Assembly: GCF_001447785.1 (NCBI RefSeq)
Contig: NW_015171504.1
Coordinates: 364,655-428,654 of the forward strand
Source of the DNA: Gekko japonicus
Taxonomy: Eukaryota
DNA length: 64,000 nucleotides
Direction: 5' to 3'
Both the position numbers and the translations under genes were made by a program. Below are positions 1 through 64,000 of this stretch, one piece after another; position 1 is the stretch's first letter; each line of letters starts with the position of its first letter. The notes under the pieces were generated by a model that was not told the DNA's origin, did not search any database, and saw only the letters and a list, made by a program, of their open reading frames with translations.

Positions 1-530
1 GGTACGGTGAGCACCAGCCGATCCCATTAGTTGGGAATAAAGGAGTCGGTGAGTACAGTCTTTGTGCCTTGCGGTACGGGGCGGGGAAAACTGACTGCCT
101 TCAGGAACGCCCCGATTGAGTCAGCTCTTTGAGCCTAGCGGCTCGGGGGGTGGGGCTGAGGGGAAAGGAGTCGGTGAGTACAGTCTTTGTGCCTTGCGGT
201 ACGGGGCGGGGAAAACTGACTGCCTTCAGGAACGCCCCGATTGAGTCAGCTCTTTGAGCCTAGCGGCTCGGGGGTTGGGTCTGAGGGGTGGTCCTGTAAT
301 GGCTAGCCGGCCGGGCGGAAGCCATTGCTGATGGCTAACGCTCGGGGCAGGGTGGCTCGCCCAATGTCATGAGATAAGGGAGGGGTCACGGACCTCTGGC
401 CTTGTCCATACCGCTAAACTGTCTTGCCCTTGCCGTGGTTTGGTTTGGTTAAAGTTGTTATGTTAATAAAGTGGCCCAATAGTTAATACCAACACTGGTG
501 TCTGACTCGTTATTCCGACTTGGGGGGCAA
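1..530 (+). mobile_element. Terminal-repeat (LTR-like) end of a retroelement, possibly DIRS/Ngaro type; runs off the window start
   Basis: CpG-rich. AATAAA at ~465 is followed ~60 nt later by GGGGGGCAA. The same terminal layout recurs at 48630-48684. The family assignment is inference. Confidence 0.45.
39..288. repeat. Tandem duplication, 2 x 125 bp
   Basis: AAAGGAGTCGGTGAGTACAGTC... starts at 39 and again at 164; the copies are nearly identical. Confidence 0.95.
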
Positions 531-559
531 AAAACCCTCAATCACCTTTTACATGACTG

Positions 560-756
560 ATTCATTTTCATTTTCATAGTTATTCTGATATAATGGACTG
601 TTAAACTTTTTATTCTTTAACATTTTAATGGTTTTAAGGTTATATGTCTAAATATATATTTTTGGACTGAAAGTTAATCTGTTTGTATTTAATGAATATG
701 TATTATTTTGACAAATGGTCTTTGACCGTAAATAAATATAATTCATTCATTCATTC
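560..756 (+). mobile_element. 3' end of a non-LTR retrotransposon (AT-rich 3'UTR with (ATTC)n tail)
   Basis: GGTCTTTGACC mini-hairpin, then AATAAA, then an (ATTC)n tail. Confidence 0.4.
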
Positions 757-1058
757 TCTGTTTGTGTCCTTGCAATAAATAGCGAGGATTAGGAAATGTC
801 ATCACGTAAAGGACATGTAAACAGAATGGAAAGAGTTTTTGAAAAATCAATTCCACTTTCCAAAATGTGTACTTACACACTGGTGCTCTTGATGCTACCA
901 TCTATATGTGTTTTCTTGCATGAAGAGTACAGCTGGGCAGTTACCCTAAACTTGACTTCAGGGTTTACAGCTTCAATGGAAGGCTGTTGTCTGCCAAGGT
1001 TCTGGCTTAAAATCTTACGATGAACTGGTAAAAGGATGCCCTGTTCATCATTAACCAC

Positions 1059-1640
1059 CATAGAATCATAGAGTTGGAAGGTTCATCTAGACCAACCCCC
1101 TGTACAATGCAGGAAATTCACAAAAACCTCATAAGAACATAAGGGAAGCCAATGTTGGATCAGGCCAATGGCCCATCCAGTCCAACACCATGTCACACAG
1201 TGGCCAAAAATACCAGGTGCCATCAGGAGGTCCAGCAGATGGGCCAGGACACTAGAAGCCCTCCCACTGTTGCCCCCCCCCAAAGCACCAAGAATACAGT
1301 TAATAATTTGTCCCAGACTGAAAGTTCCTATCTATACCTTGTGGCTAATAGCCACTGATGGACCTCTGCCCCGTATGTTTATCTAATTCCCTTTTGAAGC
1401 CGTCCATGCTTGTAGCCACCACCATCTCCTGTGGCAGTGAATTCCATGTGTTAATCACTCTTTGGGTGAAGAAGTACTTCCTTTTAACTGTTCTAACCCG
1501 ACTGCTCAGCTATTTCATTGAGTGCCTATGAGCCCCCTCCACCCCCACAGTGACCACCACTGTTCCACGCCCAGAAGATGACAAAAAATCTCCAGGATTG
1601 CTTCCTTCCTGACCCCAAAGTGGGTCAGAATAGCATACAA
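1059..1640 (-). mobile_element. CR1 LINE 3' end (CATAGAAT-tail family), split by a second CR1
   Basis: 1059-1128 and ~1530-1600 match contiguous sequence in the CR1 at 61792-61925. Confidence 0.8.
1130..1530 (-). mobile_element. CR1 LINE 3' fragment (CATAAGAA-tail family), nested
   Basis: CATAAGAACATAAG tail. Reverse-complement match to the plus-strand CR1 3' end at 25882-26040. Confidence 0.8.
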
Positions 1641-1869
1641 GGTTCTTCCTCCTTTTTGTTCTCACAACAGTCCTAAGCCGTACTATCACAGTCCTGATCC
1701 GTGCCTTTCTCCATGGAGGCACATATATAACAAAAACACATATATTTATGTAGTTTGTAAGCATGACCAACTCTAGCCTGATAGTTGACAGCATTACCAG
1801 AGCATTATACCTAATGGATACTGTGTTGGTTCTTCAGTATGTCAAACTAAAAGACAATAGCATTTAAAC

Positions 1870-3694
1870 CAGGGGTGGCCAAACTGCAGCTTGGGAGCTG
1901 CATGTGGCTCTTTCAAGCAGTCTTTAAAAAAAAATTATAATGTTTATTGAAAAACAAAATTTCAGCTTACATATATACCAATCCATACAAACAGTTAAAC
2001 CTATTAAGCAACATAGTGCCATGAGTTCAGATACAATTACAATAGTGTATGCAACTAAAACAATGACAGTGAGTACAACTAGAACAATTGGAAATCCTTA
2101 TCAGAATCATCACCTTATATCATTAATTTATGGCATCACAAAATTGAAAAGAAGAAAAGAGAAGAAAGGATTACTCAGACCTAAGAATATATCCTCAGAT
2201 ATGTAGCCATTCTGTATAGCTGGGATGTATTGGTAGTATGTCATTTTCTGCAAAATATGCTGACAGCGAGAACCACTTGCAAACGAATCTAGAGTGGGAC
2301 CCCATGTTTCCTTTTGTGTGTGCATCATAAGTATCTGCCACTTTGTCCATGACATAGTGATCCCAACACTTATCATGCCATTGAGAAATGGATGGGTGAT
2401 CAGGATTTTTCCAGGAGGCAGCAATGGAGAGCCGCACTATGGCTATTAGTGTGGCGGCTAGCGTGGAAATCTTCACTTCTTGGTCATTAATGGTGTGCGT
2501 TGAGTTAACTAGCAGTATAGCCGGGTCCAATGGAATGTCTTCTGATGTTATTTTATTTATTTCTCCCAAAATTTGGAACCAGAACGTTTGTAGAACTGAG
2601 CAAGACCCACAACCTTTCCAACACTTAGAGCTATTATGTGAATGCATGTGTTGCAGCCTAGCTGGGTGCCATTGAGAAATGGATGGGGGATCAGGATTTT
2701 TCCAGGAGGCAGCAATGGAGAGCCATGCTGTGGCTATTAGTGTGGCGGCCAGCTCGGAAATCTTCACTTCTTGGTCATTAATGGTGTGCGTCGAGTTAAC
2801 TAGCAGTATAGCCAGGTCTAATGGAATGTCTTCTGATGTTATTTTATTTATTTCTCCCAGAATTTGGGACCAGAACATTTGTATAACTGAGCAAGACGAC
2901 AAGCAATGATAAAAGTCGCTGGTGGACCCCCAACCTTTCCAACACTTATGACATGTGTTGCAGCCTAGCTGGGGAGAGATACCATCTGGTTATAGTTTTG
3001 AAAAATTGTAATCTTATATTGAAGATCCTCGATTTGTTAGGGTGGGAGCTCCAGATGCTAGACCATTTCTGTATGCATAGTTTTCTCTTGGGTAGGATCT
3101 TGCTTTTTTCTGTATCCCATATGCTCTTATAGAGAAGTGAGAGCAGGCCTTTTGACCCAAACGACCATTTGCTGAGAAGTAACTAAAAGTTTGTTTTGGG
3201 CCATGTGAAGGAGCCCATTTCCTTCATTCGATCTATAAGACTCCTGATTTGATAATATTTTAACCAAGAAAACAGTGGCTTGCATTCTATCCTCAAGTTG
3301 TGTTTTTGACAGAATCTTTCCTTTGTTAGTTAAGTCCTGTAGGTTTCTCAATCCAGATGCTGTCCACAATGCAAAAGCACCCACTTCCAACCCTGGTGGG
3401 AACCATGGTTGAAAAGTATAAGTGGAGAGGGGAGAATTTTTTTTTTTGGGGGGGGGGGCTAACAGTTTTTTCTTCAAGTCCCAAATTCTAATGTTTGAGG
3501 TCAGGAAGGAATTATTTCTTAAGTTGACTGGTCTGCTTTTCAAGCAGTCTAATTTAATGTTAATAAAAAGCAAATTTGGATATTTTTTCAATTTAAAAAA
3601 AGGTGTGTGTGATATTTGTTCATGTCTTGCAGCTCTCAAACATCTGACATTTATTCTGTGTGGCTGTTACATTAAGCAAGTTTGGCCACCCCTG
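1870..3694. mobile_element. hAT-type MITE interrupted by an L1
   Basis: TIRs CAGGGGTGGCCAAAC / GTTTGGCCACCCCTG. Degenerate 8-bp TSD ATTTAAAC/ATCAAAAC. Confidence 0.75.
1924..3537 (-). mobile_element. 5'-truncated L1-clade LINE (ORF2 C-terminus and 3'UTR), degenerate
   Basis: ORF 2195-2902 has CWKGCG...C...FW and SWK..PS..QW motifs shared with the C-terminus of the ORF2 at 31586-35290. TSD TTTCAAGCAGTCT at 1911-1923 and 3538-3550. Confidence 0.88.
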
Positions 3695-4117
3695 ATCAAA
3701 ACCCTGGCTATCTAAAACCATACACTACGGTCCCTAGTGAACTCCCTGCCTAGTCCAGGATACCTCTTATCCTGTCTCCCTTCAAAAAACCCTTCTCCCG
3801 TTTTTTTGTTGGTGGTTGACAATTAAACTCCCCTCAGTTTTTTCCCCCTCCCTGACTTCAGTATTCCATTCAGACAGGCCGAATTTGATTGCTCCACACT
3901 GATGGGTACAAAAGAAAGAGGAAACTCCTGTCAATCACACGTACCTTATGCAGAGATAAAGTGACTGTCCCAATGTTGCCATCTCAGCTTCATGCAAAAG
4001 TAGGGATGTGAACTCTGGTCCCCCTGCACCACATTTGTAAGGGGGTTCATGATATAATTTTCATATAAATAACTTTTGTTTGTGCACCTACAAAGCAGCT
4101 GAATTGGGTTCCTTCTC

Positions 4118-4640
4118 TGAGAGCCAGCATGGTGCAGTAATTAAGAGCAGCAGACTCTAATCCGAACCGATTTCCCACAAGTTGCGGCTCCATGCTTCCT
4201 CTTCCCTTTGCCCCAAACATATGTGTCAATTTCACACCATGCAATGCGTGGCCATATTTTGCCGTGCAGCTTCGCCCGATTTCCCCTACGTCTACTCAAA
4301 AAACAGGATTGAGTAGACGTGGGCGAAGCTGCGGGGCAAAATGCGGCCACGCAGCACATGTTGTGAAATTGACAGGTATGATCGAGGCAAAGGGAAGAGC
4401 AAGCACGTAGCAGCAACTTGTGGGAAATCGGTCTTATCTGGAGAACCGGATTTGATTCCCCACACCCCACATGAAGCCTGCTGGGTGACCTTGGGCCTTT
4501 CACAGTTCTCTCAGAACTCTCTCAGCCCCACCTACCTCACAAAGTGCCTGTTGTGGGGAGAGGAAGGGAAGGAAATTGCAAGCCACTTTGAGACTCCTTA
4601 GGGCAGAGAAAAGTGGGGGTACAAAAACCAACTATTCTTC
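4118..4640 (+). mobile_element. tRNA-derived CORE-type SINE (Squam3-like) with a nested MITE
   Basis: GAGAGCCAGCATGGTGCAGT head and a B-box-like GGATTTGATTCCC, followed by the GGGTGACCTTGGGC core and a CTTCT tail. Confidence 0.8.
4166..4433. mobile_element. Foldback (fully palindromic) MITE, probably PIF/Harbinger
   Basis: ACCGATTTCCCACAAGTTGC / GCAACTTGTGGGAAATCGGT termini. The inverted repeat extends to the centre (ACGTCTACTCAA / TTGAGTAGACGT). TTA flanks the right end. Confidence 0.85.
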
Positions 4641-4939
4641 TGTTGAATACTGAATGAACATGCATAGAATCTCATTTTATATTCTGAGCCAGACTTTGGG
4701 GGAAAGTCACTCAATTTATCAAACAACCAAGCGAATTGGACACATTTGTATTCTAAGACAGATAATTATGAACTTTAGTGACATCACTAATTATCTCTGC
4801 ATAGGAAAAAATGTAATCTGTGAAGTGACCCTGAATTTGGGATTTCACACATGCAAAGCACTGAGCTGGAGTTTCTATCCCTGCTTCTGCGAGCTCCCAC
4901 TTTGTCCTCTCTCTTCTTATTTTCTGCTATTCCTGTCTT

Positions 4940-5463
4940 CTCTCAGTTTGGGGTTAACTGTGTGGACTCTAATCTGAGAGAACTGGGTTTGATTCCCCAC
5001 TCCTCCACTTGCAGCTGCTGGATGACCCTGGGCAAGTCATAGTTCCGTCAGAACTGTCCTTGAAAGAGCAGTTCTCTCAGAGCTCTCTCATGCCCACCTA
5101 CCTGTTGTGGGGAGGGGAAGGGAAAGGAGTTTGTAATTGTTTATTTATTATTATTTGTATCCCGCAAGCGGACACTGGGTGGGTAACATCATAAAAACAA
5201 TAAAATAAATACAATTAAAATTAAACAATTCAGACAATTTGAACAATAATAAACATTAAAACACAGTCACACTTCTGACAAGTCAGCTGGCTGTGGGGAT
5301 TCCCTAGCATATTATTTGGGTTAATAGGTGGGTGAGTGACAACCACCTCAGGGAGGCCATATAGAGACATCCACTGCCTCAACCAAAGGCCTGGTGGAAC
5401 GGCTCTGAGACTCCAAGTGAAGGGTGGGGTATAAGTCCAATATCATCATCTTCTTCTTCTTCT
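4940..5463 (+). mobile_element. Squam3-like SINE interrupted by an L2 3' fragment (~5139-5405, minus strand)
   Basis: The SINE body breaks at TTTGTAA and resumes at TGAGACTCC. The insert has a TTTA tail and the L2 end motif CCTCAACCAAAGGCCTGG. Confidence 0.7.
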
Positions 5464-6184
5464 AAACAAAAAGGCACCAGGCCTCATATCAGTAGGTGCC
5501 ATGATAAGAATTGCTGCTTTACATGTGGCTATGCATCTTCATGTAAACTACATAGCCTGAACACTAAACCTTAGTAGCCGCTTGATGCTTGCAGCCCTCT
5601 GTACATGACCTGTATGCAAGCTAAAGCAACATATGTAAAGGGGAAGTAGGAACACGTGCACTGGCCCCACCACCTGCTCATAAACTCCTGAACTAGATCA
5701 ATGATATAAAGGTCAAGCTTAAGTTTTCGGTTTCACGTAAAAAACAAACAAACCCTGGTTGATGAGGCTACTATTCTTGAAGCTTAATTTGAAGATTAAG
5801 TGACATCTCTAGGGACACACAGAGGGATTCTATTGTATTAGAAAGGTAGTTCAAGATTGCAGTGTGGAGAAAGAACTGGGGGCTACCTGGGCAATTAAGA
5901 GAGTGACAGTTGTAGGGATAAAACTCCATTAAAGTTAATATTTTTATTCTATAACTGATGGCTTGTAGTAGTATCAGCAAAGGCTCTAAGTGCTTTCTGA
6001 TGGGTGGCTATGCACATTTTAAAATAAATAATAGAAATCATATGATGGATGATTCCAAAAAGACAGATAGTGCAAGCTTCCCATTAGATCCAGAAAGCAC
6101 TTCCTGTTGGTCACGTTACTTATGATGCTTGAAAATAACTCTAATTAATCTCAGGTGTAATGTGATATATAATTCTTTGTGCAG

Positions 6185-6397
6185 GTTGCAACAGTTAGAA
6201 TATCATTTGTCAAACAAGTGAGACAGGTGAGGGAAAATCTGCAAATTGTAGTAAGAAGAAATTCAGTGACTGATCTCAAGAGACAGGATTTTAAGAGTCT
6301 GATGAATTCACAGCTAACAACAGCCCAAATCTTTGGTGACCTTAATATAATACCAGATAGCTCATCCATACCACAAATGAAGATGCCAAACACAAAG
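6185..6397 (+). CDS. Candidate internal coding exon (71 codons, VATVRISF...QMKMPNTK), unknown gene
   Basis: ttctttgtgcag acceptor and AAG|gttagg donor. 213 bp, open only in phase 0, in non-repeat sequence. The protein is not recognised. Confidence 0.3.
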
Positions 6398-6994
6398 GTT
6401 AGGTTGAACTGGGTTTATTAGAAATAGTTTAGCTGCCCCTTAAAAACTCTTCCTACCCTCCATGCAGATTACCCTGTGCACTGGACTGATGTATGGCTTG
6501 CCAGCATTATGACCATCATGGCTAATCCTGTCTCAAGGCTCTGATTGGCAATGCTCTTCTCCTCATCAGAGTTATGCTGAGAGATGCTGAGCTTCCTCTC
6601 GTCCTTCCACCCGAAGGACAACCCTGTGGTTCATGGAATCCCAACCGTGCGGGTGTTTGTTCTCCTAACTCTGCCAACTTTCCAATTCCCAGCCATGAGA
6701 GACTGGACTATGAAACCTTCCTCCATATTTTGATGCTTCAGCATGCTAGCCAACTTTTCTTAACTTACATTCAAAATCCGGCATTATTCCTGCCACCAGG
6801 GAGGTTTGGCTTCCCTTAATACCCCATGTCTACAATATAGACATGCAGGCTCTTTTATAGATCACAAAAATAAATTGCATCCTGTCAGGGAAATGTAAAC
6901 TCCATAATCCCATAATAAATGTGGGTAGTAAATGTGGTAAATTTGATGTCTGCGTGTGGAATTATGACAGGCACATCTGCAGCCACTCAGGTCT

Positions 6995-7881
6995 TACTTT
7001 TTTTCTTTAGCATGTCTAACTTTGCAAACTAACCATTTTCACTCCACCATCATCTAAATCCAGTCCATCTGATCTTATGTTGTACATATAGATTGAATGG
7101 ATGGAAATAAAATACATCCTTGTCTAACACCTTTGCTAATTGGAAACCATTTTGTTTCTTCATATTCTTTCCTAACAGTAGCTTCTTGTCCATACAGGTT
7201 GTGCTTCAAAACTTTCAGATGTTGTGGCACACCCGTTTCTTTTTTAAAAAACCATAGATTTTTTTAAATGATCCATACAGTAAAAACCTTTGCTATAAAA
7301 CACAAACTGATTTTCTTCTGAAATTCTTTCATATGCTCCAGTAACGATTGTAAATTTGCAGTATGATCTCTAGCACTTCTTCCTTTTCCGAATGCAGCTT
7401 GAACATATGTCATTTCTCATTCCATATTGGTAACAGTCTTTGTTGTAAGATTTTGAGCATCACTTTACTCATAAGAGAAGTTAATGCAATGGCCTGATAG
7501 TTGCTGCAGTCTTTGATGTCTCCTTTTTTTTGGAACTGGGATGTAAATTGAGTGTTTCCAGTCTATGGGCCCTTTTTTGTTTTCTACGTGTAGTAGCATA
7601 TTCTTATCACGATTTTGTTGGGCTCCATTTCTGTAGCTTGGAATAGGTCTATTGATATCCAATTTACTCCTGGTGATTTATTTCTCCCAATCACTCTCAT
7701 TGCACCTTTCACTTCACTTTCTAAAACTGTAGGTTCTTCTTCAAAAGTTTCTTCTTTGTAGGAATCTTGAGATCCTCCCATCTCTTCTGTATAGTTCTTT
7801 TAGGGACAATAATTAAACGGCAGAAGAAGAATATCTAGTAAGGCATTATTTTCTGCTCAAGGCTATAGCTGTATGAGCAAT

Positions 7882-7928
<47 letters not shown>

Positions 7929-8630
7929 GGATGATAGATAGATAGATGGATGATAGATAGATAGATAGATAGTTATTCAGTGTATTGTTCTCATTTTTCT
8001 TTATTTTGTCTTCTTCAGTTAATGCATTCTATGTTGATCTTTTGACATGCTTAACCATGCTTTAAATTCCCCTTTGATTTCTTGGACCTTGTTATTCCTT
8101 TTTTGCTGCTTTTTTCTGTTTCTTTGTACTGGTTATTATAATATTTCTCTTTGTCCCTATATGCAAGTCACTAGAACACTGCATTTAAACTTCTGATTCT
8201 ATTTATGTTGCCTTGTACTTTTGCTTCTCCTTTATCTCTAGCAATTTTAAGAGTTTCATCAGCCATCCATTGAGGCTTTTCATTTATTTTGGCTACAGGA
8301 ATAGTCTTTGTGCATTCTTCCTTGATAATATCTCTGATTTCAACCCATAGTTTGTCTGACTCATGTTCACTTGATCTACTTAATAATGCAAATCTGTTCT
8401 TTACATCATCTTCAAATTCTTCAGGAATGTTTCATTTATATGTTGGTATTATGAATGTTTTGGTGAAGAGCTGAAGCTAAAATGCTTTATTCCAATTTTT
8501 TATATTAACAGTTTATGGTCTATACCACAATCAGCTCCAGGTCTTGTTTTAGCAGAAAGACTAGAGCTTCTCAATTTTCTGCTTCTAATTATGTAATCTA
8601 TTTGATTTCTATATTGGCCATCTGGCCATT
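6995..8630 (-). mobile_element. Old RTE/BovB-like LINE fragment (EN end to RT), degenerate
   Basis: Translated pieces EEEPTVLESEVK...NKSPGV and DWKHSIYIPVPKK, with many stops and frameshifts. Confidence 0.8.
7882..7972. repeat. (GATA)n microsatellite
   Basis: Seen directly in the sequence. Confidence 0.97.
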
Positions 8631-9230
8631 CATTTTAGATTGTCTCACCATAGGGTTTTTAAGGTAAGAGATTATCAGAAGTCATTCACCATTGCCTTCT
8701 TCTGTGCAGTACTAACCAGGGTTAGCTGAAGTAGCATTGCTGTTGTCTATGAAATGTCAGGTGATCAATGGTATACTCAACTGCAATTTTAGTCTGGGGT
8801 AAAATCCTCAGTTGGTTGGGTAATGGTCCTTAAAATCATGGATCTCCCCCCCCCCCCCAGGGAATGATAAAAAAGTGTAATCTATAAAATGTAGCTCACC
8901 TCTAAAATGCTGCCAAGGGAATTTCTGTAAATATAATTTCATTTTTAAAATGTATACCCTGATTTTCTACCTACAAGCCTCCCAAGCAGCTAGATGGCAT
9001 AACTCCTAAGAGAAAAAGTAAAGCAGCTACAATCTCTACTTATATATAATTGTGTTTTGGTGGTGGCACTTTGTGAACATTCCACACACTCCCAAATCAG
9101 TTGGCTCTGTGATGTGTCACTCAGAAGCTGTCCCTATCCACTGGCTGCATTGCCTGAGTCTCACCTCCAATATTCTAAACAGTTTGCTATTGCTGTTGGT
9201 AATCATTGAATGTGTCCTGAGGTAAAATAT

Positions 9231-9365
9231 ATATCCCAATCTTCCCTTAAATGGTCACTGGAGTTGCCAAAATACATATACCAATCTTCCCTTAAATGGT
9301 CACTGGAGTTGCCAAAATACATATCCCAATCTTCCCTTAAACCATCACTGCAGTTGCCAATCTTC
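9231..9365. repeat. 45-bp tandem repeat x3
   Basis: ATATCCCAATCTTCCCTTAAATGGTCACTGGAGTTGCCAAAATAC units start at 9231, 9276 and 9321. Confidence 0.9.
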
Positions 9366-9760
9366 CTGTGCGGCTTGGAGATCTCCCTGAAATCACCATG
9401 TTCCCCAGCCACAGCACATCATTTCCCCTACAGAAAATTTCCCAGCTATTACAATGGCTGCTTTGGGCCATGGACTCTATGGCATTATACCCTGATGAAG
9501 TCCCTCTGCACCCCAAACCCTGCCCTCCCCAGTCTCTACCCCTCAAATCTACAGGTCTGGCCCTCCCCTTAGTATTGCCAGCCTAAAGGCAGCACCTGGA
9601 GATCTCCAAGATCAGTTCTCCTGGAGAGAATGGCTGCTTTGGGCCATGGACTCTATGGCATTATACCCTGCTGAAGTCCCTCTGCACCCCAAACCCTGCC
9701 CTCTCCAGGCTCTACTCCTCAAATCTACAGGTATTTCCCAACCCAGAGTTGGCAACCCTG
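9350..9760. mobile_element. Two copies of the GGGTTGCCA...TGGCAACCC MITE family (hAT-like)
   Basis: Duplicated body ATGGCTGCTTTGGGCCATGGACTCTATGGCATT, ending TTGGCAACCCT. The same family occurs at 14900-15122, 46600-47430 and 56175-56385. Confidence 0.7.
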
Positions 9761-10108
9761 TAACTGGCTATGGAACTGCTTTCCAGACCCTTGGAACCAA
9801 GAAGACATGGCATAAGAGGATGTGCTTTTCTACCTTAGCTGCCACTGCATAACCCCAAATCAACATAAGTCAGGGGCAGAGGGAACCATAGCTGTTACCA
9901 TGAGGCTGTCCTCCCATACCACCCACTTGGGCAGCAAAATGACTTGAGACAGCCCTATCATATAGCTAAGCAGAAGGAAATAAACATGACTTGCCTCTCT
10001 CTATTTACCCCTTCCCTCTGCTGCTCCACCAGCCACAGCCAGGACACTCACCTGGAGCTTCCTTCTAGAGCTCATTGTATTTCTTCCCACAACGAGCCTT
10101 ACTCCTAG

Positions 10109-11536
10109 TCCCTCGTATATAAGAATTCTCTTTTAGTCTGGCAACATTCAATGTGTGCCAAAATCAGTTGGGTGCCTGATCTGCCACTCAGAACATCCTG
10201 AAGGTCATTGGCTCCATTGCCTCACTCCTGCCCACAGAAGCAGCACCCATGAAAATTTAGCTCACACTGTGCCCAGCTCCCTCAGAAGACGGACACTCCG
10301 GCCCTGCCGCTGCAACCAGCCCACTCAGAAGATGGAGGCTACGGCCCCGCTGCTTCGCTCTGCTGCTCCACCCTGCCCGGTGCCTATGGGCAGTGCATGC
10401 TTCTGCCTGCCCCTGTCCGCCACCCACTGCTCATTTCTGAGGAGGAACCACACTCAACCTGCCCCGCTACAGACCAGCCAACACTCCAGGTAGCCGCTGA
10501 GTGGCCTACCAGGGTGGTGGGTGGGAGCTGCGGTGCTGTACTGAGGGAGAAGGGGGGAGGCGGAGGGGGGGTTAGTGGCATGGGCCAAATAATTTGAAGC
10601 AGAGCTTTCCAAAGAAGCTTTTTAAAAGACAAGTGGTGGCCTTCTCCAAAGTAAAAAGAAAATCCAAACAGGACTGGAGAAGGAGACACAGGGACTGCGT
10701 GAAGCTGAGCGATTAAAAAAAGGGGGGTCAAAGAAACTCTTAACGTGCAGAATACATTTGGGGTCACTCCGCCCCGGAACCTCCCCCCCACAAGGTTGTG
10801 GTCCAGCTCTTTAAGAACAATGACAAAAGTGGACCAAGGGAGGACTCTCCCCCCCCAGCCTCAGCCCCGGCACCTACCCCCACCCCTCTGCCACTTCACC
10901 AGCAGCCACTCACGCAGCTGAGCAAAGAGCAGACTCCCAAACATGTTCCCATGATGCCGCCAAGACCACCACCGCCTCCCCAACTCCGCCAGACATCACG
11001 GAAAAGAAGGCTACAAAACTTCGCTAACTAAGAGTCAATAAAGACAAGTTGCAAAAACATTTACTGAAGTATTTCTGTAGTTCTGTAAGGAATATCCTTC
11101 TGTCATCACTCACACACTAACGAATACTGTGAACATTCGTTTCACAATTCGTTTCGCAATGTGAACATTCGTTTCACAATATATACTTTATTTGAGTGTG
11201 TAGCAATCCCAATTCTTATCAAATACTACTTATCAACTCTTGCTGGAAACAGTCCGTGTTGACTAATAACAGGACCCAAGGTCTTCACAATGTTGGAGTT
11301 CCACTAGCCAAGGCAGATGGGCAGCAGCAGGCTCACTGTCCCACCCAGAGCAACACCTGCTCTCCCGGCCACAGCAGCGGTCGGCGCAGGATGGCTCCCA
11401 TCCTGCACTGGTCTGGCCATGGTGCTCAGGCAAAGCTGCAGCGGGCGGGGTGCCAACTGCTGCAGCTCGAGGCACTCTCCCACACCCTCCCTCTAGAGCT
11501 CATTTCATTTATTTTTGCAATAGGCCTTATTACTAG
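10109..11536 (+). mobile_element. Non-autonomous Helitron-like element, unit 2 (head-to-tail with unit 1)
   Basis: Starts with TC immediately after the unit-1 CTAG, and its first ~130 bp align with the unit-1 5' end. It ends TCTAGAGCTCATT...CAATAGGCCTTATTACTAG|T, like unit 1. Confidence 0.65.
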
Positions 11537-12549
11537 TAGTAAATAATACCGGAATATTCACTAAAAATCACCCCTGTGAAAACACTGAAGTGTGTTGAGT
11601 GTTGAGGGGGCCTTAGATACAGGGTTCAGATTATAAAATATGCGTACACTGAAGTGAATTAGGTGTGCAGAGATACATAGTTTTACCTCATGTACAATGA
11701 TGTGGTAGTAGGTTGCAGTGCTGTATGTCAGCTACATTTGGACAAAAACATATTTTCCCTAAATGATTTCAAAATACAGACCAGTTTTACTTGGAACATT
11801 TACTGTGAATAAACAAAATTAAATGGTGTCTTCCATCTTAGATGTGTAAACTGAAAACAGACACATGAATTTTCAGCATTACATTTGTTTTAAGTAGTAG
11901 TTTTTTGATTTAATGGAATGACTTTCTACAGTAGTGGGGTAAAAGTATAGCCCTTCCACCTTTAAAATGTTCAAATGGAAACAGCACTCTGTAACAGCTT
12001 TTACTAGTAATAAAAGACTACTTTTCTCTTAATGGAATAAATCATTGTGGGTCTAGCTTTGTGTTTCTGATGGGATGGAGGGTTAATATACTTAGGACAG
12101 AAAATGCATTTATTATAATGAACTTATTCCTTTATTTTAATTTTTTCATCTCATAAAATTTGTTTAACCAATATCCAGGAACACCAAAGTCATGATGCAC
12201 TGAGTTTAAATAAAGTCCTGTATTCACTTATTTCACCCAAGCATTTATCAATAACACACTAATAAACATACAGCTAATACTGGGCCTCCAAACTCCAGTT
12301 TGTCCATTACCTCCTCTCCCTAAAGCATGGACTATGAGCATAATTGTTCAAAAATTGCATAGGGATTTCTAGAGTTCATATTAAACCATTTTTATACCCA
12401 TGCCAACATTAGTAGTAAAAGTAAGTTTGAGAGTTTGTCTGTGTAAGTATTTTATAAACACCTAAGATGGTATGGGATGTACCAGCAGAATACCAGCTGG
12501 ATGTACCAGCATTTCTCCATGCCTGTTTTCCTGGGTAATTTGGTGGAGG

Positions 12550-12750
12550 TCAAGTCACAGCTGAGTTATGGCAACCCTATAGGGTTTTCAAGGCAAGAGA
12601 CAAACAGAGGTAGTTTGCCATTGCCTGCATCTGCAGAGCAACCCGGGATTTCCTTGGTGGTCTCCCATCCAAGTACTAATCAGGGCCAACCTTGCATAGC
12701 TTCCAGGATCTGATGAGATCAGACTAGCCCGGACCATCCAGGTCAGGGCC
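12550..12750 (-). mobile_element. 5S rRNA-derived SINE with BovB-like tail
   Basis: GTCTCCCATCCAAGTACTAATCAGGGCC...TAGCTTCC...GATCTGATGAGATC is the reverse complement of the 5S rRNA internal region. The tail GGGTTTTCAAGGCAAG...TTGCCATT is BovB-like. Confidence 0.75.
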
Positions 12751-12761
12751 AGTATAATTTA

Positions 12762-13110
12762 AAGGTAAAAGGTAAAGGTTTCCCTTGCTCGAAAGCTAGT
12801 CAAATCTGACACTAGAGGGCAGTGGTCATGTCTGTTTCCAAGCCGAAAAGCCAGCATTGTCCAAAGACATCTCCATGGTCATGCGGCCAGCATGACTAAA
12901 CACCGAGGTGCACAGAATGCTGTTACCTTCCCACCAAAGCAGTACCTATTGATCTACTTGCAATTTCTTGCTTTTGAACTGCTAGGTTGGCAGGAGCTGG
13001 AGCCAGAGGTGGGAGTTCACTCCATCACGCAGCACTCGGGTCTCAAACTGCCAAGCACCCGATCTTCCAGTCTGCAACTCAGTGTCTTAACTTCTGAGCC
13101 ACCGTGACCC
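12762..13110 (-). mobile_element. Sauria-type SINE, full length
   Basis: (AAAGGT)n tail, GCTGTTACCTTCCCACC...TACCTATT body and a tRNA-like head. TSD CAG(T/C)ATAATTTA. Confidence 0.88.
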
Positions 13111-13159
13111 CAGCATAATTTACTACATTGCTATTTGTTCTTCTGTCATCATATTAATT

Positions 13160-13378
13160 TATTTAGATATTTATATCCCACTTTTCTTTGCAGTGGGGAC
13201 CCAAGGTGGCATACAAATAATTTCCTTCCATTTATCTTCACAATGACAACCCTATGAGGTAGGTTAGGCTGAGAGAGCACATGACTGGCCCACAGTCAGC
13301 TAGCAAGCTTCCATGATAGAGTGGGGATTTAAACCTGCATCTCCCAGATGTTAGTCCAACATTCTAATCACTATATCA
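13160..13378 (-). mobile_element. CORE-type SINE (old Squam3/MIR-like)
   Basis: ACAACCCTATGAGGTAGG...TGACTGGCCCA...GGGATTTAAACC. Confidence 0.7.
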
Positions 13379-13670
13379 AGTTCCTTCTATATATAACACC
13401 GTGAATTAATAGGTGACACTGGGTAACACTTTCTCCAACTTTCAATAGTGGCTAACATAACCTCCCAACTGATCCTAAATGTCAGAGACACATCACTGGG
13501 ACAAGTTACGTGGCTGAAGGAGCAGAGAGCAATGTTTTCATTTCTCTGAAGTGGTGCAATTATTTTTTCTGCCTGTTTGTCACTGAGCTATATTTGCATT
13601 TTCTCCAAAGCACATGACAACACTGGGGAAAAATTAAGAAATGTTGTTCATTCTTCTAATTTCATTGCAG

Positions 13671-13761
13671 GTCTCAAGATATAACTACTTAGCACAAATT
13701 ACTGAGACACATATTATTATGAAGGGAGAATCCATTTCCCTGCTGATGTGTTGGGAGAAAG
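13671..13761 (+). CDS. Candidate internal exon (VSRYNYLAQITETHIIMKGESISLLMCWEK)
   Basis: Strong acceptor ttcttctaatttcattgcag and donor AAG|gtgagc. 91 bp, open only in phase 0, which is compatible with the 6185-6397 exon. Confidence 0.35.
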
Positions 13762-14318
13762 GTGAGCTTGCAAATATATGATACAAAATAAATAATCAGT
13801 GCTCTTCCCCAAACTTTTATTGTTTTATGCCATTAATTTATATGTTTATGTCCTTCAGATAACTGATTGGTTTAAATTTTCACTGTTTTCTTTGATAATG
13901 TGCAATAGGTTTAATGGATAACACTAAATTTGTTCTGCTAATCTCTCCCTGGAATTCAGTGTTACTGTCTGTACAATGCTTGAGATACTATGAAACATTG
14001 TTCATGGTGTATTCTTGATTCCCTTGGTAATCTTCCTGTTTTCTTATAATGGGGGCTGAATTGTTTTCTGTCAATGGAATGAGGCCTACACTACAGCACA
14101 GCTTCTTTTGTGGTGGTACTCATCAGTACTGAGTCCTGACACCTTGGGGGGTGGGAACTTGTGGAAATCAGAATTTTTTTTTAACCAAAACAACAACACA
14201 GCTCTACAATGTAGAATAAAGAACAGAATAAAGAATTCATCTCTGCAATCAGTAATCTGACAGTCAAACAAGTCAAAATAGAAATAGAAGCAAGAATAAA
14301 GTTTATAAAAGATGCATT

Positions 14319-14450
14319 NNNNNNNNNNNNNNNNNNNNNNNNNNNNNNNNNNNNNNNNNNNNNNNNNNNNNNNNNNNNNNNNNNNNNNNNNNNNNNNNNN
14401 NNNNNNNNNNNNNNNNNNNNNNNNNNNNNNNNNNNNNNNNNNNNNNNNNN
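14319..14450. other. Assembly gap (N)
   Basis: N run flanked by duplicated 188-bp sequence. Confidence 0.99.
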
Positions 14451-14899
14451 GAGTCCTGACACCTTGGGGGGTGGGAACTTGTGGAAATCAGAATTTTTTT
14501 TTAACCAAAACAACAACACAGCTCTACAATGTAGAATAAAGAACAGAATAAAGAATTCATCTCTGCAATCAGTAATCTGACAGTCAAACAAGTCAAAATA
14601 GAAATAGAAGCAAGAATAAAGTTTATAAAAGATGCATTGTAGCGTGATACATAGAAGAAGGAGGAGGAGGAGGAGGAGAAGAAGAAGAAGCCGCCGCCGC
14701 CATGATCCAGAGACACAGGCAGCTCAGTCCATGAATTCAGAGGTAGCTCTGTCATATATTTTTCAAACTACAGCAAATTTTCAAAAATAATGTTAAGGCA
14801 GGGCTTGTTGGATTGCATGCAATCATTAAATCAGTTTCCACAAATTAGTTTTGAAAGCTGATTCCTCTAGATTATTTATAAAATGATAAAATGTGTATT

Positions 14900-15122
14900 G
14901 GATTGCCAAACTCCCAGTGGGCTTGGAGAGCTCCTGGACTTACAACGGATCTCCAGACTGCAGGGAACAACTACCCTGAAGAAAATGGCTGCTTTGGTGG
15001 GTGATCTCTATAGCATTAAACCCTACTCTCTGGCATTAAACTTCTTCCCTCCCCAAACCCTTCCTTCCCAAGGCTCTACACTGAAATCATTAGGAACTTC
15101 CCAACCTGGAGTTGACAACCTT
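14900..15122. mobile_element. GGGTTGCCA-family MITE, degenerate
   Basis: GGATTGCCAA...GTTGACAACC termini and the shared family body. Confidence 0.65.
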
Positions 15123-15439
15123 TGATGTACAGGAGAGATTTACATTTTTTAAAAAAAAAAGTTATTTAGTTTTGTTATCTGCTGCTGAATGGTCCCATTT
15201 GAGTATAAAATTGCTTTAATAAAATCCATTACAATGGGAGGTATTCTGAAGAACAATCTAGGACAATGTTCAATCAAAGGATTGTTCTTATCTTGTGTTC
15301 ATTAATGATTAATCTTTTTATCATTCTCCATGCTCAATTAGGCTTGATTCAATTGAAACATGGAACTGTGGTATCAGTTGTAAGAGTTTACTACTCAACC
15401 AGCTTAATTTAACTTTTTTTGTATATCCAAATGTATTCA

Positions 15440-15467
15440 TAGATAGATAGATGATAGATAGATAGAC

Positions 15468-15517
<50 letters not shown>
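15440..15517. repeat. (GATA)n microsatellite
   Basis: Seen directly in the sequence. Confidence 0.97.
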
Positions 15518-15754
15518 GATATATCTTCAAACAACATGTAATGATCATAAAAGCCAACCAATTTTCTGACAAAATTTGATACTTATGAAAACAGGCTAGA
15601 AAATAGTTACATTTAGAAATAAACCAATGGATTGGGGGTGCAAATTTTCAGATGCAAGCAAGACTAATTAAAAGTAACTAAAAAGAGCCTGGCACTGTTA
15701 CTCTACACAGGGTTTCCAGAATGCACAAATACTATTACAATCAATCACTGCAAA

Positions 15755-16483
15755 TGTCATGTTCAGGGCACAGCCTGGCACTTTTACTCTACTCAGGATC
15801 TCAATCTTAATAAATCAAGGCAAGAAATAAGAGCAAGATCAACAAACCAGCACAGAGTCAGGGAGCCGAAGGTTCAATCCACAGGTTGGGGAACAGGAAG
15901 GTCTGGAATTCAGGGCGTAAGAGTTGGAAACCAAGGCAGGAGACAGGGTCTGGGGTTCTAGATGGAAAACCAAGCACAGATTAGCATAACAGGGTGCCAG
16001 GCAGCAAGGCAAGGTAGTAATCTGTTTACTGAGTGTGTCAGCTCACAGAGGGGTGGGTGAGTGAGGTTGCTTCCATGGCAAGCCTTGTTCAATGTGTTCT
16101 TTTTATCTGCCTCATTAGCTGACTCATCCCCCAAAGTGCAGGTATTGCTACTTACCAGATTGTCATTCCTACTCTTGTAATGAATCTGTTCCAGGAATTA
16201 GCTCTGATCACTGTTGTGCAGTTAAATGGGTGCTTCTTCATTTATCTCGGGCTGTCAAGCCCTCTCCATGTTCTGTGTTCAGCTGGCTCAGGGCAAGACT
16301 GATGCTCTGATGTCTGCCCCATTTCTTTTGTCTCCTGACAGAATGATCAACTCTCACTTCCTGATGCTTGTTTTGATTCCTCTGCTTCTAGATCCAGCTG
16401 CTTAGGCGGGCATTTCACTGGTGCAGGGCCTGATTCTTCCATTTCCTCATACTCAGAGGAAGAGGCAGCTGGCTGGCCCATGA
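15755..16483 (-). mobile_element. Solo-LTR-like element (TG...CA)
   Basis: Starts TGTCATG and ends CATGACA. Its right end is homologous, in inverted orientation, to 17535 onward. No clear TSD. Confidence 0.55.
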
Positions 16484-17178
16484 CACTCTTCTCTTTTATG
16501 TCTAAAAAAATCTGAATGTAATACATATCCATTTATGATAGTATTCTGGGGAAAATTATTCATAGAATTATTAGCTATCATTTATGAAGTTAAAGGTGCT
16601 GTGTAATTTTACTTGATTGTCTTGGCCTGAAAAATAACTTTCTCCCATTCTAAATGGGAAAAATTCTAAATAGGTCTACTCAGAAATAAGTTCTTTTTTA
16701 TTAAGTAAGGCTTATTACCAGGAAAGTGCCCTTAGCTTGCAACTATAGTGACAGAAGAACAATGAGTTAAAGTTCTTCCAAGTCCAAGTTCTTCCAAATG
16801 CAATCCAACCATCATTGTTCTGATCTGTACTTGCTCTTAGAATGTCTAGATTTTTCAGATTGCAAATAGTTCACATAAAACATCAAATTACTTTTAATGG
16901 ACTGTCACAAATAGCATTGTTTTACTCCATATAATTATATTTTATTTCTGAATCAGCAGCTTTGTGAATATATATGTATTTATTAAAATACTTCTAGATC
17001 ATTTCCCCCCACAAAAAAGTAGTCTGAAGGCAATTTTCAGTACATAATAGTTCCAATGCACATAACTTCTTAGTCACTTCAGTGAAACACAGGGTAGGAC
17101 CAAGCATCTTGTTTGCTCAATCTCATCCATTTCTTCTCCTTACTACAACTCCATCCACATAGTTTTTATCCATGCAGG

Positions 17179-17494
17179 CAGGGCCAGGTTAAGGTCAACT
17201 GATGCCCTAAGCACAGCCCAACAATGGTGCCCCTCAGCCCTTCCGTTGCTTAAATGACAAGTCATTAAGACTCAATAAGTGCTGAAAATGAAACAAGAGA
17301 TTAAAAATTCAGTTTTCTTCCTGGCTATCCCCAAGGCCAGACCCCACAACTATATTAAATGTAAACTTATTTTAAACATTTATTTAACACTAAATAGCAG
17401 TATGAAATATAAGCAAAATATTCTGTGGTGTGCCCCTTCCCTCGGTGCCCTAAGCACGTGCTTATTTTGCTTAAATATTTTGCATCCAGGTTTG
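17179..17494. mobile_element. hAT-type MITE
   Basis: Starts CAGGGCC. Perfect 8-bp TSD CATGCAGG at 17171-17178 and 17495-17502. Confidence 0.8.
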
Positions 17495-17534
17495 CATGCA
17501 GGTGCCATGATACCCAGCATAGTCTTTTTGATGG

Positions 17535-17830
17535 TGTCATGGGCCAGCCAGCTGCCACCTCCTTCTCCTTGGAGGAATCAGAAGAATCAGGCCCAACACT
17601 GATGGAATCCCCACCTGAGCAGCTGGGTACAGCAGCAGACACCACAGGGGAAGCACTGGGAAGCAAGAACACTTTCCAGTCATGCTCAGGCTGCTCAGTC
17701 TTCCAGGAGAAGCCGCGCTTCAGCCCGTCCCTTTCCACCCCGTGTGGCAGAGGCCAGAGTTTGACATTCTTGTTCCATTCACCCCCTCCATGCCTGCAGC
17801 CTCCCAAAGCTCATAGTGCTGTCCCTGGGA
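17535..17830 (+). mobile_element. Partial LTR-like element, same family as 15755-16483
   Basis: TGTCATGGGCCAGCCAGCTGCC...GAAGAATCAGGCCC is shared with the reverse complement of 16420-16483. Confidence 0.55.
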
Positions 17831-19984
17831 TCCCCCATTCACCCTGAACAGCATGGGGGGGGCATTTTGACTTCAGGAGAGAGAGCAAGACACACTTCAG
17901 GAACAGAAATCCTTCTGCTTGTGGAAATGTTCAGTAAGATCCAAGCCATTGTCATTTGGTTTATGATACAATTAAATCAGTTTATTAAAGGAAGCATAAT
18001 ATCACTGTGATGACAAACATTTAATGGAAACCAGCCTACATCTTTTTAGTGATATACAGAAAAGTTCATCATAAATGGTATGCAAATCATTTATAGAAAG
18101 GCTATATATTTTCCATTGTGACTTGTCTCCACTCCTGAAGTGAGATCTATCCTTTGTAAGTAATACTCCATTGAAAACCTCATACCATGAAAATATGAGT
18201 TAGTGCTACTTAACTATTTTTAATGAAGGGGAGAAAAACTTCTTAATTGCCGTTGGACTTCAGTATAAACCAAGAATCAAAGAGAGGGGGGAGTCATTTT
18301 TCAGTTAGAAAATTAATATTCATTAGGCAATAAATTGCCTATAAAACTGATTTAAACATGAAATCTGACCCAGAAATTAAGAGAGATAATAGACCAAACA
18401 ATACTTTTGCTAACAGTCTATGCAATTTTACTGTATGCAATCTTTAGCATCTTTCAGAACTCATTTTTTGTGAATGTACGCCTCAAAATATCTGAATTTC
18501 ATTCTGTAAGATGTATTTTGTCACTAAAGCTATAAGTATCAAAGAATTTGGTAGCAGTTACCCATGCATATTTTCTTTCATTTGATTTATTACTGAACAA
18601 TGGTCCATTGAATTCAATGGCAGCTATATGTATTATCTTCCAGAGATAGTACAAAATTCAGTGGGGCTTAAAACAGATGTTTATGGTTGACTTCATTATA
18701 CTGCACCGCTGGAAGTAAACACTCAAGGAGCCCTAGCATCCTGCCACCCAAATGTTGGAATTTTTTTCCAGGGCTACAAATGCTCTTGAGAAAAGCATCA
18801 ACTATTCCCAGTCCCCCCCTCGCCCCCGCAATTTCCTCTTATCTACCAGCATCAATGTCACAACAGATAATACTGAGAAATTTATTCATGGCTCTGCTTG
18901 ATCCAGGGATGCCATTGTGTGCGCCCTCACTTTCAAATATATTATCAATATATCGAACTCTCAACCTAACCCATATGCAGATACTGAAATCCACAAATTA
19001 AGGCCAGATGGAGAGAGAGGAGATTTTTCTGCAAATCTAAAAACTTAACCAGGAGGGGGGGGTAACCCCAGTGGAACTTCCCTGCACTTTTGCAGAACTG
19101 CTGCTGCTGCTACCTGGCCTGTGATCACTGCCCTTTAGCAGAGACACTAAGTGCAGGGGAGTTGGTAGCGGTACTGTGGGTGGGAGAAGGAGGAACTGCT
19201 GCTGCCATACCCAGCCTTCCATTACTGCTTGTCTGACAGTGATACAGCAGGCAGAGGGTGGAAGAACTCTTGATGGCACTGCTGCTGCCAGGTTTGCCAC
19301 CACTGCCTCTCCAGGAGCAGTGCTACAAGTGGGGGGGGAGCGAGCAGTGGTGCAGTGGGGGGGAGAAAGAGAGAGAAGAAGAGTGATGGGATAGATGACA
19401 AAGAAAAAGAGTGAGTGAGTGTGTGAGAGAGAAGGGGAGAGAGAGAAAGGGAGATAATGGGTAAGAGAGAGGGGAAGAAACAATGCCAGGGGGATGGGAT
19501 GGGGGCTTACACAAGTGTCTTGCTGGTCCCCGCTTGGAGGACACTATTGGTAAAGCCAGGCTGATGCCTGGACAATGGGAAGACAAAATAAAGAGGCTTA
19601 TAAGCCCAGCCCACCTCCTTCACACAGACATTTACAGTTTGTTGCTGCTGAGCCCTGCAGTGAAGAGTGAGTGCTGGCTGGCCTGCTGTTCCAACAGCCA
19701 GCTGACCTCCATGAGCACCCCTCACTTGGGCTTCAGTAGCACCTATTGGTTGACTCACTGGGTCTTACAGCTGGAAGGCAATGCAGGTGTAAAAGTCCCA
19801 TGGCTATCAGCCTGCCTGCTAAATTGCACCTTTCAGTTGGGCCGTGTAGTGTTTGGTGGTTGATGGTGGCTTCCTTCTAGGTGGGGGATAGGGTGCAGGC
19901 ACTTTGAATGCCCCATTGTCCACTACTTGCTTATATTTTCACTCAGTGCCCAACTGGCTGATTGGTTAACTACTGCACCTACCA

Positions 19985-20225
19985 GTAGTTTCCCCTCCCC
20001 ACAATAGACACCCTGTGAGGTAGGTGGGGATGAGAGAGCTCCTTTGAGAATTGTTCATGAGAGAACAGCTCTGGAAGAACTTGCAGCTGAGCCAAGGTCA
20101 CACCAGCAGCTGCATGTGGGGAATCAAACCTGGTTCTCCCAGATTAGAGTCCACATTCCTAACCACTACACCAAACTGACTCTCCTAACCACTATTGTTG
20201 TCTTAACTACCACACCAAACTGAAA
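19985..20225 (-). mobile_element. Squam3-like SINE
   Basis: CCCTGTGAGGTAGGTGGGG...GGGGAATCAAACCTGGTTCTCCCAGATTAGAGTC...ACCACTACACCAAACTG. Confidence 0.8.
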
Positions 20226-20389
20226 CTACAGGAGTAGTTCATACAGAAAGAAAACATGATACCTGACCTGTAATTAAATTTTTTTAAAGTGCCAATTAAT
20301 GCTTTTAGCATTATAACCATCCTTTATGTTCTAAAATCAAAGTCTGTTCATAGGTCTACTAATATTGCTCTGTCTGAATTGTGTGTATG

Positions 20390-20555
20390 TAAAGTGCAGT
20401 CAAGTTGCAGCTGACTTATGACTTTCAAGGCAAGTGAGAAGCAGAGATGGTTTGCCGTTGCCTTCCTCTGCAGAGTCTTCCTTGTTGGTCTCCCTTGCAA
20501 GTACCGACCCTGCTTAGCTTTCGAGATCTGACGAAATTGGGCTGTCTCATACTGC
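20390..20555 (-). mobile_element. 5S rRNA-derived SINE
   Basis: CCGACCCTGCTTAGCTTTCGAGATCTGACG (5S-like) plus a BovB-like tail. Confidence 0.7.
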
Positions 20556-21994
20556 CTCCCCTGTCTGAACTACAGAGAGGGTGTTTTTTTTTTTCTTTTT
20601 TGACAGTGGCAAACATTTTCAAAAGTCTGGGACAAACCTTTTAGGCACTTCACATTCTCGACTCATTGCATTTATCATTTAACAGTAAAAAGTCTTACTT
20701 TTTTCCCTTCCCTTAGTAGCTATTTTTTGCTACCACTATGACAGTTTGAATGTTAAGGACTAATGTTAAAATGAAAGGGCAAGAGCTACTGTCATCTGCT
20801 TAGAGGTTCCATCAACTATAAGACTGGCCTTGAAAATGACTAATAGGCTGTTTTTGAATTCAGAGATGATAAGTTAAGGTAATTGTTTTTATTAAGAAAA
20901 TAAGCTTCAGACCACTCTGGAGGAAATATTTTTTTCCCTCATTATATTTTGTTTTAAGAGTACAGCATGATAGAAGTGGATGATGGAAATTGCTTTTCCA
21001 AGCACTTTAGTGAAAATAATGTAATACTGTATGCTGAGAAAGGGAGTAAAGATGAAGTATTCAAATATTATTTGAGTATTCATGGAATCCTTAACAGCTC
21101 TGAAAACTGATAAATGGCTGTAGCCCACAGTAGCATTCCATTGTAACTGTTGGTGTCAGTACAAAACTTTTTTCTGTCTAAAAATTGACTCCAACCATAG
21201 AACAGCCATTTCATAGCAGTGGTCACTTTGCATTGGAAAGCTATTTGCTGAAACGCATAGTCAGAAGGATCACAGCTTTCCCTGGGCTATAGTATTTCTA
21301 CTACTAGTAGTAGTAGCACTACTTCTCCTAGTGATTGTACTAGTACTACTAGTACAGCTGTACTACTAATGCAATTGAAGTGATTATTTTTTCTCTTCCA
21401 TGTATATGAAAACTGCATAAAAACCTGCCCAAGGAAACAAACATTTTAGAAAAGCAGCCAAACCAGAGCCCTTTTCCTTTTATATAGTAACCTTATTGGT
21501 CCAGAAAGTTTTCTGTCCAAAGAGACATTCAAATATACAATAACACTATTTGTATGAAGCATGCCAATGCCATTGTATAAAATCATAATACAGGTAGCTT
21601 AGCAATAGCCAGGGGAGAAGCGGAACTGGAACTCATAAAGCCCTTTTTAAACAAGAATTTCATACCTCAAAGAACAATTTCCAAGGTGTCCTTGGAACTA
21701 TCTCACAACAACAGTGCCAGATGCTAGATTAATAGTGCAGTGTAAAGGAAATCCAAGTCAATATGGTTTCCTTTTGTGTTCATGGAGCTATTTGGTCCCA
21801 ATACAGGAAAGACCTGAACAACATCTAACAGTTTTGAGTGGCACCTGGTGGATATTCCCTGCAGATTAAAAATTGGCCAGAACTACTGGTATGCCACATC
21901 TGTGATACAGCTATTTTTATGGGAAAAGGCAAATATACTATTTATGTTCCCAAAACAGCCATGCAGCTAGGGTAATGTGTGAGTGTATTTTATA

Positions 21995-22197
21995 GCTATT
22001 TATATCCTGCTTTTCTCCCCAATGAGAACCCAAAACAATTTACAACATTACCCCCTGCTCAATTTTATACACACAACAACCCTATAAAGGAAATTGACTG
22101 GCTCAAGTCCGCCCAGCAAGCTCCCATGGCAGAGTGACTATTTGAACCTGAACCTCCTAGATCCTAGGTTGACACTGACCATTACACCACATTGACT
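21995..22197 (-). mobile_element. Old CORE-type SINE
   Basis: ACAACAACCCT...TGACTGGCTCAAG...TTTGAACCTG...ACCATTACACCAC. Confidence 0.65.
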
Positions 22198-22469
22198 TGG
22201 TGAAGGAAGAATGAAGCCCAGGTATGGATTAATTAACATGGAGTACAGGGGTGTGATCTTTTGCATTTTGCGTCATACAGATTCCAATTTATAGGCTGAA
22301 TGAGATCAAAGTTCCATTTTCCCTTACCTCCAAGGGCTAATAAGCATTAATTATAGAATAAAGATAGTTAAAAATAGCTAAGACAGTTCAGTTAAGAGAG
22401 CATAACATGGAAATAAAACATATGCCCAAATATACATGATAGATTCATTAAGACCTTGGCAAAAAGTAT

Positions 22470-22674
22470 AGGTAAACTAAAATAAGCAGTTCAGTCTGTC
22501 TTTTGATTTAAAGGACTCCCTGTCCTTGCAGTTTATCACTGCTTCTGGAAGAATATAAACATGGAACTGGGTTTAGGTAAACTAAAATAATCAGTTCAGT
22601 CTGTCTTTTGATTTAAAGGATTCCCTGCCCTTGCAGTTTATCAATGCTTCTGGAAGAATATAAACATGGAACTG
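22470..22674. repeat. Tandem duplication, 2 x ~105 bp
   Basis: AGGTAAACTAAAATAA...CATGGAACTG at 22470 and 22575, with about 4 mismatches. Confidence 0.93.
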
Positions 22675-23018
22675 CTGTCCCAAAATATGGCAACTGAACA
22701 TTTATTTATTAATTCATTTATTTGATTGATTGATTGATTGATTTGTACCCTGCCCTCCCTGCTGGAGCAGGCTGAGGGCATCTTATATAAAGTTACAGGA
22801 GAAACAACACTATAAATACAACAATATAAATATCAGAATAAAACACAGCATAAAAGCACTTTGGGCCTTTTATACATTTCTGTGTATATACTGAATCAGA
22901 AACAGTCTCTGGAACCTACTTCTGATCCTTTATCAAGCAATAGTGTCTTTTCTGTGTATATTAAGTCACTCTAGATTTCTTAAATTCAAGAAGGCATATT
23001 GGGAAGTAGTGTGACTTG

Positions 23019-23549
23019 GGCTGCGGTCACTCACACCATTTGGTGCTGAGAGGAAGCAAGTCCCCCAGTGGAAATTGGCATGGTGTTGCAAGATCACACA
23101 TCCTTCATAGTTGTGGGCTCAGCCCATCACTGCCCAATCAGACAGTACTTTCTAGCAAGTAGGGGGATTTGTTTGCCTTTTGTTTCCGATGTGCATAAGC
23201 AAGGAATCACACCTCCACACTGAGAGCTCGCCATGGAGTATGCGATTATGCGCATACTGCTAAGCAAGGGAGACAAAATGGTTACGGAGTCGGGATGGAA
23301 TGAGCAAACCATCCTGATGGCATGAGAGCATGCTTGAGCAATCAGAAAGGGGAAAGTCTATCTATAGCCCTTTGGCAAGCATTAAGACCAGACTTTCCCT
23401 GGTGTCTTTTAACTCCGCTTCTATGGCAGAGCAGCATGGGGTGCCGACGACTGCAGGACCTTTCCTAGATGTTGCAGTTTGATCGTGTCCTTTAGATCCA
23501 TCAGGCATTCCCAGTGGAGTTGGATCTAAAGGCACGTCTGACCACAGCC
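23019..23549. mobile_element. Non-autonomous DNA transposon with 3-bp TSD (Harbinger-like)
   Basis: TIR GGCTGCGGTCA / TGACCACAGCC, with TTG on both sides. Confidence 0.55.
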
Positions 23550-24582
23550 TTGGATTCAGTGTAAATAAAACCGAACCAATTCAAACACATATTTGGTGTA
23601 CCCCCCAATTTGATGTAATTCTGGGTAATTACAGAAACAGAATTTGTAACATTCTTTTAAAAGATCTGACCTGTACTTAAGCAAGCTGGTATTACCTTCT
23701 CTAAATGAACAGATGACTCATGAGCCATTTGGGTGTAAATTTGGAGTACCTTTCCTAGAACAGATGACAGATTTACAGTATTACAGATGGGCATTGGGCA
23801 TTTGACTCATGATTTCTTGGGCAGATTGGGCATTTTGACTCATGCATCCTATAGCCATCATAACTTCTTGTTCTGTTGTACATATCTACCTACTCCTTTG
23901 GCAGAGTGCACCATTCTATATCACTTCCACACTAACATAAGCTGCAAGATATCTTGATGGGTGCGGCCAAGGTTGGTGGCTGCTGGTTGAGCAGCAGCTG
24001 AATGATCACATTGAGGAAAAACTTTCATGTTTTTAGAGAAGGACATTTTGTAAGATGTTCCTTTCAACTACTGGTGGGGAATCTGCAAAAATTAAAAGTC
24101 TAACCTATAGCAAAATAAACTTTTACAGAAGTCAGAACTAACAAGGACTTTTAAAATTAGTAATTCCTAATACACGGGAAATAAAAAAATATCCATCTCT
24201 CACTCTGCTTTCTCAACTAGCTTTAGTGCAGGCTCAATACAAGAATTACTACAGAGCAGAGTCTTGTGTGAACCTTTTTTTTTTCAAATGAGCTATGGAA
24301 AGGGGAATGAGATCTCTGGCTACTAAAGTGGTGCGTAGTATTGACTGGGGTGGAACTCATGGCATTTCTACTTTTAATTTCCATAGCCTTCTTTTAAGTT
24401 CACATTAGCATCCAACTGTATTGATTATTTCTAATTTCTGACAAGTTACTCTTTTCTGTTAAGGGCAGGCAAGCTCTGTGTTTCTTTTCTGTTTGAACCA
24501 ATTTTAGATTATAAGTATGGAATGATTTCACTTCTCTTTTAAAGCCTCAGTGGTAAATGATAAAACTTTCCTTCTTTTCTAG

Positions 24583-24696
24583 GGAGATTTGAGGAAAGAT
24601 TACAGCAAAACATACTTTCTTGTTCCCAGCCTTCATTTTACTGCTAGAGGGGCTATTTTACCAAATCTTGTCCCTAGAGACTTCAGAATGTTTGAG
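24583..24696 (+). CDS. Candidate internal exon (GDLRKDYSKTYFLVPSLHFTARGAILPNLVPRDFRMFE)
   Basis: Strong acceptor ctttccttcttttctag and donor GAG|gtaccc. 114 bp, phase 0-0 and open. Confidence 0.3.
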
Positions 24697-24934
24697 GTAC
24701 CCATGTCTAATTGAACTGAATGGAAAACATGGACATTTAGAAATCAATGGTGTTTCCAAGTTATAATTTATTTATTTATTTATTTATTATATTTATACCC
24801 GGCCCTCCCCGCGAACAGGCTCAGGGTGGCTTACACAGGCACAAAGTGCATACAATATATAAAACAGTTAAAATTCCATATAGATAAAACAGTTAAAATT
24901 CAAGTCCATCGGAGGGGGTGAACAAACGTGGACA

Positions 24935-25687
24935 NNNNNNNNNNNNNNNNNNNNNNNNNNNNNNNNNNNNNNNNNNNNNNNNNNNNNNNNNNNNNNNNNN
25001 NNNNNNNNNNNNNNNNNNNNNNNNNNNNNNNNNNNNNNNNNNNNNNNNNNNNNNNNNNNNNNNNNNNNNNNNNNNNNNNNNNNNNNNNNNNNNNNNNNNN
25101 NNNNNNNNNNNNNNNNNNNNNNNNNNNNNNNNNNNNNNNNNNNNNNNNNNNNNNNNNNNNNNNNNNNNNNNNNNNNNNNNNNNNNNNNNNNNNNNNNNNN
25201 NNNNNNNNNNNNNNNNNNNNNNNNNNNNNNNNNNNNNNNNNNNNNNNNNNNNNNNNNNNNNNNNNNNNNNNNNNNNNNNNNNNNNNNNNNNNNNNNNNNN
25301 NNNNNNNNNNNNNNNNNNNNNNNNNNNNNNNNNNNNNNNNNNNNNNNNNNNNNNNNNNNNNNNNNNNNNNNNNNNNNNNNNNNNNNNNNNNNNNNNNNNN
25401 NNNNNNNNNNNNNNNNNNNNNNNNNNNNNNNNNNNNNNNNNNNNNNNNNNNNNNNNNNNNNNNNNNNNNNNNNNNNNNNNNNNNNNNNNNNNNNNNNNNN
25501 NNNNNNNNNNNNNNNNNNNNNNNNNNNNNNNNNNNNNNNNNNNNNNNNNNNNNNNNNNNNNNNNNNNNNNNNNNNNNNNNNNNNNNNNNNNNNNNNNNNN
25601 NNNNNNNNNNNNNNNNNNNNNNNNNNNNNNNNNNNNNNNNNNNNNNNNNNNNNNNNNNNNNNNNNNNNNNNNNNNNNNNNNNNNNNN
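24935..25687. other. Assembly gap (N)
   Basis: N run. Confidence 0.99.
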
Positions 25688-25881
25688 CGAAAACCAAAAA
25701 GAACTGTGATGATGTGACGTTTAATAAATTTATTTAAGAAACAAAATTATACAATAAGTGAACAATAATATACAGAATAATAGTAAATTGACGGTGGTTG
25801 ATCGTCTTCCGAACAAAGATGTGAGACAAATATACTGTCTCTTGGTGCTTAGTACCTAGTAAGTACTAATCTTGGTGCTTG

Positions 25882-26040
25882 GGGGGGTCAACAGTGGGAG
25901 GGCTTCTAATGTCCTGGCCCCACTGGTGGACCTCCTGATGGCACTGGTATTTCTGGCCACTGTGTGACACAGAGTGTTGGACGGGATGGGCCTTTGGCCT
26001 GATCCAACTTTGGTGTCTCTTATGTTCTTATGTTCTTATG
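25882..26040 (+). mobile_element. CR1 3' end
   Basis: GGATGGGCCTTTGGCCTGATCCAAC followed by a (TTCTTATG)n tail. Confidence 0.85.
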
Positions 26041-27675
26041 ACTAAAACTCCCAGCATCTTACATAGCAGAAGAGAGGGCCAGGGCCACAGCTAGATGATA
26101 CCCAGCCCTCCGGCAGTATCACTGTATAATGGAGCAGTGGTGGTAGTGGCAGTGGCAGCTCCTACTCAAAAGCCTGGAGGAAGAGCTCCATCTTGCAGGC
26201 CCTGCAGAACTGCATAAGGTCCCGCAGGGCCCTGATCTCCTCCGGGAGCTTGTTCCACCAGATAGGAGCCACCACTGAAAAGGGCATGGCTCTCGTTGCT
26301 GCAAGCCTGGCCTCCTTAGGGCCCGGGGTCACCAGCCGGTGTTGTGACCCCAACCAAAGTGCTCTTTGGGGAATATATGGGGAAATGCGGTCCGTCAGTT
26401 ATGTCTGACCCTGGCCATGTAGGGCTTTAAAGGTAAGCACCAGCACTTTGAAGTGAATCCCCACGTCGGCGAGGCGGTGGGCCAGCAGCTGGTGGTCGAC
26501 CGTATCAAATGCCTTGATCCGGATGTCTCCGGAGGTCATCAGTAAGGGCAACCAGCACTGTCTCCATCCTGGGCGAAAACCTGGGCGAAAACCAGACTGG
26601 AATGGGTCAAGGACAGAAGCGTCATCTAAAAGTGTCAATGTAGTGTAATATCGGTAAGACTAATTCAGCAGTATTATCTGTTATGAATGCACACAGGAAT
26701 GCAGGAATTCTGACTCACTGAAGGTCCTATAGCCAGGTATAGCAGATGGCTACTATACCAATGGGGTTAGATTAGAATGAGTCTTGGGGATAGACCTGGA
26801 TTTAAGTCCCCATTGAGTATATTGGACGTTAAGTGGTCACTCAAAGCTCCATTCTAAGCAATCTCAAAGGGTTTTAGTGAGGGGGGGATCTGTTTCCCAA
26901 CCCAGTGAATGCCTTTGCCATGCTCCTTTGGGATTTTTTTTTTTTGCCTCTGAAATTTCCCATCCACTGTTCTAAATTAGCTTGAGAGTTGGTCCTTGTT
27001 TGCTCACTCTTCCCAAATGACTCAAGATTCTTCTGTAGGACAGAGTAGGACATTAGCAATAGGTTTTCTTATTGCTATCATTGTCAAAACTATCCACTCA
27101 GAGCTGGGTGTGGAAGGCTCATTAGGACACAAGATCAGGCAAAATGGTTACTTGAGATGTCTTTTAAAAAGCATAGATAGGACAGGGTTTGCTCTGTAAA
27201 GACCAACATGTAAAGAATGGATAGTTCTAAACCTTAAGTGGCAGGGAGAATGTGACATGCCTGCTTCCTGGGCTCCATATGTTTGAGTGTATTTCTGCCT
27301 CTTTGTTGTTCCACTTCTTTACCAACCAATTTGATGAGGCCAATGGGGACCAAAATGCACTAAACTTTGGGACCCATGGGCTTCATATAAACTGGTCTTC
27401 TTCTCAAGTAAATGAGATTATTTAGTTCTTGGACTGGGCAATGACTGAGCAGCTAGTATTCAAATACAAATGCAAAGCTGCTTAGCATGGTGCTATGCAC
27501 AAGGTGCACTTCTCCAGAGACTCACATGTAATCATTGCAGTTCTAAAAAGGTAAATTTGTCACAAAATTAGCAGCACACCTACTAACCATAGCCTGCTTC
27601 TCCACTGCAAATCAAGTCCCCAAACTCAAATCTACCATCAAAAATGTAGTTCTAGCCTAACCATAATTGAAAACA

Positions 27676-27875
27676 ATAGAGCTAGTGTACAGATTAGTAC
27701 AAAAAAAAATTATTAAGTTAGTTGTGGTTAATGTTGACCAGATTCATCCTAAGTGGAGGAGAGCGTAACATACATTTATAGAGCTAGTGTACAGATTTGT
27801 ACGAAAAACCATTCATTAGTTGTGGTTAATGTTGACCAGATTCGTCCTAAGTGGAGGAGAGCGTAACATACATTT
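27676..27875. repeat. Tandem duplication, 2 x ~100 bp
   Basis: ATAGAGCTAGTGTACAGATT...GTAACATACATTT occurs twice. Confidence 0.93.
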
Positions 27876-29747
27876 GGTTTAGCTCTTCCCTTCTCTGTCC
27901 ACGGAGACATATTGCAAATAATTTAATTGTGTAATATAACATTTTAATTTTAGATGAATTCCCATTCTTAAGTCAATCCCTATAAACCTTTTATTTATCA
28001 AATATTATTCAGTTTTTAGTTCACTGTTGAACTGCCACGGTTAAGTGTTTTAATGAGATTGATATCATCAGCAACAAACTAGTCAGCTCTTTCAGTTGGT
28101 TATTATAAGGTAACTTCCTCATTTTCTCTGGGGACCCTGGCAGGAAAAAGTGTTTAATAATAAGGAGACTGTGGAAATGGAGATGAGATTTCATAAACAC
28201 ATAGAAATAATTCAGAAGTTCAGTCAAGCAAAAGATTTTGAGAACTTTAACATTTCAATATAATATTTTATTAGATAACTAGAGCAATAAAACTCAAATC
28301 TCTAATACAAAATTTTACTGTTTTGGTAATAAAATGAGCAAGCTTTTAGTAAAATTACTTTCTGGCTTTCCTGAGCCAAGAGCCATTTTCTTTACAATAA
28401 TCAAAGGAGCAACTGTCTATTTACTCTAGAGAATTTCTGACTGTCTCTGGGTGTTTTTAGCCAGTTTGTTGATCATTCCTAAAGCACCTTTACAGACTTA
28501 AAGCTGATTTATTTCTAGCCTTTTTCAAATATTGTGTTCAGGGTGACAATTATGTCTCAAAGCCTACATATAAAATGTAAAATTTAGAACAGACAATCTA
28601 TTGATCTGAGTTCTGTGTTCCAGCCAAAAAGAGATACAAAGTGCACTGCAGTCTCCCTCCCATCTCCTCATTCCCTGCACCATTCCAAAGTGTGTGAACC
28701 TGACTTCCGGTTTACAAAGCAGCAATGGCGGTCACTCTCCCTGAGCTGCGGGAGGGCGAATCGCACACCAGCGGCCTGGAGAGGTGTCACCTCAAGTGAC
28801 ACCCCCGCAGAGCCTTTGCGATAGGCTCCAGGCCAGAGGGTTTTTGAGGGGTAGCCTCTTCGATGACGTAATGCCGGAGAATTGACGCTCCCCTCCACCC
28901 TGATAGTCCAGTCGCTGTGTGGCCTTCGGACACAAGCTGGTTTGACCAGGACAAGCACCGGAGATCGAAAAGAAGATTGTTAAAACGCAGTGTGGTCAGA
29001 GAATCTGACCGACAATGAACATGAGTTCTGAATAAAACGGACTTTAAAAAAAAGCGAATTCCCTGCCCTGTGCGGGAAGAAGCAGATGCAAAGAGGGACG
29101 TCTCTTATGCGAATAATCAATAAACGACACGAAGGGGGAAAAGAGGGGAGGAAAGTAGCACGTGTGTTGTGAGAGACTTAGTTGATTTTTGAAATTGTGA
29201 GCGAGTTTCTCGAGTCGGGAGAAAGCGGTGGGAAGTGTAAACAAATTGTCAGAGGCAGTCAGAGTCCTAAACTGGAAGAGGGTGCAGATGTCATTAAACT
29301 ACTAGCAGATATGCTCAAGCCGGTGATGGAACAACTCGATGGTATTAACCAGCAACTGACTGCGATGAACAAGAACTTTGCATCTCAACAGCTCCAGCTG
29401 AATGAAACGGAAAAGAAAGTGGAGCAGGCTAATGAGAAAATTCAAGAGATGGACACCACAAGTAAGAAGTTGAAGAAAAGACTGGGAGAGGTGGAAACAA
29501 AGCAAAATTTTTTAAAAAACATGTACTGCAACTACAGATGGAAAAAGCCAATATGATTCTCAGGTCCCAGGGAGTTCCTGAAGCAGCAAAAGAAGACCTG
29601 AGGAGTTTGCTTAGTGAGATTATTGCTCCAGTGATAGGCTCTACAGCAGATGAACTAGTAAAAGATATGGAGGTGGCCTATAGGGCATACTCCAATTATA
29701 TTAAAAGAAAAGCCTACCTGGAGAAATTGTGGTCAGATTCTCAAGAA

Positions 29748-30005
29748 AAGCTTATAGATTCTTGGTCAGAAGAAGACGTTTGTCGAAACGGCATCACATT
29801 CCGGAGACCACCATCCTGCCGTCGTTGTTTCCTTCTATCTTATGTAACTGGATTTACAATTTGAATGTATTAGTATCACTTTTGTAATTTTCATATTTAT
29901 AACATTATTGTTATCATTAAAGAAATATTGAGCGCACTTTACACAGTTCCTGTGGCTCTATCTTTTCATGTCTATGGACTGTGACCATATTTGTCTTTGT
30001 ACATA
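29748..30005 (+). mobile_element. 258-bp insertion in ORF1; retrozyme/Penelope-pLTR-like
   Basis: 14-bp TSD CAGATTCTCAAGAA at 29734-29747 and 30006-30019. Removing the insert restores the ORF1 reading IVVRFSRRQTRDA. Confidence 0.8.
29761..29830 (+). ncRNA. Type I hammerhead ribozyme-like fold (core variant CAGAAGA; possibly inactive)
   Basis: CAGAAGA-A, then stem II GAC/GTC (loop GTTT), GAAA, stem III ACGGCA/TGCCGT, and a GUC triplet ending at 29823. Stem I is weak. Confidence 0.6.
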
Positions 30006-30741
30006 CAGATTCTCAAGAAGACAGACCAGAGATGCTATTCTAAAAGCAACATCAGCAACTCCACTGAAAATGGGAAATGTAACGACCAAGACGCTAAAAG
30101 ACATTCCATTTGAAATTCAGCAAAAGAGGAAAAATTACAAAGATTTTATTGCTTTTCTTCAAACTAATGGAATAACGTATAGGTGGGCGATCCCAGAAGG
30201 TGTCATCTTTAAGATCAATGATAAAAGAGAGAAGATAGACTCCATTTCCAAGGCTAAAGAGTTTTTGCGGCGTCAGCTTGGAACAGAGGAAAAGTCTAAG
30301 GAGGAAGAAACAAAATCCAGTGACTCTGCTACCTCTGGAACGGAAAAAGACTCTGCTACAGAAACAGGTGCTGGACCTGCCAAAGTTGTCTACGATTTTA
30401 GAGACAGAAAGCCAAAGGAAAGGCAGAAGGACTTGGAAACTGGCCTTTTGAAGCAAAGAACACGAAGATGATCAGAAAGTTCTCTCATAACAACTAACAT
30501 AATAACATATAAACATGGAAGATGAGCAGGAACTTTACAAGTATATTGTGATACTGACACTTGTGGTACTAACGTTTACACTAACAGAAATAAGATCTCC
30601 TCCTCTTGGGTTTTTAGTTTAGTGTGGTTATCTTTCCTTTATCCCTAGTTGTAGTTCCCCTTCCTAATTTTCTTTGTAGTTTGTAGTTTAATGCAAAATA
30701 AAAAAAAATATCCCTTCGGGGGTTTTAAAAAAAGTGTGTGA

Positions 30742-30744
<3 letters not shown>

Positions 30745-30779
<35 letters not shown>
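30745..30779. repeat. (TG)n microsatellite
   Basis: Seen directly in the sequence. Confidence 0.97.
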
Positions 30780-30781
<2 letters not shown>

Positions 30782-31393
30782 GCCAGGCCAGGATGCGTGC
30801 ATTGAAGGAACTAGGGTTAGCCCAAGAAGTAGCAAGAGGTAGTGTGTAATCAGTAGTGTGTGCTTCCAAAGTATTCCCTGTTCTCCCAGTCACTTATCCA
30901 GCTTCCATTTACACTACAGTAAGTACCAACACCATGGGTTTAAATTTTAAGAAATCCGCACAAGGTGGTTAAAGAAGCCTCAGTTACTTCAGCACAAGGT
31001 GGTTAAAGAAGCCTCAGTTACTACAATTTAGGTACAAGAGTAAAGCATTACTGTTTCAGCTGGGATGACTAATCACCTAGCTCCTTCTGTTTAGCCAGAA
31101 GAAGGACTGGTTGAGGCCACTGGTATTCATGAGGGTAAACAACTTTTTCAAAGTAATCTCCTGCTGCACGTTAGTACTGGAATTGATACCTGCAATTAAT
31201 AACACTGGATAGGAAGAAGAGACAAGCCAGGGAGGAGAGAACTTGAAAACTTGGTTTTTGACATTCTCCATTAAATAAGCTACAGGCCATTTTTGTCCAC
31301 TTCCCTATTCAAAATACAGCAGAAGTACCTGGGGTGGCAAAGCTGAGACTGAAGCCTTATGCAACCCAGCCAATAATCACAGATAAAAGAACT

Positions 31394-34300
31394 TTTTAAA
31401 AAATTATTTAAAAATATGAAAAATGTACATTAAAAATAACTTCAACAATCCCCCGGGTTCCCCTCACCCCCCCATAATTAAAAAAAGGTTCATATAAGCT
31501 ACTTTATAAAACAACAAGGATCTAACTGAATAAATTACTATAACTACACTCCACAGAACAGACTGTAGACCTAACATAAGGCTAATCAGAGATTTATCAG
31601 GTCCAAATTATCAGCTGTAGCGGGAATCACAGCTTGCGACTTCAGGTAGTCTAGGATTGGTGCCCAAGTATGAAACAGTCGTGATTTATAGGTGGTATGT
31701 GTTTCTCGTAGGATTTTATCAGTCAATTTAGCAATTATAAAGCAGTCCCATATCCTATTTTGCCAAGCTGAGATAGAGGGATCCCTACTATCCTTCCACT
31801 TAGCCGCGATTTCCATCTTTGCTAAGGCAAGTAGAGTCAGGACTATTTGTTTGTTTGAAGATTGTAAAATAGATTCAAGTGTTTTATGAAGTAATAATGC
31901 TTCAGGTGTTTCCGGTAGATTGAGACCTGTTATATCTTGGATGGCAGCACTAATAAGTACCCAAAAGCGCCTGACTCTAGGGCATGACCACCAACAATGG
32001 AGATATCCTGCAGTCCTACCACATCCCTTCCAACATAAATTATTGTTCGTCTTGTAAATATGTGCCAGTCGCGTTGGAGTCAAATACCATCGGTTAATCA
32101 ATTTCAGATATTGTAGTTGGAGTGGCAGAAATTTAATATATCTTGTGGTAAAGGCACACATTGAGTCCCAATCCTGTTCTGTTGAAGACATCATACAGTC
32201 CGAATCCCATTTCTTCATCGTACTAATCATATATTTATTATCCATCCGAATTAAAAGTTGATATATTATAGATAGTTTATGTCTCAGCGTAGCACTGTCC
32301 CGAGCTAATACGACCTCGAAACCTGTTTCTTTCTCCTTCAAATCAGTTTTGAAATTCCTTTCGGAAAATTTGGAGTGCAGTTGAAAGTAATGGATCCATG
32401 AGATCTTTTGATCAATTAAAGTCTCAAGGTCTTGCTTTGGCAACAGTTCACCTTCATGTAGTATATCTTTGATTAAATAAAGTCCCTGACTTCTCCATTT
32501 TTTAATTATATTTTCTAGATCTTCTGGAAACCAACCATGTCCAGTTAGAGTCGACAATGGAGAAAATTTACGTACTAGACCAGTCTTCCATTTGTCCCAT
32601 ATACGGAGAGTGGTCTGCAGATAAATATTAGNNNNNNNNNNNNNNNNNNNNNNNNNNNNNNNNNNNNNNNNNNNNNNNNNNNNNNNNNNNNNNNNNNNNN
32701 NNNNNNNNNNNNNNNNNNNNNNNNNNNNNNNNNNNNNNNNNNNNNNNNNNNNNNNNNNNNNNNNNNNNNNNNNNNNNNNNNNNNNNNNNNNNNNNNNNNN
32801 NNNNNNNNNNNNNNNNNNNNNNNNNNNNNNNNNNNNNNNNNNNNNNNNNNNNNNNNNNNNNNNNNNNNNNNNNNNNNNNNNNNNNNNNNNNNNNNNNNNN
32901 NNNNNNNNNNNNNNNNNNNNNNNNNNNNNNNNNNNNNNNNNNNNNNNNNNNNNNNNNNNNNNNNNNNNNNNNNNNNNNNNNNNNNNNNNNNNNNNNNNNN
33001 NNNNNNNNNNNNNNNNNNNNNNNNNNNNNNNNNNNNNNNNNNNNNNNNNNNNNNNNNNNNNNNNNNNGTTATTTAAGTCTAATGGGATCCATACACCCAA
33101 GAGACGCCATTTATGTTTGACCCATTGGAGGGTAAAAATGTTTCGTAAGGCCTGTCTATCAGTTTCCTGTAAATGTATCGGATGAACTTCCGTCTTATCA
33201 CGGTTGACTTTCAGGCCTGAAATTGTCGCAAATGCATGCAATATATTCTGAACATGTTGTAATGAAGTTTCCGGCTTGGTTATATAGAGTACCGCATCAT
33301 CCGCGAATAAGCTGATCTTATGTTCGCTTGAGCCTATCTGCACTCCCCGGATGTTGTTTTCATTCCGTAACCAATTAGCTAGCTGTTCAATACATATTGC
33401 AAACAGCAGAGGGGATAGAGGACACCCCTGTCTTGTGCCTCTCAGTATCGAGATAGATTGAGACATATGATTATTTATCCTTATCTTTGCTTCAGGTCTA
33501 TAATAAAGCGAATCAATGGCCATCATAAAGGCAGGTCCGAAGTTCATGGATCGAAGAAGATTTTTAAGGTAAGTGAAGCTGATAGAGTCAAATGCTTTCT
33601 CAAAATCGAGAGCCATAACTAGGGCTTTGATCTTTCCCAATTGGCAATGTCGTATAATATTCAATGTACGTCTAATATTGTTCGCCATCGAGCGACCCGG
33701 GATAAATCCCGTCTGATCTGGGGTTATATAAGAGGTGATAATGTTTTGCATGCGTTTCGATAAGATGGTCGTAAATATCTTCAAATCGACATTGAGTAGT
33801 GCGATTGGTCTATAAGATGCACATAATGTCTTATCTTTTGCAGATTTCAAGATAGGTGCCAGTATCGCTTCCCTCCAAGATACAGGCATATCACCGTGTT
33901 CCAATATCCGGTTAAAGGTATCTTCCAAAACTGGAATGAGAACATCTTTGAAAGCTTTAAAAAATTCGGCTGGGTAGCCGTCGGGACCTGCCGTTTTATT
34001 ATTCTTAAGATTCTGTATAGCTTCCTGTATTTCCTCAGTTGTAATAAATGCATCCATATAGTTTCTATGTTCTTCCGTTAATGTTTTAAAGAATAAACTA
34101 AATTTATCAAAGAACATATGTGTGTGTGCTATTGGTTGCACATCAGGAGCATATAGAGAACCATAATAATCCTCGAAAGAATGCAAGATGTCCTTTATAT
34201 CACCCGTGAGTTTTCCATTTTTATTTATAAAGTCAATTACATTCGATGCCTTCTTCTTTTTCACCCTCCATGCTAACAATCTGGTCGCCCTTGGAGATTT

Positions 34301-35290
34301 TTGCCAATGTGTCTGTTTAAGATAAATCAGGTTTTGTTTGATTTTATCAACTTCAAAGGACTCAAGCTCCTTTTGGGTTTTTAATAGGAGTTGGTAAGTG
34401 CTGCGGCATCCCGTCGCCTTATGATGTCTTTCGAGAGCCTGAATCCTAGTAGTTATATCCAGCCTTTTTTGTTCTCTCAATTTTTTCAAACGAGACGTAA
34501 GCGAAATTAATGATCCACGTAAAGTAGCTTTCAGGGCGTCCCATTTGACAGACATTGTACAATCAGTATTTTCATGATTGTCGAGATACTCTTGTATGAG
34601 TTTAGGGACCTCCTGTTTCAGACAGTCCGAGTGTATTACATTCCTGTTCAGGACCCAATGATAAGGAGTCCGAACGTTATTGGCCATGACAAAGTCACAG
34701 GTGACCCAGCAGTGGTCTGTCATTGTTTTAAGGCCAATATCAGATCTAAATATCTTTTGGGCATCCCGTTTAAGTGTTAGTATATAATCTAGTCTTGTAT
34801 GGACATTATATTTAGCAGAGAAGTACGTATAATCACGAGCCTCGGGGTTGACATGTCTCCAACAGTCAAGGAATCCATATTTCTCGAATAGGGAGTACAA
34901 TTTCGTGTAGGAGTCATCAGTAAACGTTACCCGGGAATTATGTCGATATGTTCGATCCACTCTCAAATTTGAGATATAATTAAAATCACCGGCAAGTAGC
35001 AAAGTACCTTCACAAAATACACTTATTTTATAGAATATCTCATCTAAAAATTTAATTTGGCCTTTATTTGGTGCATAAATCGATACTATAGTTACCATTT
35101 CCTTGTCTATATAGCCTTTTACCATAACATATCTACCTTCCGGATCCTTACAGGTCTCTTTCTCCTGAAAATTTATATTTTTACATATCAATACTGCTGT
35201 CCCTCTAGCCTTGGAGGTGCCTCCCGCCAAAAATTGATAAGGAAAAGAACTGACCAAATCCCTATACAGAGAATCTCTCCACATGTTGAC
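31394..35290 (-). mobile_element. L1-clade LINE, 5'-truncated inside the EN domain; near-complete ORF2 (EN-RT-CCHC) with 3'UTR
   Basis: EN motifs IYAPN, GDFN, RLDY, TDH. RT motifs YRPIALLN, LDFEKAFD, GTRQGCPLSPLLF, LFADD. CCHC motif CWKGC...HCWWSC. No stops in the sequenced parts, though the ORF spans the N gap. Confidence 0.93.
32632..33067. other. Assembly gap (N) inside L1 ORF2
   Basis: N run. Confidence 0.99.
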
Positions 35291-35784
35291 CGAGCATGTA
35301 AGGGAGGAAAGAAGGCATGAGAATCCTGGTCCTCCCCCGCCACCAGGGATTCCTGGCTTGTGACCATGGAGTCTACACACAGAGTTAGTGTCTGTGTGTA
35401 CACTCCCCCCTCTTGATTGGCAGCCTTCAGAAAGCAGTGTTCTTGATGATGGGAAGGGAGTGTATGCATGGACACTTGGTCCACATGTTCACACCAGGCA
35501 GATGATCCAGTGAACACAGAGAGGCATGGGTTGAGGCCAGTGCACTCATGCCCACGTACCTTCCCACATGTTCAGTCAATTAACAGATGGGTAGACGGCT
35601 TATGTCTCGTCCACTTTTGGGATCCATCTGTTTTTGCAGCTGTTACCCTGTAATTATAAGGAGGGTCTAGCTGGCCCATCCTCTGAAAGAAAGACAGTCT
35701 CCTTTCATCTTCATATGCCTCAGGATGCTTGCTACGTGCATGTTAGTAACTTGCACTATTCTTGCAAACTTAGTTAGTGCCTAG

Positions 35785-37652
35785 CAGGGCCGGTTCCAGG
35801 TTTTTTTTGCACACTAGGCAAGGCTACCTTCTGGTGCCCCCCCCCCCATGGTCCACCAATTTTCAAACATAAATGCATTTTAGGAAAAAAGAAAAACACA
35901 AAATTTGAAATTGCTAATTTTTAAAAAATTGTGAGAACAAGTAATACAATCTCTGATTTTCTCTTTCAAACAGGAAAACATAAATCACAAAGCATTTTCA
36001 AAAATCCTGTTCTCACTGTACAACTTGTTAAGCCCATCAACTCCAGCTAATAACTCAATTAACAAGTACTCTTCTCAAAGCAGTGACTTGCATACGGAAC
36101 AGAACAGTGATGGGGATCCCTGAAATACCAACAACAGGGTTCAGTTAGAATAAAAATGTATCTTTCCTCTAATGCTTTTCAATTTGATTTTAATTCCCCA
36201 TGAAGAAATTCAACTAAAAATAATGAAATTGGTGATGGGAGTTTTTCTAACCACCCGCACAGAATTGCAAACACACAAAAACAGAATATATTTATATGAC
36301 AACAGCAGAGGATAAAAAACTAGATACAAGGGGGCAATGAACTTTTTACTGAGAAAGCAGAACGAAGGGAAAAGACTAAATTGAAAATTTTGGAAGAGAG
36401 GTGATACAAAGGGGAAAAGTACAAACATGAAAACATGCATCTTTGGAAAGAGGGAAGAGGAAGCAGAGGATAAACTAAACAAAGTAATATACAGACATTA
36501 GTAAAGTAAAGATAAAGGTTCCCTTGCTCGAAAGCCAGTCGAGTCTGACTCTAGGGTTCCGGTGCTCATCTTCGTTTCAAAGCCAAAGAGCCAGCGCTGT
36601 CCGAAGACATTTCTGTGGTCATGTGGCTGGCATGACTAAACACCAAGGTGCACGTAATGCTGTTACCTTCCCACCGAAGTGGTACCTATTTATCTACTTG
36701 CAATTTCTTGCTTTCGAACTGCTAGGTTGGCAGGAGCTGGAACTAGAGACGGGAGCTCACTCCATCATGCGGCAACTTGGGTCTTAAACTGCTGAACTAC
36801 TGACCTTCCACAGCCTGCAGTTCAGTGTCTTAACCACTTGAGCCACCGCAGCTCCTATACAGACATTAATACAAAGCAAAAAAGGACATGGAGCAGCCAC
36901 TGGAATGGAGTGGGCAGAAATTTCATTTGGGGGTTGAGGAGGAAAATAATGTAAGATTCCAAGTGGGAGAGTGCAGGAGAAAAAGCTGCTGCAGAAAAAT
37001 TACGAGGGAGAGAAGAAGAGAATGGAACGTGTAGAGAACCTTTATTCTAAATCCTAAACCTTGATTAGTGATCATGTCCTGCTGCACTTAACCAGATGTA
37101 GCTCTGAGTCAACATACCAAGGACCTCACTGCAGAATGTAAACACCCCCCTCCAAAGAATAAGAAAAAAGAAAGTTGCAAAAGAAGAAAACTCTAGGGGG
37201 GGCATGGTGGAGAAGATAAGTAACGCGGAGAGGACTATTACTACTCAAATGCTCCCCCCCCCCCGCAAAGGAAAGCAGGTCAAATAAAAGCATTGACCAA
37301 TTCAAAAACGAAATGCGAACACACACACCCCTCGTTTCTCAATATCAACTTTAAAAAATCCTCCTGGTGCCAGCACGGCGCCCTCCAACCAAGTCAAGGA
37401 GGAGCACAGCCAGTGCAAGCAGAGCAGCCAAGCAGGGTGCGAGATGAGGGCAGAATCCAGCAGCAGCACCTCTCTCCCCTCTGGAGCCTGGTGCCCAGCC
37501 CCTGCCCCTCTTTTCACCCCCAGCGAGGAAGGTGCTCACCTGGGGAGGCAGGGGTGAGGCAGGGGGTGTTCAGTGACAGGCTGGCAGCGCCCCATGGATA
37601 CTGGCACCCCTAGGCAGCTGCCTTACTTGCCTATATGGGTGCACCGGCCCTG
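35785..37652. mobile_element. Non-autonomous hAT element (~1.9 kb)
   Basis: TIR CAGGGCCGGT / ACCGGCCCTG. Perfect 8-bp TSD GTGCCTAG at 35777-35784 and 37653-37660. Confidence 0.85.
36501..36855 (-). mobile_element. Sauria-type SINE nested in the hAT element
   Basis: Homologous to 12762-13110. 13-bp TSD TATACAGACATTA at 36488-36500 and 36856-36868. Confidence 0.9.
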
Positions 37653-38526
37653 GTGCCTAGCCAATTCACCCATTGCAGGCTGCAGTCAGCAAAATAGTGA
37701 GACGGGCAAATACAGGGCCACAGGGAGTCTGTGAAAGCTCATGAAGCCTCTGGATTTCTACCCATTACAGAGGTTTTTCCAAATTTCCCCCTCACTGGCT
37801 GTTGCAAAGGGGACTGTCTTGGTGCTGAGCAGCATCAGCAAAGCTCTTAGTCACTTTATGGCATGTGGAGGGAGGAGATGATGTTTAATGCCTAGCACCC
37901 ACCTCTCAGCCTAGGAAAAACAAAGCTGTCAGCAACATTGAGTGAACTTGGAGCCAGTTGGTGTCACTGTCACCCCAAAAAGGCTGGCAGCCAGTTTGTG
38001 CCTAGCGTAGCCCATGCTAAGAATTGAAATGCTTAAATTTGCAGTCCAGATATTATACATGTATTTTAACCCATCACTTGCCTCTTGTGGTCTTTTTTGC
38101 AGAGTGCAGGGATGAGGCCTGATCCTTCCAATCTGAATCTCTCAGACTGCGATGAAAAGCCTGGGGTTTGATCCATACTAAACCAGCAATTTCCACCAAT
38201 TCTCCTTTCTTACTGCAGACCCCCCCCCCCAATATTCATTTGTTTATTTATTTAAAACATTTATATGCTGCCTTTCCACCTAAATAGGGTCCCCAAAATG
38301 GAAAACACCATCCTTTAAAACAAATGAAACATTAAAACAGCATTTTAAATGTATTTATACATAATTAACAATACAATTAAACAATAGACATACAAAGATA
38401 ACCAGGGAGGAAGGCCAGTAAGAGTTTACTGATGGTATGCCAAAATGAAAACAAGAAAGGCTTTACCTGCTGGCAAAAAAACAGTAGAAAACTAACTGGG
38501 AAGGAAATGTATAACTCTACAAATTT

Positions 38527-39125
38527 ATGTATTTATTTATTTAATTCCATTTATACCCCGCCCACCCCGCGTACGGGCTCAGGGCGGCTTACAACCATAG
38601 GGCACAAAAGTGCAATAAAATATGATAAAACACAATTTAAAACAATTTATACCTGGGAACCCAAGGATCCCACGTGACTAGACAACCCTCACTCCAGTAT
38701 TGCACAGCCCTATCCATTCAAGGGGAGGTTACTGTGGCCCCCTGAAATTATTAGCCACTTAACCTCCGGCGGTGCTGTAGAAATGGTCCTCGTTGGTGGT
38801 AGTGGTAGCGGCGGCGGCTCCTATTCGAAAGCCTGGCGGAAGAGCTCCGTCTTGCAGGCCCTGCGGAACTGCATCAGGTCCCGCAGGGCCCTGATCTCTT
38901 CCGGGAGCTCATTCCACCAGATAGGAGCCGCCACCGAGAAGGACCTGGCCCTAGTGGCCGCAAGCCTGGCCTCCTTCGGGCCCGGGATCGTAAGGCGATG
39001 TAACGACCCCGACCGAAGTGCTCTTTGGGGTCTATGTGGGGCAAGGCGGTCCCTCAGATATGCTGGACCCTGGCCATGTAGGGCTTTAAAGGTGACGACC
39101 AGCACTTTGAAGCGAATCCGGTATG
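38527..39125 (-). mobile_element. L2 LINE 3' end (young, CpG-rich)
   Basis: ORF 38821-39105 encodes FKALHGQGPAYLRDRL...FSVAAPIWWNELP...KTELFRQAF, followed by a (TTTA)n tail. Confidence 0.88.
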
Positions 39126-40822
39126 CCTGGCTCGAGGTTAGTGATTATACTGTCGTGGTTGTCAAAAACATCGAGGTCTTTCTTGTATAGTTCTTCTGTA
39201 TATTCTTGCCATCTTTTCCTAATCTCTTCTGCTTCTGTTAGGTCCCTACCGTTTTTGTCCTTTATCATGGCCATCTTTGCATGGAACGCTCCCTTGATTT
39301 CTCCAATTTTCTTGAAGAGATCTCTAGTCCTTCCCATTCTATTGTTTTCTTCTATTACTTTGCACTGTTCATTCAGGAAGGCCTCCTTATCTCTCCTTGC
39401 TGTTCTCTGGAAATCTGCATTCAGTTGGGTAAATCTTTCCTTTTCGCCTTTGCCTTTCGCTTTCCTTCTTTCCTCTGCTATTTGTAAAGCCTCATCAGAA
39501 AGCCACTTTGCTTTCTTACATTTCTTTTTCTTTGGGATGGTGGTGATTGCTGCCTCCTGTACAATGTCACGAACCTCCGTCCATAGTTCTTCAGGCACTC
39601 TATCAAATCTAGACCCTTGAATCTATTCTTCACCTCTACTGTATATTCATCAGGGATGCGATCTAGGTCAAACCTGAATGGCCTCGTGGTTTTCCCAATT
39701 TTCTTCAGTTTAAGTCTGAATTTTGCAATGAGTAGCTCATGATCTGAACCACAGTCAGCTCCAGGTCTTGTTTTTACTGACTGAATAGAGCTTCTCCATC
39801 TTTGACTGCAAATTATATAGTCAATCTGATTGCGGTGTTGCCCATCTGGTGATGTCCATGTGTAGAGTCGCCTCTTAGGTTGTTGGAAAAGGGTGTTCGC
39901 TATGACCAGTGTGTTCTCTTGACAAAACTCTGTTAACCTTTGCCCTGCTTCATTTTGCTTTCCAAGGCCAAACTTGTCTGTTATTCCAGTTACCTTTTCA
40001 CTTCCTACTTTAGCATTCCAGTCCCCTATGATGATGAGGACATCATTTTTTGGTGTTAGTTCTAGGAGGTGTTGTAGGTCTTCATAGAACCGGTCCACTT
40101 CAGCCTCTTCTGCATCAGTGGTTGGGGCATACACTTGAATTACTGTGATGTTGAATGGTTTGCCTTGGAATCGGACAGAAATCATTCTGTCATTTTTGAG
40201 ATTGTATCCCAGTACTGCCTTTTGCACTCTCTTGTTGACTATAAAGGCCACACCATTTTTTCTACGAGATTCCTGGCCACAGTAGTAGATATAATGGTCT
40301 TCTGAGTTAAATTCGCCCATTCCTGTCCACTTTAGTTCACTGATTCCTAGGATATCGATGTTCAGTCTTGCCATCTCATTTTTGACCACGTCAAGCTTAC
40401 CTTGATTCATAGATCTTACATTCCAGGTTCCTATGCAGTATTGTTCTTTGCAGCATCGGACTTTCCTTTCACCATCAGACACATCCACAACTGAGCGTCC
40501 TTTCGGCTTTGGCCCAGCCGCTTCACTCTTTCTGGGGTTACTTGTACTTGTCCTCTGCTCTTCCTCAGTAGCATATTGGACACCTTCCGACCTGAGGGGC
40601 TCATCTTCCGGCGTCATATCTTTTAGCCTTTTGATACTGTCCATGGGGTTTTCTTGGCAAAAATACTGGAGTGGGTTGCCATTTCCTTCTCCAGGTGGAT
40701 CACGCTTGGTCTGAGTTCTCTGCTGTGGCCTGTCCGTCTTGGGTGGCCCTTCACGGCATAGCCCACAGCTTCATTGAACTGCGCAAGCCCCCTCGCCACG
40801 ACAAGGCAGTGATCCATGAGGG
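39126..40822 (-). mobile_element. BovB (RTE) LINE, 5' half with EN domain; RT and 3' end missing
   Basis: CIGTWNVRSMNQGKL, GISELKW, QVYAPT, GDWNAKVG, NQIDY and GSDH motifs. One frameshift near 39600. BovB 5' motif GGGTTTTCTTGGCAA...GGGTTGCCATTTCCTTCTCCAG. Confidence 0.93.
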
Positions 40823-41117
40823 GCCACAAGTGATGGGCCACTACATAAAAGTGCCTAACATCTGGTGACACTCTGGACAAAACTCTATGGTAGAATTAGC
40901 TTCAAACCATAGAGTTTTGCCCCCAAAACAGAGTGTAGCCCCCACGATGTCACCAATATGTGTATGTCACTTTCGGGTGATGTAGGCACGTCACTGACAT
41001 CCCTGACGTGTACGTCACCTGGAGGGGGCATAGGAACGTCACGCTTCTTCCCTCCCCTCTCTTCGAGCCTCCTTGTAAGTCCACCGCCGGCTTGTGGGCC
41101 AGACTTGGCAACCCTAC
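40823..41117. mobile_element. Fragment of a TAGGGTTGCCA-terminated hAT-like element
   Basis: Ends TTGGCAACCCTA. Internal inverted repeat AAAACTCTATGGT / ACCATAGAGTTTT. Confidence 0.55.
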
Positions 41118-41159
41118 TTTTCTCGTAGGGCTTGGTCCCCAGGCCCCTGATCATCCTTG

Positions 41160-41690
41160 ATCCCGGTCAAATCTCCTCAGCTTCCAGCACCAGGCCGACA
41201 CACTCTATGCCCGGGATCTCCACAGCCGGCAGCGCCCTGAAGAATCAAACCTCTCGCACGAATATCGCTACTCCTCCCCCCCGCCCCCGATTCCTTGATT
41301 GGTGTAGGACTGAGTACCCGGGCGGGGTAAGCTGGGAGAGAGCTACGGTCTCCCCATCCCGCACCCAGGTCTCGGTCACGCAAGCCAGGTCCACCTGTTG
41401 TTCTATAATAAAGTCCCGAAGGACCATGGTCTTATTATTGATGGACCTGGCGTTGCACAGCACCAATGTCGGAGGGGGGGGACATACTCCGAGCCCCACT
41501 GCCAGCATCCCTCGGGATGGGCCTCAGGCTGGAAAGGTGCCGAGCTCTTATAGTTCTCCGCTCCCTTCCTTTTCTCCTTGGCCTGGGCCCACCGCAATAC
41601 TTCCCCCTTCCAAAGAGCATCGGAATCTGCTGTATTGGCATTGCTGCCACAGGAAGGTCTTCGCTACAAGCACCTAACCGTCTGTGCAGT
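41160..41690 (-). mobile_element. L2 LINE ORF2 5' part (APE endonuclease N-terminus)
   Basis: LCNARSINNK...DLACVTETW...GRGGGVAIF. Confidence 0.85.
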
Positions 41691-42439
41691 TAGTCTCACA
41701 GCTCTCTTCCTGCCTCCCCAAAAAGTGCAATATAACAGCCTGTGCCGCACACACTACCAAACAATCCACACAACATCATACTCTCACTCTCATTCACCCA
41801 GTGGTGTTCGCAGGCTACCTATAGTCACGCATACATCCACTCAAATACCCACTCTCCCCCAAAATTTCCAAAGACAAGTAATGATGCTCATAGAAATATA
41901 TTAAATAAACTGAATATATAAACACAACACTTCAAGAAAATGTACATCATAAAGTCTCATAAACCAAAGAGTGATAATTCTTGGGGGGGGGGGGGAAACA
42001 CCATCCTAAATAGTCCACAAGTACAAGCCCTCCAAGGGGCAATAACAATCCATTAAAAAATACTGTCCAGTTTACCCTGGGCAGTATCATACATAATATT
42101 CAGACAGTTTTGAAGAAAATTCTTCATCAAAGGATATAATGTCAAGGTAGATACCTCTGGATGAAAATACAAGAAGCCAAAGAAACTACAACTCTTTGCA
42201 AAGAAAATTTAAATCATCCAGACACATTAAAAATCAATAGACTGTACTTACAATGACCATGTACAAATAAAAATTCTGTTATGCATTAAGTGGAGTACAA
42301 AGCCTCTTAACAAATTCACAACCCAATGGTATCAAATCTAGCAGGCAAAAAGACTCTTAGGTTAGACATTCCATCTAGTGGCATGATATAGCAAAGGCAA
42401 ATAATCCCAGCTGTATCTGATTGTAGTAGCAAAAGGCAG

Positions 42440-42520
42440 AAAGAAAGAGAGAGAGGAAGAGAGAGAGAGGAAGGAAGGAAGGGAGGAAGGAAGGGAGGGG
42501 AGGGAGGGAGGGAGGGAGGA
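42440..42520. repeat. Purine-rich simple repeat (GA/GGAA/GGAG)
   Basis: Seen directly in the sequence. Confidence 0.9.
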
Positions 42521-43460
42521 GATAAAGGGAGAAGAATCTCTCTTGAAAGGGAATTCCAAAACTGCCCATTCCTCTGGGTCCCAGATAGCCCAGAGCAGCA
42601 GTCTGTAGAGATTAGTGGGCTGCAGAGAGAAGGAAGAAGCAGGAAAACCTTGTCTGGATCCAACCCTTGGTCTAGTTCTGCACATTTCATCTGTGCATTT
42701 GATTTCAAAGGACTAACAAAGGTCTACCTCTCCCTAGGATTGCATTACGAGAAATGCATAAATGTGTATGTTAAATTAATCACTGGAAGTACTGCAAAGA
42801 AAAGCAGGCCAAAATTCAGCCAAGTTCTAGTCTCTTCACTAGAGAAGTCCATATTGTGACAAAAACCTAAGCAACACTGACAAATATGGGGGGTTGGAAG
42901 GAACTAAGGAAAAATGGCATAAAATGCAGATGTGGATTGCCCATGTGAAAATGGAGCCAGCTGAGAGATGAAGACCAAGATCGGTAGGAAAAACGAAGCA
43001 AAAATAGCTGCTCCAGAGGTCTCTGGAATGAGGAAACAGAAAAAGAGAGGCCACCGAGACTCCACAAAGAGACTTGTGGGGTACAAGGAGAGGAGTATCC
43101 TGTGGACTTGAGAGATAAAATAAGCAGTTAACAGATGGGGAGCAGCTCTGACACCTGCAGAGAAAAGGACACAGAAGAAAGCGGGGAAGAGACAAAAGGT
43201 AAGGACTAGAGAGAGGATGGCTGAACTAGTGAAGTTACAATAGAGAAGAGAATGCTTGTTATCAATCAAAAAATGGGGAAGAATGGTTAAAATGGATTAA
43301 GAAGAAAAAATCTTGCAAAAATATTATCTCATGTTTTGCACAAGATTTGGTATAAACTATAAAGTGGTTCCTTGGAGTGATTGTAAGTGAACTAACCCTC
43401 AAACAAATGTAAACCTATGGAATATTAACTTTCTTCCCATTGCAGGCTAGGCTTGTTTCT

Positions 43461-43556
43461 TAACAGTGCCATCTGAAGCAGAGTTACACCCTTCTAATCC
43501 CACTGACTTCAAGGGACTTTGAAGAGAGGCAACTCTGTGTCAGGACTGTACTGTTA
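43461..43556. mobile_element. ~95-bp palindromic MITE
   Basis: TAACAGTGC...CAGAGTT / AACTCTG...GTACTGTTA. Related degenerate copies at ~45595-45685 and ~59955-60038. Confidence 0.6.
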
Positions 43557-44684
43557 GTGTCTCAGCACTCTGTGAGATTTTCTGCATAAAATTGAAAAAC
43601 AGCATGTTTTGTGATTGTCTGTGACATTCAAGTACATCTTATTTGTGACCTGGTCCACCTTTTCAAAAGCCTGTTATCTCTTGTTTGGGCAAGACATAAA
43701 CACTGCTAGTGCACACCCTGATTATATCACCTGCACACTTGATAGAATTCACTCTAGTTCTCCAGGGGCAATTTTACATATGTTTTATGCATGGCCTTTT
43801 CCTTTGCAAAGCTTTGCTGTTGCAGCAGTGGACAACAATTTATCAAGTGTCTGCCTTGTTTTGGATTGATGCTCCCTGCCTGAATCTGTTCTTACCACAA
43901 TTGTCAACAGACAGAAAGTTGACATTGCCATCTTGCAAAGTGGCAGAATCCAGCTTTATAACCTTCAGAATGTTTATGGAACCAGAAACAGGTCTGAAGT
44001 CTAGCTGTCTTACCTGTGCAAACTGAACTTTCTCAAAAGCTCTATTATATAGAAAATGCAAATCCCAGCCAATCCACATTATCATTTTTTTTCCCTGAGA
44101 AGGAAATGATGTTTCAATTTCAGTGCTTCAAAAATCATTTGGACATCTGGCTCAGCAAGCTGTAGCAGCCCAGAATCCTGCTGGCTGTCATTTATCACAT
44201 CTGCTGGTTCTCTAAAGTTTGTAGCTCTCTTTTCCATTTCTTCAGCAATCTTTCCAATCAAAAAGCAGTCACACTGTATACAAGGACACAAGAAGTCACC
44301 ATTTGCTCTCTGTAGGCTCCCTCTTGTTGCTGCAAAGTTACCTTTAGCACTCCGTCCATATCATAACTATGCTACAATCACTGCTATGTCCAGAAGATAC
44401 TTTGTTCTGTCTCTTCCTGTGAAATTTAATGAAGAACACTTTTCATGACATTGAGTTTTGTCAAGGAGGTGACAAGGCTGACTGTGTCGAAGCGAGGCTC
44501 CAACAAATGAATCTTTCTTTCAGATACATGCAGGATTCCGGGTCACTTCTGGAGGTGTCTGGTTAATACTGTGGCCTGCTGACCAAGATGATTTTAGGTA
44601 TTCTTTTGATTGTGTCACATCATCCAAGTGCCCAATTTGTATATTGAAATAGCCCTGAAAACCATCAGCCTACCAAAACATCTT

Positions 44685-44966
44685 AATAGATCAAGATGGG
44701 TAGCTATGTTAGTTTGTCTGTAGCAGTAGAAAAAAGCAAGAGTCCAGTAGCACCTTAAAGATTAACAAAATATTAGAAGGGTATAAGCTTACGTAAGTCA
44801 CTGCTCACTTCTTCAGATACCTTATAGCCGTACAGAATGGAACTCCATTTAGCCATATAGAATGGAACTCCATCAGCCTTGTGAAGAAACTTGCACAGGT
44901 ACAAACAGATGTCATCTTTCTCACCAAATGCAGAAGATTGAACATTATACCAAAGGGACTGAGAAT
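44685..44966. mobile_element. Penelope-like element fragment: inverted pLTR plus ORF N-terminus
   Basis: The minus strand carries the hammerhead remnant CTGAAGAAGTGAG...CTTACGTAAGC. The plus strand encodes KKLAQVQTDVIFLTKCRRLNIIPKGL. TSD AAAACATCTT at 44675-44684 and 44967-44976. Confidence 0.75.
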
Positions 44967-46599
44967 AAAACATCTTGAGAACCTCAAAAGCCATTTTGGT
45001 CACAAACAATGACAATATCATTAGGTTTATATAGGAAATCACGCAAACATAATCATCATCTTAAAGTTTTCCAGACTCATCTACTACCGTACCATACCTT
45101 ACTATAAAGTGATTTGCAGACATGGTATTTGGAGTCATTGTCACCTTGACAGTGGCACAAAAATTTCTTAGAAAGAGAAATAGCATGTGAATGAATCCCC
45201 CCATAACTAAAAACATAACGTATTTGGACAACATTTTCAAGTATTTAACAGGCTTCGCTTATTATCTTTTTTGTAATCTCTGCAATAACATGTTGCAGAT
45301 GGGAAGCTGAGGCTTAAACAAGTAACTTGCCTAAGGCACCAAGAGAATTTGTGGCAGAATGAAAATTCAAACAGGGAGCTCATAGCGTAGCTGCTCAATT
45401 GCGCTAGCTCTCTAGTGAAACCTTGGTATAGAAGTCCACATTTCACTACCATTAGAAATCTGTTTTGTTTTGGAACATGAGAAAGACAGAAATGTGTACA
45501 AGAAGAACATTCTGGCATGTTTGCACAGGGCATCCCAGTATCCAGTTACACTACACTGTGTGTTGCGGCAGCAGAGGGAGGGTGTTTAACTGAATTACAG
45601 TGTAACCTGAAGAAGAGTTAGACCCTTTTAAGTCTTTTTAAAGACAATGGGTTTAGAATGGTGTAACTGCCTAAAATGGCATTACCAAAAACCATTTCTT
45701 AATCCTGATCAGAGAAATGTAGCATGGGGGAGAGAGACAGTGAGGCAATTCTCTTTTAATTAAATTGGCATATATGAACCTAACTGTCTATGAGTATCAT
45801 GAGCAAAGCTTTTATTGGTGTTTCCTTACTGTGTTGTAATTTACCCAGTGACAATATCCTATAGCTGGAAAATCATCAGTGCACTCATAATCAAAATTAC
45901 ACCCTTTAAAACCCATTGATTTCAAATTGGAATCCCCCACCCCATTTTAATTAATAACAGCCAATACAAAGGATTTGTCCATTTCATATAAAGAAATATA
46001 TATCACTTTCATGAGAAACAAACAAAACAGAACTGATATTTTGCATGCAGTATAAATCTGTGTGTCCAGCAACTATTCTCTACCCGTAAACTTTTCAAAA
46101 CTGAAATATTGCTTAAGAATTCAGTCAAATTATGACTTCAGTAGAATATTTCAGATTCCTTATCCTTTAACCATTGACAGAAGTGTGTATTTTGTATATT
46201 TTAAATAATGTGTATACTAGCATTTGTCTGTATACAAAAGACACTGCTCTCACCACTTTACTTCTTTTCTAATTAAAAGTAGAATTCCCATAATTATTGC
46301 TGGGGAGCAGTTTGCCCCAGCCCACTAGAATTTAGGCATGGAGCCTGAGTGGGTAATTAAATTGGATTATCAGCCAATGAGGAGGCTTGTTCAGTTTTGA
46401 TATATTTGGCTGTGCCTCCTCAGAACAGGCTTTTTGCTGCTGACTTTCCCTTCAGGCATCATGGGATTAGCTACTCACCACTGGGGCCAACAAGGAATTA
46501 TTTTGGACTAGGAATAAAGCCCATTGTGGAAGTAAATAAAAGGAGCTCTAGGAAGAAGCTCTGGGAGAGTGCCCCGGCCTTGGGCAGGGTATAATGGCA

Positions 46600-47430
46600 G
46601 ATAGTCCACCATTTTCTCCTGTGGAACTGATCTCTGCCATCTGAAGAGCAGTTGTAATTCTGTGTGATCTCTATCCCTCCCCTGGAGACTAGCAACAATG
46701 GTTCCCCATGAGGGAATGGCTGGCTTGGAGGGTGGAGTCTATGGCATTGCACCTGTCTGAGGTCCCATCCATCCTCAAACCTCACCCTCTCCAGGCTCCA
46801 TCCCTCAAATCTACAGGAATTTTCCACCTGGAGTTGGCAACCCTATCTCCCTCCCAGCCAACTGTCAATGTACCGTTATCTGCCCCCTGGCTTCAGTTTC
46901 CATCTCCTCCCCCTCCCTCCTAGAGAGCAGGTGTAATTCTGAGTGATCTCCAGCCCCCACCTGGAGATTGGCAACAATGACTGGCTTGGAGGGTGGAGTA
47001 TATGGCATTGCACCTGTCTGAGGTCCCACCGCTCCTCAAACCTCACCCTCTCCAGACTCCATCCCTCAAATCTCCAGGAATTTCCCAGCTGGAGTTGACA
47101 ACCCTATCAGGACTGGCCCCAATGAGTTTTCTCCCAGAGACCAAAATAGGTGTGGAAAGGGCCTTTTACTGACAGAACCTGGTTGCCTAGCAACATGCAC
47201 TGAGGAGAAAGTACAGCTGGCAGCTCTGATTAGGGAAATACGTGGAGATTTGGGGGGTGGATCCCATGGAGGGCAGCATTGGGGTGTGTGGAAGGACTCA
47301 GCAGGGGATAATGCCATAAGGTCTACCCTCCAAAGCAGCCATTTTTTCCAGGGGAACTGATCTCTGTCATCTGGAGATCAATTGTAACAGCAGGAGATCT
47401 CCAGGTCCCACCTGGAGACTGGCGACCCTA
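46600..47430. mobile_element. Cluster of GGGTTGCCA-family MITE fragments
   Basis: Repeated bodies ending TGGCAACCCTA, TGACAACCCTA and GGCGACCCTA at ~46845, ~47106 and ~47430. Confidence 0.7.
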
Positions 47431-47439
47431 GATGAAAGT

Positions 47440-48684
47440 CAGCCACACAGCAGGGGGTTGAAGAGAATGGTCTGATGGTCACTGGCCCACCTCACTAGCC
47501 AGCGAGCCATGGTTGAGCCAAAAAGGAGACAGAGACGGTTTAAATGTATTTTGACAGGACAGTGGCCAAGATTACAATGGGCGGGGGAGGAGGTTATGCT
47601 GAAAGTTCTTTTTTTTTTAACTGACAGACGTTGGTTGCCTACCAAGAGCTGTTGAGGGGACAGTTAGTCATAGTTAGGCCCACACAGGAGCCAAGAGAAG
47701 TGTCTTCCTCAGGAGAGAGTCCGGCTTTCCAGGAGCCGTAGCTCGTTTCCTCCAGGCCAGACCCTCCGTGGCACTGCCAACCCTGCTGAAGGAAGGTGGG
47801 GGAACTGTTTAAAGGCACTGGGCAGCCTTCTCTGAGGTGCAGCCCGCTGAGCTATCGCCCTGACAAAGCACCGACATTGCAGCCGAGGGAGAAGGGCCGC
47901 GAGGGGCAGCGAAGGTGAGTGCTTCCCCTGCTGGCTGCTGCTCGCTAGGTCTGCCTCCTTCTCCCCCGTGGAGGGGTTTGCCAATCCCTCAGCGGAGTGT
48001 CCATCCCCTTCGCTGGCTTCCTCCAGACTGAGAGTGAAACGGTGGCTGCCGGCTCTGTGGGTGGGGCCGAGCCAACGCAGCAAGGCAATGCAGCCAGGGG
48101 ATTGGGAGTCCGCGAGATGGGCAGCTGAGCGGGCAGAAGGCTGAGGAAGCATGTCCAGGAGTCACACCAAAACTCTTTTATATATAAGGAAAGATTCCCT
48201 CTGATTAGTCATGGGGGGTGCCTTTTTCACATGCATAATTTTTTGGAACTTTTTGGGTTCCCTCTAATTAGTCACGGAGGGTGCCTTTTTCACCCTGTGT
48301 GCCAGGGTAAAGGTCAGTTAAATAGGCCTGGTCATGTACTGTATAGGCGATAACTAGTTTGGCAGGGTTTTGGCAGCCTAATTGTAATAAGTAAGGATGA
48401 TTGGCAAGTACCCAGAGAGATCCAAGTGATGGAGGGAGTGTTCAGAACAGCCCATCAGTGGCTGTGTGGCAGGGTGTAGGTGGGAAGGAGCAGTCCTTGG
48501 TGCTGAACAGCATCCGTGTGAACCTGGTAGTGGCTGTGCAGCATATCATGTGTGGGGGCTGGGACTGGACACCTCTTGGTATGTGGTGTTCAGGTGATAT
48601 TTAAATGATGCAGATTGATTTAATTATTTTAATAAACTAGTTAAACACAAGCTTGTGTCTTCTTCGAATGGGTGCCTGGGGCAA
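47440..48684 (+). mobile_element. LTR-like/terminal-repeat element, possibly DIRS/Ngaro
   Basis: GC/CpG-rich with an internal ~37-bp duplication (48194/48257). Ends AATAAA...TGTGTC...GGGGCAA, like 1-530. The left boundary is approximate. Confidence 0.45.
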
Positions 48685-50458
48685 GAGTCTAACTCTGACT
48701 AGGATTGCACTGCTAATCTGCTGCAAACTCTTTCTTCTAAGCTGTTGAAGGGGTCAAGTAAGGAAATCATAACAAAGCTTTTAGTCGTTACTTCTGACTT
48801 TCTCCCTCTTTGAAAATCAGCAGTATAGTCCTGTGATTGTGAGCAATGGCACTGGATCAAAGTATGTTCAGTCATACATTACCAGACAGCTATGGAACCT
48901 AGATCTCCATGACCCCATCTCATTGGTTGGATAACGTTTAGGCAGAAGAATTATCACAATCATAGGATCATTTAACAGACTTCTCAGTGGATATTGTTCT
49001 GTGTGCCAAAGATCAGCTTCTCAGAAAAGCCACACACAGCACAAAAAAACCATTGAGAGAGGATATTGAGGATCATTTGTATGTTTTTGAAGCTGCCAGT
49101 AATAGGTTTCCCCCCCCCTAAAAGTTCTTGTTGACAGATTCAGTAAAAAGAAAAGGCACAATTATTTTATACCATTCCATTACAAATTAAAATTAGTTGT
49201 CCTAGCAAGAGATTCCTTAATTTCCAAATTAATATAGAGTTTATATATGCACAGTACAACACTACACATGTAAGTATATATTTTTATTGCCAATTCAGTA
49301 TGTCATGGCATTAGAGAAAAAGCAGCCCGTGCTAAGGACATCCGGCCCTAGTAATTGCTGAGCTGGCCACATAAATCCAATGTCCTGCCATGGCTACAAC
49401 ATTCTACAGTGGTCACAAGAATGGGTTCTAATATTTTTTTTCTCCAGAGGCTGAGGGTTAAGTAGGTCTTGACATTGTAACAAATTCCAATCACTCAGCT
49501 AGCTGACTAAACACTAAGTAACTGAACAAAATGAACTGACAGGCTGGACAACAGCGAAAGGAAACTATATGTGCATGTATTTCATAGCTTTCTCTTTCAT
49601 GTTTGGCTTCTGAAAAACTGACTGATCCATCAACGTCAATAGTCAAGCAAGCACTGGCTTCAGACTAAATTGGATTTAACAAGTACACAGCAAGACATAT
49701 TCTCCCAGGATGTAAGATTCAAGTTGACCACCAATTCTAGCTTTCAGATCTGCAAGAATTACAACTAAACAGACTATTGGTTTTGAGTTTTCACACAAGT
49801 TCTATAATAAACCAATGACAGAACTATTATCATTATTGTTATTGTTCCTGGTCAATACTTGCTGCTGAGTGCAATAATCAGTTATGATGTCTCATTTGCT
49901 TTAGCTCACACTCCTTAACAATGGGTTGGATCCAATAATCCATCAGCAGCAGGTGCTGATGGTTGCTTATCTTCCCTCCTTTTCCCTCCTTGCAGCAGTC
50001 ATTTCGAATCCCAAGAAAGTTGATCTCCAGTGTCATGGGACTCACGTGAAGTAATAATCATGTGGGTTCAGAGGCTGCAGCAGAGAGCCAAAAGGCACAA
50101 ATTTGGCCATTCTCCCTAATCTATCAATCTTGTTCTACTGTAGGAAGAGGGAGCGATATCACCCTAATCCCTTCTCATTGTTGCCCTGCAAGGCGCTTAT
50201 TAGAGCCATTAAGACTTGAACTGTGCCAGTAGTGTGCAAAAAGGGACTGAACTGTGTAGTGATCCAAAGATGGTGCGCCAGTTACACACAGAGAGAAGAA
50301 GGAAGCCTTCGTGTGAGATGATGTACATATGGTTTCAGGGGTTACCTACCTGCTTACCTGCTGTAAAATGGACCAGCTCCCTAGCCACATGAAGCACTGA
50401 AAGCCAGGCAGATACCATGCCAAGGCAGAAGACCCAAGAATAAAGGATTCAAACTCCA

Positions 50459-51237
50459 TGCTGAGTTTTCTTCTCTGCATGCAGGCAACATCCCCTTCCC
50501 CCTACCCAACCTCACCTTGCTGAAGAGACAACCATAAGACAATCAAATCCTTTTTAATGACAAGGACTCTAGCCGCATGAATCATAATCCCTTCAGGTGC
50601 CACTGTTTTGCCCCAAAATTACTATATCTCAATATTGCCCAATTCCTTAATCCCCTCCCCCTAGCATGTTTTTGGGATGGACTAGTAGGAGGTGGGCCAA
50701 GACATGTGACCAGCTTAGGCCACCCCCAAGAGACATGTGACTAGGGGATGTGGCCAGCCTGGCCCAACACCCCAAGCCTCCCTCATAAAAGGGGGCACCC
50801 AGCCATGAGGTCTCTCTTTCTCTCTCTGCACCTAAACCCTACCTATCTTGCTGACTCTGGGTTAGCTACCCAAGAGTCTTTCCATGTGTCTTTGCTGGTC
50901 CAAGACACGACCGCATTTCCCTATAGTCTCCCTCATTTTTCCTAAGGATCGCTTCATCCCGTTGACAACAGGTAACTGTATTGCCCCTCAACAAAACATC
51001 CTGCTGATGCGAAAGTGCTATCCTCTTCTATCTAATTTTCTTAGAACTGTGTAACTGTGTGTTTGCTTGTGCATTGTTTGCTTGTAAAGAATCTACAGTA
51101 AAGGAAATCATTTTATATTGAAACTTGCCTCTGAGTCTATTCCTGGTGAGCTGGGAAGAAACTGTATACACTGGTGCTTGTTCCCTGATTGCCTATTGCT
51201 ATTTTATAATATCCCATATTCCCTAATTTTGATAATA
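50459..51237 (+). mobile_element. Solo LTR-like element (ERV/Gypsy)
   Basis: TG start, repeated GACATGTGAC motifs, a CATAAAA TATA-like box followed by a CT-rich tract, and an AGTAAA poly(A)-like signal. The ends are approximate. Confidence 0.5.
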
Positions 51238-52999
51238 AGAGCAATCAGGCTAACATCTTTTGCAGCCTCCCAACCCATGTGGCTATTAATTCACATAGGT
51301 CCTATTACCCCAGGAATCAACTTTACTGGGGTCACAAATGACCCGTGGGGGGGACTAGGAAAGAAGTGAAGATCCACAGTCTTTGTTTAGTCCTTGCATG
51401 GTCAGTGTGATGAAACTAAACCAATATTTCACAATGCCAGTGGATTTGACACGATTTTAATGTTTAAAATAATTTTTCAACATCTAGTCACTAGTGCAAT
51501 TACTAGTACCACTTCAGTTGTTTCCACATCGGTCTGGGAACATACAAAATCTTGCACTTACATGGTTTGGTTGTCTGGATTAAGGTCCATTGATTAATAT
51601 AAATACCTTAGGAAATGAATCCTGCTGACAAGTGACCATGTATATTTTCTTACATGTAGATTTGGTTTATGTCAAGATGTACTCTCTCAGGATGTAAAAT
51701 TCAAGACAAACAACCATGCTAGTTTACCAGATTTCAGCTGGTTCCCATTTGGTGTGAGGCCCTCCTCATGGTGCAGTATAGAAATAAGTCTTGGGCTCGG
51801 GTCTATGCATGCCTTCAAATGGGACCTATGTGTGTAGGCTCATAGATTCCCAGTCTCATAGATTCCCGGTCATATCCATGCTCCTCAGTGTGGACAACAT
51901 ATGTTCCTGGGCCATGTGTGAACTAGTCCTTACTTCCAAGTAAATATGCCTCCTGGGCCATGTGTGAACCAGTCCTTACTTCCAAGTAAATCTGCCTAGG
52001 ACTGCGACCCTATTTGTTTTTTCTATTTTCCTTCTACTTTACTGAAGAGTTTTTTTCATATAGACACTGAAGTTACCAAATTTATTAATGGTATCCCATG
52101 ATACTGAACAATGTTTGCCTTTGCAGCCAGGAAGATCAGTGCCTTGTATTTTTTCTGCTTGAGTCACTTCTCCCAAAGTCCACATTTTGCAGGGATGAAA
52201 CACATTTTAGACTACTCAGCAGAAATTACAGCCATTTTTTATTCCAGAGAGGTAAAGAAAGAGACGGCGACAGGCAGAGTGAGTAGGAAGGACTGCAGAG
52301 TCAGGCATATGGTGCTGTTTGTCACTGTGTAAACTCATCTGCAGTAGTTTATCAAAAAGACTTCTATGAAAGCACCTTCACAAATGGCACCTTTGTTGGC
52401 GGACTCAGCAAAGAGACTTACCATTTTAATCAGCAGAGTTTTACTTTCTTTGTGCATGGTTTCAAACTGCATATCAGTATAATTGCTGGACAGTTATTTG
52501 AAAAAACATTGTCCCATACTGCATGCTTAAGCAATATAATGATTTTCTAATTTATGAAAATCATGGAATAGGTGATTCTTTTGTAAGCTTCATTTATAAC
52601 ATTTATAAGGTTATGCTAATGCTGTTTTGTAGGAACATTAGTTTTTATTCTTTTATTTTCTCTATTGTACCATATGCTTCCCCACCCCCCCACCCCCCGA
52701 ATACGTTTCTTTCCCAGGGACTTTATATCACAGCTCAACCATCAAATGAGAATGTGCATATCCTCAGCATTTCATGTACACATTGGTTTTTAATAGTACC
52801 AAAACCACTAGGAGAGCCTAAATAAATTCTTCTCAGCCTAAGTCCATAGAAAGTTAGTTATGTTGGAGTCTTATTGGAATCAACAGGAAAAGTTAGCTGT
52901 GAAAATATGCCTCAAGAACTCTTGCAGACAGTTCAGACCTGGTTTTCAATCAGAGCATGCCACCTTTGAGTCAAGGCAATCAATTGACAAGATACTGAA

Positions 53000-53650
53000 T
53001 AGGGATGGGCACAAACCAGCTAACTAAACTAAACCGGCTCACTAAACCGGCTCATAAACTAAAGTTTGTGATGAATTTTGGGTGGTTCATGGTGTGTGAA
53101 CTGAAGTTTATGGCAGGTCAACTGGCACAAACTCTCCATGAACTTTCAAACAGTTTGTGAATGGATATATTTCTAGATAGACTGTGTCTGCTCAATCAAC
53201 ATATTTACCAAACTTCAAAGCAACAGCATGGTGGAACTTGCAGGGCCTGTAGATGAACATCCAGGTGACGCCCCCTGTGAGTCTGATGTCTCTAGTTTGC
53301 ACAGGGTCCATTCTATACACTCCTGAACTTCCTGAACCTGCACCTGTCATTTCACCAGAAAGCACTTCCCTTCTTGGTGGGGGCATAACTCTTCTTGGTG
53401 GGGACATAACTCAAACCTGGTTAATCCAATTCTCACCGAATTTAGTGGGCAGGTAGAGGAGAATCAGCCAGAGATCACCTGTGAGTCTGATGTCTCTAGC
53501 AAACCAGAGAGCATTTTAGCTTATCATGAACCTCACAAACTGAACTGGTTCATTTGGCAGCTAAAAGTTTGCGATGGTTCGTGATTCATGAACTGGGCAT
53601 GCTACGAACCATAAACCAAACCATATTTTACTGGTTTGTGTCTATTCCTA
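53000..53650. mobile_element. Non-autonomous hAT element
   Basis: TAGGGATGGGCACAAACCA / TGGTTTGTGTCTATTCCTA termini with 8-bp TSD ATACTGAA. Confidence 0.82.
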
Positions 53651-53699
53651 ATACTGAACAAGGAATAGATATTAGATTATATTTCTGTTTCTATTCTGT

Positions 53700-53930
53700 T
53701 GAGAGCCAGTGTGATATAGTGGTGAAGGGTGTTGGGCTAATATCTGGAAGACCTGGGTTAGAATCCTCACTTGCACAATGGAAATTTGCTGGGTGACCTT
53801 GGGCCAGTCACAACCTAACCTACTTTCACAGGATTGTTATGAGGATAAAATGGAGGAGAGGAGGAGGATGTAAGCTGCCTTTGATCCCCACTGGGAAGAA
53901 AGGCAAGGTACAAATGAAGTAAATAAACAA
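53700..53930 (+). mobile_element. CORE-type tRNA SINE
   Basis: GAGAGCCAGTGTGATATAGTGG...GGGTGACCTTGGGCCAGTCA...AAATAAA tail. Confidence 0.75.
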
Positions 53931-54044
53931 ACGGGCAGGAGAACAATTTAAACTACTTTGGGTCCCCATTAGGCATAAAGGTGAGATATAAAGGAAGTAA
54001 AAAAAATATTTCCATAAATATAGAGGAAGGCAAATCACGCCAGA

Positions 54045-54290
54045 ATACTTGAAGGGTTGTCATATAGAGGATGGTGTGGAGTTGTTTTCTGATGCCCCAG
54101 AAGGTCAGACCAGAACCAATGGGTTGAAATTAAATCAAAAGAGTTCTCAGCTAAACATTACGAATAACTTCCTGACAGTTAAGAGTGGATCCTCAGTGGA
54201 ACAGGCTTCCTCAGAAGGTGGTGGGCTCTTCTTTGGAGGCTAGATGACCCAGGAGGTCCCTTCCAACTCTGTGATTCAGTGATTCTGTGT
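54045..54290 (+). mobile_element. CR1 3' fragment
   Basis: Encodes LKGCHIEDGVELFS and ends GGTCCCTTCCAACTCTGTGATTC. Confidence 0.82.
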
Positions 54291-54753
54291 CTCCCATATC
54301 TGCTGGTTCCAAGTTGCTGCTTCTAACAATGCAAACTAGAGCAGGTGTAATAGAGCAGTAGATTCTTTCTCTGCTTGAGTAAAAGAGGCAACTTTGACCT
54401 CATTTGATTATCTTCTGATATTTGAACGAGGGAGACTGAATGTGTAAAGTGGATCTGTTGGTGGTGTTTAAGGCCTCTATGGGGTTAACTTGACTTTGAT
54501 AACATTATTTCTCTGGAAAGCATTTTGATTGTAACTGAAAGATAAGAACTGGCATGAGTGAGAACTAGCTGCATTTTTTCTGAACTAATGAAAAGCAAGA
54601 CTGAACACTGGGATGAATCCAGCCACTCTGGTCAGCCCAGTTTCAGGCCTTCGTTCAAATTAAAGGGATCTTATGGAAGAGTTCATTGAGTTGAAGGAAG
54701 TCTTCAGGCTCTGCTGAGTGGAAAAGGTGGACCCATCCCACTGTAGTGTTAAC

Positions 54754-54959
54754 CAATGTTCCCTCTAAGGTGTGGAGTCTTGTGAGCAAGAATTTTACTT
54801 TGTGAGCTACGGGCATTAAAGTTGTGAGTGAGCCATTTGGCTACTGCATAAATTAGTTTGCTCTGGAGCCATCCTTCCTGAGCTAAGATAAAAATGTGTG
54901 AGCCAGAGGCTTAAAAACTATGAGCCAGCTCACACTAACTCAGCTTAGAGGGAACACTG
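54754..54959. mobile_element. hAT MITE
   Basis: TIR CA(A/G)TGTTCCCTCTAAG with perfect TSD GTGTTAAC. Confidence 0.88.
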
Positions 54960-55044
54960 GTGTTAACCCTACCCAGCAATATCGGTCTGGCCCCCTCTAT
55001 CAATATCTTCCACTAGCGGGTGAAGACATCTTTGTTTTGTTTTT

Positions 55045-55240
55045 TGCTGCCAAGTCACAGTTGACTTATGGTGACCCTGTCGGGTTTTCAACGCAATAGA
55101 CATACAGAGGTGGTTTGCCATTGCCTGCCTCCAGTTCATGACCTTGCTATTCCCTGAAGGTCTCCCATCCAAATACTATCCAGGGGCAGCTTCTAAGATC
55201 TGTTGAGATCAGGCTAGCCTGGGCTATCCAGGCTAGGTTG
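55045..55240 (-). mobile_element. 5S rRNA-derived SINE
   Basis: Homologous to 12550-12750. Confidence 0.72.
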
Positions 55241-56930
55241 TTTTGTCTGGTATTCACTTAATGAACCCTCCTTCCAGTCTTGCATTTTAATTTGCTGCCT
55301 TGTATGAATTCTTAACTTTGGTTTTTAATTTGTATTATAAAATATTTTATTATGCTTATTTTAAAATTTCTAGCTGACTCGGTGGCCCTGACTGGGCAGA
55401 AAGGTGGGGTACAAGCATTTTAAGTAAGTAAATAAATAACTGAATTAATGCTGTGTTTCAGTAAAATCCTATCCTTCACCATACGTCTAAATATCCCTTA
55501 GTGGGACTAATGGTCATTGATCAGTTTGAATTGGCAGCATCTTTTTGCATGCTCAGTTCAGTACATGCGAGCTAGTTCAGTGCTTACAGCTGCTTGTCAT
55601 GGTACAGCAGCCTTCAGATATGGTAAGTTTGACAATTACAATTGTTCACAGAGAAATTTACAGCATCTGTAGTCCTTTCTGACCACTTGCTGCCAGATTC
55701 CTTCTTACCTTCTTCCAGAATTTTGCCTCTTCCTACTTTGGATTCTTTTCAACCATTTCTGCCAGCTTTCTCACTAGCTTGGATTTTCCTCTCAGATTTA
55801 TTTGTTATCCAGTTCTGTGGCTAGTTATGTATGATTTCTGCAGCATTCTGTATCAGATACAGGATGGACTTTTGTAAAATTCAACCTGATCTTCCATGGA
55901 CAGGAAATCTGATCCTTCCCTTTCAGGGAGGAATCTGAAAACCAAGGCAGAGGAGGCCAGGGTTCTGAAACCAGAACAGGATGTTGTATCTAGCCTTCAG
56001 AAACCCCTACAGAAAACAGAATTATTTCATTTGGTACCTCCAGATGAAGTAGCTCTGTCCACTTATTCAAATTCCAGGAAGAGACTAGCCCCAAACAGCT
56101 GTTTCAGCAGGAATTCTGCAAGGGCCATACCAAGTTGTGGGATAGCAAGAGCCTTATCAGAGTCATCAGAGCTAGAGTTTCCAACCTCCAGATGGGGCCT
56201 GGTGGTTTCAAGGAATTACAACTGACCTCTGGACTACAGAGATGAGTTCCCTATGAGGAAATGGTAGCTTCACAGGGTAGAAATGACAGCTTACCTCAAA
56301 TGAGATTCCTCTCCTCCCCAAATTACACCCTTCCCAAGAATCTCCCACAGATCTCCAGGAATATTTCAAGCCAGAGCTGGCAATCTTAATCAGAGCACTT
56401 GTTCTTTACTAACTGACCAGCAGTCCTTTTCCAATAAGCAAATACTGAACTGACCTAGGGAACTACTAAAGCTCTCCGTTGCCTTTCAACACATAATGGA
56501 ACAGTTCCTACACTCTCTTCTGTAATTAATTGTGCATCCAGACCACACTTAGAGCTGGCTGTGGACCCTATCTGCCTTTGCATTGTCTTTACTGTGTACT
56601 GTCTTGATTGGTGTTATTATTTCTGTGTGACCTATCTCCCCTTGCAGGTCTTGTTGTGGCTTGCTTAGTCTTCCTGCTTGACTTCCCCTGAAAGATGGAG
56701 CTCACTCCTGCAGAAATGGCCATCCAGGATAGGTGTTCATTAATCACAAGAATCAAAGGTTAGGACAGTATAAAAGATAGAACTGACCAATAATTCCAAA
56801 AATGAATAAATGTTATGGTAGTGAAAACGTTCACATCAATTCTTGGAATTTCTAGATGGTTTCACTACAGTTGATTCATTGACTTCATTCTGATTCCTAG
56901 ATTTCTCATCTTGTTATTTTGAGCATCTAT

Positions 56931-57279
56931 GGCCCCGGTCACACAGGCCGGATATCACGGGGGGGAGGTGTGGCTAATTGCCCCAGAGCAGTTTGTTCCG
57001 TGATTACGCGATTAGACGCACCTGCGGCACACCACGGGTCCTTCCCTCGGCACTGGCGGGTGAACAAGGGACCAGAGGGAAATGCCGCGCACCAGCGCCA
57101 TCACACCACAGGTGTCTGAAGGCAGCCCATGGCAAACATTTACTAGTACCTTGGAGGTACTAGTTTTTTAACGCGCATCGTCGGCAGGAAGCCACGGGTT
57201 AGCCACGGGAGCACTACGCTGGAAAATCCGCCTATCATCTGTCTCTTTAGCGCAGCAAATGCTCCGTGTGAACGGGGCC
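56931..57279. mobile_element. Young CpG-rich MITE (Harbinger-like, 3-bp TSD)
   Basis: TIR GGCCCCGGTCACAC / GTGTGAACGGGGCC, with TAT on both sides. Confidence 0.78.
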
Positions 57280-59654
57280 TATGTTACGTATTCATTGTAT
57301 CAACTCATCTGATAGCTTTAAAATATCGCCTAAATTTAATTAATACCAGTTTTTTGCATTAAAGTTGCCACAGTTCTTCATAACATCAATGGCATGCAGC
57401 TATCTTTCAATAACAATAATTTTGACGTTGAAAAATTAAAGTTCATATCCCACAAGTGACATTTGTAACCACATCTATAGTAATATTAATAGGTTTGTTG
57501 TTTTCAGGTATGGATGAAGTTGACTTAAAGTCAGTATTTAAATTTTCTCTATAAATAAAAAAGATGTGTTCCTATGTAAAAAGTGTATGCTTTTTATTAC
57601 CTACAAACTGCAAATGTACCCAGTTAATAAGGAGATGAGATCTTTAAAGGTTAAATGGCAACTTCACGATCTTTCAGAAATTGCAACAAAAAGAACTCTT
57701 TTAACTTGACTAACTTGTATTCACAAGCATTCACACACGTGCACACCTGTGTGGACACACACACATACGGGGGGGCCCCTGGTACTATCTATTAAGATCA
57801 GGGCAACTGAGAGGTTGTCACTTTACCCAAGAACCAGATATGGATAAGCACCCCTGCTTAAATACAGCATAAAAGGCTATTCTCCACACATTTATGGAAG
57901 CATGACCTTATTGGCCCTGTCCTATTGGATTTCCCTTTAAAATCCATGCAGACATCATCCCAATACAACCATGACCTTGAATATATAATATGTTTGCTAA
58001 AGAATCAACACATTAAAAAAGGAACCAAACTCTTTTAAAAAGAACCATGCTCATTCCTAGTTTCTTGAAAGTTTGAGTCCACAATAATATGTTTGGGGTC
58101 CCAGTCAGTTAGCAAAAAGGTTTGCATATTTTGAATATAATGATAATAAGAAATGGATCTGCAGTGTTTGCATACACATACACACAGGAAGAACTTTGTG
58201 GCTGCTTCTCTTTTATGATGATGGCTTCTAGAAAACTGAACAGGACATATTTAAAAGTTAACTGTCTTGGGGAACTCTTCTCTTCACTTAAGTCGGAAGA
58301 TAAAATAAAGTTTCCTTAATGAGATTTGTTTGTTATTTGCTTTCCTAAATGATCATAACATAAATAAGGAAAGTTTTGTAATTAGCTATTCAAACTTGCT
58401 GCTCCTGAACCTATCTATTCCTTTACATGTCAAAACTCAACACAATTATCTTTTGATCTTGACTTTGAATTGCTAATTTCTTTCTTTCTCCCTTTGGCTT
58501 TTACATTCCTGTGGTGTTTTTGTGAACTCTTGTGTCAAGGCTAGCCTTTCATTTTTCACTGGAGGGTTTGTTTGTTCGTTCCAAGTGATGAGACCACCAA
58601 CCCCCTCCCCCTGGGTCCTTGTCTCTGTCTGTTTATGTTGGCTACCTTGATATGGAGTATTAATACAAATGCAATCAGGAAGAAAGAAGACTCCAGTGAT
58701 GAACTCATTCAAATAAATGGAAAAAGATAATGCTTTGGGGAAACAGACAGCACTTGAGCTCCAACTGTGAATGTTATATTTGCTGCCGCACACTTTGTAA
58801 AGTGATGCCTTAGGAGACTGAAGTCTGGAACAAACAAACTTTACTTAACACTATGCAGCTTTGCCACAGCTATTGCACTCACCACTGACTGCTACCCTAG
58901 ATCTCAAGTCTCTGCTAGAAATCACAGAACATTTGGGTTCCTGTAAGCTGGTTAGATCCTTGCAAGCCCCTGTGCTAGCTAAAAGTACTTCCACTCATGG
59001 GTTGGTGGGGATCTGCAATTTATTTATTGTATTTATTCAGACTCTTTTAACCTGCTTTTCTCTGATCAATGCAGACTCAAAGTGGCTTACAGTGTATATA
59101 AAAACACATCAGAAAGCCACCAGTTCTACACAAAAGTTCTACAAACAAAAACACAAAGTTATTTAACAAAAAGTAGCTGCCAAAAATACCTGTAGATTTC
59201 CTACTTGGAATGCTGCCCTGGTAGTGTTCCTAATGCTCACCCAGCACAGCTTATTGTTCTACAAAAGATGAAGAACAGGGAAGCATCTGTTCCATGAGCA
59301 GAGCACTAGTGCATCTTGGCACTAGTGCATCCTGTATTCCTTTTTTAAAGAAAACACTATACACTGTTTTTACTAGGCATTATTACCATTCTAGTTCTGA
59401 TGTTAACATTTGCAGATTTAAAAAAAATATATATCATGAGATAACATAGGCTTTTTATGCTTAACCATTGGCATTGAGTACACTATTCTCCTAGGACTAA
59501 AGAACTTCCCTGAGTGGCTTTCTGTGGTCTTTGGTTTACGTTGTGCTGTGCTTCAGCCTGTACAAAAGCAGCTATATGTATACCAGAGTGCTGGCAGATA
59601 TTGTGCTGGCTTGCTAACTAAACACCCTTACTTATTATGCCTATGCACCTCAGA

Positions 59655-59917
59655 AAAAGAAGAGGAGGTTGGATTTATACCTCACCCTTCACTACCCAGA
59701 GCAGCTTACAAACCCCTTTCCCTTCCCCTCCCCACAACGGACACCCTGTGAGGTACATGGGGCTGAGAGAGCTCTGGCAGAAACTGCTCTTTTTCAAGAA
59801 CAGCTGTGCCAGAACTATGGCTTGTCCAAGGTCATCCAGTAGGTGCGAGTGGAGGAGTGGGGAATCAACCCTGGTTCTCCCAGATTAGAGTCCATGCACT
59901 TAACTACACCAAACTCA
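59655..59917 (-). mobile_element. Squam3-like SINE
   Basis: Reverse complement of the SINE at 4940-5463, with a GAAGAGG tail. Confidence 0.82.
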
Positions 59918-61791
59918 GGAAAATTCTTTGTCTTGTCAGAGTCGGGCCTAGAAGTATAATCCTAAACCAATTTCTATCCTTCTAAACCTGACTTCAATGG
60001 TTTTAAAAAATGTAACTTTGCTTAGGGTGCCACTGTTAGTCTTGCATGCCTTACTAATAAATGATGTCATGATCCTCTTCTTCATGGTTTAATTTTGCCC
60101 CCCCCTTTAATTAAAAGAGTATTCCATCAAGCAGGTACTCATAATTTTTCTCTTTATTTTATGAAAGGTGTGTTTCCTATTAAAACAAATGGAAACAAAA
60201 CCCATGTATAATAAAGTGGTGTAATCATGATAATGTGGATAAATGGTTAAAAAGAATGAAAACAAACCAATTTTTGTGCACTTCACTATTATGAATGTGT
60301 TTATGCAATATGTCAATATGTCAGTAATCTGAAATTAAACTGTTTATAATCTAGTTCATAGTTATGAAGAATCAAAACCTGTTCATTTTTATTCTATATT
60401 TAGAACATTTTGCTCTGTTTTTCTTGTAGTGATCTTTTTGCTTCCTCCACCCACTGATTGTTGGCAGTCAACATGGATATTCCATTGGCTGATTGGAACT
60501 GTGTGCAGTCTGATCTCCTTGTTGCCCAAAATGTACTTTGGGATGAAGAGCTCTTATCCCAGACTTAATAATCCAAATAGCCCATATGCATATGAAACAA
60601 TTGTGCTAGGTCTATCGTGGATTTATAAACGAAGCATAGTTCTTTTATTATACTGCAATAGGTGCTGTAGATTTTTTAAAAAATGTCTAGTGAGTTAAGA
60701 GATGAGAAATTACAAACTGATGGTGCATTCCAAGAACATTTGATTTAGTGTTCAGCAGCAACAAAGCATGACCTACCTGCAAGTAACATTGACTGCTAGT
60801 CATTGCTCAGGTAAGAAGACAGTATTAATGTACTAGAGATAAGCACTTTTTCACTGAAGTTTCCTTTGCTTCATATAAAGTCATCCCAATGGAAGGTTCA
60901 TGGTTTGTCTACTGAATGAAGAAAGATGATAGACTAATGAATTTAGAAGATGGTTACTGATTTAGGAAGGAGCCTCCAGGAATCATATAATAAGCTCCAG
61001 TGGTCTTTTATAATCATGAATCTGATAAAGAAAACTTTCGATGTCCTTTTATGAAAGATTGTGAAAATACGATCTAGCTAAGCAGATTACTAGTACTGAA
61101 TTATTCATTCTGTTATTATACTGCTGTTTGTATAATACAGATTGTAAATACAAATATACATCTAAATTTTTATAAAGCATTATGTTCTCATTTCTGATAA
61201 CAACAAAAGGTAATGGAACTTTATGGTTTAGACCTTGTAATTGCTCTCCTAATCAAGAACTATTCATATAAGCATATTCAAGATGACCTGTGTAAATGAA
61301 TGGGCCTACTGGAGTCAATGCCTTATTTTGGCTAAATGGTACTATTTACTTCCACAGTGTTTGCTGGGGGAAAAAGCATATTCAAGAACAGCTAAGGATT
61401 ATTTGATTCTACGAATAAAAGATTCAAAAATTGAATTTACCTTGTTCACAGTACTCAGTTCCTCCTCAAGCATTTCATACTATTGCATTTGTGATTTGCT
61501 TGCAGTTTAAAACTACCAGTTTGTGCAGTTTGTGGCATTTGGTATGGCAGATGGCCAGGTATCTGCTGGTGGGATTTGTCTGAATTGTGTATGCCTCAAG
61601 GTCATTATAAGAAGGTCATATACAATTTAAAATTATCTACATTTTGAGTGTGTGGCTTTTGCACTGGTGAAGAGTGACAGTTGGGAGCATTCATCATATT
61701 AGTACATGCTCAGAACTTAACTGAATTGAATTACAGTTACCATGTGGCAGTGCAACAATGAGCAATGTATTTGTGGTTAAATTCAGAATAC

Positions 61792-63190
61792 TCATAGAAT
61801 CATAGAGTTGGTTCCCTCAGGGTCATCTAGTCCAACCTTTGTACAATGCAGGGAATTCACAAATAGCCCTCCACCCTCAGTGACCCCTGTTCCATGCCCA
61901 GAAGATGACAAAAAACTCCAGGATCCCCGGCCAAACTGGCCTGGAGAAAAATTGCTTCCTGACCACCAAGTGTCAATCAGCATTTCCCTGGGCATGTAAG
62001 AAAGAGCCACAAGAACTAAGCACTGATGCAGCCCTTCCTGCCCTCCTTCGCATGATCTTTCTAAGTTCACAGAATCAGGATTGCTATCAGAAGCCCATCT
62101 CCAAAGAAGGAGAGCTCACCTGTTCCACTGAGGAACTGCTCTGTCAGGAAGTTCTTCATAAAGTTTAGCCAAAAACTCTTGATTTAATTTCAACCCATTG
62201 GTTCTGGTCCAACCCTCTGGGGCAACAGAAAATAATTCTGCACTTTATATGACAGCCCTTCAAGTACTTGACGATGGTTATCATATCACCTCTCAGCCAT
62301 CTCCTCTCCAGGCTAAACATACCCAGCTCTTTCAACCTTTCCTCATAGGACTTGTTCTCCAGACCCCTCACCAACTTTGTTGCCCTCCTCTGGATGTGTT
62401 CCAGCTCATCTACATCTTTCTTAAATTGAGGTGCCCAAAAGTGAACACAATACTCTAGGTGAGGTCTAACCAGAGCAAAGTAAAGCAATACCATCACTTT
62501 GCATGATCTGGACATTATACTTCTGTTGATACAGCCCAAAATGACATTTGCCTTTTTAGCTACCACATCACACTGCCGACTCATGTTCAGTGTATGGTCT
62601 ACTAAGACCCCTAGATACTACTGCAAAGACAAATCTCTCTCATCCTATAATTATGCATTTGATTTTTCCTACCTAAACATAAAAGTTTACATTTATCCCC
62701 ATTAAAATTCATTTTGTTTTAGCCCAGTTTTCCAGCATGTCAAGATTATCCTGTATCCTGACTTTGTCTTCTACCATATTTGCTACCTTTCCCAATTTAG
62801 TATCATCTGCAAATTTAATAAGCATTCTCTCTATTCCTTCATCCAAAAGGAAATCCCAGGAAAGATTCTTGAGGCACTCCACTTGTCACTACTCTCCAAG
62901 AGGATGAGGATCCATTAACAAGCACTCTTTGGGTACAATCTGTCAACCAGTTACAGATCCACCTAAGAATAATAGAATCCAAACCACATTTTATCAATTT
63001 GTCAACAAGAATATCATGTGGAAGCTTATCAAAAGCCTTACTGAAATCAAGATAAACTATGTCTACAGCATTCCCCTGATCCAGCAAGGTAGTAACTTTC
63101 TTGAAAAAAGAGATAAGGTTAGTCTGACATAACTTGTTCTTGAGAAACCCACGCTGGCTCTAAGTAATCACAGCTGTCATTTCTAAGTGA
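61792..63190 (-). mobile_element. CR1 LINE, RT region to 3' end, degenerate
   Basis: Encodes VYLDFSKAFD, SGVPQ, FADD and LVRPHLEYCV...QRRATK, with a CATAGAATCATAG tail. Confidence 0.92.
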
Positions 63191-63307
63191 CTATTTCTCA
63201 ATGAATAGAAAAATATTCAGCTGTATGAGTCAATCAGGCAAAATTAGTACAGTTAGAATACTAAAGGAAGATGCATCCTTTCTCCACATACACACACACT
63301 CTCTCTC

Positions 63308-63430
63308 TCAAAGTTCGAGTCCAGTGGCACCTTTAACACCAACAAAGTTTAATTCTGTTGATCCTAAAGGTGCCACTGGGCTCAAACTTTGTCCTGTTGC
63401 TTCAGGCCAACACAGCTACCCACCTGAATC
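63308..63430. mobile_element. Penelope-like pLTR fragment in inverted-repeat form
   Basis: CAAAGTTCGAGTCCAGTGGCACCTTTA / TAAAGGTGCCACTGGGCTCAAACTTTG. Similar to GAGTCCAGTAGCACCTTA at ~44740. Confidence 0.6.
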
Positions 63431-64000
63431 CACACACACACGCACGCACACACACACAAGCAAGAATGAGACAATGAAGCACTTATTTCATAATTTATTT
63501 CTTTTATGCTAGATGAATTAAGTAAATGGTGGAACAATGTCAGCATGGGAAAGCAGTATGAGATCCTGAACATTTGTGCACTGTTTGCAATACAGCTTAG
63601 AACTATCGCAAGCATTCTATAAAAAGTGACAATTTTTTCAAGTGTTTGAGAAAGCTGATTGTGATTATTTATATTTACAAACAGGGGCCCCCGCAGAGGC
63701 TAACAAAAAGGGGAATCTCACAGAATATGTAGCCAATGAAGGGCTGTAGACTCTGGCTGAACAGGTGATGATCCTCCAGATATGATGCACCCATCTCATA
63801 GTTTATTTGTTAAAAGTGATCCACAGTATTGATTCTAGGACCCATAAAGTTAGGATTTGTGAGTGCATTTAGTACTGGTAAGTGTTAACTGTTCAAAGCT
63901 ATCTTGTGTTTTCAGGTTAAGCAAATTATCTATTTGTTGGGCTGAACTAGGCAGGCATTACCCTTTCTAAATGTGAAAATGCTAGTCTACTTTGATAAAA

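Follow-up and report, generated by a model that had tools for sequence, protein, structure and literature searches.

The window, by which we mean the whole 64,000-nt stretch of the Gekko japonicus genome that was analysed (contig NW_015171504.1, positions 364,655 to 428,654), contains the frameshifted ORF1 of an L1-type LINE (positions 29182..30471 of the window, + strand), which is split by a 258-bp insert (29748-30005). The insert is flanked by two identical copies of the 14-mer CAGATTCTCAAGAA (29734..29747 and 30006..30019, both on the + strand), as reported in the preliminary description of this locus, and the duplication now has its empty-site counterpart: apart from the window's own copy, 11 copies of the host L1 were retrieved, and the 14-mer occurs once in every one of them, which identifies it as a true target-site duplication (TSD). 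At the position of the junction, the empty site in these copies reads AAGAAG. The stretch of ORF1 holding the insert is presumably the RRM. In a PDB search, a sister ORF1, taken whole, aligned weakly with human L1 ORF1p (2ykp, E 0.003), and the insertion point lies in the region aligned to 'HIIVRFTKVEMKE' of this protein, within the 'IVVRFSRRQTRDAIL' stretch. Pfam recognized neither the pieces of the L1 ORF1 nor the one whole sister ORF1. The host ORF1 carries an additional frameshift upstream of the insert. Elsewhere in the window, a 1300-codon stop-to-stop frame with a stretch of N inside (31586-35488, - strand) yielded Exo_endo_phos and RVT_1 matches typical of an L1/Tx1-type ORF2; given its orientation opposite to that of the insert-bearing ORF1, this frame belongs to a separate LINE. 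The runs of N in the window (14319-14450, 24935-25687 and 32632-33067) do not overlap the insert or its target.

The genome search with the insert produced 958 first-look candidates, of which 40 were scored, with 93-96% identity for full-length matches among those scored. This abundance bears out the view that the insert is a retrotransposed, hammerhead-like and Penelope-connected repeat, and, as had also been noted, its sequence shows neither a poly(A) nor a TIR nor a tRNA head. All 29 other fetched loci share sequence upstream of the 5' end of the insert, none of which is shared by the window copy, and downstream of its 3' end they share at most a few bases. The longest copies (L016 and others) run into an ORF that encodes a C-x2-C-x2-C linker and a GIY-YIG-type end, 'LRYIGES...RILEY'. 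The cysteine linker (CX2-5CxxC) preceding the endonuclease in L016, HFRCLRCAACPLS, is the same motif as described for Penelope-like elements (PLEs) in PMC8557442. A sister copy with 83% identity to the insert (L113) matched both RVT_1 (E 8e-10) and GIY-YIG (E 2e-5), and the piece from the insert's own family (hereafter family A) had, on its own, no Pfam match. Thus, the endonuclease and the ORF start were seen in family A itself and the reverse transcriptase (RT) in a sister family 83-86% identical to it; none of the loci fetched held an intact family A element over its full length. Locus L160 spans the start of the pseudo-LTR (pLTR), the insert sequence and the start of the ORF, with the ATG 18 bases past the last base of the window copy. 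The pLTR accordingly occurs both after the ORF (L016 and others) and before the ORF start (L160), in separate copies and never both in one.

The 3' ends of the copies cluster at reference positions of about 983 and 1013-1022, some 35 bases apart, and the second matches found within 65 loci sit on the opposite strand, as inverted partners. Together, the inverted partners and the tail reproduce the pLTR/tail/inverted-partner pattern of endonuclease-containing (EN+) PLEs, as shown in PMC8557442 (Fig. 2) and PMC3846280. On this basis, the insert is divided into AAG at 29748..29750 (+), likely the 3' splice site of pLTR intron 2, represented by the intron's final three bases, and the point of 5' truncation of an intron-retaining template, as judged from the junctions of spliced and retaining copies; the third and last exon of the pLTR, or 5' UTR, of a Neptune-type PLE at 29751..29969 (+; the right end is approximate, with inverted partner copies stopping at insert position 219-223); and a tail of about 36 bp at 29970..30005 (+), delimited by the 3'-end clusters of copies and the continuation in L160. 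TSDs of 9-16 bp were found at 18 of 60 family loci, compared with 1 of 293 control pairs, and 7 of the 18 were 14 bp long; gaps, nested inserts and rough boundaries are possible causes of the lack of a duplication of at least 9 bp at the remaining 42. The window copy diverges by 2.9% from the family majority, close to the family mean of 2.6%. We conclude, with a probability of about 0.93, that the insert is a 5'-truncated non-coding end piece, consisting of the last pLTR exon and the tail, of a Neptune-type Penelope-like retrotransposon, likely placed in the L1 ORF1 by the element's own endonuclease and RT. The putative Neptune assignment is based on the sequence of the cysteine linker, and the element tree holds only elements of this genome. 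As the window copy contains no transcription start, it is predicted to have been dead on arrival; taken by itself, the locus is unremarkable debris from an element type that is already known.

Described Neptune EN+ PLEs (PMC8557442, PMC3846280) are alike in combining an RT with a C-terminal GIY-YIG domain and a cysteine linker, in carrying a pLTR hammerhead near the 3' end followed by a 30-40 bp tail, in their inverted 5' partners, target duplications and 5' truncation, and in insertion into another non-LTR element. The gecko family differs from them in its two pLTR introns, with about half of the sampled copies spliced, and in its duplications of 9-16 bp, with no (TA)n target at the window site. 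Two further observations concern the surroundings of such elements in this genome. At L016:1400-1500 and L031:2329-2409, a family A copy lies in or beside the pLTR of another Neptune family with a UGGAUGA core, and this motif flanks the family A copy on both sides, in opposite orientations. In addition, paired endonuclease matches that point away from each other and have long open frames (776-1298 aa) occur at C11202:286719-293048, C8953:966402-972122 and C4962:258056-262023; they are likely recent, inverted and nearly complete insertions from a more distant Neptune family.

The preliminary description had instead taken the insert for a retrozyme-like monomer, that is, a stand-alone non-LTR retrozyme whose 258-nt unit would be freed by hammerhead cutting, circularized and moved in trans. 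Animal non-LTR retrozymes are likewise short, AT-rich, non-coding and equipped with a type I motif, and the size (150-450 bp), low GC content and motif of the insert fit them (PMC7229834); moreover, retrozymes are related to, and derive from, PLE pLTRs (bioRxiv 10.64898/2026.07.22.740005), and the insert has many genomic copies. Against this, no head-to-tail copies, such as the proposed check for tandem units called for, occur in any of the 65 loci, and close neighbours among the 100 listed pattern matches lie on opposite strands. The 5' ends vary and join the pLTR exons, introns and ORF, in continuity with a PLE. The unit terminates at the intron end and at the tail, some 70 and 185 bases away from the cut site, with ends that are not set by the ribozyme, and the core is not the canonical CUGANGA. 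We therefore consider a mobile monomer very improbable. What the preliminary description named as evidence against its own reading is largely what was found; it had, for instance, reserved the term ordinary pLTR fragment for copies always attached to the ORF, and long copies do join the ORF, but many others are short spliced pLTRs.

Ahead of the hammerhead-like motif, the family pLTR contains two GT-AG introns of 102 and 92 bp, the second of which ends 16 bases 5' of the motif core. The junction with exon 3 reads ...GTATAAG|CTTATAG in intron-retaining copies and ...CATC(C/T)A|CTTATAG in spliced ones, and the two introns are present together or absent together. Among 30 motif-selected copies, chosen by a pattern lying outside the intron sequence, 16 were spliced, 11 retained the introns and 3 were of other kinds. 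All ORF-attached copies kept the introns: intron 2 in 14 of 14 distinct copies and intron 1 in 13 of 13 that were readable. Spliced copies never extend upstream of reference position 438, which coincides with the start of the unspliced locus L160 and is, for this reason, likely the transcription start; where the introns are retained, this predicted start precedes the 5' end of the insert sequence by about 325 bases. In the D. virilis element, an intron ends at helix I (PMC4209133), just as the intron here ends immediately 5' of helix I. Spliced PLE copies are, as far as we could find in the open-access literature, not described.

Spliced joints were also found in RNA. Reads crossing the GT..AG joints 1 and 2 numbered 8 and 14 in X17 and 4 and 4 in X18, and three reads in X16 contained a variant of the second joint; these three raw runs come from one study, most of the reads are 90-99% alike, and they could have come from spliced genomic copies. 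Read depth in the same three runs was about 10-60 over the pLTR and 0-2 at the ORF start. At L020:1752, one copy is transcribed beyond the tail into the same flank in all three runs (10, 16 and 8 reads), and is probably a passenger in a host transcript. In families C, D and E, two upstream forms switch after an AAG located 13-15 bases before the core (assigned by eye, with the donors unmapped), and the AAG form was present in 4 of 25, 4 of 25 and 3 of 7 loci, respectively. An apparent alternative splice in L118 was rejected, its joint being a run of N, and a piece comprising spliced exons 1-2 at L006 (1091-1219 and 1370-1757) forms a direct repeat upstream of a spliced copy.

Because the window copy begins with AAG, the last three bases of the intron, its template was likely unspliced. 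As an alternative, the copy could have come from a short spliced pLTR transcript, cut exactly at the start of exon 3, slippage on the target end having supplied the AAG; three bases are short enough that they could be such a slip-copy. Spliced copies are common (16 of the 30 motif-selected ones), the empty site reads AAGAAG at the junction, and L144 likewise starts at AAG. However, the AAG corresponds exactly to the final three bases of the intron, and the alternative requires two coincidences, namely truncation precisely at an exon boundary and a 3-base addition, which makes it unlikely. Of 64 motifs, two (L001 and L144) are truncated exactly at the final AAG of the intron, possibly a weak hot spot at the 3' splice site.

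With an unspliced template, the insertion could have proceeded as follows. The element's endonuclease would cut the two target strands 14 bases apart, and reverse transcription would start inside the RNA, at the tail, perhaps aided by a target-template match, given that the right TSD copy starts with CAGATT and the continuing element reads CTGATT (5 of 6 bases). Such an internal start has been shown in vitro for the anole Poseidon element (PMC11167929). Copying would then halt after 258 bases, three bases into the unspliced intron, and repair would generate the 14-bp duplication. By the same scheme, short spliced copies would result when priming takes place at the tail that belongs to the transcript's 5' end, and copies attached to the ORF would derive from the downstream, unspliced pLTR. 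The Anolis element, PAc, shares with the gecko family a tail produced by internal RT start and a sense RNA template, and its ribozyme, weak alone and assisted by protein, is a further likeness that we propose. PAc belongs to a different clade, its ATG lies inside the ribozyme and its priming occurs 111-118 nt into the ORF (PMC11167929), whereas the common 3' ends found here lie upstream of the ATG.

The type I hammerhead-like motif of the window copy (29763..29827, +) consists of the 5' strand of stem I (29763-66), the core C3-A4-G5-A6-A7-G8-A9 (CAGAAGA, 29767-73), an unpaired A (29774), stem II at 29775-84 (GAC/GTC, 29775-77/29782-84), GAAA at 29785-88 and stem III from 29788 (ACGGCA/TGCCGT). 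All these parts were present where the preliminary description had placed them, along with a GTC triplet at 29821-23. Loop III contains the self-complementary TCCGGA (29800..29805, +), predicted to form a dimer (kissing) contact. There are two candidate cut triplets on the + strand. The first (29813..29815) holds the position aligned across families and is GTC in 26 of 29 other copies; in the window copy a G to A change at 29813 turns it into ATC and breaks stem III in that register. The second (29821..29823) is the GTC singled out previously, likely arose by a short duplication in families A and B, and is associated with a stem III of 5-6 bp. Part of what had been described is private to this copy: a C to T change at 29817 adds the sixth stem III pair at site 2, but C is found here in 27 of 29 other copies, and the ATTAAA hexamer is present but is a minority state in the family, A29916 being G in 22 of 29 other copies.

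The two GTC triplets look like a duplication, and site 2 pairs better than site 1: in families A and B, site 1 is left without a stem I (0 bp in the strict register), and site 2 has a stem I of four G-U wobbles and a 5-bp stem III. In the predicted lowest-energy fold, the first bases of the core would be hidden. A relaxed hammerhead descriptor, written post hoc, had no match in 5000 Markov shuffles and a single one in 638 tiles of the window. A search with Rfam, suggested earlier as a check, detected no hammerhead, either in the stretch of the window at E<=10 or among 10 loci of the family at E<=5; microRNA matches returned by Rfam were dismissed, as they correspond to the inverted-repeat junction.

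The A at position 4 had been regarded as a change particular to this copy. It is instead family-wide: each of the 100 motifs listed, out of 120 exact matches, has A at position 4, and a pattern requiring Y3-U4 matched none. The same base is present in all motifs of family A (43 of 43) and family B (21 of 21), 64 of 64 together, and a restored CUGANGA and a paired stem I, which the preliminary description had proposed to look for, were both missing from the family consensus. With positions 3-4 left free in the pattern, family C contained CAG 21 and CGG 4 times (25 loci of 150 matches), family D contained CGG 20, TGG 2 and CAG 2 times, with one truncated motif (25 loci of 151 matches), and all 7 motifs of family E were TGG. 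The rest of the hammerhead core (C3 U4 G5 A6 N7 G8 A9 / G12 A13 A14 / A15.1-U16.1 / H17) is kept, with the sole exception of U4. In a tree of 39 element proteins, one branch with a support of 100/100 parts 12 rows with U4 from 27 with a purine, each row being labelled from one copy and the tree being rooted at the midpoint and restricted to elements of this genome with no outside reference. Summed over their branches, the purine-4 elements have accumulated about 1.4 changes per protein column. At the level of sequence, the purine is a fixed trait of a whole subclade.

Conservation around the purine is extensive. In 30 aligned motifs, G5, A6, A9 and GAAA are invariant, G10.1-C11.1 and A15.1-U16.1 are each present in 28, and the pair between positions 3 and 8 is C-G in 17, U-A in 9, U-G in 3 and other in 1; family B usually combines U3 with G8 (20 of 21 motifs). 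Pairing reaches 79% in stems II and III, where compensatory changes occur, and 59% of cells in stem I, the weakest helix, the shuffle control for covariation ignoring the relatedness of the motifs. The TCCGGA palindrome in loop III is found in most motifs of family A (38 of 43) and family B (18 of 21), and distant families have CTCGAG at the same place, with 92.5% of cells self-complementary. Stem I is a perfect 6 bp in some purine-4 families (L083) and wobble-only in family A. Cores of the form CUGACGA or UUGANAA occur in further families of the same genome. L108 and L112 have the canonical CUGACGA, and L091, L093 and L099-L110 are Neptune families with U3-A8 covariation, a 6-bp stem III and a CTCGAG loop palindrome; these serve as natural controls for the purine-4 motif. 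Two other explanations of the purine were rejected: the stem I register in L083 and L058 makes it a substitution rather than an insertion, and CAG|AAG is not a splice acceptor that would rebuild CUGANGA, with no such joint in RNA reads and no switch of sequence there in 57 family C, D and E motifs, except for one truncation junction.

The pLTR hammerheads of PLEs described by Cervera and de la Pena (2014, PMC4209133) share with these motifs the type I order, an unpaired base between A9 and G10.1, the G10.1-C11.1 pair, a loop III palindrome and a short helix I. The representatives in Fig. S3 of that report all contain U4 (CUGA or UUGA, the core that the descriptor required) and a minimal helix III, in contrast to the A or G at position 4, the stem III of 4-6 bp, loop III of 15-23 nt and stem II of 3 bp observed here. 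In the open-access literature, we found no description of a purine-4 PLE hammerhead.

Whether such motifs cut is a matter on which the evidence is divided. We put it slightly below even odds that the motif of the active parent is a slow, protein-assisted, dimer-forming hammerhead that tolerates purine-4 and is predicted to cut; that it is a mere relic is improbable. Comparably close to an even chance is the possibility that the purine-4 motif has ceased to cut and is retained because its RNA serves the element's protein as a fold or a signal for dimer formation, while CpG decay makes positions 3-4 drift (CG to CA, UG, UA). The states found at these positions, CG, CA, UG and UA, are those expected from such decay, and stem I is weak or absent. 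U4 is known to contact the A6-N7 phosphate, with U4C lowering activity (PMC3088659), and the anole element inserted in vitro without the need for hammerhead cutting (PMC11167929). Yet the same reports describe core variants of low naked activity that can function in vivo (PMC3088659) and an anole hammerhead that cuts only with protein (PMC11167929). RNA-seq showed no pile-up of read ends at either cut site in the three runs, from libraries not built to show it. The lack of Rfam matches, the hidden core bases in the lowest-energy fold and the U3.G8 of family B also weigh against cutting. Loss of cutting, in turn, is opposed by the retention of G8, G12 and the N-U-H site together with the helices. 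These positions matter for hammerhead chemistry, and cutting is favoured by the fact that the catalytic positions, like the cut site, have persisted through about 1.4 protein changes per column.

Taken together, we tentatively propose, at odds somewhat worse than even, that a vertebrate Neptune branch has a hammerhead with a purine in place of the 'invariant' U4 and with position 3 drifting between C and U against a fixed G8, which would dimerize via a six-base palindrome in a long loop III, cut only with the element's protein and escape both Rfam and CUGANGA descriptors. These families would also write many spliced pLTR copies, with spliced sense RNA as a routine template, and their introns would survive only because ORF-bearing copies come from the unspliced downstream pLTR.

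Should purine-4 motifs cut, the written consensus of the hammerhead core is too narrow and whole PLE branches are missed by searches that demand CUGANGA, a point of relevance to reported PLE clades 'lacking' hammerheads. Should they not cut, they set the structural role of the motif apart from its catalysis, the very question that PLE hammerheads pose. This genome offers matched natural controls in its C3-U4-G8, U3-U4-A8 and purine-4 families. Finally, intron retention in PLE copies was once attributed to an antisense template (PMC3846280); the opposition between short spliced copies and always-unspliced ORF-attached ones is a countable genomic test that favours sense templates and internal priming.
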